IMG/VR virus record: IMGVR_UViG_2671180429_000007
Direction: 5' to 3' (one strand)
Length of the DNA stretch: 25,499 nucleotides
Origin: a virus
Lineage: Duplodnaviria > Heunggongvirae > Uroviricota > Caudoviricetes
Shown: positions 1 through 25,499 of the stretch, one piece after another
Layout of the letters: every line of letters starts with the position of its first letter
Position numbering within the stretch: the first letter of the stretch is position 1
The notes under the pieces: model-generated
Database searches by the model: none
What the model was told of the DNA's origin: nothing
The model's input: only the letters and a program-made list of their open reading frames with translations
Position numbers and translations under genes: made by a program

Positions 1-47
1 ATCCCGATTCCCTGAGCTGTTAAAGCTACTCGATACCGTTCATTGAG

Positions 48-1043
48 GTGACCGTGAGAGCACTACTGACCCCTGAAATTGCCCCGCGTATGGGGATCGT
101 ATTGTTCAGGCCAGGTTCAGAGCTGATGCCCCTGTTTATGCAGGGGCGTGTCCTGCTGGAGCCAGAGCCGGAACGTTATTCATCTTTCGCCAGTGGTGCC
201 GTTCCGGCGGCAACACAACCGCTGGCGGATGATCCTGCCGTTCGGACCGTGTTCCGCAATGAGGCAGTGATCCGTCGTGCTGGTGGCGTGGAATGTCATG
301 AAAGCTGGTTACTTCGTGAAAAGGGCTGTCAGTGGCCTCATTCTGACTGGCACAGCGAGAACATGACCACAATGCGGCACGCTCCGGGAGCAATTCGTCT
401 GTGCTGGCACTGCGATAACCAGCTGCGTGACCAGTTCACGGAACGGCTGGAATCAATGGCAACGGATAACTGTGCCCGCTGGGTGTTGTCTGTCGTGCGT
501 CGGGATCTCGGTTTTGATGACAGTCACGTTGTGACAATGCCGGAACTGTGCTGGTGGCTGGTTCGTAATGATCTGGCGGATGCCTTACCGGAAAGTGCAG
601 CCCGTAAGGCACTGAGATTACCGAAGCCTGTTGTGCCATCTGTCACCCGGGAAAGTGACCTTGTGCCTTCGGTTCCTGCCACCAGCATCATCCAGGATAA
701 GGCGAAAAAGGTGCTGGCGCTGAAAGTGGATCCGGAGTCGCCGGAGTCTTTTATGTTACGCCCAAAACGTCGCCGCTGGGTTAATGAAAAGTACACGCGC
801 TGGGTTAAGACGCAGCCGTGTGCATGTTGTGGAAAGCCTGCTGATGATCCCCACCATCTGATAGGCCACGGTCAGGGGGGAATGGGTACAAAAGCGCATG
901 ATCTCTTTGTGTTGCCTTTGTGCAGAAAGCATCACGACGAGCTGCATGCGGATACCGTGGCATTTGAAGAGAAGTATGGCTCCCAGCTGGAGTTGATATT
1001 TCGTTTTATCGATCGTGCGCTGGCAATTGGTGTGCTGGCCTGA
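48..1043 (+). CDS. DUF968-like phage protein (YdfU-like) with C-terminal Cys/His-rich motif
   Basis: 331-aa ORF. C-terminal block (RPKRRRWVNEKYTRWVKTQPCACCGKPADDPHHL...LCRKHHDELH) resembles, from memory, the DUF968 proteins found upstream of Q in lambdoid prophages. Start is uncertain: GTG at 48 with a poor RBS, in-frame stop at 21..23. Confidence 0.6.
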   Translation: MTVRALLTPEIAPRMGIVLFRPGSELMPLFMQGRVLLEPEPERYSSFASGAVPAATQPLADDPAVRTVFRNEAVIRRAGGVECHESWLLREKGCQWPHSDWHSENMTTMRHAPGAIRLCWHCDNQLRDQFTERLESMATDNCARWVLSVVRRDLGFDDSHVVTMPELCWWLVRNDLADALPESAARKALRLPKPVVPSVTRESDLVPSVPATSIIQDKAKKVLALKVDPESPESFMLRPKRRRWVNEKYTRWVKTQPCACCGKPADDPHHLIGHGQGGMGTKAHDLFVLPLCRKHHDELHADTVAFEEKYGSQLELIFRFIDRALAIGVLA

Positions 1044-1045
1044 TT

Positions 1046-1417
1046 TTGTGGAGAAAGTTGATGCGTGATATGTATGAAGTAATGGATCGTTGGGGAGCTT
1101 GGGCTGCTTCAGACAATAGCGGAGTGGACTGGCAGCCGATAGCGGCTGGTTTCAAGGGACTTTTACCTCATGGCAAAAAGTCACGGATTCAGTGTGATGA
1201 TGACGAAGGCATCATGATAGACAGTTGTGTGGCTCGGTTGAGAAGGTATAAACCAGAGGAATATGAGCTCATCATCGCCCACTTTGTTATCGGTATCTCA
1301 TTACGCACTATTGCGAAGAAGAGAAAATGCTCTGATGGCACAATTAGGAAGGAACTGCAAACTGCAATGGGGTTTGTTGACGGCTGTTTAGCAATGTTAG
1401 CTTATAGTATGGCATAA
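1046..1417 (+). CDS. Q-type late-gene antiterminator (small Phage_antitermQ-like form)
   Basis: 123-aa ORF immediately after the DUF968 gene. Motifs (RWGAWAA...WQPIAAGFKGLLP...C..D....C..) match my recollection of the small antitermination protein Q family of lambdoid prophages. Position upstream of the lysis cassette fits. Confidence 0.65.
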   Translation: MWRKLMRDMYEVMDRWGAWAASDNSGVDWQPIAAGFKGLLPHGKKSRIQCDDDEGIMIDSCVARLRRYKPEEYELIIAHFVIGISLRTIAKKRKCSDGTIRKELQTAMGFVDGCLAMLAYSMA

Positions 1418-2611
1418 AAAATAAAATAGATTTACTGCCGATTTTTCAAAAAAGACTGGGAACTGTTTATATCCAACGTAAATAAGGCCTCCATAAAACA
1501 TGGCTGATGCGAGATATTTAACAGTTCTCATCCTTTTTTTAGCTTTATCAATCAAACCTGTAATGCTACTCTTAATACTATCTGCATTATCTTTGATTTC
1601 TTTATTTTCTTCAAACTTTAAATACTTATCGAAAGCGGACTCCACTCGAGAACGTAAGTTGTCGAATGTTTCATTGAATATCTCAATAGAAATGTAATTG
1701 ACTTTTTTTATCATCCAAAGTCCTGCGATAATCAATATTGCTTCGGTTGTTTCATTAGCCTTCACTAAGCCACCAGCAGCTATTAATGCACCGGGAATAG
1801 TCAATGCTTTTGTCTGATTAGATGATATGAATTCGTTAATTTTACTCGTGAACTCAAGATTTTTCTCATCGAGTTCGTTAAGAATTTTATTTACAGAAAA
1901 CCTCTTTGTGTAAATCTCATATAGTTCATCATATTTTTTCCTGACGAGTTCAGTAGAGTTAAGCAAGTCAAAGAAATTGAACGTACCATTTGCTTTAAAT
2001 ACTTCGTTTATGGCTGAGCGTATAACGAGCTTGCGCTCGCTTTTGTGTAAATCATTGATTTTTATTGTGTCGAGAAGCTCCTTTATAATTTCATATTTAA
2101 GAGACGAGTTCGATAAGCGATTAATCTCGCTATATTGTAAAAAATGCGTGAGTTCGACTGTATAACTTTTGTCTTCATTGGTGAAAAATAAGACAGAGCA
2201 GTCACTGTTATGATGATCAGCAATTAATGAAAGGATATCTTTCCACATAAAGAAAATATGGATTTTTTCGATGCTTTCATTCTTAGAAGTAGGGAGTATT
2301 AACGGCGTTCCGATGATATAATTTTTCGGAAGAGCGTTTTGGGTGTTTACTCTAGACCAAAAAGACTCAACATTCTCATAAATTATAGCGTCATCCCAAG
2401 ATGAAGCTTGGCGATCTAGCCAAATTTCATTATTTTCGATGCAGGTTGTTGCCTTTTTATAACCTATAGATTGTAACAGTCTAATTATTTCAGAACTATT
2501 TACAATAACAATGCTTTCTTCAAGACTTATGACAGTGTAGTAGCCCTCAACTCTGCTTGAGGCTCCGTTAATAATCTGCGCTAATCTTGATAAGTCATCA
2601 GCAATTGTCAT
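1397..2611 (-). CDS. Hypothetical protein with C-terminal hydrophobic (likely membrane) segments; second gene of AT-rich two-gene moron
   Basis: 404-aa ORF, visibly AT-rich, K/N/I/E-rich. Start codon at 2611..2609 lies 2 nt after the stop of the upstream gene (2616..2614). Hydrophobic stretches ALTIPGALIAAGGLV, AILIIAGLWMI and YLASAMFYGGLIYVGY near the C-terminus. I recognise no family. 3' end overlaps the Q gene 3' end by 21 nt, convergently. Confidence 0.6.
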   Translation of the reverse strand: MTIADDLSRLAQIINGASSRVEGYYTVISLEESIVIVNSSEIIRLLQSIGYKKATTCIENNEIWLDRQASSWDDAIIYENVESFWSRVNTQNALPKNYIIGTPLILPTSKNESIEKIHIFFMWKDILSLIADHHNSDCSVLFFTNEDKSYTVELTHFLQYSEINRLSNSSLKYEIIKELLDTIKINDLHKSERKLVIRSAINEVFKANGTFNFFDLLNSTELVRKKYDELYEIYTKRFSVNKILNELDEKNLEFTSKINEFISSNQTKALTIPGALIAAGGLVKANETTEAILIIAGLWMIKKVNYISIEIFNETFDNLRSRVESAFDKYLKFEENKEIKDNADSIKSSITGLIDKAKKRMRTVKYLASAMFYGGLIYVGYKQFPVFFEKSAVNLFYFLCHTIS

Positions 2612-2613
2612 TA

Positions 2614-3789
2614 TTAGCTGTCTCTATATCTTTTGAGTTCATCATAATTTGCCTGACTCAATTTTATCACAATTTCGCATTTGTTGTCAGTGAGAATTAC
2701 AGGCTTATTTGACTTTTCGTCTCCAATAGCTCCACGCATTATTTTCAACTTAAAATTATTGTCGTTATCTGCCACTTCAATTGTAAGCGCGCTTTCAGCT
2801 GCTTTAGGAGTTGGTTCAAATTGAGGGTCAATCTGGAAACCATTAAGATTAACAAAATCGACAAACGTTCCCTTACATTTGTGTGAATCAGTCAGGCATG
2901 AGTCAATTATTTTTGAAATATCCTCTATCTTAACGGACTTATTTCCGTGTTTATCTTTTGATTTTTTTTCCAGTAAGGATTTAACTTCATTGTCAATAGT
3001 ATCACGCAGTACACGACCGAGTGAGTTTTTACTAGCAAAAATATCTATAGCACTGAATAATTGCTGAATGCTTCTTTTATTGTCCGAATCATGTCGGCAA
3101 CCTAATGAGTCTTTGAAAAAATCGCTTTTAGATTTACCTTGCAAGAAATGTACATATGAGTCACCCTTGTTTTCTGGATAACTGGCTTCGAATAAAGTTA
3201 AATCGAACATCGCAGCCTGCCGTAAGGCATCGGTATTAATTGGATTTAATCTTGTTGGGGTCAACTTATCCGAATCAAAGTCATAGGCGCTTTGTTTATC
3301 AACCATTACGATTAGAAGTTTCCCCAAATCCTCTGGTTCGGTAGACTTATAGTGGATGAAAACAACGCTCCCCCCCTGAAGTTGGGCAACTCTCGATTCG
3401 TTATTAGCATTATGTTTAAGCTTCTCTATTATAGCTCTAGATAAATCAATGAATTCATTATTTTTATTAATGTATTTTTTTAGGATCGTAGGAATGGATG
3501 AAGGGTTGTGATCTGAGTCTAGGAAGTTATGAAATTTGTTTTTTCGGCTAAATTTTTTCTCAATTCTGGTTATGAATTCAGATGTGACTTCATTTTTTAG
3601 ATCCCAAACTTCACCTAATCGATAATCAAATGCTCTTGAATCATTTTTTTCAAGATTTGCTGTTACAGCACCAATAGGAAAGTACGATTGTTTGCCCAGC
3701 ACTACAACATGAGGCGTGGCACCGCATTTATCGCAAGCTACAGTTGGGTCGTCAAGAACATTGCCACATTCTAAACAAGTTATATCCAT
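2614..3789 (-). CDS. Zinc-ribbon protein with NdpA/YejK-like (NA37) nucleoid-associated domain; first gene of AT-rich two-gene moron
   Basis: 391-aa ORF, AT-rich. N-terminus has CxxC...CxxC (CLECGNVLDDPTVACDKCG). Central block GGSVVFIHY...LLIVMVDKQ...AMFDLTLFE...YVHFLQGKSKSDFFKDSLG resembles my recollection of E. coli YejK/NdpA (GGFVLFCHY...ARIDLTEWE...[22 protein letters not shown]). Needs HMM confirmation. Confidence 0.6.
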   Translation of the reverse strand: MDITCLECGNVLDDPTVACDKCGATPHVVVLGKQSYFPIGAVTANLEKNDSRAFDYRLGEVWDLKNEVTSEFITRIEKKFSRKNKFHNFLDSDHNPSSIPTILKKYINKNNEFIDLSRAIIEKLKHNANNESRVAQLQGGSVVFIHYKSTEPEDLGKLLIVMVDKQSAYDFDSDKLTPTRLNPINTDALRQAAMFDLTLFEASYPENKGDSYVHFLQGKSKSDFFKDSLGCRHDSDNKRSIQQLFSAIDIFASKNSLGRVLRDTIDNEVKSLLEKKSKDKHGNKSVKIEDISKIIDSCLTDSHKCKGTFVDFVNLNGFQIDPQFEPTPKAAESALTIEVADNDNNFKLKIMRGAIGDEKSNKPVILTDNKCEIVIKLSQANYDELKRYRDS

Positions 3790-3801
3790 TATATATCCCG
3801 A

Positions 3802-3842
3802 ATTATAAGAATGAATTTTTATGTGGCTGAAAATTCTATCAA
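3802..3842 (-). promoter_or_regulatory. Candidate sigma70-type promoter region for the minus-strand moron operon
   Basis: On the minus strand a perfect TATAAT (plus-strand coordinates 3807..3802) lies about 12 nt upstream of the ATG of the 2614..3789 gene. A TTGATA element (3842..3837) lies further upstream but is not at canonical spacing to that TATAAT. AT-rich UP-like context. Not experimentally defined. Confidence 0.25.
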
Positions 3843-3906
3843 AACACTAACGCGTACGCAAAAAGTATTGTATTGTGTTAAGAGTGGTTACTTCGCCACA
3901 CAGCTT

Positions 3907-3936
3907 AAACCCGCCGTCGAGCGGGTTTTGTCGTTT
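3907..3936 (+). terminator. Rho-independent terminator, candidate tR' of the late operon
   Basis: AAACCCGC-cgtcga-GCGGGTTT hairpin (stem 3910..3914 / 3921..3925, extendable with A-T pairs) followed by TTTTGTCGTTT. Sits between the Q gene and the holin, where lambdoid phages place pR'/qut/tR'. Confidence 0.5.
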
Positions 3937-4080
3937 CTGGGCCTGGGGATTCGTTGGGCCTAGTCTATCCCGCAGTTATCCATTGGCTCGGCTTCTTTGA
4001 CGTTTCCGCTTCTGATTTGCGGTACATGATGTTTCCTCAATTTGCACCTGCTGTATCAGCGAGGTGAGAGATAACTACAA

Positions 4081-4407
4081 ATGCCTCATAACCCAAATAC
4101 TTGGCTGGAGTTGGTCCAGAGCTGGTGGCGTGGAGACACACCGCTGGGCGCAGTGATTATGTCGATCGTTATGGCTGGCTTGCGCATTGCCTATTTTGGC
4201 GGTGGTGGTGGCTGGAAGAGAAAAACGCTCGAGATTTTGCTCTGTGGCGCTCTGACGCTGACCTTTGCATCCGCGCTTGAGTATGTCGGATGGCCTAAAT
4301 CGCTTTCTGTTGCCATTGGTGGTGGCGTTGGGTTGATCGGTGTCGATGCTATTCGTGGGGCTGCAATGAGAGTAATCGGTAACAAGTTTGGTGGCTCTAA
4401 GGAGTAA
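4081..4407 (+). CDS. Phage holin
   Basis: 108-aa ORF directly upstream of the endolysin. Hydrophobic helices (AVIMSIVMAGLRIAYF, LLCGALTLTFASAL, VAIGGGVGLIGV) and charged C-terminal tail. Position is that of lambda S. Confidence 0.75.
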   Translation: MPHNPNTWLELVQSWWRGDTPLGAVIMSIVMAGLRIAYFGGGGGWKRKTLEILLCGALTLTFASALEYVGWPKSLSVAIGGGVGLIGVDAIRGAAMRVIGNKFGGSKE

Positions 4408-4410
4408 TTT

Positions 4411-4887
4411 ATGCAGGTACTAAATTCCCAGCGTAAAGCTTTCCTGGATATGGTGGCATGGTCAGAAGGAACGGATAACGGGCGACAACCGACACGTAAC
4501 CACGGTTATGACGTTATTGTCGGTGGCGAACTCTTCACTGATTACTCCGATCACCCTCGCAAACTTGTCACGCTAAACCCGAAACTCAAATCAACAGCTG
4601 CAGGCCGTTATCAACTTCTTTCACGTTGGTGGGATGCTTACCGCAAGCAGCTTGGGCTGAAAGACTTCTCTCCCAGAAGCCAGGACTCAGTGGCATTACA
4701 GCAGATTAAAGAGCGTGGCGCTTTACCGATGATTGACCGCGGCGATATTCGTCAGGCAATCGACCGTTGCAGCAATATCTGGGCTTCACTGCCGGGCGCT
4801 GGTTATGGTCAGTTCGAGCATAAGGCTGACAGCCTGATTGCAAAATTCAAAGAAGCGGGCGGAACGGTCAGAGAGATTGAGGTATGA
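4411..4887 (+). CDS. R: Endolysin, lambda R-type lytic transglycosylase
   Basis: 158-aa ORF. Sequence ([58 protein letters not shown]...) is near-identical to lambda R as I recall it. Confidence 0.9.
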
Positions 4888-5321
4888 GCAGAGTCACCGC
4901 GATTATCTCCGCTCTGGTTATCTGCATCATCGTCTGCCTGTCATGGGCTGTTAATCATTACCGTGATAACGCCATGACCTACAAAGAGCAGCGCGATAAA
5001 GCCGCATCCATCATCGCTGATATGCAGAAGCGTCAACGTGATGTAGCAGAACTCGACGCCAGATACACAAAGGAGCTTGCTGATGCTAACGCGACTATCG
5101 AAAGTCTCCGTGCTGATGTTTCTGCTGGTCGTAAGCGCCTGCAAGTCGCCGCCACCTGTGCAAAGTCAACGACCGGAGCCAGCAGCATGGGCGATGGAGA
5201 AAGCCCAAGACTTACAGCAGATGCTGAACTCAATTATTACCGTCTCAGAAGTGGAATCAACAGGATAACCGCGCAGGTTAACTACCTGCAGGAATACATC
5301 AGGACGCAATGCCTGAAATGA
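4884..5321 (+). CDS. Rz: i-spanin Rz
   Basis: 145-aa ORF whose N-terminus [30 protein letters not shown] matches lambda Rz. ATGA overlap with the endolysin stop. Confidence 0.9.
5077..5268 (+). CDS. Rz1: o-spanin Rz1 (lipoprotein), embedded in Rz in the +1 frame
   Basis: 63-aa ORF entirely inside Rz. Signal peptide with lipobox-like VVSAC followed by a proline-rich segment ([13 protein letters not shown]), as in lambda Rz1. The true start may be an internal Met. Confidence 0.7.
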
Positions 5322-5356
5322 TCGGGCGATGAAAACCAAAAAAACAGGAGCAATAC

Positions 5357-5632
5357 ATGACTAAGCTTTATCACCGCATCTCAGCTTTTCTCTCTGGGTG
5401 CTGGGCGTTTATCACGTCTATTTCGTTCGTCATCTTTAGTTTCGGTAGCACAGCATGCTCGCTTAGTCGGGGTCTGTGGCGTGCTATTTCAGCACTAGCG
5501 CCGAAATTTTTACCTGAAAAGGTTGTTTGGCGAATTGTAGAGCGAATGTGTAGTGAGAGCGTTCGCGAGAAGATTAACGTATTTGGACGTCATCCTCGAA
5601 ATACAGGCGCATTGTGCAGTTCGTTACTGTAG
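5357..5632 (+). CDS. Hypothetical small protein, possible membrane protein
   Basis: 91-aa ORF with a strong AGGAG RBS about 7 nt upstream and an N-terminal hydrophobic segment (ISAFLSGCWAFITSISFVIFSF). No family recognised. Confidence 0.35.
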   Translation: MTKLYHRISAFLSGCWAFITSISFVIFSFGSTACSLSRGLWRAISALAPKFLPEKVVWRIVERMCSESVREKINVFGRHPRNTGALCSSLL

Positions 5633-5750
5633 TCATTACAAAGCCCATCTTTGGGTTTGGTTTGTAATTTCGCTGCTGCAATAATCACCAGAAATATGGC
5701 ATTGTAATTGGTGGTCATATGTCATACCCATCAATTACAAAGGAGCAGAC

Positions 5751-6002
5751 ATGTCATCTACAAAATTAGTTAAAACTATCCTTTTCCATGGAGATAATAA
5801 ATATGAAGTTTATGCAACCTCCGAGTACGCTGACGTAGATAGAATCATTCATTACAAGTTACGCTCATGTAAAAACACAGATGGTTCAGATGGCAAGTCT
5901 GAATCTATATGGGTTGTATATAATCCTGCTGTTCAACTACCGGATGATCTGAACTACAAAAAAGTTAGCAACATAGCTCCTTATCTTGAAAAGTTACAAT
6001 AA
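5751..6002 (+). CDS. Hypothetical small protein (AT-rich moron gene)
   Basis: 83-aa ORF, AT-rich, AGGAG RBS upstream, followed by tandem terminator hairpins. No family recognised. Confidence 0.5.
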   Translation: MSSTKLVKTILFHGDNKYEVYATSEYADVDRIIHYKLRSCKNTDGSDGKSESIWVVYNPAVQLPDDLNYKKVSNIAPYLEKLQ

Positions 6003-6021
6003 ACTTCCTTTTCCACATGCT

Positions 6022-6048
6022 AAAAGCCTCGTATTCGCGGGGCTTTTT
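6022..6048 (+). terminator. Rho-independent terminator
   Basis: AAAAGCCUCG-uauucg-CGGGGCUUUUU: stem of about 6 GC-rich pairs (one U.G) plus flanking A/T pairs, then a T-run. Lies 20 nt after the stop of the 5751..6002 ORF. Confidence 0.5.
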
Positions 6049-6060
6049 ATTGTCATTACA

Positions 6061-6087
6061 AAAGCCACTCCCTACAGAGTGGCTTTG
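6061..6087 (+). terminator. Second hairpin, possible bidirectional terminator
   Basis: Perfect 10-bp inverted repeat AAAGCCACTC / GAGTGGCTTT with 6-nt loop CCTACA, followed by TTTG. Confidence 0.4.
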
Positions 6088-6214
6088 ATAATGGTTTATA
6101 CCCTACACGGGATAACTTAACTGATATCCCTTTTAACGGATAAACGGAGCCAACAATGGCAGAGAATGTCGGCATTATGGCAGTTAAATTTGGATAAATC
6201 GGAGATTAGTACAT

Positions 6215-6565
6215 ATGCCGCCACGAATCCCGAAAGCCTGCCGTGCTCGAGGTTGCCGTAATACCACCACTGACCCGTCAGGCTATTGCGAAAGCCACAA
6301 AAGCGAAGGCTGGAAGCAATACAAACCTGGACAATCCCGTCATCAGCGCGGCTACGGTTCGAAGTGGGACAGTATCCGCGCGCGTGTCCTGAAGCGTGAC
6401 AAAGGCCTGTGTCAGTTATGTCTGCGTTCTGGTGTGGTGCGTGAGGCGAAAACTGTTGACCACATCATCCCTAAAGCGCATGGCGGCACTGATGCTGACA
6501 GTAATCTGCAGAGTCTGTGCTGGCCGTGTCATAAGGCGAAGACGGCCCGTGAACGGTTAAAGTGA
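6215..6565 (+). CDS. HNH endonuclease (terminase-associated)
   Basis: 116-aa ORF with Cys-rich N-terminus and HNH motif (VDHIIPKAHGGTDADSNLQSLCWPCHKAK). Lies immediately upstream of the terminase genes, as in HK97-like phages. Confidence 0.85.
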   Translation: MPPRIPKACRARGCRNTTTDPSGYCESHKSEGWKQYKPGQSRHQRGYGSKWDSIRARVLKRDKGLCQLCLRSGVVREAKTVDHIIPKAHGGTDADSNLQSLCWPCHKAKTARERLK

Positions 6566-6681
6566 TAATAATTCTCAACTGTCTGAGGGGAGGGGCGGGT
6601 CAAATCCCTGTGACCTGACGTCTTCCGGACTGCCCGCCCCATCGTTTTTTTATACCCGCGAAAAATGAAATTTAACCAGGA

Positions 6682-7185
6682 GTGCCGCATATGGCTGGAA
6701 CGGCGGGGCGTTCCGGGCGTCGCCCCAAGCCAACGGCGCGCAAGGCGCTGGCCGGAAACCCCGGCAAGCGAGCCCTGAATAAAGATGAACCTGTTTTTAC
6801 GCCCATCAAAGGTGTTGAGCCACCGGAGTGGTTCGCAGAAGAAAATCTCCCTCTCGCCACGATCATGTGGCAACTGACAACCAAAGAACTCTGCGGTCAG
6901 GGCCTGTTGTGCGTGACTGACCTCGCGGTGCTTGAGCGGTGGTGCGTGGCCTATGAGTTCTGGCGACGTGCCGTGAAAAATATTGCCATACAGGGCAACA
7001 CCATCACCGGTGCAATGGGCGGCAGGGTCAAAAATCCGGAGCTGACCGCCAAAAAAGAACAGGAGTCCGAGATGAGCAGCACGGGGGCAATGCTCGGACT
7101 CGACCCCAGCAGCCGCCAGCGTCTGATTGGCCTGGCGGGGCAGAAGAAAGCCACTAACCCGTTTCTGAAAATCATCGAGTCATGA
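6682..7185 (+). CDS. Terminase small subunit
   Basis: 167-aa ORF directly upstream of, and overlapping (ATGA), the large terminase. Basic N-terminus. Resembles the P27-family small terminase. Confidence 0.75.
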
Positions 7186-8915
7186 GCCGGAAATCTTACC
7201 CCAACGTAAATGCTGCCAATCAGTATGCCCGTGATGTTGTGCGCGGAAAGATTGTGGCCTGCCAGTTTGTGATTCAGGCCTGCCAGCGCCATCTTGATGA
7301 CCTGATGGCGGAAAAAAGTAAGTCGTTTCGTTACCGCTTCGACAAGGACCTGGCTGAACGGGCCGCCAAATTTATTCAGCTGTTGCCGCACACCAAGGGT
7401 GAGTGGGCATTCAAGAGGATGCCCATCACGCTGGAGCCGTGGCAGCTATTTGTGGTCTGCTGTGCGTTTGGCTGGGTCAATAAAGGGTCCCGGCTGCGCC
7501 GCTTCCGGGAGGTGTATACCGAAATCCCCCGTAAGAACGGCAAATCGGCAATCTCTGCCGGTGTTGCCCTGTATTGTTTTGCCTGTGATAACGAGTTTGG
7601 CGCGGAAGTGTATTCCGGTGCCACGACAGAGAAACAGGCGTGGGAAGTCTTTCGCCCGGCGCGACTGATGTGTAAACGCACACCCATGCTGACGGAAGCG
7701 TTCGGGATTGAGGTTAACGCCTCAAACATTAATCGTCCGGAGGATGGCGCGCGGTTTGAACCGCTGATCGGTAACCCCGGTGATGGTTCATCACCCCACT
7801 GTGCGGTGGTGGATGAATATCACGAGCACGCCACCGATGCGCTTTACACCACGATGCTTACCGGGATGGGGGCGCGACGTCAGCCACTGATGTGGGCCAT
7901 TACTACTGCCGGGTACAACATTGAGGGGCCGTGCTACGACAAGCGACGGGAAGTTATCGAGATGCTCAACGGGTCGGTACCCAACGATGAACTGTTCGGG
8001 ATCATCTATACCGTTGACGAAGGCGATGACTGGACCGACCCGCAGGTGCTGGAAAAAGCTAACCCGAATATTGGCGTGTCGGTTTATCGCGAATTTTTGT
8101 TAAGTCAGCAGCAGCGTGCGAAAAATAACGCCCGTCTGGCAAACGTCTTTAAAACAAAACACCTCAATATCTGGGTGTCGGCGCGTTCGGCGTATTTCAA
8201 CCTGGTGAGCTGGCAGAGCTGCGAGGATAAATCACTGACCCTTGAGCAGTTCGAGGGGCAGCCGTGCATTCTGGCCTTTGACCTGGCGCGTAAGCTGGAT
8301 ATGAACAGCATGGCGCGACTTTATACCCGCGAGATTGACGGTAAAACGCATTACTACAGTGTGGCTCCGCGCTTCTGGGTACCGTATGACACGGTGTACA
8401 GCGTCGAGAAAAATGAAGATCGCCGGACAGCCGAACGCTTTCAGAAATGGGTGGAAATGGGCGTTCTGACCGTTACCGATGGTGCGGAGGTGGATTATCG
8501 CTACATCCTCGAGGAGGCCAAAGCGGCGAACAAAATCAGCCCGGTCAGTGAGTCACCCATCGACCCCTTCGGGGCGACCGGGTTGTCACATGACCTTGCT
8601 GATGAAGACCTGAATCCCGTCACTATCATTCAGAACTACACCAACATGTCCGACCCGATGAAAGAGCTGGAAGCGGCAATTGAATCGGGGCGCTTTCATC
8701 ATGATGGCAATCCCATCATGACCTGGTGTATCGGCAATGTGGTCGGCAAAACCATTCCGGGTAACGATGATGTGGTGAAACCCGTCAAAGAGCAGGCGGA
8801 AAACAAAATTGACGGTGCAGTTGCGCTGATTATGGCGGTTGGCAGAGCCATGCTGTACGAGAAAGAAGACACGCTGTCTGACCACATTGAGTCCTATGGG
8901 ATCCGCTCGCTTTAA
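7182..8915 (+). CDS. Terminase large subunit
   Basis: 577-aa ORF, position and size typical. ATPase region ([18 protein letters not shown]) and a C-terminal nuclease-like acidic region. Confidence 0.9.
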
Positions 8916-8926
8916 CTGAGGTAATT

Positions 8927-9109
8927 ATGATCATGCTGATTCTCGCGCCTCTGGTGGGCGTGCTGGGGGCGCTTTTGCTGGCGTATGGTGCCTGGCTGAT
9001 TTATCCCCCGGCGGGGTTTGTTGTTGCCGGGGCGTTGTGCCTGTTCTGGTCGTGGCTGGTAGCGCGATATCTCGATCGTACACAGCTGTCTGTTGGTGGA
9101 GGTAAATAG
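8927..9109 (+). CDS. Hypothetical small membrane protein
   Basis: 60-aa ORF between terminase and portal with two hydrophobic helices ([38 protein letters not shown]). Confidence 0.35.
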
Positions 9110-10350
9110 TGTTCTTTTCGGGATTATTTCAACGAAAAAGTGACGCACCGGTGACCACGCCAGCAGAGCTGGCGGATGCCATCGGGTTGTCCTACGACAC
9201 CTATACCGGAAAGCAGATCAGCAGTCAGCGGGCCATGCGACTGACGGCGGTTTTTTCCTGCGTCAGAGTGCTGGCAGAGTCGGTCGGGATGTTGCCCTGC
9301 AATCTGTATCACCTGAACGGCAGCCTGAAGCAGAGAGCTACCGGCGAACGTCTGCATAAACTGATCTCCACGCATCCCAATGGCTATATGACGCCGCAGG
9401 AGTTCTGGGAGCTGGTGGTCACCTGTCTGTGCCTGCGGGGAAACTTTTACGCCTACAAAGTGAAAGCATTTGGCGAAGTGGCTGAACTGCTGCCCGTCGA
9501 TCCCGGCTGTGTGGAACCGAAGCTTAACAGTAGCTGGGAGCCGATCTATCAGGTCACATTCCCGGATGGCTCCACGGATGTACTGAGCCAGGAGGATATC
9601 TGGCATGTGCGCACGCTGACGCTGGACGGACTGGTGGGGCTGAATCCCATCGCCTATGCCCGCGAGGCAATATCGCTGGCGGCAGCGACCGAAGAGCACG
9701 GGGCCAGACTGTTCAGCAATGGCGCGGTGACGTCGGGTGTGTTGCGTACAGAGCAGACGCTGTCAGATCAGGCTTATGAGCGCCTGAAGAAAGATTTTGA
9801 GGAGCGTCACACCGGGCTTGGCAATGCTCACCGCCCGATGATCCTTGAGATGGGGCTGGACTGGAAGTCGATGGCGCTGAACGCCGAGGACAGCCAGTTC
9901 CTGGAAACCCGCAAGTTTCAGCTTGAAGAAATCTGTCGTCTGTTCCGGGTGCCGTTGCACATGGTGCAGAACACCGATCGCGCCACCTTCAACAATATCG
10001 AAGAGCTGGGGCTGGGATTTATCAACTATTCACTGGTGCCGTATCTGACCCGCATCGAACAGCGGATCAACACCGGACTGGTACGAAAAAGTAAGCAGGG
10101 CGTTTATTACGCCAAATTTAACGCCGGGGCGTTACTGCGCGGGGATATGAAGTCCCGTTTTGAAGCCTACGCCACCGGGATCAACTGGGGAATTTACTCT
10201 CCCAATGACTGCCGCGACCTGGAAGATATGAATCCGCGTCCCGGTGGTGATGTCTATCTCACACCGATGAACATGACCACGAAACCCTCCGATGGCAGTA
10301 AAGCCGTTAAGCAGAAGGATAACGCCAATGCAGACGAAACAACGTCTTGA
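9109..10350 (+). CDS. Portal protein (HK97 family)
   Basis: 413-aa ORF after the terminase. GTG start at 9109 preceded by GGTGGAGG SD. Sequence is typical of HK97-family portals as I recall them. Confidence 0.85.
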   Translation: MFFSGLFQRKSDAPVTTPAELADAIGLSYDTYTGKQISSQRAMRLTAVFSCVRVLAESVGMLPCNLYHLNGSLKQRATGERLHKLISTHPNGYMTPQEFWELVVTCLCLRGNFYAYKVKAFGEVAELLPVDPGCVEPKLNSSWEPIYQVTFPDGSTDVLSQEDIWHVRTLTLDGLVGLNPIAYAREAISLAAATEEHGARLFSNGAVTSGVLRTEQTLSDQAYERLKKDFEERHTGLGNAHRPMILEMGLDWKSMALNAEDSQFLETRKFQLEEICRLFRVPLHMVQNTDRATFNNIEELGLGFINYSLVPYLTRIEQRINTGLVRKSKQGVYYAKFNAGALLRGDMKSRFEAYATGINWGIYSPNDCRDLEDMNPRPGGDVYLTPMNMTTKPSDGSKAVKQKDNANADETTS

Positions 10351-10978
10351 TGTACCGCTGAGTCTGAAATCTGTCAGTGACTCCGGTGAGTTTGAAGGGT
10401 ATGGCTCCGTCTTTGGTGTAAAGGACAGCCACGATGATGTGGTGATGTCCGGGGCATTTGCTGCTTCCCTGCGGGCGTGGAGTGACAGAAAAGCGTTACC
10501 TGCGCTGCTCTGGCAGCACCGCATGGATGAACCCATCGGTGTTTACACCGAAATGAAGGAAGACGATGTCGGGCTTTACGTCAGGGGACGGTTGCTTATT
10601 GATGATGATCCCCTCGCAAAACGCGCACATGCACACATGAAGGCCGGTTCGTTAACCGGCCTTTCTATTGGGTACGTCCTGAAAGACTGGGAATACGACC
10701 GGAGCAAAGAAGCCTTTCTGCTGAAAGAAATCGACCTCTGGGAAGTCAGCCTGGTGACGTTCCCGTCTAACGACGAGGCGCGGATCAGCGACGTCAAGAA
10801 CGCACTGGCCCGCGGGGAAATCCCCGAACAGAAAAAAATCGAAAGAGTCCTGCGTGATGTCGGACTCTCCCGTACCCAGGCCAAAGCATTCATGGCCGGG
10901 GGCTATGGCGCACTGTCCCTGCGCGACGCTGAGGATGTGGGCTCTGCACTGAATGCACTGAAAAATCTGAACTTCTAA
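10328..10978 (+). CDS. Prohead protease (HK97 family)
   Basis: ORF in the track begins at 10292. I prefer the ATG at 10328 (MQTKQRL...) because of the AAGGA RBS 9 nt upstream. Motifs (GYGSVFGVKDSHDDVV) fit HK97 prohead protease. Overlaps the portal 3' end. Confidence 0.8.
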   Translation: MQTKQRLDVPLSLKSVSDSGEFEGYGSVFGVKDSHDDVVMSGAFAASLRAWSDRKALPALLWQHRMDEPIGVYTEMKEDDVGLYVRGRLLIDDDPLAKRAHAHMKAGSLTGLSIGYVLKDWEYDRSKEAFLLKEIDLWEVSLVTFPSNDEARISDVKNALARGEIPEQKKIERVLRDVGLSRTQAKAFMAGGYGALSLRDAEDVGSALNALKNLNF

Positions 10979-10992
10979 TCAGGAGAAATACG

Positions 10993-12198
10993 ATGGCGGT
11001 TGATATTAAAGATGTCGAACAGGTCGCGCAGGAGCTGCAGCAGAAGTTTGACGACTTCAAAGCAAAGAACGACAAGCGCGTGGATGCGATTGAGCAGGAA
11101 AAAGGCAAGCTTGCCGGGCAGGTGGAAACCCTGAACGGGAAACTCAGCGAGCTGGAAAATCTCAAAAGCGACCTTGAAAAAGAGCTGCTTGAGCTGAAAC
11201 GTCCGGCAGGTGGTGCGCAAAATAAACTGGCCACCGAGCATAAAGAGGCGTTTGTGGGCTTCCTGCGTAAAGGCCGTGAAGACGGTCTGCGCGATCTGGA
11301 GCGTAAGGCATTGCAGGTGGGTACCGATGAAGACGGTGGCTACGCCGTGCCGGAAGAACTGGATCGCAACATTCTTAACCTGCTGAAAGATGAAGTGGTG
11401 ATGCGTCAGGAAGCCACGGTGATCACCGTTGGCGGTTCCGACTACAAAAAACTGGTGAATCTGGGCGGTACGGCTTCCGGATGGGTGGGGGAAACGGATA
11501 CGCGATCCCAGACTGCCACCTCCAGACTGGAGCTGATTGAACCTCTCATGGGGGAAATTTACGGCAACCCGCAGGCTACCCAGAAAATGCTGGACGATGC
11601 CTTCTTCAACGTGGAGGCCTGGATCAACAGCGAGCTGGCAACCGAATTTGCCGAACAGGAAGAAATTGCCTTTACCTCAGGCGATGGCACCAAGAAGCCG
11701 AAAGGGTTCCTGGCGTATGAATCCACTGATGAAACCGACAAGGTCCGGGCGTTCGGCAAACTTCAGCATATTGTATCCGGCGAAGCGACCGCGGTGACCG
11801 CAGACGCCATTATCAAACTGATTTACACGCTGCGTAAGGCACACCGCACTGGCGCGAAGTTCATGATGAACAACAACAGCCTGTTTGCCATCCGTCTGCT
11901 GAAAGACACCGAGGGTAACTATCTGTGGCGTCCTGGGCTGGAACTGGGGCAGCCATCCTCTCTGGCGGGTTACGGTATCGCTGAAAACGAGCAGATGCCG
12001 GATATTGCCGCGGATGCGAAAGCCATTGCATTTGGTAACTTCAAACGGGGTTACACCATCGTTGACCGTATCGGTACCCGCATTCTTCGCGATCCGTACA
12101 CCAATAAACCGTTTGTCGGTTTTTATACCACCAAGCGCACCGGCGGCATGCTGGTCGATTCGCAGGCCATCAAACTGCTGAAGATTGCAGCGGCGTAA
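10993..12198 (+). CDS. Major capsid protein (HK97 fold)
   Basis: 401-aa ORF after the protease with an N-terminal coiled-coil delta-domain-like region (KLAGQVETLNGKLSELENLKSDLEKELLELK) followed by the capsid domain. Strong GGAGA RBS. Confidence 0.85.
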   Translation: MAVDIKDVEQVAQELQQKFDDFKAKNDKRVDAIEQEKGKLAGQVETLNGKLSELENLKSDLEKELLELKRPAGGAQNKLATEHKEAFVGFLRKGREDGLRDLERKALQVGTDEDGGYAVPEELDRNILNLLKDEVVMRQEATVITVGGSDYKKLVNLGGTASGWVGETDTRSQTATSRLELIEPLMGEIYGNPQATQKMLDDAFFNVEAWINSELATEFAEQEEIAFTSGDGTKKPKGFLAYESTDETDKVRAFGKLQHIVSGEATAVTADAIIKLIYTLRKAHRTGAKFMMNNNSLFAIRLLKDTEGNYLWRPGLELGQPSSLAGYGIAENEQMPDIAADAKAIAFGNFKRGYTIVDRIGTRILRDPYTNKPFVGFYTTKRTGGMLVDSQAIKLLKIAAA

Positions 12199-12205
12199 TC
12201 ACTCA

Positions 12206-12225
12206 GGGGCGCGGAACCGCGCCCC
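12206..12225 (+). promoter_or_regulatory. Stable GC stem-loop downstream of the major capsid gene
   Basis: Perfect 9-bp stem GGGGCGCGG / CCGCGCCCC with AA loop, 8 nt after the capsid stop. No strong T-run follows, so more likely an RNA stabiliser or partial attenuator than a full terminator. Confidence 0.4.
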
Positions 12226-12247
12226 CTGTTCTGACGGGTGAAGAATC

Positions 12248-12448
12248 ATGATCCTGAAACAAGATCTGAAATGGTCACCGGACGGTATGCGTGTTGAGGT
12301 CATTCGGGCCGGTGAGTATGACGACGGGGCGCTTCCTGCCCGGGTGCAGGAGATTGCACTTCAGGCCGGGTTAGCAGAGCGCGGAACCAGTGCAAAAAGC
12401 AGTAAAGCGACAAAAGAGAAAAAAGCCACGACCAGTAAAGAGGGCTGA
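12248..12448 (+). CDS. Hypothetical small head-module protein
   Basis: 66-aa ORF between capsid and connector genes with a lysine-rich C-terminus. Function unknown. Confidence 0.4.
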   Translation: MILKQDLKWSPDGMRVEVIRAGEYDDGALPARVQEIALQAGLAERGTSAKSSKATKEKKATTSKEG

Positions 12449-12450
12449 GT

Positions 12451-12774
12451 ATGCTTCTGACAATGGAAGAGATTAAAGCCCAACTCCGGCTGGATGAGGA
12501 TTTCGATGCTGATGACCGCCATCTGCAACTGCTGGCCTGTGCGGCGCAAAAGCGGACGGAAACGTATCTGAACCGGAAGCTCTATGCTCCGGATGAAACC
12601 ATTCCGGACAGCGATCCGGACGGGCTGCACCTGCCGGATGATATTCGTCTGGGGATGCTGATGCTTATCAGCCATTTTTACGAAAATCGCTCGTCGGTTA
12701 CAGACGTTGAGAAAATGGAGTTGCCAATGAGCTTTAACTGGCTTGTCGGCCCGTACAGGTATTTCCCGCAATGA
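12451..12774 (+). CDS. Head-tail connector protein (gp6-like)
   Basis: 107-aa ORF. Size, position and sequence character fit phage gp6-like head-tail connectors. Confidence 0.65.
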   Translation: MLLTMEEIKAQLRLDEDFDADDRHLQLLACAAQKRTETYLNRKLYAPDETIPDSDPDGLHLPDDIRLGMLMLISHFYENRSSVTDVEKMELPMSFNWLVGPYRYFPQ

Positions 12775-13181
12775 AAATTCGTCAGGCGCAGACCAGCGCA
12801 ACCTACATTCTGCCGGACCCCGGTGAACTGAATAAACGCGTCCTGATCCGCCAGCGGGTGGATATGCCCGCGGATAACTTTGGCGTGGAGCCTCAATACC
12901 CGGTTACGTTCCGGACATGGGCGAAGGTTATCCAGACCAGTGCCACCACCTGGCAGGAAACCGCGCAGACCGGGGACGCCATCACCCATTACATCACCAT
13001 TCGTTACCGCCGGGGGATCACCGCTGATTATGAGGTGGTCTGCGGTGACAGTGTGTACCGGGTGAAACGTCAGCGCGATCTGAACGGGGCGCGGCGCTTT
13101 CTGCTGCTGGAGTGTACGGAGCTGGGCGAATGTAGGCAGAGTCACGGAGGCAACAATGACGACTTCCTTTTTGCACGTTGA
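12771..13181 (+). CDS. Head closure / head-tail adaptor protein
   Basis: 136-aa ORF with ATGA overlap to the preceding gene. Position fits an HK97-type head completion protein. Confidence 0.6.
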   Translation: MKIRQAQTSATYILPDPGELNKRVLIRQRVDMPADNFGVEPQYPVTFRTWAKVIQTSATTWQETAQTGDAITHYITIRYRRGITADYEVVCGDSVYRVKRQRDLNGARRFLLLECTELGECRQSHGGNNDDFLFAR

Positions 13182-13662
13182 TTTTCAGCAGCCCGCGGAG
13201 ATGCGCTTTAACCGCGCCCGTGTCCGGCGGGCGTTTGTCACGATTGGTCAGCGTCATATGCGTGATGCCCGTCGGCTGGTGATGCGCCGTGCACGGTCGG
13301 CACCGGGTGAAAACCCCGGTTATCAGACCGGACGCCTGGCTCGTTCAATTGGTTACATGGTACCCAGAGCCAGTAAACATCGCCCTGGTTTTATGGCACG
13401 TATAGCCCCTAACCAGCGTAATGGAGAGGGAAACCGCCGTATCACCGGTGATTTTTATCCGGCTTTTTTGTTCTATGGCGTGAGGCGAGGGGCAAAGCGT
13501 CGTCGCGGCCATCATCGTGGTGCATCCGGTGGCAGCGGCTGGCGACTGGCTCCACGTAATAACTTCATGGTGGAAACTCTTGAAAAGAACCGCAGCTGGA
13601 CACGCTATTTTCTGGCGCGGGAATTGCGTAAATCACTGAAGCCGGAGCGACGACACAGATGA
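13156..13662 (+). CDS. HK97 gp10-like virion morphogenesis protein
   Basis: 168-aa, strongly basic ORF. Position between head closure and tail genes. Confidence 0.55.
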   Translation: MTTSFLHVDFQQPAEMRFNRARVRRAFVTIGQRHMRDARRLVMRRARSAPGENPGYQTGRLARSIGYMVPRASKHRPGFMARIAPNQRNGEGNRRITGDFYPAFLFYGVRRGAKRRRGHHRGASGGSGWRLAPRNNFMVETLEKNRSWTRYFLARELRKSLKPERRHR

Positions 13663-14219
13663 AACTGACGCCTGTTATTGCTGCACTGCGTGCCCGTTGT
13701 CCGTATTTTGAAAACCGGGTTGCAGGCGCGGCCCAGTTCAAAAATCTGCCGGAGGTCGGAAAGCTGAAACTCCCGGCGGCATATGTTGTACCGGGTGATG
13801 ATTCTCCGGGAGAAAACAAAAGCCAGACCGACTACTGGCAGGAGCTGAAAGAGGGTTTCTCCGTGGTTGTCATACTGAGTAACGGGCGTGATGAGCGCGG
13901 TCAGTTTGCCTCGTATGATGTGGTGGACGATGTCCGGCAGATGCTCTTTAAGGCTCTGCTGGGCTGGAACCCGGAGGCGTGCGGTAACCCGATTACCTAT
14001 GACGGCGGCACGCTGCTGGATCTGAATCGTCATGAGCTGATTTATCAGTTCGATTTTTCGGTCATCAGCGAGCTGACTGAAGACGATACCCGCCAGCAGG
14101 ATGATCTGAACAGTCTGGATGAACTGCAAACGCTGGCGATTGATGTTGATTATCTCGAGCCCGGTAACGGGCCTGACGGCGATATCGAACATCACACCGA
14201 AATAACCCTTCCTTCCTGA
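13659..14219 (+). CDS. Tail completion / neck protein candidate
   Basis: 186-aa acidic ORF immediately upstream of the sheath region. Function inferred from position only. Confidence 0.45.
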   Translation: MKLTPVIAALRARCPYFENRVAGAAQFKNLPEVGKLKLPAAYVVPGDDSPGENKSQTDYWQELKEGFSVVVILSNGRDERGQFASYDVVDDVRQMLFKALLGWNPEACGNPITYDGGTLLDLNRHELIYQFDFSVISELTEDDTRQQDDLNSLDELQTLAIDVDYLEPGNGPDGDIEHHTEITLPS

Positions 14220-14227
14220 GGATCCTC

Positions 14228-14398
14228 ATGTTTGTCAAACCTGTTAAAGGGCGGTCAGTGCCTGACCCTGCCCGCGGCGACCTTTTGCCCGCCGAAGGGC
14301 GAAATGTTGACGAGAACAACTACTGGCTGCGCCGTGAAGCAGCGGGTGATATCCGGCGCGTGAATAAAAAGGTGAACACCGATGACGATAAGCTTTAA
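14228..14398 (+). CDS. Small conserved protein upstream of tail sheath (DUF2635-like)
   Basis: 56-aa ORF not in the supplied track (below its size cutoff): MFVKPVKGRSVPDPARGDLLPAEGRNVDENNYWLRREAAGDIRRVNKKVNTDDDKL. Resembles, from memory, small proteins preceding the sheath gene in Mu-like tail modules. Overlaps the sheath start. Confidence 0.45.
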   Translation: MFVKPVKGRSVPDPARGDLLPAEGRNVDENNYWLRREAAGDIRRVNKKVNTDDDKL

Positions 14399-15878
14399 CA
14401 CCATTCCGTCGAATACGCTGGTTCCGATTTTTTATGCGGAAATGGATAACCAGGCGGCGAATACTGCACAGGACAGCGGAGCATCGCTGCTGATTGGTCA
14501 TGCCAATAACGGTGCAGAGATTGTTGCCAACAGTCTGGTGCTGATGCCATCGGCAGACTATGCACGCCAGATTTGTGGTGCGGGAAGTCAGCTGGCGCGT
14601 ATGGTCGAGGCTTATCGCCAGACCGACCCGTTTGGTGAACTGTATGTGATTGCCGTTCCTGAATCCACGGGCGCGGCGGCAACAGTTACGCTGACGGTGA
14701 CCGGCGCGGCAACCGAAACCGGCACGGTGAATGTTTATGTGGGACGTACCCGCGTGCAGGCACCGGTGACCAACGGCGATAACGTCGCGACGATTGCCAG
14801 CAGTATCCAGGATGCCATCAATGCCGTTCCGACCCTGCCGTTTACTGCCTCATCTTCGGCAGGCGTGGTCACACTGACCGCGCGTCATAAGGGGCTTTGC
14901 GGGAATGAAATTCCTGTCAGCCTCAATTACTACGGCTTTGGTGGGGGCGAAGTGCTGCCAGCGGGCGTACAGATTGCCGTGGCGACGGGTACCGCCGGAA
15001 CGGGCGCTCCTGTTCTCACCGGCGCGGTGGCTGCAATGGCGGATGAGCCGTTTGATTATATCGGCCTGCCGTTCAACGACACAGCCTCCGTTAACACGCT
15101 GGTGACCGAGATGAACGATACCAGCGGTCGCTGGAGCTATGCGCGTCAGCTGTATGGTCATGTGTATACGGCAAAGATCGGCACGCTGTCAGAACTGGTG
15201 ACCGCAGGTGACCAGTTTAACCAGCAGCACATTACCCTGGCGGGATACGAAAAAGAGACCCAGACGCCTGCCGACGAGCTGGCGGCAAGCCGTACCGCCC
15301 GCGCAGCGGTGTTTATTCGCAACGATCCGGCACGTCCCACGCAGACCGGTGAGCTGGTGGGTATGCTGCCTGCGCCGAAGGGGAAACGGTTCACGATGAC
15401 CGAACAACAGACCCTGCTGTCTCATGGCGTGGCAACGGCGTATGTCGAAAGCGGGGTACTGCGCATTCAGCGTGATGTCACCACGTACAGGAAAAACGCT
15501 TACGGGGTTGCGGATAACAGCTACCTCGACAGTGAGACACTGCATACCAGCGCGTATGTACTGCGCAAACTGAAATCCGTCATTACCAGTAAGTACGGGC
15601 GTCACAAGCTTGCCAGTGACGGTACCCGCTTTGGTCCCGGTCAGGCGATTGTCACCCCGGCGGTGATCAAAGGGGAACTGCTGGCAACCTACCGTCAGCT
15701 TGAGCGTGCGGGGATCGTGGAAAACTACGAACTGTTTAAGCAGTACCTGGTTGTGGAGCGTGATGCCAGCGATCCGAACCGCCTGAACACGCTGTTCCCG
15801 CCTGACTATGTTAACCAGTTGCGTGTCTTTGCCGTGGTTAACCAGTTCCGTCTTCAGTATTCAGAGGAGTCTGCATAA
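14382..15878 (+). CDS. Contractile tail sheath protein (Mu gpL-like)
   Basis: 498-aa ORF. Size and sequence fit Mu-type tail sheath. Followed directly by the tube gene. Confidence 0.85.
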   Translation: MTISFNTIPSNTLVPIFYAEMDNQAANTAQDSGASLLIGHANNGAEIVANSLVLMPSADYARQICGAGSQLARMVEAYRQTDPFGELYVIAVPESTGAAATVTLTVTGAATETGTVNVYVGRTRVQAPVTNGDNVATIASSIQDAINAVPTLPFTASSSAGVVTLTARHKGLCGNEIPVSLNYYGFGGGEVLPAGVQIAVATGTAGTGAPVLTGAVAAMADEPFDYIGLPFNDTASVNTLVTEMNDTSGRWSYARQLYGHVYTAKIGTLSELVTAGDQFNQQHITLAGYEKETQTPADELAASRTARAAVFIRNDPARPTQTGELVGMLPAPKGKRFTMTEQQTLLSHGVATAYVESGVLRIQRDVTTYRKNAYGVADNSYLDSETLHTSAYVLRKLKSVITSKYGRHKLASDGTRFGPGQAIVTPAVIKGELLATYRQLERAGIVENYELFKQYLVVERDASDPNRLNTLFPPDYVNQLRVFAVVNQFRLQYSEESA

Positions 15879-16234
15879 TGGCCCGTATCGGGGGAACCTG
15901 TTATTTCAAAATTGACGGTCAGCAGCTATCGCTGACCGGCGGCATTGAGGTGCCCATGAACAGGACGGTCAATGATGACATCATCGGCCTGGACGGTTCA
16001 GTGGACCGCAAGGAAACTCACCGTGCGCCTTATGTCAAAGGGACCTTCAAGGTGCCGAAGAATTTTCCGGTGAGCAAAATCACCTCGTCTGATGAGATGA
16101 CCATCACTGCCGAGCTGGCAAACGGTCAGGTCTATGTACTGTCGTCTGCCTGGCTGCACGGCGAAGCGAACCATAATGCCGAAGAAGGCACGGTCGATCT
16201 TGAGTTCCACGGTGAAGAAGGGGATTACCAGTAA
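15878..16234 (+). CDS. Tail tube protein (Mu gpM-like)
   Basis: 118-aa ORF with ATAATG overlap to the sheath stop. Canonical sheath-tube order. Confidence 0.8.
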   Translation: MARIGGTCYFKIDGQQLSLTGGIEVPMNRTVNDDIIGLDGSVDRKETHRAPYVKGTFKVPKNFPVSKITSSDEMTITAELANGQVYVLSSAWLHGEANHNAEEGTVDLEFHGEEGDYQ

Positions 16235-16503
16235 TGAAAGAGCTTGAGTTAAAGAAACCGATTACCGCTCATGGCGAGACACTCTCCGTACTGGAGTTTG
16301 ATGAGCCCACCGGGAAAGATGTCCGCGAGCTGGGATATCCCTACCAGATGAATCAGGATGAGTCCGTCAGACTTCTGGCGCATGTGGTATCGAAATACAT
16401 CGTGCGGCTGGCGAAAGTGCCGCAAAGCTCTGTCGACCAGATGTCTCCGGCAGACCTGAATGCAGCGGCGTGGCTTGTGGCCGGTTTTTTCCTCCAGGCC
16501 TGA
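16234..16503 (+). CDS. Tail assembly chaperone (short form)
   Basis: 89-aa ORF between tube and tape measure. Contains the slippery site near its 3' end. Confidence 0.6.
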   Translation: MKELELKKPITAHGETLSVLEFDEPTGKDVRELGYPYQMNQDESVRLLAHVVSKYIVRLAKVPQSSVDQMSPADLNAAAWLVAGFFLQA

Positions 16504-16652
16504 CGGCTGAATACCTCACTGATCGCTTCTTTGACTGCGCCAGTTACTGGCGCATTAATCCCTTCGAATTGCTGAATATGCCGATCAGTGAAATTCCCTT
16601 GCTGGTCAGTCAGGCAAACAGGATAGAGCAGGAGAAACGCACACATGGCTGA
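16470..16652 (+). CDS. -1 frame extension of the tail assembly chaperone (long fusion form, G/GT-like)
   Basis: ORF in the -1 frame relative to 16234..16503. It overlaps that gene's 3' end and ends 8 nt into the tape measure gene. The predicted fusion product spans about 16234..16652 via a shift at 16485..16491. Confidence 0.5.
   Translation: MACGRFFPPGLTAEYLTDRFFDCASYWRINPFELLNMPISEIPLLVSQANRIEQEKRTHG
16485..16491 (+). other. Programmed -1 ribosomal frameshift slippery heptamer T_TTT_TTC
   Basis: In the chaperone zero frame the codons are GGT TTT TTC, giving X_XXY_YYZ = T_TTT_TTC. The -1 frame is open from here to 16652. Confidence 0.55.
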
Positions 16653-18480
16653 ATTTGAGCTTAAGGCGTTGATCACCGGTGTCGACAGGCTTTCTCCCGC
16701 GCTGTCGAAAATGCAAAAGAAAATCCGGGGATTTAAACGCCAGGCGGAAGAAGCGTCACAGGGTGGGCTGGCGCTTGGTGGCGGACTGGCAGCGGGTCTG
16801 ACGCTTTCCCTGAAATCTTATGCCGATCAGGAAAACGCCGCCACCGGGCTGAAAGTCGCCATGATGGATGCGAACGGCGAGGTTGGAAAGAGCTTTCAGG
16901 ACATCAATAAACTGGCTATTGGCCTGGGTAACCAGCTACCCGGTACAACGGCTGATTTCCAGAACATGATGCAGATGCTGGTGCGTCAGGGGATCCCGGC
17001 AGAAAACATTCTTGGTGGTGTGGGTAAAGCGACAGCTTATCTTGCGGTACAACTGAAAAAAACACCGGAAGCGGCTGCTGAGTTTGCTGCAAAGATGCAG
17101 GATGCTACCGGAACGGCGTCAGAAGACATGATGGGGCTGTTCGACACTATCCAGAAGGCGTTTTATCTGGGCGTTGATGATACCAACATGTTGTCCTTCT
17201 TCACTAAAACCAGTTCTGTTCTGAAAATGGTGAATAAGGACGGTCTTCAGGCTGCACAGAGTCTTGCCCCCATCAGTGTCATGATGGATCAGATGGGGAT
17301 GAACGGGGAGTCGGCAGGTAATGCCCTGCGAAAAGTTATCCAGTCCGGATTAAGTGTTAAGAAAATCAGGGACGTCAATAAAATCATGGCCCGCCAGAAA
17401 CTCGGGGTACAGCTCGATTTTACTGATGGCAAAGGGAGTTTTGGCGGTCTTGATAACATGTTCAGGCAACTGGCAAAGCTGCGAAAACTGACCGACGTTA
17501 AGCGAACCGGTGTACTTAAGGCAATATTTGGTGATGATGCCGAAACCCTTCAGGTGGTCAATGCGCTGATCGATAAAGGAAAGGATGGCTACGATCAGAT
17601 CCAGCAGAAGATGAATAAACAGGCCAGCCTGAATAAACGTGTTCAGGCTCAGCTTGGTACGCTGTCCAACCTGTGGGAGGCAATGACGGGGACCGCAACT
17701 AACGGCCTTGCGGCTATTGGCGGCGCATTTTCTGGTGACGCTAAAAATATCACGCAATGGCTGGGGGAGTTAGGGGAAAAATTCACGAAGTTTGCGGATG
17801 AAAATCCCCGGGTTATTCGCGGCGTCGTCGGGCTTGCTGCCGGTCTTGCGATTCTGAAACTGGGATTGATGGGCGTTGGCGGTGCCATCAGTATTGTCAG
17901 CAGGATCATGTCGATGACGCCGATTGGCATGATTGCGACGGCGATAGCCCTCGCTGCGGGATTAATTATCACTAACTGGGATGTTGTCGGACCTTATTTT
18001 AAGAAACTCTGGGAAACCATTGGTCCTTATTTTGAGACTGGCTGGGAACTTCTTAAGAAGGTTTTTGCCTGGTCGCCGCTGGGGATGGTGATCAATAACT
18101 GGGGACCGGTTGTTAAGTGGTTTCAGGATATGTGGGACAAGCTGAAGCCAATTATTGAGTGGTTTACCGACAGTTCCGGTGACACGGTCGATGCCATTAA
18201 CTCTGCGCAGTGGGGCGCGGGTGCTTATGATGCTTATGGGACGGGAATACCGGCGCGGGGATACACACCTTATCCGGCGGTAGATCCGGCTCAGTCAAAC
18301 AACGCCTCCGATGCCACAGGCCTGAATCCCTTCATGATTAACAAAGCTTCTGCGCCAAAAGTTGATGGTGAGATCAAGGTCTCTTTTGTGAATTCGCCTC
18401 CGGGTATGCGGGTTATGGAAACGCGATCCAGCGGTTTTGATGTCAGCCATGATGTTGGCTATACGCGCTTTGGCAGGTAA
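16645..18480 (+). CDS. Tail tape measure protein
   Basis: 611-aa ORF, alpha-helical and Gly/Ala-rich with a hydrophobic segment (GLAAGLAILKLGLMGVGGAISIV). Position after the chaperone pair. Confidence 0.85.
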   Translation: MAEFELKALITGVDRLSPALSKMQKKIRGFKRQAEEASQGGLALGGGLAAGLTLSLKSYADQENAATGLKVAMMDANGEVGKSFQDINKLAIGLGNQLPGTTADFQNMMQMLVRQGIPAENILGGVGKATAYLAVQLKKTPEAAAEFAAKMQDATGTASEDMMGLFDTIQKAFYLGVDDTNMLSFFTKTSSVLKMVNKDGLQAAQSLAPISVMMDQMGMNGESAGNALRKVIQSGLSVKKIRDVNKIMARQKLGVQLDFTDGKGSFGGLDNMFRQLAKLRKLTDVKRTGVLKAIFGDDAETLQVVNALIDKGKDGYDQIQQKMNKQASLNKRVQAQLGTLSNLWEAMTGTATNGLAAIGGAFSGDAKNITQWLGELGEKFTKFADENPRVIRGVVGLAAGLAILKLGLMGVGGAISIVSRIMSMTPIGMIATAIALAAGLIITNWDVVGPYFKKLWETIGPYFETGWELLKKVFAWSPLGMVINNWGPVVKWFQDMWDKLKPIIEWFTDSSGDTVDAINSAQWGAGAYDAYGTGIPARGYTPYPAVDPAQSNNASDATGLNPFMINKASAPKVDGEIKVSFVNSPPGMRVMETRSSGFDVSHDVGYTRFGR

Positions 18481-18504
18481 TGAAAAATTAATCTGTTAAT
18501 GAGT

Positions 18505-18527
18505 CCCACTCCGGTGGGATTTTTTAT
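18505..18527 (+). terminator. Short hairpin plus T-run between tape measure and baseplate genes (possible attenuator)
   Basis: CCCAC-tccg-GTGGG followed by ATTTTTT, just downstream of the tape measure stop. Confidence 0.3.
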
Positions 18528-18540
18528 GTACGGAGTTTAT

Positions 18541-19869
18541 ATGACGTGGAAAGACAGACTTCAGGACGCGTCATTTCGCGGTGTGCCGTTTAAGGTTGAA
18601 GAAGAAAGTGCGGGAACCGGTCGTCGTGTGGAAACACACGAATACCCGAACCGCGACAAACCCTATACCGAAGACCTGGGGAAAATCACTTTCCGCCCGT
18701 CCATCACGGCTTATGTGGTGGGAGATGACTGCTTTGACCAGCGCGATCGCCTGATTGACGCGCTGAATAAACCCGGTCCCGGCACGCTTGTCCATCCGAC
18801 TTACGGTGAGCTGAAAGTCTGTGTTGACGGAGAGGTTCGGGTCAGCACATCGAAGAGTGAAGGGCGTATTGTCCGCTTTGACCTGAAGTTTGTCGAAGCG
18901 GGAGAACTCTCTTACCCCACATCAGGTGCGGCGACGGCGCAGACGCTGATGTCATCCTGTTCTGCACTGGATGACTGCATCAGTGACAGTTTCAGTAGTT
19001 TCAGTATCGATGGCGTGGCAGATTTTGTGCAGAACGACGTCGTCGGTAATGCCAGCACAATGCTTGGGTATGTTTCTGATGCGATGAAAGTGGTGGATTC
19101 TGCCGTATCGGATGCCGCCAGGCTGTTGCAGGGGGATATCTCGGTACTTCTGCCGCCGCCATCGTCAGGCAAAAATTTCGTTGAGCAGGTGCAGAAAATG
19201 TGGCGTACCGGGAAACGCCTTTATGGTAACGCCAGCGACCTGGTCACCATGATCAAAACGCTTTCCGGTGTCAGCCTCGGCAGCGATCTGCAACCGCGCG
19301 GCGTCTGGAAAACGGACAGTAAAACCACCGCCACGGCTACGCAGCAGCGTAACGTGGTTGCCAGCACCCTTCGTACGACCGCAATCAGCGAAGCGGCGTA
19401 TGCCGTCACCCGATTGCCTGCGCCAACAACTTCCGCGGTGATGCAGAATGCCGCAGTGGGGCAGGCAACAACACCTGCGCAGAGCACTGGCTGGCCTTCC
19501 GTCACGCATCCGGCACTGAACAATGCACCGGCGGTGAAAAACACAGTTGACCTGCCGACGTGGGAAGAACTGACTGACATTCGCGACACACTGAATACGG
19601 CAATTGATAAGGAGTTGTCCCGTACAACCAGTGATGCGCTGTTTCTGGCGCTGCGCCGGGTGAAAGCAGATCTGAATGCGGATATCAACACGCGCCTTGA
19701 ACAGTCTGCACGGATCATTCAGCGCACGCCGGATGAGGTTTTACCCGCGCTGGTGCTGGCGGCGACCTGGTTTGATAACGCGGCGCGTGACGCGGACATT
19801 ATCCGGCGTAATGCCATTACGCATCCCGGCTTTGTGCCGGTGATCCCTCTGAAGGTGCCAGTGCAATGA
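18541..19869 (+). CDS. DNA circulation protein (Mu gp43/N-like)
   Basis: Track ORF starts at 18499. I prefer the ATG at 18541 (MTWKDRLQDASFRGVPFKV...) because GGAG lies 5 nt upstream and the hairpin/T-run precedes it. N-terminus resembles Mu-type DNA circulation proteins. Confidence 0.75.
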   Translation: MTWKDRLQDASFRGVPFKVEEESAGTGRRVETHEYPNRDKPYTEDLGKITFRPSITAYVVGDDCFDQRDRLIDALNKPGPGTLVHPTYGELKVCVDGEVRVSTSKSEGRIVRFDLKFVEAGELSYPTSGAATAQTLMSSCSALDDCISDSFSSFSIDGVADFVQNDVVGNASTMLGYVSDAMKVVDSAVSDAARLLQGDISVLLPPPSSGKNFVEQVQKMWRTGKRLYGNASDLVTMIKTLSGVSLGSDLQPRGVWKTDSKTTATATQQRNVVASTLRTTAISEAAYAVTRLPAPTTSAVMQNAAVGQATTPAQSTGWPSVTHPALNNAPAVKNTVDLPTWEELTDIRDTLNTAIDKELSRTTSDALFLALRRVKADLNADINTRLEQSARIIQRTPDEVLPALVLAATWFDNAARDADIIRRNAITHPGFVPVIPLKVPVQ

Positions 19870-20945
19870 ACGATAACGTCACGCTACGGGTAAATGGCCG
19901 GGAGTGGAATGGCTGGACATCGGTGCGCATCGGTGCCGGTATTGAACGGCTGGCGCGGGATTTCAGTGTGGAGATCACTCGCCAGTGGCCGGGAGATGAG
20001 GGTATCACCACGCTTCAGCCGCGCATTAAAAACGGTTCAAAAGTGGAAGTGCTGATTGGTGATGAGCTGGTGATCACCGGCTGGGTGGAGGCGACGCCCG
20101 TTCGGTACGATGCCCGTTCGGTCAGCACCGGTATTGCCGGACGTAGTCTGACGGCTGACCTGATTGACTGTGCAGCCGAACCGACACAGTTTAACGGACG
20201 CTCGCTGGTGCAGATTGCGCAGGCGCTTGCTGCGCCTTTCGGTATTGAGGTGGTGAACAGCGGTGCGCCGTCGGGTGTTATTCCTGATGTTCAGCCTGAT
20301 CACGGTGAAACGGTGATCGAGGTAATCAACAAAATACTCGGTCAGCAGCAGGCGCTGGCTTATGACGACCCGCACGGCAGGCTGGTGATTGGCGGTATTG
20401 GCTCAACGCGGGCACATACCGCGCTGGTACTCGGGGAAAACATCCTTTCCTGCGATACGGAGAAGAGTATCCGGGAGCGGTTTTCTGTTTACCAGGTGGC
20501 GGGGCAGCGTGCCGGAAACGACGATGATTTCGGTGAGGCCACCACAACTGCGCTGCGGGCCCGCACAGAGGACGCATTTATTGCCCGTTACCGTCCGATG
20601 TATATCAGGCAGACAGGGCAGGCTACGGGGGCAGGCTGTATTGCGCGTGCTGACTTTGAAGCCCGACAACGGGCGGCGCGGACGGATGAAACCACCTATG
20701 TGGTGCAGGGCTGGCGACAGGGTAACGGTACGCTGTGGCAGCCCAACCAGCGGGTGATTGTCTTCGATCCGGTCTGTGGTTTCGACAATACCGAACTGCT
20801 TGTCTCGGAAGTCACGTTTACTCAGGACCAGAATGGCACCCTGACGGAAATCCGTGTCGGCCCACCTGATGCTTATCTGCCTGAACCCGAAGCCCCCGGC
20901 GCGCGGAAAAAGAAAAAAGCCAGAGTACAGGAGGACCCGTTCTGA
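19866..20945 (+). CDS. Baseplate hub protein (Mu gp44/P-like; late control D family)
   Basis: 359-aa ORF with ATGA overlap to the previous gene. Sequence character and position match the Mu-type baseplate hub. Confidence 0.75.
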   Translation: MNDNVTLRVNGREWNGWTSVRIGAGIERLARDFSVEITRQWPGDEGITTLQPRIKNGSKVEVLIGDELVITGWVEATPVRYDARSVSTGIAGRSLTADLIDCAAEPTQFNGRSLVQIAQALAAPFGIEVVNSGAPSGVIPDVQPDHGETVIEVINKILGQQQALAYDDPHGRLVIGGIGSTRAHTALVLGENILSCDTEKSIRERFSVYQVAGQRAGNDDDFGEATTTALRARTEDAFIARYRPMYIRQTGQATGAGCIARADFEARQRAARTDETTYVVQGWRQGNGTLWQPNQRVIVFDPVCGFDNTELLVSEVTFTQDQNGTLTEIRVGPPDAYLPEPEAPGARKKKKARVQEDPF

Positions 20946-21493
20946 TGAAGGCGATTGAAGCCATGCAGCGACAACTCCTCGGCCTGATTGGGCGGGCGGT
21001 GGTGAAAAGCATCAGTGCCGCCACGAAATGTCAGACCGTGGATGTGTCCCTGATTGCCGGTGAACCCAAAGCCGGGGTTGAACATCTTGAACCCTACGGT
21101 TTTACCGCAAGGGCAAACAGCGGTGCGGAAGCGGTGGTGTTGTTTCCGGATGGTGACCGTTCTCATGCGGTGGTTGTTACGGTGTCGGACCGGCGCTACC
21201 GCCTGAAAGGGCTGCAGACGGGTGAGGTGGCTGTCTATGACGATCAGGGGCAGTCCGTGACGCTGACCCGGGAGGGGATCGTGGTGGACGGTGCAGGTAA
21301 AACGATCACGTTTCGCAATTCACCTAAAGCACGTTTTGAAATGGACCTGGAAGTGACAGGACAGGTGAAAGACCTGTGCGACTCCAGCGGCACCACCATG
21401 TCAGCGATGCGGCTTGCCTATAACGGGCATCGTCACAGAGAGAACGGTCAGGGCAGTAACACCGACAAACCTGATAAATCGATGGAGGCATGA
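20945..21493 (+). CDS. Baseplate assembly protein V-like spike (Mu gp45-like)
   Basis: 182-aa ORF. C-terminal NGHRHRENG motif resembles the His-containing tip of gpV-type spikes. Confidence 0.75.
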   Translation: MKAIEAMQRQLLGLIGRAVVKSISAATKCQTVDVSLIAGEPKAGVEHLEPYGFTARANSGAEAVVLFPDGDRSHAVVVTVSDRRYRLKGLQTGEVAVYDDQGQSVTLTREGIVVDGAGKTITFRNSPKARFEMDLEVTGQVKDLCDSSGTTMSAMRLAYNGHRHRENGQGSNTDKPDKSMEA

Positions 21494-21918
21494 TGGAACT
21501 GTGGCTGACGGTGAACGGTAAACGCACCTGCGCCAGCGCACCGCTGGATCCGCTGACCCGCGCCGTGGTGATTTCCCTGTTTACCTGGCGGCGGGCGGAG
21601 CCTGATGACAACGCCGACGTCCCGATGGGATGGTGGGGGGATACCTGGCCTGCGGTACAGAATGACCGTTACGGCTCCCGACTGTGGCTGCTTCAGCGCA
21701 GCAAACTGACCAATCAGCTGGTGCTGACGGTAAGGGGGTATATCCGCGAATGCCTGCAATGGATGATTGATGACGGCGTGGTGTCCCGTATTGATCTGGA
21801 TATCCACCGCACCGGGATTAATGAACTGGGTAACAGTATCACTCTCTGGCGTCGTGACGGACCGGTAATGATTTCTTTTGATGATCTGTGGAGTGCGATA
21901 ACGCATGGCGGACAGTGA
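21490..21918 (+). CDS. Baseplate protein, phage GP46 family (Mu gp46-like)
   Basis: 142-aa ORF. Position and sequence fit the GP46 family. Confidence 0.65.
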   Translation: MMELWLTVNGKRTCASAPLDPLTRAVVISLFTWRRAEPDDNADVPMGWWGDTWPAVQNDRYGSRLWLLQRSKLTNQLVLTVRGYIRECLQWMIDDGVVSRIDLDIHRTGINELGNSITLWRRDGPVMISFDDLWSAITHGGQ

Positions 21919-22963
21919 ATTTCAGCGCCCGACGCTGGCAGAAAATATCAGTATGCTCCGTAACGATTTATTCGCCAGGCTGGACGTCAGCGACACGCTC
22001 CGGCGCATGGATGAAGACGTGCGGGCAAAGGTGTATGCGGCGGCGCTGCATACGGTTTACGGGTACATCGATTATCTGGCAATGAACATGCTGCCTGACC
22101 TGTGCGATGAGTCCTGGCTGGCGCGACATGCTGCGATGAAACGGTGTCCGCGCAAGGGGGCCACGGCTGCCAGCGGGTATATGCGCTGGGAAGGTGTCAG
22201 CGATGGCCTGAAGGTGACCGCCGGGAGTGTTATTCAGCGCGATGACCTGGTTCAGTACACGGCAACTGCCGATGCAACCAGCTCCGGTGGTGTCCTGCGC
22301 GTGCCGATCGCCTGCTCAAGTGCAGGCGCGGTCGGTAACGCTGACGACGGTACGTCATTAATCCTGGTCACGCCGGTTAATGGTCTGCCGTCTTCCGGCG
22401 TGGCAGATACCCTGACAGGTGGATTTGATACTGAAGAGCTGGAAACGTGGCGTGCCCGCGTCATTGAGCGGTATTACTGGACGCCTCAGGGCGGGGCTGA
22501 CGGGGACTATGTCGTCTGGGCTAAAGAAGTGCCCGGCATTACCCGCGCATGGACATACCGTCACTGGATGGGAACGGGAACTGTCGGTGTGATGATTGCC
22601 AGCAGTGACCTGATTAATCCCATTCCGGAAGAATCAACGGAAACGGCAGCAAGACAACATATCGGGCCACTGGCCCCGGTGGCAGGCTCTGATTTGTATG
22701 TATTCAGGCCGGTGGCACATACGGTGGATTTTCATATCCGCGTGACGCCGGACACACCGGAAATACGGGCTGCCATTACCGCGGAGTTGCGTTCGTTCCT
22801 GCTGCGTGATGGTTATCCGCAGGGAGAACTGAAGGTATCGCGTATCAGTGAGGCGATTTCCGGTGCGAACGGGGAATACAGCCATCAGTTGCTTGCACCG
22901 GTGGACAATATCTCCATTGCGAAAAACGAACTGGCGGTACTGGGGACGATTTCATGGACGTGA
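21905..22963 (+). CDS. Baseplate J-like protein (Mu gp47-like)
   Basis: 352-aa ORF following GP46. Baseplate J family features. Confidence 0.8.
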
Positions 22964-23538
22964 CAAACGATGATTACATCCGCCTGTTATCGGCACTGTT
23001 GCCGCCCGGTCCGGCGTGGTCAGCCAGCGATCCGGCGATTGCCGGTGCGGCACCGTCATTAACCCGTGTTCATCAGCGTGCGGATGCCCTGATGCGGGAG
23101 CTGGATCCGCGCACCACCACTGAACTGATAAACCGCTGGGAGCGTCTGTGCGGTCTGCCGGATGAATGTATTCCGGCGGGAACGCAGACCCTTCGCCAGC
23201 GTCAGCAACGGCTGGATGCGAAGGTTAACCTGGCGGGCGGCATCAACGAGGATTTTTATCTTGCACAGCTTGCTGCCCTGGGCAGACCAGATGCCACCAT
23301 CACGCGATACGACAAAAGCACGTTCACCTGCTCATCGGCCTGTACTGACGCGGTGAATGCGCCGGAATGGCGGTATTACTGGCAGGTCAACATGCCAACC
23401 ACCACCAACACCACCTGGATGACATGTGGCGATCCCTGTGATTCCGCACTGCGTATCTGGGGTGACACCGTTGTCGAGTGTGTGCTTAACAAACTCTGCC
23501 CGTCGCATACCTACGTAATTTTTAAATATCCGGAGTAA
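22954..23538 (+). CDS. Tail protein, YmfQ/DUF2313-like (Mu gp48 / P2 gpI-like)
   Basis: 194-aa ORF between baseplate J and the tail fibre, the same position as ymfQ in e14. Confidence 0.7.
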
Positions 23539-23541
23539 TCC

Positions 23542-24327
23542 ATGCATCGTATAGACACGAAAACCGCGCAGAAGGATAAGTTCGGCGCGGGTAAGAACGG
23601 TTTTACCCGTGGTAACCCCCAGACTGGCACGCCTGCCACCGATCTGGATGATGACTACTTTGATATGTTGCAGGAAGAACTCTGCAGCGTGGTGGAGGCA
23701 TCCGGTGCCAGCCTGGAGAAGGCGCGGCACGACCAGTTGCTTACCGCGCTTCGTGCGCTGCTGTTAAGCCGCAAGAATCCGTTTGGCGATATCAAATCGG
23801 ATGGCACGGTGAAAACGGCTCTCGAAAACCTTGGTTTGGGAGAAGGCTCTGCATTACCTGTTGGTGTGCCTGTTCCATGGCCTTCAGCCACACCGCCAAC
23901 AGGCTGGCTGAAATGCAACGGTGCGGCATTTTCTGCTGAAGAATACCCGGAACTGGCAAAGGCTTACCCGACCAATAAATTGCCTGATTTACGTGGTGAG
24001 TTTATTCGTGGCTGGGATGATGAACGTGGTGTGGATAGTGGGCGAACTCTGCTTTCAGCGCAAGGAGATGCTATTCGAAACATTACTGGCGGTTTTGGTC
24101 AGTTGCGCGTAAACAGCGAAATTAATGCAATTGTCGATGTTCAAAGTGTGAGTGGGGCTTTTTACGGAGGTACCTCAGTCCGGAATAACATCAATGTATC
24201 TATGACATACGCTAATGACCGAAAAATCCGACAAGATGTTCACTTCTCGGCGGCAAATGTTGTTCCAACAGCAAATGAAAATCGTCCACGTAACATCGCC
24301 TTTAATTATATTGTGAGGGCCGCATGA
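23542..24327 (+). CDS. Side tail fibre protein
   Basis: 261-aa ORF. N-terminus ([46 protein letters not shown]) is the conserved tail-fibre anchor region. Followed by a tail fibre assembly gene. Confidence 0.7.
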
Positions 24328-24929
24328 TGAATAAAGCTGTATTGAATAGCGAACTCATTGCCATAAAAGCGGGAGACATTATCATTTATAATTATGATGG
24401 TGAAACGCGGGAATATATTTCTACATCAACTGAATATCTCGCTGTCGGCGTCGGTATCCCGGCATGTTCCTGTTTGGATGCACCAGGTACACATAAAGCT
24501 GGTTATGCAATCTGTCGCTCTGTAGATTTAAATTCATGGGAATATGTGCCAGACCATCGCGGTGAAGTTGTCTATAGTACCGAAACGGGAGATACCAAAG
24601 AAATCACAGTTCCGGGTGATTACCCGGAAAATACAACCACTATAGCCCCATTAACGCCATACGATAAATGGGATGGTGAGAAATGGGTGACCGATACTGA
24701 GGCACAGCATAGCGCCGCAGTAGACGCGGCAGAAGCACAGCGTCAGTCACTGATTGATACTGCAATGGCTTCCATTAGTCTGATTCAACTGAAATTGCAG
24801 GCCGGGCGGAAGCTGATGCAGACAGAAAACACCCGACTTAACGCTGTGCTGGATTACATTGACGCGGTGACGGCAACAGATACCAGCACCGCGCCGGACG
24901 TCATCTGGCCTGAACTGCCGGAGGCGTAG
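24324..24929 (+). CDS. Tail fibre assembly protein (Tfa)
   Basis: 201-aa ORF with ATGA overlap to the fibre gene. C-terminus ...[15 protein letters not shown] is typical of Tfa chaperones. Confidence 0.8.
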
Positions 24930-25320
24930 GCCATTCAATATCTGGCGCACCGGAAGTATCGACCAGTTCCAGTGCGTCCAGATAATCCAGCCACAAATTA
25001 TATTGCGCCAGTTCCTCACCTTTCAGGCGACCAATCGCCGCTTTACCTGGCCATTGTCTGCTGTTCATGTGCTCGTTGGCTTCATTAATAAGTTTTCTTT
25101 TTTTCAAATCCGCCAATGCAATAAGGTTTTCTTTTGATAAAGGTGGTTGCTCTGTCAAAACCGGATATCCCTCCTGATTGCTGACTATTTTCATGCCATT
25201 ATCCTGACCATCCAGTAGTAACAGCCATTCATCCGTGGTTATCTCAACAGCATCTGAAGGTGCTTTATTTAAATCGGTAAAAAAACCATTTTCTTTTTGT
25301 GAATAGAAGTATCTATCCAT
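24901..25320 (-). CDS. Tail fibre assembly protein, alternative copy on the opposite strand
   Basis: 139-aa minus-strand ORF convergent with the + Tfa, overlapping it by 29 nt. C-terminus ...[13 protein letters not shown] parallels the + copy. GGAGA RBS upstream of its ATG. Confidence 0.75.
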   Translation of the reverse strand: MDRYFYSQKENGFFTDLNKAPSDAVEITTDEWLLLLDGQDNGMKIVSNQEGYPVLTEQPPLSKENLIALADLKKRKLINEANEHMNSRQWPGKAAIGRLKGEELAQYNLWLDYLDALELVDTSGAPDIEWPTPPAVQAR

Positions 25321-25340
25321 TTATTAATCTCCAAAAGCAA

Positions 25341-25499
25341 TGAACCGCCCCGGTTTTCCTGGAGAGTGTTTTATCTGTGAACTCAGGCTGCCAGATCATC
25401 GTTTCTGATGGAAGCATAATAAGCTTTTTCTGCTTCTGCCGGAGGGATATGACCCAGCCTTCCCAGCAATCGTCGATTGTTATACCAGTCCACCCACGT
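25341..25499 (-). mobile_element. Partial IS element (IS3-family-like) at window edge
   Basis: Terminal sequence TGAACCGCCCCGG... begins at 25341. A minus-strand ORF running off the window encodes a DDE transposase C-terminus. Element continues beyond 25499. Confidence 0.55.
25383..25499 (-). CDS. Transposase (DDE/rve integrase core) C-terminal fragment, truncated by window end
   Basis: Reverse-strand translation ...TWVDWYNNRRLLGRLGHIPPAEAEKAYYASIRNDDLAA* has the YNxxRxHxxLGxxxPxE-type C-terminal motif of IS3-family OrfB. Stop codon at 25385..25383. Confidence 0.6.
   Translation of the reverse strand, partial: TWVDWYNNRRLLGRLGHIPPAEAEKAYYASIRNDDLAA

What the first reader, a model, noticed from the sequence alone, without database searches (positions are those of the whole stretch)
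1397..3789. AT-rich, reverse-oriented two-gene operon inserted between Q and the late terminator: candidate undescribed defence module
Two tightly coupled minus-strand genes (2 nt between stop and start) sit in the classic lambdoid moron slot between the antiterminator and the lysis cassette, where Stx phages carry stx. They are visibly far more AT-rich than the flanking phage genes and are transcribed against phage late transcription, so they are probably expressed from their own promoter in the lysogen. The pair (DNA-binding-like protein plus a protein with C-terminal hydrophobic segments) has the sensor-plus-membrane-effector look of abortive-infection systems. I do not recognise it as any named defence system.
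Basis: partly seen in the sequence, partly recalled or inferred. Interest (0 to 1): 0.85.

Follow-up and report, generated by a model that had tools for sequence, protein, structure and literature searches.

The report
Known prophage anti-phage system DS-1
The two AT-rich reverse-strand genes next to the prophage Q gene are real.

Summary
Two minus-strand genes lie 2 nt apart, at 2614-3789 (391 aa) and 1397-2611 (404 aa). Their GC is 0.35, against 0.51-0.54 in the flanks. They sit between antiterminator Q and a conserved terminator-bearing leader upstream of the holin.

The pair is not undescribed. Both proteins pass NCBIfam equivalog models DS1_1_antiphage and DS1_2_antiphage. Both are residue-for-residue identical to WP_000355468.1 and WP_000150292.1, which form system DS-1 (working id D390) of DeWeirdt, Mahoney & Laub (Science 2026). 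That construct restricted Bas1 (10^7.6-fold), Bas26, Bas3, T3, T5 and T7.

The architecture is a YejK/NA37 nucleoid-associated protein followed by a protein with an acidic N-domain and C-terminal hydrophobic helices. This matches 'type II PANGU' (Li et al., bioRxiv 2026). In that model the nucleoid protein leaves the degraded host chromosome and activates a membrane effector, causing abortive infection. I could not check sequence identity to PANGU.

The pair is strictly co-conserved: all 19 loci examined carry both genes, in lambdoid, Mu-like, Pf and P4-like elements. The same Q-proximal slot holds Kiwa, a TIGR04255 module or nmpC in sibling prophages.

Verdict: already known as a defence system. 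The effector mechanism and trigger remain open.

The parts
2614..3789 (-). DS-1A: 391-aa nucleoid-associated anti-phage protein (YejK/NA37-like), first gene of the operon
   Evidence: ORF. NCBIfam NF053868 DS1_1_antiphage scores 451.4 bits against a cutoff of 330. Pfam NA37 scores 84.5 bits against a cutoff of 24.6. phrog_3767. 391/391 residues identical to WP_000355468.1 as printed in Table S8 of PMC13092281. PDB YejK 9be2_A, E=1.2e-9.
3718..3777 (-). N-terminal zinc-ribbon of DS-1A (residues 5-24, CxxC...CxxC)
   Evidence: Sub-threshold Pfam zinc-ribbon hits. The CxEC...CxxCG consensus is kept in most of 27 homologues, including the 35%-identical Pseudoalteromonas protein. tblastn matches to the Pseudomonas loci start at query residue 39, so the ribbon was not aligned there. 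The source paper labels it ZF.
2662..3600 (-). NA37/YejK nucleoid-associated domain of DS-1A (Pfam residues 64-376)
   Evidence: HHpred in the source paper places it at residues 42-382.
1397..2611 (-). DS-1B: 404-aa anti-phage protein, the presumed membrane effector, second gene of the operon
   Evidence: ORF. NCBIfam NF053869 DS1_2_antiphage scores 375.2 bits against a cutoff of 315. phrog_5023, E=2e-158. No Pfam or PADLOC hit. Identical over all 399 printed residues to WP_000150292.1, which is listed as 404 aa.
1958..2611 (-). DS-1B N-terminal alpha/beta domain (residues 1-218), net acidic; candidate NAP-binding ('DMK'-like) domain
1757..1936 (-). Most conserved core of DS-1B (residues 226-285): an amphipathic helix running into the first hydrophobic helix
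   Evidence: Alignment A1 shows the invariant residues concentrated here (Y227, S239, N241, K242, E246, K257, E260, Q266, K268, A269, P273, A275, A278).
1709..1807 (-). Hydrophobic helical hairpin of DS-1B (residues 269-301)
   Evidence: Hydropathy maxima at residues 269 and 291; family median Kyte-Doolittle hydropathy 1.8 and 1.6. Helices in the AF2 model.
1448..1516 (-). C-terminal hydrophobic helix of DS-1B (residues 366-388), preceded by the basic stretch KAKKRMRTVK
   Evidence: Sequence and AF2 helices 337-383 and 385-403. Hydrophobicity is only moderate. The hydropathy window was offset (residues 376-398), so this segment was not quantified. The Pseudoteredinibacter homologue is 527 aa and a source names it 'SH3 domain-containing'.
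3815..3842 (-). Promoter-like site for the DS-1 operon (TTGATA-16-AAAAAT), inside the mobile module
   Evidence: Consensus scan; weak evidence on its own. The source paper obtained defence from the predicted native promoter region.
1384..3848 (.). Extent of the exchangeable cargo module (about 2.46 kb)
   Evidence: Homology with sibling prophages that carry other cargo stops at about 1383, which is 34 bp before the Q stop, and resumes at about 3848.
3849..3936 (+). Conserved late-operon leader with intrinsic terminator (hairpin 3907-3928 plus T-run); probable PR'/tR' region
   Evidence: Terminator scan. A 77-bp core (3853-3929) is present in many further E. coli genomes, unannotated, directly upstream of lysis cassettes, including essD of DLP12. 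The promoter itself was not resolved. There is no Rfam family.
1046..1417 (+). Antiterminator Q (RefSeq start corresponds to window 1061); its last ~11 codons belong to the cargo module
4081..5321 (+). Lysis cassette (holin 4081-4407, GH24 lysozyme 4411-4887, Rz-like 4884-5321)

Best explanation
The locus is the anti-phage system DS-1, carried as reverse-oriented cargo in an e14-like lambdoid prophage of E. coli and expressed from its own promoter in the lysogen. This identification is essentially certain. The most likely mechanism is inferred from the published type II PANGU model. DS-1A is a YejK-like nucleoid-associated protein with an N-terminal zinc ribbon, and it sits on the host chromosome in healthy cells. 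When an infecting lytic phage degrades host DNA, DS-1A loses its long-DNA substrate. It then binds the acidic N-terminal domain of DS-1B. DS-1B's hydrophobic helical hairpin and C-terminal helix then damage the inner membrane, so the infected cell dies or stops growing before phage are released (abortive infection). Shown by others: defence by this exact pair; and, for a type II PANGU operon from E. coli, the requirement for both genes, non-toxicity of each gene alone, departure of the nucleoid protein from the nucleoid on T4 infection, and nanomolar binding of the nucleoid protein to the effector's N-domain. Inferred here: that DS-1 belongs to that type, that its trigger is host-genome degradation, and that the effector acts on the membrane.
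For: Identity: NCBIfam equivalogs pass their cutoffs. Identity to the cloned proteins is 100%, and the operon length is the same 2393 bp. Phenotype of the identical pair: -log10 EOP was Bas1 7.6, Bas26 2.7, Bas3 1.7, T3 1.7, T5 1.0 and T7 0.9, the last with small plaques. Architecture: NA37 domain. DS-1B has a confident N-terminal globular domain that is net negative in all 34 homologues. It also has long helices with a conserved hydrophobic hairpin. Pag2B is described the same way, as an N-terminal acidic DNA-mimic domain plus a C-terminal TM region, with Pag2A binding at KD 19 nM. Obligate pairing: an NA37 gene lies directly upstream on the same strand in 19/19 distinct loci, down to profile E about 1e-19 to 1e-21 for DS-1B relatives. 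Trigger plausibility: the restricted phages are Drexlerviridae (relatives of T1), T5 and its relatives, and T3/T7. T1 and T5 are described as phages that degrade the host genome. For T7 this is established knowledge (gp3/gp6). Lambda does not appear among the affected phages. Defence context: neighbours include AbiEii, AAA_15/21 and BstA, and Kiwa occupies the same prophage slot.
Confidence: 0.6

Rival explanations
1. DNA-entry or phage-DNA sensing at the membrane. Membrane-anchored DS-1B holds DS-1A at the inner membrane. There the NAP binds incoming unmodified phage DNA, and either blocks its entry or replication (like superinfection exclusion) or triggers DS-1B directly, without host-genome degradation.
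For: DS-1A is a DNA-binding NA37 protein with an extra zinc ribbon. DS-1B has hydrophobic helices. Protection against Bas1 is extremely strong, 10^7.6-fold with no plaques, which is more typical of early blocks. The affected phages are Drexlerviridae, T5 and T5-like, and T3/T7. The system is prophage-encoded like many exclusion systems.
Against: Several affected phages show only smaller plaques or a 10-50-fold effect. In the architecturally matching type II PANGU, the NAP is nucleoid-localised before infection and the phenotype is abortive infection. NA37 binding is sequence-nonspecific in PANGU, so discrimination between self and phage DNA would be unexplained.
Confidence: 0.15
2. Decoy or DNA-mimic sensing. 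DS-1A normally binds the DNA-mimicking N-domain of DS-1B or DNA. Phage DNA-mimic or anti-restriction proteins (for example Ocr of T7/T3) perturb this equilibrium and release or activate the effector.
For: The effector N-domain is net acidic across the family, and Pag2B's N-domain is described as a DNA mimic bound by the NAP. T3 and T7 encode the DNA mimic Ocr (established knowledge) and are restricted.
Against: The strongest targets (Bas1, Bas26) are not known to me to encode Ocr-like proteins. In PANGU, NAP binding activates the effector rather than inhibiting it, and escape mutants map to the nuclease EndoII.
Confidence: 0.07
3. Classical toxin-antitoxin module. DS-1B is a membrane toxin held in check by DS-1A as a labile antitoxin, and phage shut-off of host expression frees the toxin.
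For: The two genes are tightly coupled, with a membrane-protein partner and strict co-occurrence.
Against: For type II PANGU, neither gene alone is toxic and both are needed for defence. The gene order (large 391-aa 'antitoxin' first) and the sizes are atypical. Loci with a degraded DS-1A and an intact DS-1B exist in complete genomes, for example the frameshifted DS-1A in strain WL1467. A toxin freed from its antitoxin should not be tolerated.
Confidence: 0.05
4. Not primarily a defence system. It would be a prophage-encoded nucleoid protein and membrane partner that serve prophage biology (lysogenic conversion, chromosome structuring or lysis timing), with defence as a cloning artefact.
For: NA37 proteins are general nucleoid proteins. 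The module lies next to Q and the lysis genes.
Against: Defence was obtained from the native promoter on a low-copy plasmid and is marked as replicated. The pair occurs outside prophages in integrase islands beside AbiE, BstA and AAA_15/21 genes. The same slot carries Kiwa in a sibling prophage. The YejK equivalog model is failed by a wide margin (81 bits against a cutoff of 341).
Confidence: 0.03

Closest known systems
DS-1 (working id D390) of DeWeirdt, Mahoney & Laub, 'DefensePredictor', Science 2026 (PMC13092281; bioRxiv Jan 2025); NCBIfam NF053868 and NF053869
   Same: The proteins are the same: 391/391 residues for DS-1A, and 399/399 printed residues of 404 for DS-1B. Gene order is the same and the operon span is the same 2393 bp. 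Both equivalog HMMs pass their cutoffs.
   Different: Nothing differs at the sequence level. The paper reports the domains (ZF, YejK, TM, CC) and the phage spectrum, but no mechanism for DS-1.
Type II PANGU (Pag2A NAP + Pag2B TM effector), Li et al., bioRxiv 10.64898/2026.04.06.716658
   Same: A YejK-like NAP gene is followed within a few bases by a gene for a protein with an acidic N-terminal domain and C-terminal hydrophobic/TM helices. It is an E. coli system with anti-phage activity, found in mobile elements and defence islands.
   Different: Sequence relationship is untested because no sequences are accessible. The PANGU systems studied in depth restrict T4 and not T1 or T5, whereas DS-1 restricts a T1 relative, T5 and its relatives and T3/T7. 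The DS-1A zinc ribbon is not mentioned in the preprint's main text.
E. coli YejK (NdpA), housekeeping nucleoid-associated protein (PDB 9be2)
   Same: The NA37 fold family: Pfam PF04245 hit, and phmmer E=1.2e-9 over residues 64-324.
   Different: DS-1A fails the YejK equivalog (81.4 bits against a cutoff of 341). DS-1A has an extra N-terminal zinc ribbon, is AT-rich accessory cargo present in about 2% of complete E. coli genomes, and is always paired with DS-1B.
Reverse-oriented morons between Q and the lysis genes of lambdoid prophages (nmpC in DLP12; Kiwa in sibling prophages)
   Same: The slot and the orientation are the same, and the right-hand junction at the conserved leader/terminator is the same.
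   Different: The cargo differs. Unlike stx, which by established knowledge lies downstream of PR'/tR', these cargos lie upstream of the conserved leader.

Membership tests
DS-1 anti-phage system (NCBIfam NF053868 / NF053869) | First protein matches the DS1_1_antiphage equivalog above its curated cutoff | tested here: met
   451.4 bits against a cutoff of 330; residues 10-377 match model positions 3-369 of 369.
DS-1 anti-phage system (NCBIfam NF053868 / NF053869) | Second protein matches the DS1_2_antiphage equivalog above its curated cutoff | tested here: met
   375.2 bits against a cutoff of 315; residues 46-378 match model positions 1-337 of 337.
DS-1 anti-phage system (NCBIfam NF053868 / NF053869) | Sequence identity to the experimentally validated pair WP_000355468.1 + WP_000150292.1 | tested here: met
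   391/391 residues, and 399/399 printed residues (protein listed as 404 aa); the operon span of 2393 bp equals NZ_RRVY01000002.1:220602-222994.
DS-1 anti-phage system (NCBIfam NF053868 / NF053869) | Two genes adjacent, on the same strand, NAP gene first | tested here: met
   A 2-nt gap in the window. The same order holds in 19/19 loci elsewhere.
DS-1 anti-phage system (NCBIfam NF053868 / NF053869) | Reduces phage plating when expressed in E. coli | not testable with these tools
   Reported for the identical proteins in Table S7 of PMC13092281. Not re-tested here.
Type II PANGU (Pag2A/Pag2B) | YejK-like nucleoid-associated protein as the core gene | tested here: met
   Pfam NA37 at 84.5 bits against a cutoff of 24.6; PDB YejK, E=1.2e-9.
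Type II PANGU (Pag2A/Pag2B) | Bicistronic operon with the effector gene less than 40 bp from the NAP gene | tested here: met
   A 2-nt gap. The operon criterion is described.
Type II PANGU (Pag2A/Pag2B) | Effector has an N-terminal acidic DNA-mimicking (DMK) domain that binds the NAP | tested here: inconclusive
   The N-domain is well folded (pLDDT 92.5) and net negative in all 34 homologues (-1 to -19; -8 here). Acidity is moderate. No surface electrostatics, complex model or Pag2B sequence was available.
Type II PANGU (Pag2A/Pag2B) | Effector has a C-terminal transmembrane region | tested here: inconclusive
   There is a conserved hydrophobic hairpin at 269-301 and a hydrophobic helix at 366-388. 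The hairpin helices are short (about 15 and 11 residues), so membrane-spanning topology is not proven. The source paper labels the region TM.
Type II PANGU (Pag2A/Pag2B) | Sequence homology to Pag2A and Pag2B of PANGU-Ecu or PANGU-Ec | not testable with these tools
   No accession or sequence appears in the held text, and no supplements are held.
Type II PANGU (Pag2A/Pag2B) | NAP leaves the nucleoid on infection; abortive-infection phenotype; both genes required | not testable with these tools
   Shown for PANGU-Ecu only.
Housekeeping YejK orthologue | Matches the YejK equivalog NF001557 above its cutoff | tested here: not met
   81.4 bits against a cutoff of 341.
Systems in PADLOC-DB v2.0.0 (2023) | Either protein matches a PADLOC model | tested here: not met
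   No family matched at E<=1 for either protein. The library predates DS-1.
stx-type late-operon moron | Cargo located downstream of the late promoter and first terminator and co-transcribed with the late genes | tested here: not met
   The cargo is on the opposite strand. It lies upstream of the conserved leader/terminator at 3849-3936 and overlaps the Q 3' end.

The most novel reading that the evidence does not exclude
DS-1 may be a mechanistically distinct branch of NAP-based immunity, not a plain copy of the studied PANGU systems. Three features would make it so. First, its zinc-ribbon-bearing NAP responds to infection by T1 relatives, T5-like and T7-like phages but apparently not T4. This implies a different trigger or threshold, such as another nuclease programme, incoming DNA or a phage DNA mimic. 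Second, its partner has an N-terminal domain with no solved-structure relative. Third, that domain is joined to a conserved hydrophobic hairpin flanked by long amphipathic helices, which could act as an inducible alpha-pore-former-like effector instead of a constitutive membrane protein. In addition, the Q-to-late-leader junction of this prophage family would be a general, swappable defence hotspot.
Probability: 0.25. Interest if true: 0.5.

Novelty: already known. Interest (0 to 1): 0.25.

Why it matters
The exact locus has already been cloned, shown to defend, named DS-1 and built into NCBI's annotation models, so the finding adds no new system. It is still useful in three ways. It shows that sequence reading alone predicted a real defence system. 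It connects DS-1, which was published without a mechanism, to the NAP-relocation model of PANGU. It documents that the pair is strictly co-inherited across lambdoid, Mu-like, filamentous and P4-like elements, and that the Q-proximal slot of this prophage family exchanges defence cargo (DS-1, Kiwa and others). Three questions remain open: how the membrane partner kills or arrests the cell, what DS-1 senses in infections by T1 relatives, T5-like and T7-like phages, and what the zinc ribbon does.

Tried and rejected
1. PADLOC v2 models gave no hit. The library is older than DS-1, so this says nothing against defence.
2. Pfam on DS-1B gave only sub-threshold noise: SWIB, CdvA, UPF0184.
3. INPHARED phage genomes gave no match by megablast or tblastn, so no cultured phage genome carries the pair.
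6. Rfam gave no family anywhere in the window.
7. An 'empty site' search with concatenated Q and holin flanks found no record joining both within about 1 kb. The slot therefore seems always occupied in relatives, and I obtained the boundaries from sibling cargos instead.
8. I could not assign a sigma-70 late promoter in the conserved leader by eye or by scan.
9. I looked for PANGU accessions in the preprint text and supplements and found none.
10. Look-up of the Vogesella DS-1A homologue P0207 found nothing on record.
11. An N-domain profile search for RelA/SpoT fusions (Pag1B-like) seemed unlikely to succeed at that sensitivity.
Full report
**Observation.** The window has two minus-strand ORFs at exactly the reported coordinates: 2614..3789 (391 aa) and 1397..2611 (404 aa), separated by 2 nt. 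The module is sharply AT-rich. GC is 0.346 for 1397-3848, against 0.528 to the left, 0.51 to the right and 0.539 for the rest of the window. It is the lowest-GC 2.45-kb stretch in the window. Third-position GC is 0.31-0.33, against 0.45-0.56 in the neighbouring genes. Upstream lies an antiterminator Q gene (phrog_79; RefSeq annotation of an identical prophage). Downstream lie a lambda-family holin, a GH24 lysozyme and an Rz-like gene. A hairpin with a T-run sits at 3907-3928 on the plus strand.

**What the genes are.** The 391-aa protein carries a Pfam NA37 (YejK) nucleoid-associated domain (84.5 bits, cutoff 24.6) behind a weak N-terminal zinc-ribbon signal. The 404-aa protein has no Pfam domain. 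PADLOC-DB v2 (2023) finds nothing. PHROGs places both in phage protein families (phrog_3767 'nucleoid associated protein' and phrog_5023, unknown function).

The decisive result is from NCBIfam. Both proteins pass curated equivalog models, NF053868 DS1_1_antiphage (451 bits, cutoff 330) and NF053869 DS1_2_antiphage (375 bits, cutoff 315). 'DS' stands for 'DefensePredictor discovered system' in DeWeirdt, Mahoney & Laub (Science 2026; PMC13092281). Their Tables S6, S8 and S11 list DS-1 (working id D390) as WP_000355468.1 plus WP_000150292.1 at NZ_RRVY01000002.1:220602-222994. That span of 2393 bp is the same length as window 1397-3789.

The sequences printed in Table S8 are identical to the window's translations: 391/391 residues, and all 399 printed residues of the 404-aa protein. 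[quoted passage not shown] D390 gave -log10 EOP values of 7.6 for Bas1, 2.7 for Bas26, 1.7 for Bas3, 1.7 for T3, 1.0 for T5 and 0.9 for T7, and smaller plaques for SECphi27. It is marked as replicated. Bas01 belongs to Drexlerviridae and Bas26 to the T5-like Markadamsvirinae. Recent PGAP annotations already call the genes 'nucleoid-associated anti-phage protein' and 'anti-phage protein'. The pair is therefore a described, experimentally validated defence system. The paper gives domain labels (ZF, YejK, TM, CC) but no mechanism for DS-1.

**Distribution and co-conservation.** In 5,426 complete E. coli genomes the 2.39-kb module occurs in 106. It is always at least 99% identical, and in every listed record it abuts a Q gene. 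DS-1B homologues found by word-seeded search are confined to Gammaproteobacteria, with the exception of one short contig from a MAG labelled Lactobacillales. An exhaustive profile search finds 772 representative clusters at E<=1e-3 and 359 at E<=1e-10, nearly all 380-450 aa long.

Every locus I could inspect has an NA37 gene directly upstream on the same strand:
- Pseudoteredinibacter, beside AbiEii and AAA_15/21 genes.
- Pseudoalteromonas, in an integrase island; its NAP is 35% identical and keeps the zinc ribbon.
- Serratia, beside BstA.
- Pseudomonas aeruginosa, at the end of a Pf filamentous prophage; the partner is confirmed as a DS-1B homologue by hhalign at 100% probability.
- Twelve of twelve species-representative genomes; one is cut by a contig end and one is degraded.
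- Three distant profile hits, in a Mu-like prophage, an integrase island and a P4-like element.

That makes 19 of 19 distinct loci.

**Anatomy of the insertion.** I compared the window with sibling prophages that share Q and the lysis cassette but carry other cargo. The exchanged segment runs from about 1384, which is 34 bp before the Q stop, to about 3848. Each cargo therefore brings its own last ~11 codons of Q. In the same slot and the same reverse orientation, strain fM51a carries Kiwa (KwaA/KwaB). Strain 32-4 carries a TIGR04255-family three-gene module. DLP12 of K-12 carries the nmpC porin gene. To the right of all four cargos lies a conserved leader (3849-3936). It contains the terminator hairpin and is unannotated in many further E. 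coli genomes.

Q and DS-1B overlap tail-to-tail by 21 nt, so the Q-dependent late promoter must lie in this leader. This is an inference; I could not assign the hexamers. DS-1 is thus convergent with Q and divergent from late transcription. It resembles nmpC more than stx. A promoter-like site for the operon (TTGATA-16-AAAAAT, 3842-3815, minus strand) lies inside the mobile segment.

**Mechanism.** A preprint (Li et al., bioRxiv 10.64898/2026.04.06.716658) defines PANGU systems as a YejK-like NAP plus an effector. Type II pairs the NAP Pag2A with Pag2B, a protein with an N-terminal acidic DNA-mimicking domain and a C-terminal TM domain. For an E. coli type II operon, both genes are required and neither is toxic alone. 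Cultures show abortive-infection behaviour. Pag2A-GFP leaves the nucleoid on T4 infection, and Pag2A binds the Pag2B N-domain with a KD of 19 nM. T4 escapes through denA (EndoII) mutations. For type I, the NAP binds only long DNA, a DNA-binding mutant is auto-toxic with its effector, and the effector occludes the NAP's DNA pore. How Pag2B is activated and what it does are stated to be unknown.

DS-1 has the same architecture feature by feature, so I take this as the most likely mechanism. Host-DNA degradation by the infecting phage frees DS-1A. DS-1A binds the acidic N-domain of DS-1B. DS-1B's hydrophobic helices then compromise the membrane and abort the infection. The spectrum is compatible with this: T1 and T5 are cited as phages that degrade the host genome, T7 does so by established knowledge, and lambda is not among the affected phages.

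**Caveats.** I could not compare sequences with Pag2A or Pag2B, because none are in the held text. The PANGU systems studied in depth restrict T4 but not T1 or T5, the reverse of DS-1's spectrum, although expression conditions differ. The hydrophobic helices are short for true membrane spans. I put the identity as DS-1 near certainty and the mechanism at about 0.55-0.6. The rivals are direct DNA-entry sensing at the membrane, DNA-mimic (Ocr-type) triggering, a classical toxin-antitoxin module, and a non-defence role. They are listed with their evidence in the rival explanations. A frameshifted DS-1A next to an intact DS-1B in strain WL1467 argues against a toxin-antitoxin reading.

**Verdict.** The claim of novelty fails, because this exact pair is DS-1: published, validated and in NCBI's naming models. 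Novelty is 'already known' and interest is low. What remains worth pursuing is the effector mechanism, the trigger for phages related to T1, T5 and T7, the zinc ribbon, and the Q-proximal defence hotspot.

Noticed in passing
window 1384-3848; L022 4527-6254; L023 1991-3402; L027 1060-2127: The slot between Q and the conserved late leader is a reverse-oriented cargo hotspot in this prophage family. It holds DS-1 here, Kiwa (KwaA/KwaB) in strain fM51a, a TIGR04255-family three-gene module in strain 32-4, and nmpC in DLP12. The breakpoints are shared, about 34 bp before the Q stop and at about 3848, so each cargo supplies the last ~11 codons of Q.
   Followed up: partly
window 3849-3936 (+), core 3853-3929: A conserved leader of about 80-90 bp with an intrinsic terminator (hairpin 3907-3928) lies directly upstream of lysis cassettes. 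It is present but unannotated in many E. coli genomes, including K-12 DLP12, and has no Rfam family. It is probably the Q-dependent late promoter/tR' unit, but the promoter hexamers were not resolved.
   Followed up: partly
window 5751-6002 (+); also 5357-5632 (+): There is a second AT-rich islet (5330-6210, GC 0.40) between the Rz-like gene and the HNH endonuclease/terminase genes. It holds an 83-aa ORF (GC 0.34, GC3 0.27; phrog_16949, unknown function; annotated as a hypothetical protein in RefSeq) and a 91-aa ORF (phrog_34701, unknown function). It is a possible further forward-oriented moron.
   Followed up: partly
L001 22617-23790 (E. coli O103 WL1467): In this otherwise identical prophage, DS-1A is split by a frameshift. 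tblastn breaks at about residue 330, and PGAP calls a 331-aa product, while DS-1B stays intact. The system therefore decays in some lysogens, and DS-1B without full-length DS-1A is tolerated.
   Followed up: no
L007-L009 6001-8422 (Pseudomonas aeruginosa): A homologous NAP + DS-1B-like pair (386 aa + 425 aa, overlapping genes) sits immediately beside a Pf-type filamentous prophage (Zot, DUF2523). This suggests that filamentous phages also carry this system as cargo. tblastn matches the NAP only from query residue 39, so the zinc ribbon was not aligned.
   Followed up: partly
L002 6001-7584 / L016 (Pseudoteredinibacter isoporae): The DS-1B homologue is 527 aa, longer than the usual 380-450 aa, and a source names it 'SH3 domain-containing'. 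If the SH3 domain lies in the extension after the last hydrophobic helix, the C-terminus would be outside the cytoplasm. The domain position was not checked.
   Followed up: no
L021 7651-8948 (Photorhabdus viridis): Both genes appear degraded: DS-1A matches only residues 5-125, and DS-1B is split across frames. This is a likely pseudogenised copy.
   Followed up: no
window 48-1043 (+): The gene upstream of Q is annotated DUF968 in RefSeq but matches phrog_96 'HNH endonuclease' end to end (E=2.7e-176).
   Followed up: no
window about 24800-25499 (from the L001 annotation at 44855-45676): The window ends in tail-fibre and tail-fibre-assembly genes on opposite strands, next to a pinE-type invertase just beyond the window. 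This is probably an invertible host-range segment.
   Followed up: no

Follow-up and report, generated by a model that had tools for sequence, protein, structure and literature searches.

The open reading frame at positions 2614 to 3789 (minus strand) of the analysed viral DNA, hereafter called the window (the whole stretch of 25,499 nucleotides), is almost certainly DS-1A, the leading gene of a published prophage defence system that comprises two genes and is named DS-1. This assignment, the best explanation of the locus, follows from the identity of the encoded proteins. DS-1 was described by DeWeirdt et al. in the DefensePredictor study (bioRxiv 10.1101/2025.01.08.631726, January 2025; Science 2026, PMC13092281). 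It has the working id D390 in E. coli GCF_003886375.1 and consists of WP_000355468.1 (391 aa) and WP_000150292.1 (404 aa) (PMC13092281). The first of these is listed as "nucleoid-associated protein" with an HHpred match to NA37 over residues 42-382, and "a YejK nucleoid-associated domain" is named among the domains for which a role in defence was newly validated (PMC13092281). The protein encoded in the window is identical to WP_000355468.1 at 391/391 residues, and the product of the neighbouring gene, DS-1B, is identical to WP_000150292.1 over all 399 printed residues. Gene order and the 2-nt spacing between the genes are also those of the published system. In contrast to the published test, which was performed on a plasmid, the window shows the natural prophage setting of the two genes, between the antiterminator Q gene and the holin gene.

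The same assignment is given by two curated equivalog models. DS-1A reaches 451.4 bits with NF053868 (DS1_1_antiphage, "nucleoid-associated anti-phage protein"; cutoff 330) over 367 of the 369 profile positions, and DS-1B reaches 375.2 bits with NF053869 (DS1_2_antiphage; cutoff 315). In RefSeq the two genes of the identical locus are named "nucleoid-associated anti-phage protein" and "anti-phage protein", at least in NZ_CP135719.1, while older records label DS-1A merely as "nucleoid-associated protein". The locus is already known: the identical sequence has been validated by experiment, is covered by curated HMMs and bears product names in RefSeq. PADLOC-DB v2 (2023) gave no match for DS-1A or DS-1B, which reflects the age of this library, as it predates the DS-1 work, and not the absence of a defence function. 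In the literature, no NA37-based defence was found beyond DS-1 (PMC13092281) and the PANGU systems (10.64898/2026.04.06.716658).

DS-1A comprises 391 aa, with the ATG at 3789-3787 and the stop codon at 2616-2614, and its translation begins MDITCLECGNVLDDPTVACDKCG. At the N-terminus, CLEC (residues 5-8) and CDKC (residues 19-22) form a CxxC-x10-CxxC arrangement. Both pairs had been pointed out in a preliminary description of this DNA, which recognised the fusion of a zinc ribbon to a nucleoid-associated domain, as well as its likely repurposing, from the raw sequence alone. Further downstream, the motifs GGSVVFIHY (139), LLIVMV (158) and FDLTLFE (195) are present, and the last conserved block is YVHFLQGKSKSDFFKDSLG, with the pattern Y..FL.G-x4-DFF.D.LG. 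The core block of YejK/NdpA proposed in the preliminary description can thus be found with all of its motifs, but the spacing of seven residues given for the last one is that of E. coli YejK, whereas the open reading frame has four. The GC content is 0.36 for the DS-1A gene and 0.35 for the island at 1418-3900, compared with 0.54 for the remaining window. This agrees with the proposed AT-rich and horizontally acquired moron in a prophage, the island being located between Q and holin. The most probable domain composition of DS-1A is a zinc ribbon (aa 5-22) followed by a NA37/YejK-like nucleoid-associated domain (aa ~40-380), and the protein is probably the sensor subunit of the system.

The relationship to YejK was to be checked by a HMMER search against Pfam NA37 and by comparison of an AlphaFold model with YejK, and both gave significant matches. 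NA37 (PF04245) matches residues 64-376 of DS-1A with E=1.2e-23 and 84.5 bits (cutoff 24.6), covering positions 27-318 of the 325 positions of the profile. Using phmmer, E. coli YejK (9be2_A) is the sole match of DS-1A in the PDB (E=1.2e-9). The AF2 model of DS-1A, calculated with 37 homologues as input, has a mean pLDDT of 85.4. A Foldseek search of the PDB with this model gave 9be2 as the only significant match (E=1.7e-14, probability 1.00, TM 0.42/0.48). The high global rmsd suggests that the domain arrangement of the modelled protein differs from that of 9be2.

DS-1A shares with E. coli YejK/NdpA (9be2) the fold, the Pfam family NA37 and the motifs GGxVxFxHY and FLxG...DFFxDxLG. In contrast, the two proteins are only ~19% identical, and DS-1A has the additional N-terminal zinc ribbon. 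It also differs from YejK in its location on an AT-rich prophage island, in having a dedicated partner gene and in its role in defence instead of housekeeping. The YejK equivalog model of NCBIfam (NF001557) requires 341 bits, and DS-1A reaches 81.4 bits. As it fails this cutoff, DS-1A is a member of the family but not an orthologue of housekeeping YejK, and the possibility of a YejK orthologue carried on a mobile element was rejected for the same reason. The view that a nucleoid fold has been repurposed is borne out, as the identical protein is the published DS-1A, which was tested in phage defence.

The zinc ribbon is encoded at 3724 to 3777 (minus strand), as judged by its motif and conservation, and contains Cys5, Cys8, Cys19 and Cys22. 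Zinc-ribbon profiles match DS-1A below threshold (Zn_Ribbon_1, E=0.07; DZR, E=0.16), and in the AF2 model residues 1-30 show short strands with a pLDDT of ~60. In the DefensePredictor table, HHpred assigns NinF/Zn_Beta_Ribbon to residues 3-26 with a probability of 86% (PMC13092281). We aligned 37 full-length relatives of DS-1A, ranging from 96% to 29% identity. The four cysteines occur in an all-or-none manner: 19/37 homologues have 4/4 and the other 18/37 have 0/4. Conservation of the cysteines among homologues, which had been suggested as a check, is therefore found in 19/37 sequences, where the four residues are kept as a unit. The ribbon is present in every Enterobacterales homologue and in the metagenomic sequences P0071 (39%) and P0092 (37%; BLASTP identity in both cases). 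The homologues of Pseudomonas, Vogesella, Oceanimonas and others have no ribbon and carry acidic low-complexity N-terminal tails in its place. Since the cysteines are conserved all-or-none, the ribbon is, at the level of sequence, a genuine but optional N-terminal module; it is conservation that carries this conclusion, and the profiles are merely suggestive. It is probably an accessory module of the enterobacterial clade, which tunes the binding of DNA or of the partner and is not the core sensor.

Directly downstream of DS-1A is the gene of the probable effector, DS-1B (1397 to 2611, minus strand; 404 aa), which was defined as an open reading frame and by NF053869 and starts 2 nt past the stop codon of DS-1A. 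This partner gene had been overlooked in the preliminary description. It matters because the published test used both genes as one transcription unit. DS-1B has no match in Pfam. Its AF2 model (pLDDT 85.8) shows an alpha/beta N-domain at residues 1-165 and long helices at residues 220-268, 271-284, 288-331, 337-383 and 385-403. The N-domain is acidic with a net charge of -9 (family mean -6.4). The hydropathy averaged over the family has two adjacent conserved peaks at residues 269-285 and 288-305 and a third one at ~364-384. The two adjacent peaks make up a hairpin located at the tip of the long helices, and conservation within DS-1B is highest around this hydrophobic hairpin (aa ~269-305). 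The segments of the E. coli protein are moderately hydrophobic, with a value of 1.56 for the best 19-aa Kyte-Doolittle window.

Homologues of DS-1A and DS-1B share genomes, often with neighbouring locus tags. Two distant loci were inspected, one in P. aeruginosa and one on a metagenome contig. The DS-1A relative of P. aeruginosa (38% identity) has no ribbon, and the next gene downstream matches the DS-1B profile with E ~1e-100. The metagenomic relative (37% identity) has the ribbon, and here the next gene downstream matches the same profile with E ~1e-112. Because both distant loci, with and without the ribbon, have kept a DS-1B partner, the pairing of the two genes is a conserved unit which is independent of the ribbon, and DS-1B is the obligate genomic partner of DS-1A.

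The DS-1 operon is located antisense to the late-gene strand between Q and holin. The antiterminator Q gene lies at 1046 to 1417 (plus strand; PF06530, E=3.2e-47, and RefSeq annotation of the identical locus). It is convergent with DS-1B, and the 3' ends of both genes overlap by 21 nt. On the other side, a lambda-family holin gene (4081 to 4407, plus strand; RefSeq annotation of the identical locus) marks the beginning of the lysis cassette. In many lambdoid prophages, the interval between Q and holin holds accessory genes, e.g., stx. The remaining window is made up of the prophage module for lysis, terminase, head and tail. A scan for terminator-like structures revealed a G+C-rich hairpin with a T-run upstream of holin on the late-gene strand (3907 to 3928, plus strand), which is probably the terminator of the late operon, by analogy with lambda tR'. 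The upstream region of the DS-1 operon (3790 to 3900, minus strand) contains promoter-like elements found by a consensus scan and by reading of the sequence, tentatively TTGATA-16-AAAAAT at 3842-3815 and a TATAAT located 13 nt ahead of the DS-1A ATG. The scan gave 12 promoter-like sites compared with 9.7±3.4 in shuffled sequence, i.e., no excess. As such sites are no more common than in the shuffled sequences, the promoter of the operon is not pinned down by them.

The full DS-1 locus was found with 99-100% identity in 106 of 5,426 complete E. coli genomes, and Q and holin are the neighbours in 12/12 of the individually listed E. coli matches. One natural lysogen with the locus is an O103:H2 strain. 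Among the deposited phage genomes of INPHARED, matches were obtained for the flanks but never for the DS-1 genes. The DS-1 locus is known from prophages within bacterial genomes only.

The defence phenotype was described for DS-1A and DS-1B assayed together as one transcription unit, which was carried by a low-copy plasmid, was driven by its native upstream region and protected E. coli MG1655 against phages (PMC13092281). The strongest effect was recorded for Bas1, with a -log10 EOP of 7.6, followed by Bas26 (2.7), Bas3 (1.7), T3 (1.7), T5 (1.0), T7 (0.9) and SECphi27 (about 0) (Table S7, PMC13092281). Small plaques were noted for Bas26, Bas3, T3, T7 and SECphi27, while plaque size was not flagged for Bas1 and T5. 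These seven phages are the complete DS-1 record in Table S7, where the system is flagged "replicated TRUE" and an effect on T4 is not recorded (PMC13092281). The restricted groups are T1-like (Bas1, Bas3), T5-like (T5, Bas26) and T7-like phages (T3, T7) (PMC13092281). A mechanism, point mutants or single-gene deletions of DS-1 are not reported in this study (PMC13092281).

For the mode of action, the PANGU systems described by Li et al. (April 2026; 10.64898/2026.04.06.716658) offer a model. PANGU are bicistronic operons which encode a YejK-like nucleoid-associated protein (NAP) and an effector. In the type I systems, Pag1A is the NAP, and Pag1B, a GRel toxSAS alarmone synthetase, is the effector. 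Pag1A binds long DNA non-specifically and departs from the nucleoid as T4 degrades the chromosome. The Pag1A dimer subsequently clamps onto a DNA-mimicking acidic domain of the effector, by which the GRel toxSAS is activated, and a DNA-binding-deficient NAP renders the type I pair toxic (10.64898/2026.04.06.716658). Type II consists of the NAP Pag2A and of Pag2B, in which an acidic DNA-mimic domain at the N-terminus is combined with a transmembrane domain at the C-terminus. For the type II system of E. coli (PANGU-Ecu), both genes are required, protection is by abortive infection, the NAP binds its partner with a KD of 19 nM, and it relocates from the nucleoid as in type I (10.64898/2026.04.06.716658).

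Transferred to DS-1, this would mean that DS-1A sits non-specifically on the chromosomal DNA of the uninfected lysogen and is freed once the host chromosome is broken down by an infecting phage. Freed DS-1A would bind the acidic, presumably DNA-mimicking N-domain of DS-1B, whose hydrophobic helical hairpins would disrupt the inner membrane, so that the infected cell ceases to support the phage (abortive infection). The chance that DS-1 follows these four steps is judged to be roughly even, by analogy with PANGU. This nucleoid-release mechanism is favoured because it fits the fold of DS-1A, the architecture of DS-1B and the PANGU data. Host DNA is degraded by T7 and T3. It is also stated to be degraded by T1 and T5 (10.64898/2026.04.06.716658). 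Since the T1-, T5- and T7-like groups all degrade host DNA, the proposed mechanism fits the restricted phages as well. Three observations speak against the proposal. The phage ranges are opposite (T4 for PANGU, T1-like and T5-like phages for DS-1), which counts against a simple transfer from PANGU, as does the very strong Bas1 phenotype. The EOP drop of 10^7.6 for Bas1 exceeds that of many abortive-infection systems. The hydrophobic segments of DS-1B are only moderately hydrophobic in the E. coli protein.

A different signal is assumed if DS-1A senses phage DNA directly. Here the ribbon and the NA37 domain would recognise the phage genome (ends, nicks, single-stranded or AT-rich/unprotected DNA) and switch on DS-1B, and the loss of host DNA would not be the signal. 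This corresponds to the version given in the preliminary description. Zinc ribbons of the DS-1A type often bind nucleic acid, and T5 DNA carries nicks. The strict conservation of the four-Cys ribbon within the enterobacterial clade speaks for such a sensor, and the DS-1 range, differing from that of PANGU, which senses genome degradation, would fit a different trigger. However, homologues which have no ribbon retain a DS-1B-type partner, which rules out the ribbon as a sensor that is indispensable throughout the family. In addition, the YejK-type proteins studied bind DNA without sequence specificity (10.64898/2026.04.06.716658). Direct sensing of phage DNA is considered unlikely. The earlier suggestion of a DNA sensor holds insofar as the role as sensor fits PANGU, but what is reported there is the loss of host DNA and not the recognition of phage DNA (10.64898/2026.04.06.716658).

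The reduction of Bas1 by about 10^7.6-fold without plaques is what blocks of entry or of early steps typically produce, and the conserved hydrophobic helices of DS-1B as well as the prophage location of DS-1 could point in the same direction. Superinfection-exclusion genes are common in prophages. DS-1B in the inner membrane might accordingly stop siphoviruses and podoviruses at genome injection or at an early step at the membrane, which would be direct immunity, and DS-1A would then be only a regulator or chaperone of DS-1B. Such an exclusion at the membrane is even less probable than direct sensing of phage DNA. The restricted T1-, T5- and T7-like phages differ in their receptors and injection routes. 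A DNA-binding partner of YejK fold, which is kept across Enterobacterales, Pseudomonas and others, is hard to reconcile with it, and the related type II PANGU acts by abortive infection needing both genes (10.64898/2026.04.06.716658). By far the least likely is a housekeeping or regulatory function as a prophage nucleoid protein, i.e., a xenogeneic YejK paralogue acting on DNA topology or expression, with defence as a side effect of expression from the plasmid. The clear NA37 homology and the older RefSeq name would fit this role. Against it stand the YejK equivalog test (81 bits vs 341), the tight coupling of DS-1A to a partner that is not a NAP and has hydrophobic helices, and the position between Q and holin, which matches the usual site of accessory cargo in lambdoid prophages. 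The defence data, together with the failed equivalog test, leave practically no room for a purely architectural role.

The reuse of an abundant chromosome-packaging fold as a sentinel of infection is an interesting concept that has recently entered the field of bacterial immunity. New in this study are the all-or-none pattern of the cysteines and the ribbon-independent pairing of DS-1A and DS-1B. Also new are the acidic N-domain and the conserved hydrophobic helices of DS-1B, and the prevalence of the locus, located between Q and holin, among the E. coli genomes.

Among the known systems, DS-1 resembles type II PANGU, being a two-gene operon found in E. coli with a YejK-like NAP encoded first. 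With its acidic N-domain (-9) and the hydrophobic segments conserved at 269-305 and 364-384, DS-1B is compatible with the architecture described for Pag2B. DS-1A has a zinc ribbon, a feature that the PANGU preprint does not mention (0 occurrences of "zinc"; 10.64898/2026.04.06.716658). With type I, DS-1 shares the YejK-like NAP as sensor and the proposed release from the nucleoid followed by binding of an acidic DNA-mimic. The effector of type I, however, is a soluble alarmone synthetase, and DS-1B has no such domain. The phage ranges differ as well. The two PANGU systems studied restrict T4 or Bas34 and leave T1 and T5 unrestricted (10.64898/2026.04.06.716658), whereas DS-1 acts on Bas1, Bas3, Bas26, T3, T5 and T7. 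It is conceivable, although rather doubtful, that the enterobacterial DS-1 systems with a ribbon form a subtype of NAP immunity with a mechanism of its own, in which the ribbon provides a second input, for example phage DNA ends or nicks or a phage protein. DS-1B would in that case represent a novel type of effector acting on the membrane, unrelated to any pore-former known. If this is true, the input through the ribbon would explain why DS-1, unlike the characterised PANGU systems, restricts T1-, T5- and T7-like phages.

The DS-1 operon, the two-gene anti-phage system formed by DS-1A and DS-1B, is inserted with the Q antiterminator gene on one side and a G+C-rich hairpin (AAACCCGC...GCGGGTTT) with a T-run on the other. 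This hairpin (3907-3928, + strand) separates the operon, which lies on the opposite strand, from the holin gene; it is likely to be the terminator of the late operon and the target of Q. Directly upstream of Q, a gene for a DUF968 protein (48-1043, + strand) was identified, whose C-terminal match to an HNH-like nuclease (PF16784) is barely over the cutoff. DUF968 genes of this type are common among lambdoid phages.

An ORF of 83 aa (5751-6002, + strand) is located in a region of reduced GC content (approximately 0.44), with the lysis genes on one side and the HNH endonuclease/terminase genes on the other. This ORF has no match in Pfam or NCBIfam and is possibly a second small moron. The GC content is also reduced (0.47) in the tail-fibre stretch at 23542-25320. 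This stretch contains a tail-collar fibre gene (PF07484), 3' of which two tail-fibre-assembly genes (PF02413) are located in opposed orientation (24324-24929, + strand; 24901-25320, - strand). It appears to be an invertible host-range segment similar in type to Mu G or e14 P; no invertase gene was found before the end of the window.

In P. aeruginosa (contigs L002-L004, 5001-7422), the homologous A-B pair directly adjoins a Pf-like filamentous prophage with Zot and DUF2523 genes. Therefore, the A-B family is carried by very different mobile elements across hosts. The A protein of this pair lacks the zinc ribbon. The ribbon-less relatives of DS-1A in alignment A1 (P0063-P0110) carry acidic, low-complexity N-terminal tails, e.g., DELELDEELDES and DQDYDDVDDQND. 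On a DNA-binding protein, such a tail might serve as an intrinsic DNA mimic or an autoinhibitor. Cys231 of DS-1A (window position ~3097-3099) falls in the conserved block ...DFFKDSLGC... and is conserved in 35 of the 37 homologues, whether the ribbon is present or absent, whereas E. coli YejK has an alanine at the aligned position.

Follow-up and report, generated by a model that had tools for sequence, protein, structure and literature searches.

A late-gene control module predicted 2.5 kb from its own Q gene, behind a DS-1 anti-phage cassette, in a lambdoid prophage

The antiterminators Q21 and Q933W have been placed in one family, and the mechanism of Q21 antitermination has been solved by cryo-EM (bioRxiv 10.1101/651190). 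The late switch comprises a pR' promoter, a Q-loading region and a terminator about 50 bases further on, and is an element type that is already known. The pR' of the VT2-Sakai homologue has been described as permanently active, Q altering termination and not initiation; the start of this pR' was mapped by dRNA-seq to 258 nt upstream of the tR' 3' end (Sy et al. 2020). The same PR' transcript of about 258 nt is the source of StxS, whose regulatory seed is carried by the 3' 74 nt that end at a second terminator. A YejK-domain anti-phage system has been validated in DefensePredictor.

Here we analysed a stretch of 25,499 nt (the window) from the Caudoviricetes record IMGVR_UViG_2671180429_000007. 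Comparison with related phages indicates that positions 3837-3936 very probably form the late-gene control module of a lambdoid prophage with a Q21/Q933W-family Q. The element is a further example of the already known late-control type, with DS-1 cargo. It stands out by its position: the switch lies about 2.5 kb from its own Q gene, because an opposite-facing two-gene anti-phage cassette is located in between. The features are listed in Table 1.

Table 1. Features placed in and around the late control module, in window coordinates
Feature	Position	Strand	Basis
Q antiterminator gene, 123 aa, Q21/Q933W family	1046..1417	+	Pfam PF06530, E = 3e-47
DS1_2 anti-phage gene, 404 aa, 3' end overlapping the Q end by 21 nt	1397..2611	-	NCBIfam NF053869 equivalog
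DS1_1 nucleoid-associated (YejK/NA37-like) anti-phage gene, 391 aa, first in cassette	2614..3789	-	NCBIfam NF053868
Shine-Dalgarno-like GGGA, 6 nt before the ATG at 3789	3796..3799	-	read from sequence
TATAAT, originally predicted promoter, less likely -10	3802..3807	-	consensus hexamer
Alternative candidate promoter, TTGATA (3842..3837), 16 nt, AAAAAT (3820..3815)	3815..3842	-	9/12 in scan
Conserved late control module (pR', Q-loading region, leader, tR')	3837..3936	+	homology with related phages
A-tract upstream of -35, possible UP-like element	3841..3844	+	A-rich run at the same offset in most modules
Weak -35-like CTAACG (3/6), 18-nt spacer to -10	3847..3852	+	read from sequence
Candidate Q-binding element, palindrome GCGTACGC (3852-3859) and AAAAA (3860-3864)	3852..3864	+	covariation with Q cluster
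pR' -10 hexamer TATTGT	3871..3876	+	conserved offset; corresponds to the -10 end in the Sakai promoter annotation
Invariant core TAAGAGTGGTTAC, covering start site and early transcribed region	3879..3891	+	sequence comparison
Candidate sigma-dependent pause element AAGAGT, followed by GGT	3880..3885	+	A at position 2, T at position 6
Inferred pR' transcription start, most likely A3883	3881..3884	+	transferred from Sakai by alignment; 7 nt past -10
Second candidate pause element TACTTC	3889..3894	+	aligns with Sakai TACATT
Predicted intrinsic terminator tR', 8-bp stem, 6-nt loop, tail TTTTGTCGTTT	3907..3936	+	pattern scan, folding, conservation
Late lysis genes (holin S, lysozyme, Rz), predicted to be controlled by the module	4081..5321	+	Pfam Phage_holin_3_1, Phage_lysis; TIGR01594
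Holin	4081-4407	+	
Lysozyme	4411-4887	+	
Rz	4884-5321	+	

The control module and the cargo slot between Q and pR'

The Q gene is located upstream of the module on the same strand; its PF06530 match covers 115 of 118 profile positions, and the protein gave a weak match to the Q21 structures 6P18 and 6JNX. The lysis genes follow the module, also on that strand. The original prediction had reasoned that, if the terminator is tR', pR' and the Q-utilisation site should share the short interval with it, and homology now places both there. The VT2-Sakai record annotates a putative late promoter, Q-utilisation site and terminator immediately behind Q, to which window 3837-3936 corresponds. Phage 21 has a similar layout with a Q of the same family, and the -10, core and hairpin plus T-run were found again across about 128 related modules (76 unique). 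The core TAAGAGTGGTTAC was the search pattern by which the IMG/VR loci were retrieved, and it is unchanged in VT2-Sakai and in eight phages found by BLAST. The region homologous to the window begins at 3841 for SfII, 3837 for Stx2a_1447 and 3816 for cdtI. An Rfam scan of 1300-4500 at E <= 1 returned nothing, and a literature search with core sequence strings gave chance matches only.

The pR' unit does not directly follow Q in the window: 2461 nt, holding two reverse-strand genes, separate the Q end (1417) from the core. Such displacement was also observed in 72 of 103 related loci, and the Q-to-core distance across relatives is either 0-40 nt or 626-3043 nt. By this comparison, the pair of genes sits in a recurrent cargo slot between Q and pR'. 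The recurrence of this arrangement had been missed in the original prediction.

Both cassette proteins pass equivalog cut-offs (DS1_2: NF053869, 375 bits against a cut-off of 315; DS1_1: NF053868, 451 bits against 330, with an additional Pfam NA37 match) and are encoded next to each other on one strand, which identifies the presumed "moron", at the level of protein profiles, as the DS-1 anti-phage pair. This identity had not been recognised originally. PADLOC returned nothing for either protein, and its 2023 version holds no model for DS-1 proteins. Relatives of DS1_1 were found at 37 loci in the viral set, and none was confirmed in the species-representative genome set. The GC content is 0.30-0.39 across 1400-3800 (DS1_2 about 0.33), compared to 0.48-0.60 in the flanks (about 0.52), a composition typical of a moron. 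A terminator of its own was not found after the cassette, as no minus-strand terminator-like site lies at or below 1397, where the 3' end overlaps Q.

Promoter, candidate Q-binding palindrome and terminated leader

The pR' of the window has a poor -35 and lacks an extended -10; other Q classes carry TTTACG or TTGTGT at the -35 position. The -10 offset is well conserved among the 76 unique modules, with TAnnnT in 68, CAGTAT in seven and TATTGC in one, and the CAGTAT variants retain A at position 2 and T at position 6. Further upstream, the A-rich run recurs at the same offset in most modules, with or without cargo, and may act as an UP-like element. When transferred by alignment, the Sakai dRNA-seq start falls in AAGAG (L008 540-543, corresponding to window 3881-3884), suggesting that the window's pR' starts at about 3881-3884.

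To the left of the -10, every cluster of Q proteins (75% identity) has a perfect palindrome of its own, always at the same offset. Eight different palindromes were seen, including TACGATCGTA and GCGGTCCGC besides GCGTACGC. In the window's Q cluster, (C/T)GCGTACGC was present in 18 of 18 members despite 15 different Q-to-core distances, and it stays constant while cargo and downstream genes vary. The palindrome and its A-tract are thus likely to be the Q-binding site, with the qualification that the palindrome-to-Q association may partly reflect linkage, since both lie within 3 kb. A direct repeat of the phage 21 type (ATTGAGCA/AATGAGCA) was absent between -35 and -10, the class-specific palindrome, centred near -27.5, taking its place.

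A convincing sigma-dependent pause element could not be placed. AAGAGT is the only universally conserved -10-like hexamer, and its distance from the palindrome fits Q21 geometry, but it overlaps the putative pR' start. TACTTC corresponds to a Sakai hexamer inside the stretch annotated as 'putative Q-utilization', but its 3' half differs from module to module, and position 6 is not consistently T.

The original prediction had placed a plus-strand intrinsic terminator at 3907..3936, about 140 nt upstream of the holin, as a possible tR'. A hairpin with a T-run is indeed present at this site, 145 nt before the holin start. It consists of the stem halves AAACCCGC (3907-3914) and GCGGGTTT (3921-3928) around the loop CGTCGA, followed by the tail TTTTGTCGTTT. 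The hairpin folds at -12.0 kcal/mol, the whole leader 3881-3936 at -19.6 kcal/mol (z = -2.7), and the predicted terminated RNA is about 47-54 nt. The pattern scan alone was not significant (3 sites vs 2.2 expected in 2500-5000); the terminator stands above chance because it is conserved across related modules. Nearly all of these hold a hairpin plus T-run about 46 to 69 nt past the core AAGAG (position 1 = window 3880), with stems that vary yet pair (CCCGC/GCGGG, CCCGCC/GGCGGG, CCTCGC/GCGGGG, CCGCCA/TGGTGG and CCCTGCC/GGCGGGG). Counted from the start, the T-run sets in at +43 in phage 21; in Sakai and the window it does so at +43 to +44, taking 542 and 3883 as the respective starts. The conserved position and stem pairing, together with annotation of the same site in phage 21 and VT2-Sakai, support the prediction of a tR'-type late terminator.

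When RNAalifold was applied to 23 leaders, only a 5' stem GUGGU/GCCAC was obtained, because MAFFT had misaligned the variable terminator stems; each leader was then folded separately. No compensatory changes were detected in this 5' stem across the 23 leaders, and it was considered poorly supported, as G3887 faces C, U or A depending on the relative. More speculatively, this leader of about 50 nt, which is highly conserved, might itself function as a small RNA.

Taken together, sigma-70 RNA polymerase would start at pR' near 3883, as is described to occur continuously in the Sakai homologue. Without Q, the hairpin at 3907-3928 would form in the transcript and polymerase would stop in the T-run, leaving an RNA of about 50 nt, so that the lysis genes from 4081 would be silent. 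After induction, the early rightward transcript would supply Q. Judging from the covariation, the most likely site of Q binding is the class-specific palindrome with its A-tract, and by analogy with Q21 the protein would load on polymerase paused within the first ~20 nt. Narrowing of the RNA exit channel, which blocks the terminator hairpin in the case of Q21, may likewise occur here and would allow antiterminated transcription to reach S-R-Rz and the structural genes. The segment 3790-3836, with the upstream edge of the module, most likely holds a sigma-70 promoter and leader that belong to the cassette and point away from pR'; lysogens could therefore express the defence genes without involvement of the late switch.

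Cassette promoter, alternative readings and significance

The cassette genes lie on the minus strand and pR' on the plus strand, so their divergent transcription, as originally proposed, holds. The accompanying idea that Q-modified late transcription occludes the cassette is unlikely, because pR' points away from the cassette and is always active in the Sakai homologue. The minus-strand TATAAT said to lie about 12 nt upstream of the start codon was located exactly 12 nt (3801..3790) from the ATG, but its role as the cassette promoter was not supported. With such a promoter, the mRNA would be almost leaderless, its start lying about 5-7 nt ahead of the ATG, a reading that we regard as unlikely. 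In its favour, the hexamer is a perfect consensus match, is retained in DS-1 relatives with 92-100% identity in DS1_1, and has a counterpart, CATAAT, at a similar place before the Shine-Dalgarno in SfII, which carries different cargo. However, the best -35 at 17 bp is TTCAGC (3/6), and the predicted start (3796-3794) falls downstream of GGGA, which is well spaced as a ribosome-binding site. Two relatives with a DS1_1 that is 90% identical (L156 and L157) lack the hexamer and have a different leader, but retain TTGATA. The hexamer is also common in this DNA: 11 copies were counted in the window vs 7.25 +/- 2.4 expected, which is not above chance (this count was attained in 10 of 100 shuffles), the AT-rich block 1400-3840 contributes six of them, and a second copy (3793..3788) overlaps the ATG. 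The alternative TTGATA-16-AAAAAT would place the start near 3808 and give a leader of about 19 nt that includes the Shine-Dalgarno, and TTG(A/T)(T/A)N lies beside the palindrome in all DS-1 contexts and also in SfII and Stx2a_1447 with other cargo. From sequence alone, we therefore infer that TTGATA-16-AAAAAT, rather than the hexamer next to the start codon, would be the cassette promoter. Promoter-like matches for the cassette numbered 9 vs 4.6 +/- 2.2 in shuffles, which was taken as no excess, so that neither candidate is statistically supported. A fixed minus-strand promoter position across all cargo types was not found, as the best matches scatter; the symmetric TTTACG of the DLP12 class was an exception.

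The hairpin at 3907-3936 might also be inefficient in vivo and act mainly as a promoter-proximal pause or RNA-stability element, which appears improbable to us; equally improbable is the corollary that the lysis genes are then silenced in the lysogen by, for example, Rho or a weak pR'. The T-run of the window is interrupted (TTTTGTCGTTT), and in Sakai the first hairpin (-12.6 kcal/mol, seven T's) must be read through at some rate without Q, because a 258-nt RNA ending at the second terminator was detected. Column kits lose RNAs of about 50 nt, so the fact that a short RNA was unseen in Sakai is uninformative. The Sakai RNA was prepared by such a kit (Sy et al. 2020). The retention of hairpin plus T-run in nearly all modules, with stems of different sequence, argues against an inefficient terminator, as does the phage 21 terminator at +3..+50, which was annotated from experimental work (PMID 1704887). 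Moreover, no second terminator precedes the holin in the window, so a leaky site would risk lysis-gene expression. A still more remote reading puts pR' right after Q, in the 3' end of the cassette, with antisense late transcription through the 2.4-kb cassette; that 3837-3936 would then be only a downstream terminator or attenuator is just as hard to credit. The textbook cassette does have pR' directly after Q, and many relatives have the core 0-40 nt after Q. In the window, however, there is no room for pR' beside Q because the DS1_2 coding sequence overlaps the Q end by 21 nt, and the core motif occurs only at 3879. The gap behind Q is likewise small in SfII, Stx2a_1447 and cdtI (3-23 nt). 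In every cargo-bearing relative, the palindrome, -10 and core accompany the hairpin downstream of the cargo. A displaced pR' followed by a tR'-type terminator thus remains the preferred reading.

More tentatively, these features could be joined in one scheme, which we think doubtful as a whole, of palindrome-recognising short Q933W-like Qs, a general Q-pR' cargo slot and a leader acting as a small RNA. Short Q933W-like antiterminators (about 120-145 aa) may recognise class-specific palindromes centred near -27.5. If so, a symmetric Q pair is implied, in contrast to the head-to-tail Q21 pair on a direct repeat. The Q-pR' gap may also be a general slot of lambdoid phages for defence or conversion genes in reverse orientation; such cargo would be active in the lysogen, and antisense early transcription would run into it when the phage switches to lytic growth.

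The predicted module places the late transcription start in a prophage type carried by about a hundred complete E. coli genomes, O103:H2 STEC strains among them. Because stx is under this module in relatives such as Stx2a_1447 and phiP27, Q-type-specific recognition sequences bear on the toxin yield of different Q/pR' pairs. The eight palindromes matched to Q clusters offer a specificity code for this Q family that can be tested directly. A validated anti-phage system in the recurrent Q-pR' slot also provides a landmark for finding more defence genes in lambdoid prophages.

Comparison with known systems

The lambda pR'-6S RNA-tR' unit resembles the window in its constitutive late promoter, short terminated leader and Q loading at a promoter-proximal pause, but differs in Q family (PF03589), leader length (194 nt) and pause element (AACGAT at +1..+6), and the two lack sequence similarity. 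Phage 82 pR' follows the same functional logic with an unrelated Q (Q82, PF06323). The published features of 82 pR' are a -10-like sequence at +9..+14, GCC at +15-17 and U at +25; an 82-type pR' located after a 97%-identical Q (TGATATTTTGCC...) fits these features but has none of the window's motifs, and phage 82 was not adopted as a reference.

Phage 21 is closer in layout. Its Q belongs to the same Pfam family, although Q21 has 162 aa and is distantly related to the window's Q (E = 0.001). The elements, some of them only candidates in the window, follow one another in the same compact order, from the -35 through the Q-binding region, the -10, the start and the pause region to a terminator that is completed at about +50; the phage 21 record lists the -35, QBE, -10, start, pause element (+2..+8) and terminator. 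The QBE of phage 21 is a direct repeat of TGAGCA (ATTGAGCA/AATGAGCA at -27..-12), whereas the window has a palindrome, and the -35 is a perfect TTGACA compared to CTAACG. The module DNA of phage 21 does not align with that of the window, and phage 21 has no cargo between Q and pR'.

The VT2-Sakai/933W PR'-tR' region, with a Q of the same family (46% protein identity to the window's), shares an alignable -10, core, first hairpin and T-run with the window; over 3881-3929 the leaders are 81.6% identical. Its promoter is annotated in the record and its start is the one mapped by dRNA-seq. The Sakai module lies 17 nt after Q, compared to 2461 nt in the window, and carries the palindrome TACGATCGTA instead of GCGTACGC. 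Sakai further has a second terminator at +258 and the regulatory 3' part of StxS, both of which the window lacks; the match of StxS_L to the window is confined to its first 48 nt (3881-3929). Downstream, tRNAs and stx are present in Sakai and the holin in the window.

In cargo arrangement, the nearest described cases are PA-2 with lc and DLP12/434B with nmpC, which share a same-family Q, a reverse-strand lysogenic-conversion gene, the conserved core and hairpin, and holin and lysozyme. A 'CRP site' overlapping the core was annotated in PA-2 in 1986; it amounts to a weak half-site and was not adopted. Compared to the window, PA-2, DLP12 and 434B carry a porin and not a defence pair, belong to a different Q class with another palindrome (TACGTACGTA), and have an intergenic region of about 400 nt vs 89 nt. 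Their arrangement shows that the cargo slot between Q and pR' is old and recurrent.

Late control region upstream of the holin

The window belongs to a lambdoid E. coli prophage. The chromosomes of several STEC strains, O103:H2 among them, matched bases 1000-4500 at 100% identity, and about 100 complete genomes carried at least 80% of this segment.

Gene order and other features in the window (coordinates are window positions)
Feature	Position	Strand	Remarks
DUF968/HNH gene	48-1043	+	
Q antiterminator	1046-1417	+	123 aa; Pfam PF06530
DS1_2 gene	1397-2611	-	AT-rich; NCBIfam
DS1_1 gene	2614-3789	-	AT-rich; NCBIfam
Intergenic region	3790-4080		291 nt
Holin	4081-4407	+	followed by lysozyme and Rz, also +
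ORF, 91 aa	5357-5632		before low-GC stretch; no Pfam match
Low-GC stretch after Rz	5600-6200		GC 0.36-0.37
ORF, 83 aa	5751-6002		in low-GC stretch; no Pfam match
HNH endonuclease	6215-6565		directly precedes terminase genes
Terminase, small subunit	6682-7185		
Terminase, large subunit	7182-8915		

BLAST of the intergenic region identified a piece (3837/3841-3929) common to many lambdoid phages with differing flanks, including SfII, SfIV, Stx2a_1447, cdtI, PA-2, 434B, phiP27 and many Stx phages. In all cases examined, it was preceded by a Q gene from the same Pfam family, often with other genes intervening after Q, and followed by the late genes. Alignment of eight phages revealed an invariant TGTTAAGAGTGGTTACTTCG(C/T)CACACAGCTTAAACCCGCCG, followed by the remaining hairpin and T-run, with more variable sequence upstream. 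The homologous stretch in the VT2-Sakai record (L008), 17 nt after Q, is labelled 'putative late promoter', 'putative Q-utilization' and 'possible rho-independent terminator', and was alignable with the window over the -10, core and hairpin (81.6% identity in 3881-3929). dRNA-seq has placed the Sakai PR' start 258 nt upstream of the RNA 3' end at the second terminator (Sy et al. 2020, PMC7547250). Counting back from the T-run of that terminator put the start at L008 540-543, within AAGAG (window 3881-3884); judged from this alignment, A3883, 7 nt past the -10 hexamer, is most likely the pR' start in the window.

A core-pattern search of IMG/VR returned 120 loci, which together with annotated phages gave 128 full-context modules (76 unique). 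At the -10 offset (TATTGT in the window, 3871-3876), TAnnnT was present in 68 of the 76 unique modules, CAGTAT (second-position A and sixth-position T retained) in seven, and TATTGC in one. Only one conserved hexamer combined A at position 2 with T at position 6, namely AAGAGT (3880-3885, then GGT). This candidate sigma-dependent pause element is spaced from the upstream palindrome in a way that matches the spacing of Q-binding element (QBE) and pause element in phage 21, but it overlaps the inferred start. Another candidate, TACTTC (3889-3894), aligned with Sakai TACATT; its last three bases varied among modules and its T was not conserved.

The reported plus-strand terminator was recovered as AAACCCGC-CGTCGA-GCGGGTTT (3907-3928; folding energy -12.0 kcal/mol), followed by TTTTGTCGTTT. 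A hairpin and T-run closed nearly all surveyed modules, starting about 46 to 69 nt past the core AAGAG (position 1 = window 3880). In related modules the stems vary yet pair (CCCGC/GCGGG, CCCGCC/GGCGGG, CCTCGC/GCGGGG, CCGCCA/TGGTGG and CCCTGCC/GGCGGGG), and pairing kept through differing stems has the look of a selected terminator. Neither a second terminator nor the regulatory part of StxS, the small RNA from Sakai PR', was found before the window holin. A 258-nt Sakai RNA with its 3' end at the second terminator was detected (Sy et al. 2020, PMC7547250). Some polymerases therefore get past the homologous first hairpin without Q. The Sakai RNA was prepared by column kit, and because such kits lose very short RNAs, it is hardly informative that no 50-nt species was reported. 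The main original prediction, that tR', pR' and a Q-loading site share one short interval, divergent from the cassette, is supported both by broad conservation and by homology to a promoter that has been mapped.

The leader (3884-3899) could form a small 5' hairpin, GUGGU-UACUUC-GCCAC, whose loop holds the three bases that vary most in the core region. This hairpin is not clearly selected, because at its fourth pair the G faces C, U or A depending on the relative. A variant core, TAAGTGTGCTCAC for TAAGAGTGGTTAC, weakens the stem GUGGU/GCCAC in L133, L134, L139, L142, L150 and other loci, where the same DS-1 cassette and palindrome adjoin; further core variants were TAAGCGTGGTCAC and TAGGGGTGGTCAC. 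In PA-2 (L004, J02580.1), a 1986 CRP-binding-site annotation (1531-1551) falls exactly on the early transcribed core (GAGTGGTTACTTCGTCACACAG), with a good consensus match in the TCACA half only.

The divergent DS-1 cassette and its predicted promoter

Both minus-strand genes reached NCBIfam equivalog cut-offs, DS1_2 as 'anti-phage protein' and DS1_1 as 'nucleoid-associated anti-phage protein'. On these family assignments, the cassette previously called a moron (1397-3789) is a two-gene DS-1 anti-phage system. DS1_1 has a CxxC...CxxC motif at its N terminus as well as a YejK/NA37-like domain, and GC was 0.30-0.39 over the two genes versus 0.48-0.60 outside. The DS numbering is that of DefensePredictor, whose study counts the YejK nucleoid-associated domain among newly validated defence domains; PADLOC 2023 knew neither gene. 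In IMG/VR, each of the 37 DS-1 loci found, homologues of 46-47% identity among them, adjoined a GCGTACGC-type module. Since the Q end overlaps the DS1_2 3' end by 21 nt, no pR' is possible beside Q in the window. We found no minus-strand terminator 3' of the cassette. Nor was there a plus-strand terminator directly after Q, the only terminator-like sites (2026-2039 and 2408-2423) lying within the cassette.

In E. coli O103 WL1467 (L009, 3296-4291), the annotated DS1_1 lacks about 60 codons at the 3' end relative to the 391-aa ORF of the window. Since a match of 3502 nt was obtained with a query of 3501 nt, a 1-nt indel is implied, and this copy is probably frameshifted.

The TATAAT proposed as the cassette promoter was present on the minus strand (3807..3802), with 12 nt separating it from the ATG (3789). 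On its own this hexamer carries little weight: the window held 11 TATAAT against 7.25 expected, six of the 11 within this AT-rich block, and one besides the proposed site overlapped the start codon. Transcription from the proposed site would start about 5-7 nt before the ATG, downstream of GGGA (3799..3796), which is suitably positioned as a ribosome-binding site, and its best -35 is TTCAGC (3/6); these features argue against it. The top minus-strand site in our scan was TTGATA (3842..3837), 16 nt, AAAAAT (3820..3815), matching 9/12, with a predicted leader of about 19 nt that includes GGGA. TATAAT was kept in close DS-1 relatives only; L156 and L157, with 90% identical DS1_1 protein, have a differing leader without TATAAT and keep TTGATA. 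At the TTGATA position, distant DS-1 homologues had TTGTAT or TTGTAC, and phages with other cargo had TTGTAA (SfII) or TTGTAT (Stx2a_1447). Conservation there may be partly due to an A-tract serving pR'. Promoter-like matches in this region were not more frequent than in shuffled sequence, and no minus-strand promoter position was common to all cargo types. As a sequence prediction, TTGATA-16-AAAAAT is more likely than TATAAT to be the cassette promoter.

Occlusion of the cassette promoter by late transcription had also been proposed. Sakai PR' is described as constantly active, with Q affecting termination and not initiation. Because the pR' and cassette promoters diverge, and Q in Sakai acts on termination at an always active PR', late transcription should not cross the cassette promoter. 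Coupling might instead arise through Q bound at 3852-3864, which would lie about 45-55 bp upstream of the predicted cassette start, or through early transcription past the Q end, which would run antisense into the cassette.

Q-type-specific palindromes and the cargo slot

The by-products of more interest were the Q-type-specific palindromes and, between Q and pR', a recurrent slot for cargo that is mostly in reverse orientation. In every surveyed module, a perfect palindrome and then an A- or T-tract closely preceded the -10 region, and the palindrome varied by module. Among L010-L129 and the window, eight perfect palindromes (GCGTACGC, GCGGTCCGC, TACGTACGTA, TACGATCGTA, TGTTATAACA, TGTCATGACA, GGAATTCC and TTCGTTACGAA) occupied one late-promoter offset, -31..-19 from the inferred start (window 3852-3864). 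When linked Q proteins were clustered at 75% identity, each cluster had one palindrome type: GCGTACGC in 18/18 members of the window's cluster (one with a flanking change), GCGGTCCGC in a second, TACG(A/T)(T/A)CGTA in the 933W/DLP12 cluster, and TGTTATAACA, TGTCATGACA, GGAATTCC and TTCGTTACGAA in smaller ones. In the window's cluster, the palindrome was constant while the Q-to-core distance took 15 values (1431-2924 nt) and the post-terminator genes also changed. These patterns make the palindrome and A-tract (3852-3864) a likely Q-binding element, with the association owing something to linkage, as Q lies within 3 kb.

In DLP12/PA-2-type loci (L003, L004, L005 and others), A/T runs flank the palindrome TACGTACGTA, so that TTTACG-17-GATATT can also be read on the minus strand. 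This is a mirror-image promoter-like site toward the porin gene, sharing its palindrome with pR'.

The distance from Q stop to core was bimodal in L001-L129 (0-40 nt or 626-3043 nt). In 62 of 72 cargo loci, most long ORFs ran against the direction of Q and the late genes, on the minus strand; these loci are not independent events, many being near-identical DLP12-type prophages. Cargo included lc/nmpC porins, several pairs of unnamed genes (in SfII, Stx2a_1447 and cdtI), DS-1 in the window and, on the plus strand, a GIY-YIG gene in phiP27.

Elsewhere in the window, the low-GC stretch after Rz may be one more inserted gene, placed between the genes for lysis and those for packaging; the HNH and terminase order is the usual HNH-assisted packaging arrangement.

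Comparison with known Q systems

An 82-like identity of the window Q was ruled out: Q82 (229 aa, PF06323) has no similarity to it. The pR' after a 97%-identical Q82 differs in sequence from that of the window and is an exact fit to the features published for 82: TGATATTTT, with GCC following at +15-17, and then G at +24 and T at +25. The window Q, as a PF06530 protein, belongs to the Q21/Q933W family, and it matched Q21 structures weakly. Phage 21 DNA gave no alignment with the window, and this structurally solved member has a direct repeat in place of the palindrome. Its record annotates -35, QBEu/QBEd, -10, start, pause element (+2..+8) and terminator (+3..+50), which indicates that in the Q21/Q933W family the terminator is normally completed by about 50 nt after the start. 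The T-run starts at +43 in phage 21, compared to +43 to +44 from the inferred starts in Sakai and the window.

Follow-up and report, generated by a model that had tools for sequence, protein, structure and literature searches.

A moron-like cargo gene between junction hairpins in an Escherichia coli lambdoid prophage

Introduction

In lambdoid phages, accessory genes inserted between the modules of an operon are described as morons, following the concept of Juhala and Hendrix (PMC2629481), whose strict definition requires a promoter of the gene's own. The joints between modules are the subject of a second body of work, on the boundary or linker sequences of Susskind and Botstein and the analysis of HK620, which is summarised in PMC3233612 together with a model of mosaicism based on a 'short conserved boundary sequence'. 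Both the Red and the RecET systems recombine diverged or very short homologies (PMC2327257). The window analysed here, a stretch of 25,499 nt in all, is an E. coli lambdoid prophage in which both themes meet: an 83-aa gene lies in a slot of the late operon, with a hairpin at either side (H1 on the left, H2 on the right).

Like a moron, the 83-aa gene is found in some relatives and is absent from the same place in others, and its cassette is AT-rich, apparently dispensable and equipped with an intrinsic terminator. It departs from the definition in having a long conserved 5' leader that is always preceded by a structured hairpin, and may depart from its strict form in the matter of a promoter, the consensus scan having given no sigma-70 site. 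This hairpin resembles the boundary sequences, as far as the summary describes them, in being short, conserved between unrelated modules, placed at gene boundaries and found with many combinations of flanks; it differs from that description in being structured, with compensatory evolution on the sense strand.

The right end of phage HK97 has the same general plan, with a KilA-N gene, a small ORF, a hairpin, a 198-nt filler, a second hairpin and a DUF2560 leader fused to the gp74 HNH gene. The two-hairpin architecture, the DUF2560-leader/HNH fusion and the position before cos and terminase are common to HK97 and the window, whereas HK97 has the filler where the window has the 83-aa cassette, and another ORF before the first hairpin.

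Elements of similar outline serve other purposes elsewhere. The RNase III hairpins of phage T7 lie between the cistrons of the early mRNA; they have an internal loop and conserved features at their flanks, punctuate the polycistronic transcript and leave protective 3' hairpins. The junction hairpin is likewise an intergenic stem-loop with an internal loop, but with about 15 bp of helix it is shorter than typical RNase III substrates and the likeness is one of analogy alone. The integron attC site is an imperfect hairpin at the 3' end of a cassette, with conserved ends, a variable middle and a strand-specific constraint. These last three features recur in the junction hairpin; unlike attC, it is much smaller, is not arrayed and has joints that do not fall at a fixed nucleotide, and no integrase is found in the annotated neighbourhoods.

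The reading preferred here, with a probability of about 0.7, is that a moron-like cassette (leader, 83-aa ORF and terminator T1) occupies a recombination-prone slot, and that each of the flanking repeats is the 5' arm of a junction hairpin, both hairpins belonging to one family that provides a patch for module exchange.

Locus and gene order

Positions 5300-6300 of the window are 100% identical to several chromosomes of O103:H2 and other STEC strains, and 99.6% identical to E. coli 042. The gene order (Table 1) was taken from the annotation of the E. coli 042 copy and from Pfam, and it confirms the position between lysis and packaging modules that the earlier note had given to an AT-rich 83-aa ORF with a strong ribosome-binding site. 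At 34.5% GC, the gene is poorer in GC than the window (52%), the lysis genes (50%) and the packaging genes (55%); over 5600-6199 the GC fraction is 0.36-0.38, against 0.47-0.58 on either side. The SD sequence AAGGAG stands at 5740-5745, 5 nt before the ATG.

Table 1. Features of the lysis-packaging junction and neighbouring genes in the window
Feature	Position	Strand	Description	Basis
Q antiterminator	1046-1417
Holin	4081-4407
GH24 endolysin	4411-4887
Rz	4884-5321
orf91	5357..5632	+	small ORF after Rz; left conserved flank of slot	phrog_34701, E 7.6e-54
H1	5632..5671	+	decayed junction hairpin, left joint of cassette
5' leader of 83-aa gene	5672..5750	+
83-aa cargo gene	5751..6002	+	predicted soluble protein: four beta-strands, C-terminal helix (function unassigned)
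T1	6022..6052	+	canonical intrinsic terminator after gene
H2	6052..6095	+	intact junction hairpin
DUF2560 gene leader	6096..6155	+	conserved; right conserved flank of slot
DUF2560 gene remnant	6156..6197	+	MAENVGIMAVKFG*	comparison with L002-L005 and a full-length relative
HNH endonuclease	6215..6565	+	first gene of HK97-type packaging module	PF01844, E 1.1e-16; E. coli 042 annotation
P27-family small terminase subunit and large terminase subunit	downstream of HNH

The flanks of the slot are far more widespread than its content. On the left, orf91, which has no PGAP annotation in E. coli 042, is encoded in 66 IMG/VR loci at 59-100% identity; its product has a hydrophobic N-terminus and a conserved C-terminus, and its TAG stop codon lies 2 nt upstream of H1. 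On the right, 105 phage records and about 2,500 E. coli genomes contain a match to positions 6025-6165, at 93-98%. Homology to the DUF2560 gene itself stops after ATGGCAGAGA, where a second recombination joint leads into the HNH/terminase module.

The cassette as optional cargo

Two copies of GTCATTACAAA(A)GCC bracket the 83-aa gene: GTCATTACAAAGCC at 5632-5645 and GTCATTACAAAAGCC at 6052-6066. Both direct repeats that the earlier note had described are thus present, the first being 14 nt long rather than 15. In the window alone the repeat is weakly significant: GTCATTACAAA with at most one mismatch has 2 matches against 0.41 expected, a count reached by 6 of 100 shuffles, and ATTACAAAR has 3 matches against 0.43 expected, reached by 2 of 100. 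It is because of the comparative data, not these window statistics, that the repeat counts as real. Another possibility, that the repeats match by chance and that the gene belongs to the normal, conserved complement of its phage lineage, could draw on the mild surprise of the motif in the window, but it is already refuted by the comparisons, namely the empty and alternative states of the slot, the contrast of 17 with about 2,500 genomes set out below and the strong covariation of the hairpin, and its probability is practically nil.

Among 5,426 complete E. coli genomes, the cassette DNA (5672-6048) is found in 17 and the flanking junction in about 2,500; the whole 1-kb region (5300-6300) is found in 16, and parts of it in 2,583. 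In 50,697 phage records, matches are confined to the flanks (5300-5630 and 6025-6165), with the middle unmatched. When an artificial query of the joined flanks was searched against the E. coli genomes, strain MB07011 (L081) matched it in one unbroken piece, as orf91-TAG-TC-ATTACAAAGCCCATCTACGGGTGGGCTTGATAATG-GCTTATACCC..., i.e. a single hairpin followed by the leader, with nothing inserted. The IMG/VR contig L027 is a second empty site, again with a single hairpin. Beyond the 83-aa gene, at least six other states occur between flanks shared with the window: the empty site, a 198-nt filler (with a second hairpin, in HK140 and HK97), a 56-aa ORF, DUF551, a gene of the Gp49/Sf6-gene-66 family (Gp49_66), and a 57-aa ORF with Gp49. 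Presence or absence of the gene therefore varies among related prophages, as the earlier note had proposed to check, and the variation maps to the motif; uniform conservation and chance repeats with no cassette boundary, which that note had named as grounds for giving up the idea, are both contradicted. In phage Huey, genes in the same slot are labelled anti-CRISPR by the depositors (annotation alone), and one of these sits where other loci have the Gp49/Sf6-gene-66 gene.

The edges of the cassette depend on the relative with which the window is compared. Against the empty site, the left breakpoint falls inside the H1 loop (after ...AAAGCCCATCT) and homology resumes at GATAATGG of H2. Against L009, a Stx-phage-like locus with the gene at 87% aa identity, homology runs from the hairpin that precedes the gene to a point directly after the T-run of T1, not to the repeat. 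Phage Ayreon has GTCATTACAAA, 11 unrelated bases and then T1 and H2, with no 83-aa gene, an arrangement most simply read as a deletion scar. The description of the gene as a repeat-bracketed moron therefore stands as regards acquired, optional cargo with its own terminator, and has to be loosened as regards the bracket, T1 and H2 also occurring where the gene is missing. Taken as a whole, the comparisons support the view of the 83-aa gene, in its place between lysis and packaging modules, as cargo that was acquired independently and is dispensable.

The 83-aa gene and its expression

The 83-aa protein matches the PHROG 16949 profile over its full length (positions 1-83 of 83, E 5.6e-56), a family with no known function. 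The family is very small: five clusters at 90% identity, and nine matches at E <= 0.001 in an HMM search of 1.84 billion representatives. Two of the nine, the long 'homologues' P0011 and P0013, are translated tandem repeats and were dropped. The profile and structure searches suggested earlier give no recognisable family or fold beyond this: no match in Pfam, NCBIfam, PADLOC or a PDB sequence profile, no match to a solved or predicted fold, and nothing in a tblastn search of the 50,697 phage records. By the PADLOC, Pfam and NCBIfam models and by fold, the protein matches no known anti-phage defence or anti-defence protein. The ORF is a real coding gene because dN/dS is 0.04-0.26 among the deeper homologue pairs, ratios that indicate purifying selection on the protein. 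An AF2 model (pLDDT 88.8) predicts a small, soluble, beta-rich product. Most likely, though this is a guess, it has a dispensable part in interactions with the host or with other phages and is not a component of the virion or of lysis.

Homologues come from E. coli, Atlantibacter and IMG/VR prophages, always between lysis and terminase genes, and adjoin at least five different packaging modules. Of the homologues examined, every one whose upstream sequence is long enough has a hairpin there, followed by an xATAAT box. In most, down to 40% identity, the hairpin is of the CATTA/TAATG family, with new stems such as GCAGGCA/TGCCTGC; L006 and L094 have a different GC-rich stem instead. In a tRNA-like stretch downstream of the L007 homologue, ARAGORN finds nothing.

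The leader of the gene family is roughly 85 nt long and conserved in outline, and the layout xATAAT ... ATGGCAT ... stem ... AAGGAG is kept in homologues down to 40% aa identity. In the window it comprises a -10-like TGCAATAAT (5677-5685), ATGGCAT (5696-5702) and the inverted repeat I2 (stem 5702-5714/5728-5740). The third copy of the repeat motif that had been noticed near 5730 exists, as ATTACAAAG at 5734-5742, but it forms the 3' arm of I2, is unrelated to the bracket and is not conserved in distant homologues. A consensus scan gave no sigma-70 promoter upstream of the gene; the xATAAT box is invariant across homologues, yet the -35 regions are poor in all. The gene would be read from the Q-antiterminated late transcript, and possibly also from a weak promoter of its own. 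In several lineages the leader is predicted to pair with the SD sequence and start codon, with P(SD paired) of 0.72-1.0. A general SD-sequestering leader was nevertheless rejected, the value being only 0.05-0.21 in the window, L009 and L006; the window's own SD sequence is predicted to be free, and RNAalifold on the leaders recovered the apical stem alone.

A strong terminator lies downstream of every 83-aa homologue examined. In the window this is T1, whose hairpin (6022-6048) has an 11-bp stem with 5 GC pairs, -14.7 kcal/mol and z -4.5, followed by TTTTTATT. Of the tandem terminators in the earlier description, T1 is thus canonical; the second hairpin, which really spans 6054-6093, is H2 and was not accepted by the terminator scan.

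The junction hairpin family

The two repeats are the 5' arms of two hairpins in different states of preservation. H2 (6054-6093; -20.5 kcal/mol, z -6.25) has the layout CATTA / CA / AAAGCCACTC-loop-GAGTGGCTTT / GA / TAATG and scores 57 bits (E 1e-13) with the covariance model R1. H1 (5634-5670; -13.2 kcal/mol, z -3.2) scores 12.5 bits (E 0.27) with the same model and is therefore a decayed copy. Its 5' arm is the same as in relatives up to ...AAAGCCCATCT, and its 3' arm (TTTGTAATTTCG) is of the type found upstream of the gene in L009.

Across the family the element is 36-44 nt long, with a conserved outer stem (C)ATTA/TAAT(G), an invariant 2x2 internal loop of CA opposite GA, and an inner stem of 9-10 bp that covaries freely. 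The outer stem has a compensated variant, ATTG/CAAT, and the inner stems seen include AAGCCCA/TGGGCTT, AAAGCCACTC/GAGTGGCTTT, GAGACCA/TGGTCTC, GAAGCYCTTC/GAGGGGCTTC and GAGCCAC/GTGGCTC. The hairpin follows orf91 in every relative and often occurs again before the DUF2560 leader, all variants having the same fold. On 48 related 6-kb loci, R1 matches at this slot only. An IMG/VR scan with a pattern of the flanks alone gave at least 120 stretches, with the exact fold in 107 of 121 among the matches listed. Type-1 copies are present in HK97, HK620, Sf6, ST64T, phage L, ES18, SPN3UB and Stx phages, so the repeats are not brackets specific to this cassette, as had been supposed, but arms of a general junction hairpin. 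The preceding stop codon is usually 0-2 nt before the element, with TAG enriched at -4..-2 (55/144) and G at -2 in 111 of 144.

The fold is supported by covariation. In 20 variants, 98.3% of cells are paired, against 34-51% with slid partners, and 7 of 15 pairs have compensatory changes. In 77 distinct IMG/VR copies, 98.3% of cells are paired against 33-52% when slid, 13 of 15 pairs have compensatory changes and 0 of 500 shuffles reach any of these measures; the sequences for covariation were picked by their conserved flanks, and the 77-copy alignment was fitted to the covariance model. These copies contain 135 G.U cells, of which 123 carry the U in the 5' arm; cells with no standard pair number 20. 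A G.U pair is an A.C mismatch on the opposite strand, and the constraint therefore lies on the sense strand of the late operon. As judged from this pattern, the hairpin family is structurally constrained on that strand, and the bias favours an RNA element or a same-strand single-stranded DNA. Structure and compensatory evolution on the sense strand argue for a function of the hairpin's own, beyond that of a homology patch.

The hairpin is widespread and apparently undescribed. Rfam 15 has 0 matches at the gathering score in the whole window and, at a permissive threshold over 5300-6300, sub-threshold chance matches alone; a full-text literature search for the hairpin sequences returned no relevant paper. 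The known prophage sRNAs Pas, AgvB, AsxR and STnc100 are located elsewhere, in the Q-holin region (bioRxiv 10.64898/2026.05.13.724894). Two further candidate functions were rejected: ATTACA and GATAAT as a -35/-10 pair, which would be spaced 22-26 nt apart with no -35 located 17 nt upstream of GATAAT, and the ATG within GATAATG as a coupled start codon, which opens variable and unrelated ORFs of 2-44 aa.

Recombination at the hairpin and competing explanations

When the 40 nt on each side of 243 hairpin instances were classified, 78 upstream and 76 downstream flank classes were found in 113 combinations. The DUF2560 leader alone is joined through the hairpin to 11 upstream classes. Two unrelated upstream ends, that of orf91 and that of an 85-aa ORF, are each found with the same three downstream classes; all six combinations exist, which requires exchange at the element. 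The ORFs beside the hairpins are correspondingly varied: spanins, Bro-N proteins, many ORFans, Gp49_66, DUF2560, PhageMetallopep, small terminases, HNH and a tail tube protein. One short sequence with multiple unrelated left and right flanks is what the boundary-sequence model of mosaicism (PMC3233612) describes, and the hairpin joints fit it. The hairpin is a short, near-identical island between otherwise unrelated modules and would therefore serve as a patch for homologous or short-homology recombination, by host RecA or phage Red/RecT-type functions. Recombination there would swap, insert and delete cassettes; the left crossover in the window may be placed in the H1 loop. Where two phages have both orf91 and the DUF2560 leader in common, ordinary recombination within these long flanks would be enough for a swap, with no joint of a special kind, and selection for intact genes likewise concentrates surviving joints at gene ends. 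The deletions from experimental evolution of Sf6 are in another region.

At the RNA level, the hairpin may punctuate the late transcript, by stabilising 3' ends, by serving as a processing site or by terminating weakly; a DNA-level role on the same strand is a conceivable alternative. A stronger proposal is that the hairpin is a functional element of enterobacterial temperate phages which actively organises both module exchange and transcript punctuation. It would then be a processing or protein-binding site on the late mRNA, whose conservation creates recombination hotspots, or else a DNA site, specific to one strand, on which a recombination activity acts. This proposal is tentative and rather unlikely.

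Doubtful as well is the simpler idea that the hairpins are ordinary, possibly bidirectional, intrinsic terminators which insulate morons, with shared flanks arising by duplication and the clustering at junctions a by-product of selection for intact genes. The element H2 is annotated 'terminator' in phage Ayreon, type-1 and type-2 copies have A-tracts and short U-runs, and P22-like late operons are known to have internal terminators (PMC8022706). An intrinsic terminator consists of a GC-rich stem followed by a U-rich tract, and T1 has both, unlike H2, whose tail UUUGAUAAUGG is not U-rich, and unlike the hairpin family. Many members lack a U-tract, for example ...GGGGCTTCGATAATG or those ending in CUUCGAUAAUG, so that intrinsic termination is not what defines the family. 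The features that are conserved, i.e. the outer stem ATTA/TAAT, the CA/GA loop and the G at -2, are not needed for termination, whereas the GC stem is free to vary. The canonical T1 directly upstream of H2 can be read in both directions: it puts H2 in the company of a terminator, but with T1 in place a second terminator would be superfluous.

A dedicated DNA recombination system, acting on an integron-attC-like site or through a transposase or HNH nuclease on a single strand, would explain precise insertion and excision of cassettes. It would agree with a hairpin of conserved flanks and variable centre, with one copy at empty sites and two at occupied ones, with the strand asymmetry and the combinatorial joints exactly at the element, and with an upstream stop codon that is often inside or adjacent to it. 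Set against this, there are at most two or three copies per locus and no arrays, and no recombinase is consistently nearby, the HNH here being part of the terminase module and absent from many hairpin-bearing loci. The left crossover in the loop and the right one, relative to L009, at the end of T1 leave no fixed cleavage point, and scars like that of Ayreon resemble imprecise deletion. Such a system is very improbable. The preferred reading, a moron-like cassette in a slot where the hairpin offers a patch for exchange, makes the cassette an ordinary case of a known kind and the hairpin a variant of the boundary-sequence idea, to which a function of its own may be added.

Perspectives

Taken alone, the cassette is one more uncharacterised phage accessory gene, and the hairpin that brackets it is the more useful part of the locus: a compact, strongly covarying element that sits exactly at the joins of unrelated modules. 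It marks a slot that can be searched systematically for new accessory genes, among them candidate anti-defence or exclusion factors. If the hairpin is a true recombination hotspot or RNA processing signal, it would give an experimental handle on the mosaic joints of lambdoid phages and on the punctuation of their late transcripts. As a functional element, it would also bring a concrete, mutable sequence to the debate on whether mosaicism arises through boundary sequences or through illegitimate recombination followed by selection.

Leader of the 83-aa gene

The window's leader (5696-5756) was compared with the homologous leaders of the related loci L006, L083, L094, L095 and L097-L103. An upstream ATGGCAT box complements the bases around the start codon (ATGGCA/ATGTCA), and in the lineages that start with GTG its place is taken by CCAC/GCCAC, an apparent compensatory pair. 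The Shine-Dalgarno motif (SD) is itself paired by an anti-SD (CTCCTT, CTTTCC or TTTCTC) in several lineages. The leaders suggest that translation may be under fold-back control, but the register of the fold-back varies by lineage, and the window's own SD is predicted to be free.

Flanks, relatives and a possible scar

Coordinates of features in the window and in related loci
Feature	Location	Strand	Remarks
Two large ORFs	window 1397-3789	-	AT-rich stretch between Q antiterminator (1046-1417) and holin
orf91	window 5357-5632		directly after Rz
DUF2560 leader	window 6096-6155
DUF2560 gene remnant	window 6156-6197		13 codons
75-aa ORF	L083 2402-2629 (Atlantibacter sp. RC6)		~370 nt upstream of 83-aa homologue
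Gene-less arrangement, phage Ayreon	MF807953 43931-44010 = L225 681-760		GTCATTACAAA, 11 unrelated bases, terminator T1, junction hairpin H2; gene absent
tRNA-like stretch	L007 4340-4420		downstream of 83-aa homologue

The arrangement in phage Ayreon looks like a deletion scar left by the 83-aa cassette, and several further phages match window 6025-6144 (T1, H2 and leader) at 95-98% without carrying the gene. The 75-aa ORF of L083 aligns weakly with the 83-aa family (28% identity), with the motif LLKTI..KFEIY in common, and may be a tandem paralogue. The stretch in L007 resembles a tRNA T-arm (GGTTCAAATCC); ARAGORN called no tRNA there.

The DUF2560 leader, kept in ~2,500 E. coli genomes, holds a 9-codon mini-ORF (MVYTLHGIT*) whose start lies within the hairpin's GATAATG. 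It also contains a short stem, GGGATA...TATCCC, after which comes TTTTAACGG. The gene remnant matches full-length DUF2560 genes as far as ATGGCAGAGA; at that point the sequence passes over into the HK97-type HNH/terminase module. HK97 and HK140 have a similar but longer N-terminal DUF2560 fragment fused ahead of the HNH gene.

On the other side, orf91 is kept in 66 IMG/VR loci at 59-100% identity, and is omitted from the PGAP annotation of E. coli 042. The product is hydrophobic at its N-terminus and almost invariant at its C-terminus (DWRIVERMCSESVREKINVFGRHPRNTGALCSPLL), and the position of orf91 suggests a candidate lysis-associated membrane protein.

The Q-holin interval

The ORF pair between Q and holin looks like another inserted cargo module, because the corresponding interval of E. 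coli 042 is much shorter and without an annotated gene. A Pfam search with the 403-aa ORF gave no match; the 390-aa ORF has an NA37/YejK-like nucleoid-associated domain (E 1e-23). The module is possibly of the defence type.

Follow-up and report, generated by a model that had tools for sequence, protein, structure and literature searches.

Prophage Context and Gene Content of the Locus

The DNA analysed here (hereafter, the window) is a 25,499-nt stretch that is 100% identical to the chromosome of Escherichia coli O103:H2 PV16-126 (NZ_AP038987.1; assembly GCF_055389055.1). It belongs to an e14/SfV-like prophage integrated at thrW, beside tRNA-Thr, that encodes an integrase, ymfK/ymfT/ymfL-type regulators, Q, lysis genes, an HK97-type head, and a Mu-like contractile tail; many of the prophage genes (ymfQ, tfaE, and ymfR among them) receive e14 gene names from PGAP. 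The locus of interest comprises the following features:

22954..23538, + strand: ymfQ / Mu gp48-like baseplate gene (Pfam Phage_Mu_Gp48, 1e-26; ymfQ in PGAP)
23542..24327, + strand: tail fibre gene (ORF, 261 aa; Pfam Collar at aa 108-155, 7e-16)
23819..23844, no strand assigned: left crossover site, 26 bp (pix/gix/hix-type match inside the fibre gene)
24324..24929, + strand: Tfa, TfaE-type chaperone (ORF, 201 aa; Caudo_TAP, 3e-30; WP_001030519.1)
24901..25320, - strand: Tfa', TfaP-type chaperone (ORF, 139 aa; Caudo_TAP, 3e-25; WP_000376429.1)
25324..25340, - strand: stump (17 nt) of an alternative fibre exon of the gp53-like C-terminal type (last 5 codons, ..IAFGD, and stop)
25341..25499, - strand: end of an IS3-family element, taken to be IS629-like (part of a 1310-bp element; the transposase reads toward tfa')

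The late operon reads from ymfQ, which lies directly upstream, into the fibre gene; Mu gp48-like and baseplate J-like genes (Pfam) upstream of the fibre belong to a Mu-like gp46/gp47/gp48 baseplate set. Promoter and terminator scans of window positions 23300-25499 gave no excess over shuffled sequences.

Chaperone Pair, Fibre Gene, and Crossover Site

The preliminary description of this DNA reported a convergent pair of tail fibre assembly genes that overlap by 29 nt and have parallel C-termini, and both observations are borne out. The overlap occupies 24901..24929, and both products score far above the gathering cut-off of Caudo_TAP (PF02413) (105.4 bits for Tfa and 89.1 bits for Tfa', against 22.1). 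The C-terminal 65 residues of the two proteins are 35% identical (BLASTP, E=1e-7), which indicates homology and not chance likeness. PGAP places the start of the + strand Tfa one codon later, at 24327, a trivial difference.

The first 100 or so codons of the fibre gene make up a constant N-terminal part, and the variable C-terminal part joined to it is of StfE type and has a tail-collar domain. The same description had placed a crossover site within this gene, at 23.6-24.1 kb, and the site does lie there, at 23819..23844, starting in codon 93 and spanning codons 93-101. It reads CTCTCGAAAACC TT GGTTTGGGAGAA (in full, CTCTCGAAAACCTTGGTTTGGGAGAA). A scan of the 25.5-kb window with the Gin/Hin/Pin-type 26-bp consensus TTNTCNNAAACCNNGGTTTNNGANAA returned this position as the sole match, with 1 mismatch, and 100 shuffles returned 0 matches. 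The site is identical at 26/26 positions to the left site of K-12 e14 (L004 4779-4804) and to the left site of the prophage in strain CH4790 (L002 6418-6443). A relaxed scan (up to 6 mismatches at 18 specified positions; window plus 20 kb of the source genome) gave matches at chance level only (6 in the window vs. 4.1 per shuffle).

Comparison With the e14 P Segment of K-12

The e14 P segment (Plasterk and van de Putte, 1985, as cited in PMC4272514) comprises stfP/ycfK, tfaP, tfaE, stfE, and pinE (Kirigo et al., 2025; PMC12529663), and its inversion by PinE, PinQ, and PinR is experimentally documented (PMC12529663; PMC4272514). The K-12 e14 region used for comparison (L004) has the order ymfQ, stfP (ycfK), tfaP, tfaE (- strand), stfE (- strand), and pinE, with a 29-nt convergent overlap between tfaP and tfaE (L004 5518..5546). 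Window positions 22901-23846, which cover ymfQ and the constant fibre part up to the site, have 98.5% nucleotide identity to e14. Past the site, the matching DNA is the stfE/tfaE side of e14 in inverted orientation, at 94.9% over the first 195 nt of the variable exon, and the reverse match continues at 87.4% over 792 nt (tfaE and the 3' end of tfaP). By these comparisons, the window carries an allele of the e14 P segment. The two e14 sites are identical, respectively, to the left site of the window and to the right site of intact relatives (see below), so that gene order, the 29-nt overlap, and the 26-bp left site are shared with e14 by the window, and the right site by those relatives.

The copies differ in several respects. 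Whereas e14 is a remnant at icd, the window copy belongs to an apparently complete prophage at thrW. StfP of K-12 shares 96% identity with fibre residues 1-105, and TfaE of K-12 shares 89.5% with the + strand Tfa. The variable parts represent other alleles: identity is 60% between fibre residues 96-261 and the K-12 stfE exon, 53% between Tfa' and K-12 TfaP, and only 31% between the alternative exon of the relatives, which is gp53-like, and the K-12 StfP end. Identity to e14 is 87% over tfaE and the 3' 168 nt of tfa' (window 24277-25068), but the remaining 5' portion of tfa' (25069-25320) is too dissimilar for blastn to report, and this drop at 25068/25069 points to a mosaic junction inside the chaperone gene. 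Finally, e14 is invertible, whereas the PV16-126 copy, which is without the right half including pinE, cannot invert.

The orientation in the window, in which the StfE-type end follows the constant part, is the "StfP2" form that Kirigo et al. (PMC12529663) call inverted; these authors found an inverted P segment in 33% of 562 genomes. The + strand Tfa is predicted to be expressed together with the current fibre C-terminus.

Intact Relatives in Both Orientations

The prophage of CH4790 (L002; window position = L002 position + 17401) aligns with the window genome over 7.9 kb at 98.2% identity and has, in the window orientation, the fibre gene, tfaE, tfa', a gp53-like exon, and pinE. In the promoterless alternative exon (L002 7923-8321; 132 aa), Pfam recognises a gp53-like C-terminal domain (1.6e-13); the Resolvase and HTH_7 domains are both present in PinE, which is 95.6% identical to K-12 PinE. 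Two inverted crossover sites are present (L002 6418-6443 and 8271-8296), as they are in strain ACN002 (L003) and in K-12. Both chaperones of the window (WP_001030519.1 and WP_000376429.1) are common to PV16-126, CH4790, and ACN002.

ACN002 carries the same DNA as CH4790 (99.8-99.9% identical) with a 1865-bp segment flipped between collinear flanks, and the breakpoints of the inversion fall inside the two sites. Because the inner halves of the two sites are exact inverted copies of each other (TTGGTTTGGGAGAAG), a flip leaves the sequence of the sites unchanged. The fibre of ACN002 is a 216-aa protein in which the gp53-like end follows the constant part, and the StfE-type exon is the orphan beside pinE. 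The opposite orientations of CH4790 and ACN002 thus constitute direct comparative evidence of inversion in this prophage family. These flips are presumably driven by PinE.

An IS Element in Place of the Right Half

In PV16-126, homology to CH4790 stops at window position 25340/25341 (L002 7940), where an IS begins with TGAACCGCCCCGG. The element is 1310 bp long (L001 10942-12251), has matching terminal inverted ends, and carries its transposase on the - strand; PGAP annotates an IS3 family transposase with programmed frameshift. From its ends and length, we take it to be IS629-like. IS629 itself, about 1.3 kb long, has terminal inverted repeats and a two-ORF transposase with programmed frameshift. 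The likeness to IS629 is that of a 1310-bp IS3-family element with TGAACCGCCCCGG ends; a literature search with this end sequence returned only papers on IS6110. Beyond the IS, homology resumes at L002 10784, inside the TrlF gene, and the IS therefore stands in place of 2843 bp (L002 7941-10783) of the intact layout. The lost DNA comprises the alternative exon except for 17 nt, the right site, pinE, two small ORFs, and the last 439 nt of trlF. The window reaches only 159 nt into the IS; past that point the deletion is read, in one assembly, from the RefSeq record.

No target-site duplication borders the copy at 25341 (flanks GCAA and CTGA). A second copy, inverted and 94.8% identical, lies 72 nt into trlF and is flanked by a 3-bp duplication (CTT), as expected of a simple insertion; one copy thus has a target duplication, and the other abuts the deletion. 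IS629 generates target duplications of 3-4 bp and occurs mostly in prophages (PMC3271280), and IS629 with IEE gives rise to adjacent deletions, IEE being known from O103:H2 (PMC9943667). Among the matches listed from 5426 complete genomes, PV16-126 alone matches continuously through the tfa'-IS junction, and the event therefore looks recent and strain-specific.

The TrlF-family AAA ATPase gene lies at the prophage end, just outside the window (L001 12249-14468; NZ_AP038987.1 332141-334360). The intact 917-aa TrlF of CH4790 matches the PADLOC single-gene defence system Ppl (5e-157). The PV16-126 gene is broken at both ends, by the loss of its last 439 nt and by the second IS copy 72 nt after its start.

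Two further observations concern tfa'. The IS transposase gene is co-oriented with it and ends 62 nt upstream of its start, and the ribosome-binding site of tfa' (GGAG) is kept in the 20-nt spacer (window 25321-25341). Read-through from the IS could express the chaperone, which lost its fibre partner when the cognate exon was deleted and is now a relic.

A Decayed P Segment

The system is an already known one, the e14 P segment, here in decayed form and fixed on the StfE-type fibre end. Taken together, the above comparisons make it highly probable that the region is the e14 P-segment tail-fibre switch, carried by a full-length e14/SfV-like prophage and put out of action by a deletion associated with the IS. 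Where the switch is intact, PinE, a serine invertase, would recombine two inverted 26-bp sites, with strand exchange at the central dinucleotide; one site lies in fibre codons 93-101 and the other at the start of the promoterless alternative exon beside pinE. The flip, of ~1.85 kb, would swap the fibre codons from about 101 onward, which correspond to the receptor-binding C-terminus, and would bring the cognate Tfa behind the fibre, leaving the other exon/Tfa pair antisense and without a promoter. In PV16-126, the late operon reads from ymfQ into the fibre gene (constant part plus StfE-type tail-collar end) and on into the TfaE-type chaperone gene, and the deletion abutting the IS629-like element has taken the gp53-like exon, the right site, and also pinE, in which an enhancer is presumed to lie. 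A segment left with one site and without an invertase next to it can no longer undergo inversion. By analogy with Mu, P1, and e14, and with the papers cited here, the fibre C-terminus would be expected to set host range, and the locked fibre is probably still functional.

The view of the region as an e14/Mu-type invertible segment therefore stands with respect to ancestry, given a site that is that of e14 and relatives with a full switch in both orientations, and fails with respect to a present-day switch, the right half being deleted. A second site and an invertase gene had been expected beyond the IS, where a truncated TrlF/Ppl gene is found instead, the exon, right site, and pinE having been deleted. 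Having one site and no invertase nearby, PV16-126 presents the very findings that the preliminary description had named as speaking against a working switch. The term "shufflon" is likewise imprecise for this locus, since in the relatives a serine invertase acts on one pair of sites, unlike an Rci-type multi-site system.

There is also a small chance that the IS-locked state is adaptive, and more than decay. A single IS629-type event fixed one fibre type, removed the orphan-exon product, which is the counterpart of StfE2, and disabled the neighbouring Ppl, and tfa' might now be expressed by read-through. The StfE2 protein is reported to block T2 adsorption (Kirigo et al., PMC12529663), and the inability of PV16-126 to invert the P segment at this locus bears on the recently described anti-phage role of e14 inversion.

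Search for the Lost Half and Alternative Explanations

It is very unlikely that the switch still works in PV16-126 through the remaining site and a distant inverted site (e.g., in another prophage), with an invertase of the PinQ/PinR type supplied in trans. Such enzymes do exist: PinQ and PinR, members of the Pin family that are about 38% identical to PinE, invert the e14 P segment in trans (PMC12529663). Furthermore, four other O103:H2 strains (FWSEC0007, 20151001, CEC12044, and WL1467) have pinE and the gp53-like exon, 98% identical, at other chromosomal positions; the presence of pinE-type DNA in these strains and its absence from PV16-126 indicate that invertase content varies within the serotype. 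In PV16-126, however, no second crossover site occurs in the window, in L001, or within about 57 kb of the locus. Searches with PinE and the alternative exon (tblastn) covered the window together with L001 and L005, some 57 kb of sequence surrounding the locus, and gave no match, and PGAP annotates no invertase gene downstream of the segment.

The remainder of the chromosome was covered by megablast with a chimeric query, in which a trlF fragment with 27-nt IS flanks served as a strain-specific anchor and was joined to the reverse complement of L002 7941-8905. The PV16-126 record NZ_AP038987.1 was the top record and matched at a single place, the anchor, so that, at megablast sensitivity, the lost 965 bp are absent from the chromosome. 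This check covers the chromosome only, at a level at which distant Pin paralogues such as PinQ/PinR would be missed; at that level there is no right site, exon, or pinE on the chromosome. Moreover, an exchange between the remaining site and a remote one would flip a large arc of the chromosome, and would not swap exon and chaperone in register. Invertases of the Gin/Hin/Cin/Pin group also need a Fis-dependent recombinational enhancer in cis, an element situated in the 5' portion of the invertase gene; the stretch expected to contain it (pinE 5' region, L002 8351 onward) is inside the deleted 2843 bp.

The same search bears on the possibility that misassembly, for instance by collapse across IS copies, created the apparent IS junction and deletion, and that the alternative exon and pinE are really present. 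IS copies are a classic source of misassembly, and the junction occurs in 1 of 5426 complete genomes, among the matches listed. Nevertheless, we regard an artefact as highly improbable: the two IS copies can be told apart by 5% divergence and by their unique flanks, the chromosome sequence is a finished one, and the left junction is present within the window itself. In addition, after a misjoin the missing 965 bp would normally turn up at some other place in the record, in which they have no match.

Some phages have several fibre/chaperone pairs without inversion, but we give next to no credence to the convergent Tfa genes never having been in an inversion system and being independent chaperones of a phage with two fibre types, because the crossover site is identical to that of e14, the region is collinear at 98% with prophages holding the complete switch in both orientations, and a 17-nt stump of the alternative exon remains.

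The locus provides a clear case of host-range switch decay in a lysogen, in which one IS-associated deletion has left the convergent chaperone pair behind. Convergent Tfa genes reliably point to invertible-segment ancestry, whereas a claim of current invertibility needs both sites and the invertase to be found. Beyond correct annotation, the case has little wider importance.

Relation to Other Inversion Systems

An R64-type shufflon, in which the Rci tyrosine recombinase acts on multiple short repeats, was considered and rejected: the relatives have a serine resolvase-family recombinase, one site pair, and one segment. The likeness to the Mu G segment (Sc/Sv-U and U'-Sv', with gin) and the P1 C segment (cin) is one of design only. 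The shared design comprises a constant fibre N-terminus and two alternative exons, each with a Tfa-type chaperone, in convergent arrangement, as well as 26-bp inverted sites and an adjacent serine invertase. The Mu G segment is about 3 kb long, vs. ~1.85 kb for the segment described here, the constant part of which is far shorter, at about 100 codons.

From exactly the crossover site (L002 6418) onward, through the Tfa genes and into the invertase gene, the CH4790 sequence has 86-94% nucleotide identity to several phages, including Escherichia phage P2 from O157:H43 T22 (NC_041848), vB_EcoM-611R5, Klebsiella phage KP12, and Salmonella phage MET_P1_103_31; the cassette is also shared with Citrobacter phages. 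By contrast, the upstream constant fibre parts and the virion modules of these P2-like and other temperate phages are unrelated to those of the window prophage. Similarity that starts exactly at the site, next to unrelated flanking modules, points to exchange of the cassette as a unit between phage types, and modular exchange of such cassettes is known.

Antisense Genes Between Q and the Holin

Elsewhere in the window, two antisense ORFs (1397-3789, - strand) lie in the interval from the Q antiterminator to the holin, which is the position of stx in Stx phages. PADLOC gave no defence match for either ORF, and the second (404 aa) has no Pfam match. The first encodes a 391-aa NA37/NdpA-like nucleoid-associated protein (Pfam, 1e-23), and the pair may represent a moron or defence cargo.

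Follow-up and report, generated by a model that had tools for sequence, protein, structure and literature searches.

The end of the window, by which we mean the whole 25,499-nucleotide stretch of phage DNA analyzed here, very probably captures the remains of a tail-fibre switch that was broken by a mobile element. Taken together, the right terminus of a complete IS629-type element, a 2,846-bp deletion, an e14-like prophage in thrW, a frozen Pin-type switch and a tfa' gene left as a relic make up a single reading of this locus that we hold with high confidence. The final 1.2 kb of the window, and likewise its final 13 kb when compared in full, match NZ_AP038987.1, the E. coli O103:H2 strain PV16-126, at 100% identity. 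The corresponding region of that record is referred to as L001, where the window coordinate equals the L001 coordinate plus 12,299. Relatives used for comparison were ACN002 (L002), CH4790 (L005) and 2196 (L006; NZ_JBUCKS010000002.1), where L006 is the closest relative in the window's orientation. The L006 record is 1.69 Mb long and titled 'plasmid unnamed1', yet it bears chromosomal genes (paoCD) and is probably a mislabelled chromosome fragment of the assembly.

The IS629-type element at the end of the window

An initial annotation, made from the letters of the window, had placed an IS3-family end at position 25341, 20 bp from the minus-strand start codon of an alternative Tfa gene. The coordinates read directly from the sequence and the BLAST matches agree with this placement. 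BLAST, ORFs and profile matches identify 25341..25499 (minus strand) as the right end (IRR side) of an IS629-type element of the IS3 family that measures 1310 bp when whole. Its terminal inverted repeat, TGAACCGCCCCGG..., begins at 25341, and the annotation was right to read this motif as an IS terminus, since it bounds a 1310-bp element with matching inverted repeats. The orfB stop codon occupies 25383-25385, and the window contains the final 38 codons of orfB and this stop, with coding continuing to its edge, which confirms the earlier description of a transposase C-terminus leaving the window.

Extension beyond the window edge, as the annotation had proposed, places the whole element at L001 13042-14351, a length of 1310 bp without a target-site duplication. 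The terminal inverted repeats are imperfect, with TG...CA ends and identity at 22 of 26 positions (IRL, TGAACCGCCCCGGGAATCCTGGAGAC; IRR, TGAACCGCCCCGGTTTTCCTGGAGAG). Two genes are intact on the minus strand and read towards tfa': orfA, encoding 108 aa with an HTH_Tnp_1 match, and orfB, encoding 295 aa with HTH_21, rve and rve_3 matches and an NCBIfam transpos_IS3 score of 312 bits versus a cut-off of 160. They overlap in the 0 and -1 frames with an A6 run (GGAAAAAATAATG), and the RefSeq annotation of the L001 element includes a programmed frameshift and an AL1L pseudoknot. The element at the window end is a complete IS629-type IS, and it is apparently active. The designation IS629-type follows from its termini, which we take to be those of IS629, from its 92-98% match to copies carried in RefSeq under 'IS3-like element IS629/IS1203 family', and from the 4-5% divergence published for IS629 subtypes (PMC3271280). 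Inspection of its features reveals the ~1.3-kb length with TG...CA ends, the overlapping orfA and orfB with an A-run and the multicopy distribution of an IS629-type element. The one such feature lacking at this copy is a 3-4 bp target-site duplication, which is missing because of the 2,846-bp deletion described below; the lack of one tells against a simple insertion but has no bearing on whether the element is an IS.

Sequences of this type are widespread. IS3-family loci in 4,105 of the 5,426 complete E. coli genomes match the final 159 bp of the window, with 100% identity in many O103, O145, O26, O111, O121 and O157 records, and the PV16-126 chromosome carries the 1.3-kb IS repeat in 13 places. 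Self-comparison of L001 locates a second 1310-bp copy at L001 16592-17901, inverted relative to the first and 94.8% identical to it. Both have full-length counterparts of 100% identity at unrelated sites in O103, O145 and other EHEC genomes. The two differ at 69 of 1310 positions, scattered over the whole length, such that neither was recently copied from the other, and a composite element built from the pair was rejected on these grounds. An inversion of the trlF stretch that lies between them was likewise rejected because the stretch is collinear with the relatives. Coexistence of IS629 subtypes that are 4-5% apart is described for O157 (PMC3271280), and the two ~5% divergent copies of PV16-126 resemble that situation. 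A 100%-identical copy in the O103:H2 strain 12009 lies between yahN and yahO; it was considered as the same locus given its nearby coordinate and rejected, the yahN-yahO site being unrelated.

The deletion at the IS

Relatives lacking the IS define what once occupied this position. In L005 and L006, read in the window's orientation, the gene order is fibre, tfaE, tfa' (reverse), gp53-like Sv' (reverse), pinE, hyp165 and hyp34, followed by trlF (reverse), attR, a LysR fragment and paoD. The annotation had expected an alternative fibre segment and an invertase at this point, and a gp53-like Sv' and pinE do follow tfa' in intact relatives; the comparison with IS-free genomes that it suggested finds both genes intact in L002, L005 and L006.

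Collinear BLAST blocks fix the endpoints of the missing DNA. The left block aligns L001 3001-13042 with L005 1-10042, the middle block aligns L001 14350-16592 with L005 12886-15128 at 100% identity, and the right block aligns L001 17902-20819 with L005 15125-18042. Inspection of the blocks reveals that L005 10042-12887, a length of 2,846 bp with a 1-3 nt ambiguity from bases common to the IS termini, is absent from L001, where the IS stands in its place. Position 25341 of the window is the last that is homologous to the IS-free relatives. Lost from PV16-126 are Sv' (Gp53-like_C, E=1.6e-13) up to its final 5 codons, the crossover site on the pin side, TTCTCCCAAACCAACGTTTATGAAAA (pixR, L005 10373-10398), pinE (Resolvase 4e-51 plus HTH_7), two small ORFs between pinE and trlF, and the 3' 441 nt of trlF, corresponding to its last 147 codons. 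The first of the small ORFs (L005 11350-11847, 165 aa) has no match in Pfam, NCBIfam or PADLOC, and the second (L005 12236-12340, 34 aa) has none in PADLOC.

The alternative fibre exon or pin gene that the annotation had recommended seeking past the IS is absent there, and trlF DNA directly adjoins the IS instead, which indicates that the Sv' segment and pinE were deleted and not displaced. The earlier suggestion that the IS had displaced or truncated the fibre segment and invertase thus captured their loss and the presence of the IS in their stead; it missed that they are gone as part of a 2,846-bp deletion rather than moved.

The flanks of the two IS copies differ accordingly in form. The first copy is bordered by ...AAAGCAA on one side and CTGAATTC... 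on the other, that is to say CAA versus CTG, with no target-site duplication. In contrast, the second copy has CTT on both sides where the uninterrupted relative reads GGGC-CTT-TTCC, a clean 3-bp duplication of the kind left by simple IS629 insertions, whose duplications are normally 3-4 bp (PMC3271280). As judged from these alignments and flanks, the event reads as an IS-associated 2,846-bp deletion without target-site duplication, not as a plain insertion.

The two junctions of the first IS, left and right, and the junction of the second IS on its trlF side are each found in one of 5,426 complete E. coli genomes, that of PV16-126. The search by these three junctions thus returned no intermediate among the 5,426 genomes; we therefore infer the order of events and the mechanism of deletion. 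The most likely route would begin with two direct IS629 copies, one in the 3' end of Sv' and one in trlF, which would then be resolved by homologous recombination to yield a single copy that keeps the outer flanks and lacks a duplication. Alternatively, a transposase- or IEE-associated deletion adjacent to a retained IS would give an identical product. Deletions caused by IS629 are documented in EHEC, where those linked to IEE and lying beside IS629 range from a few nt to >40 kb (PMC9943667), and models for deletion adjacent to IS629 have been discussed (bioRxiv 10.1101/2023.06.07.543989). IS629/IS1203 insertions and IEE-promoted deletions in EHEC share with the present case the element size, the orfA/orfB arrangement, the frameshift and a deletion beside a retained IS (PMC9943667). 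No mechanistic difference from these EHEC deletions was seen; what is specific is the strain and what was hit in it, namely a Pin switch and a Ppl-like gene. That IS629 inactivates and deletes DNA in EHEC prophages is already well documented, and PV16-126 offers a strain-specific instance.

The fibre module and the Pin/pix switch

The tail-fibre gene (23542..24327, plus strand) encodes the now-fixed form of the fibre, a 261-aa ORF with a Pfam Collar match (PF07484, E=7e-16). Its constant N-terminal part is joined at a crossover site to a Collar-domain variable tip (Sv). L001 annotates the product as 'phage tail protein', and the gene is of equal length in the IS-free L005 and L006. A motif search located the 26-bp pix site TTCTCCCAAACCAAGGTTTTCGAGAG within the fibre gene (23819..23844, minus strand), where one match was found in the window and 0 are expected by chance. 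The pix core has no other copy in the window or in 25.2 kb of L001. This surviving site includes the published repeat of the e14 P segment, TTGGTTTGGGAGAAGG (PMC12529663).

Downstream lies tfaE (24324..24929, plus strand; Caudo_TAP, E=3e-30), the chaperone matched to the expressed fibre tip, whose product is RefSeq WP_001030519.1 in L001, L002, L005 and L006. The orphaned tfa' (24901..25320, minus strand; Caudo_TAP, E=3.4e-25) encodes the alternative tail-fibre assembly chaperone of 139 aa, RefSeq WP_000376429.1 in L001 and in the IS-free relatives L002, L005 and L006. Its start codon is at 25318-25320 (cat on the plus strand), and exactly 20 bp, positions 25321-25340 (tttattaatctccaaaagca plus a), separate that codon from the IS terminus. 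Translation against L005, where the full Sv' ends in ...AYWIAFGD and a stop, reveals that 25324..25341 (minus strand) gives IAFGD and a stop, the last 5 codons of the gp53-like tip, with the T at 25341 common to this stump and the IS terminus. The 20-bp 'spacer' before tfa' is accordingly the stump of Sv' and not intergenic DNA. The genes tfaE and tfa' converge and overlap at their 3' ends, across which lies an 18-nt imperfect inverted repeat (window 24848-24865 and 24974-24991, 83% complementary). This repeat is probably no regulatory hairpin but a reflection of the two homologous chaperone C-termini, which are encoded on opposite strands.

As the relatives show, the ancestral order was fibre (Sc-pixL-Sv), tfaE, tfa' (reverse), Sv' (reverse), pixR and pinE, continuing past pinE with two small ORFs, trlF/ppl and attR. 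The segment is bounded in the relatives by two inverted 26-bp sites, with crossover sites at L005 8520-8545 and 10373-10398 and at L002 7527-7546 and 9372-9391. In ACN002 the segment is flipped relative to the window, L005 and L006, and it is 99.8-99.9% identical. The occurrence of both orientations among near-identical relatives indicates that the ancestral switch was active.

Inspection of PV16-126 for the parts of a Din-family switch reveals one crossover site of two and no adjacent serine invertase gene, the latter being absent from L001 and annotated as pinE in L002, L005 and L006. Sv/tfaE and tfa' are present with Sv' cut to 5 codons, and the two orientations are observed among the near-identical relatives alone. 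The PV16-126 locus is thus a derelict former member of the Din family, not a working one. Serine invertases require a pair of sites in cis. Inversion in e14 was abolished by deletion of either stfP or stfE, which takes away one repeat in each case, even when PinQ was provided in trans (PMC12529663). Given the two-site requirement and these one-repeat removal experiments, we infer that the PV16-126 segment can no longer invert. The fibre would then be frozen as Sc-Sv(Collar) with TfaE, and the host range would be fixed, as the annotation had expected. The deletion may also have taken cis elements lying within pinE, and tfa' would be a stranded relic, never to be placed behind the late operon.

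The annotation had proposed that the IS may have removed the promoter context of tfa', a proposal that does not hold given that this gene lies behind a 5'-truncated, promoterless Sv' in the window's orientation anyway. The Sv'-tfa' cassette is without a promoter in this orientation in intact relatives too, and tfa' is expected to be silent. A consensus scan of the IS and the junction found no promoter-like site. The IS end contains a weak 5-bp stem plus T-run that is terminator-like, where scan counts lie at most ~2.4 SD above shuffled sequence. Any read-through from the IS into tfa' would mean a possible gain of transcription, and it is conceivable, if unlikely, that a transposase gene reading into tfa' could create a constitutively expressed, stand-alone fibre chaperone.

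The ancestral arrangement closely resembles known inversion systems, namely the e14 P segment with PinE of K-12, the Mu G segment with Gin and the P1 C segment with Cin. As in each of these, a crossover site divides the fibre gene, and the relatives analyzed here carry two convergent Sv-tfa cassettes with an adjacent serine invertase (pinE). The baseplate context is like that of e14, with ymfQ upstream, and the crossover core is identical to the e14 repeat TTGGTTTGGGAGAAGG (PMC12529663), with a segment of ~1,853 bp in the relatives versus 1,797 bp in e14. In contrast to the e14, Mu and P1 switches, that of PV16-126 is broken, with one site, no invertase and no Sv'. The carriers differ as well: that of PV16-126 is an apparently complete thrW prophage with head, tail and lysis genes, whereas e14 is a decayed remnant at icd. 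Shufflons of the R64 type use the Rci tyrosine recombinase, several invertible segments and multiple sfx sites. They share with Pin switches a DNA inversion by which a fibre or adhesin gene exchanges its C-terminal end. The relatives, in contrast, have a serine recombinase (Resolvase plus HTH_7) and a single segment with two sites, and an R64-type shufflon was rejected on this basis. The label 'shufflon' in the initial annotation is therefore apt in so far as an inversion system was lost, and needs to be replaced by a single-segment, serine-invertase system of the Pin/Gin/Cin (Din) type.

The thrW prophage, trlF and alternative readings

According to the annotation of L001, the PV16-126 locus is an e14-like prophage in thrW (tRNA-Thr). 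It starts with an integrase, ymfK/ymfT/ymfL-type regulators and Q, continues through a lysis cassette, terminase, portal and HK97-type capsid genes, and then encodes a contractile Mu-like tail and baseplate up to ymfQ. The fibre gene (261 aa, Collar), tfaE, the reverse-strand tfa' and the IS follow 3' of ymfQ. The prophage is apparently complete as a prophage. A 56-bp copy of the thrW 3' end, attR, is kept at L001 18340-18395, past the second IS; the deletion is therefore internal to the prophage, and a loss of attR that would trap the prophage was rejected. Elsewhere in the window, an antisense two-gene insert (1397-3789, minus strand) lies between the Q antiterminator and holin genes, the interval that is the stx position in Stx phages. 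One gene encodes a 404-aa protein without a Pfam or PADLOC match, and the other a 391-aa homologue of the nucleoid-associated protein NA37 (E=1.2e-23).

Between pinE and attR the prophage bears trlF, a Ppl-like/TrlF-family PHP-AAA ATPase gene that is intact at L005 12447-15200 and disrupted at L001 14349-17901. The 917-aa protein of the relatives has a full-length PADLOC Ppl match (5e-157) and scores 651 bits for NCBIfam TrlF_fam_ATP against a cut-off of 350; its score for the Ppl_antiphage equivalog is 630, below the cut-off of 1000. Ppl is a single-gene anti-phage system combining a PHP exonuclease with an NTPase (PMC12904381), and by these profile matches trlF is a candidate anti-phage defence gene. 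PV16-126 has taken two hits in it. A second IS629 subtype sits at ~codon 25 with the 3-bp duplication CTT, and the deletion takes residues ~771-917 together with the AAA_21 match at 793-859. The 739-aa 'TrlF' CDS annotated in L001 is a doubly truncated remnant whose stop codon comes from the IS terminus.

Three other readings of the locus were weighed. The window itself stops 159 bp into the IS, and from its letters one might suppose a simple insertion just upstream of tfa', past which the invertase and the alternative fibre segment would still be whole. This reading finds no support beyond the window and we give it almost no credence: the far side of the IS in the identical genome is trlF DNA at 100% identity to L005 (L001 14350-16592), the first IS copy has no target-site duplication, and 25.2 kb of L001 contain no second pix core. 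Somewhat less remote, and still highly improbable, is that two direct IS629 copies around an intact 2.8-kb Sv'-pixR-pinE-trlF' block were collapsed into one during assembly. Repeats of 1.3 kb in 13 chromosomal places are classic collapse points, and such a collapse would yield the identical sequence, also without a target-site duplication. The record was deposited as a complete chromosome, however, and the 5%-divergent second IS just 2.2 kb away is correctly resolved with its duplication. In addition, IS629 sites free of a duplication are common, since 21 of 47 in finished O157 genomes have one (PMC3271280).

The last alternative accepts the deletion and asks whether it was selected, such that trlF, hit by two IS629 subtypes, was the target or locking of the fibre was beneficial, with loss of the switch either collateral or adaptive. 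The independent disruption of trlF at ~codon 25 and at its 3' end, the Ppl and TrlF profile matches of its product and the effect of e14 P-segment orientation on T2 adsorption in K-12 (PMC12529663) are all consistent with it. We regard it as unlikely given that two IS hits within 3 kb of an IS-rich EHEC genome are statistically unremarkable and that the events occur in one genome of 5,426, with no recurrence pointing to selection. It is quite unlikely that the double disruption of trlF and the loss of the Pin switch jointly reflect selection rather than neutral decay. Among the possible forms that selection might take are an easing of Ppl autoimmunity or of a conflict with replication of the prophage itself, and, by analogy with e14 StfE2 and T2, a permanently fixed fibre/Stf state that may influence superinfection. 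An IS629-associated deletion that froze the Pin-type switch is the reading we retain.

The locus represents ordinary IS-driven prophage decay in a single strain and raises no new biological question. For annotation, its value is that it accounts for a fibre module with the appearance of half a switch and allows the prophage to be scored as fixed in host range and null for a defence gene, the Ppl-like trlF. PV16-126 adds one further documented case to the remodelling of EHEC prophages by IS629, and its junctions, being specific to the strain, could be used to trace PV16-126-like O103:H2 as an epidemiological marker.
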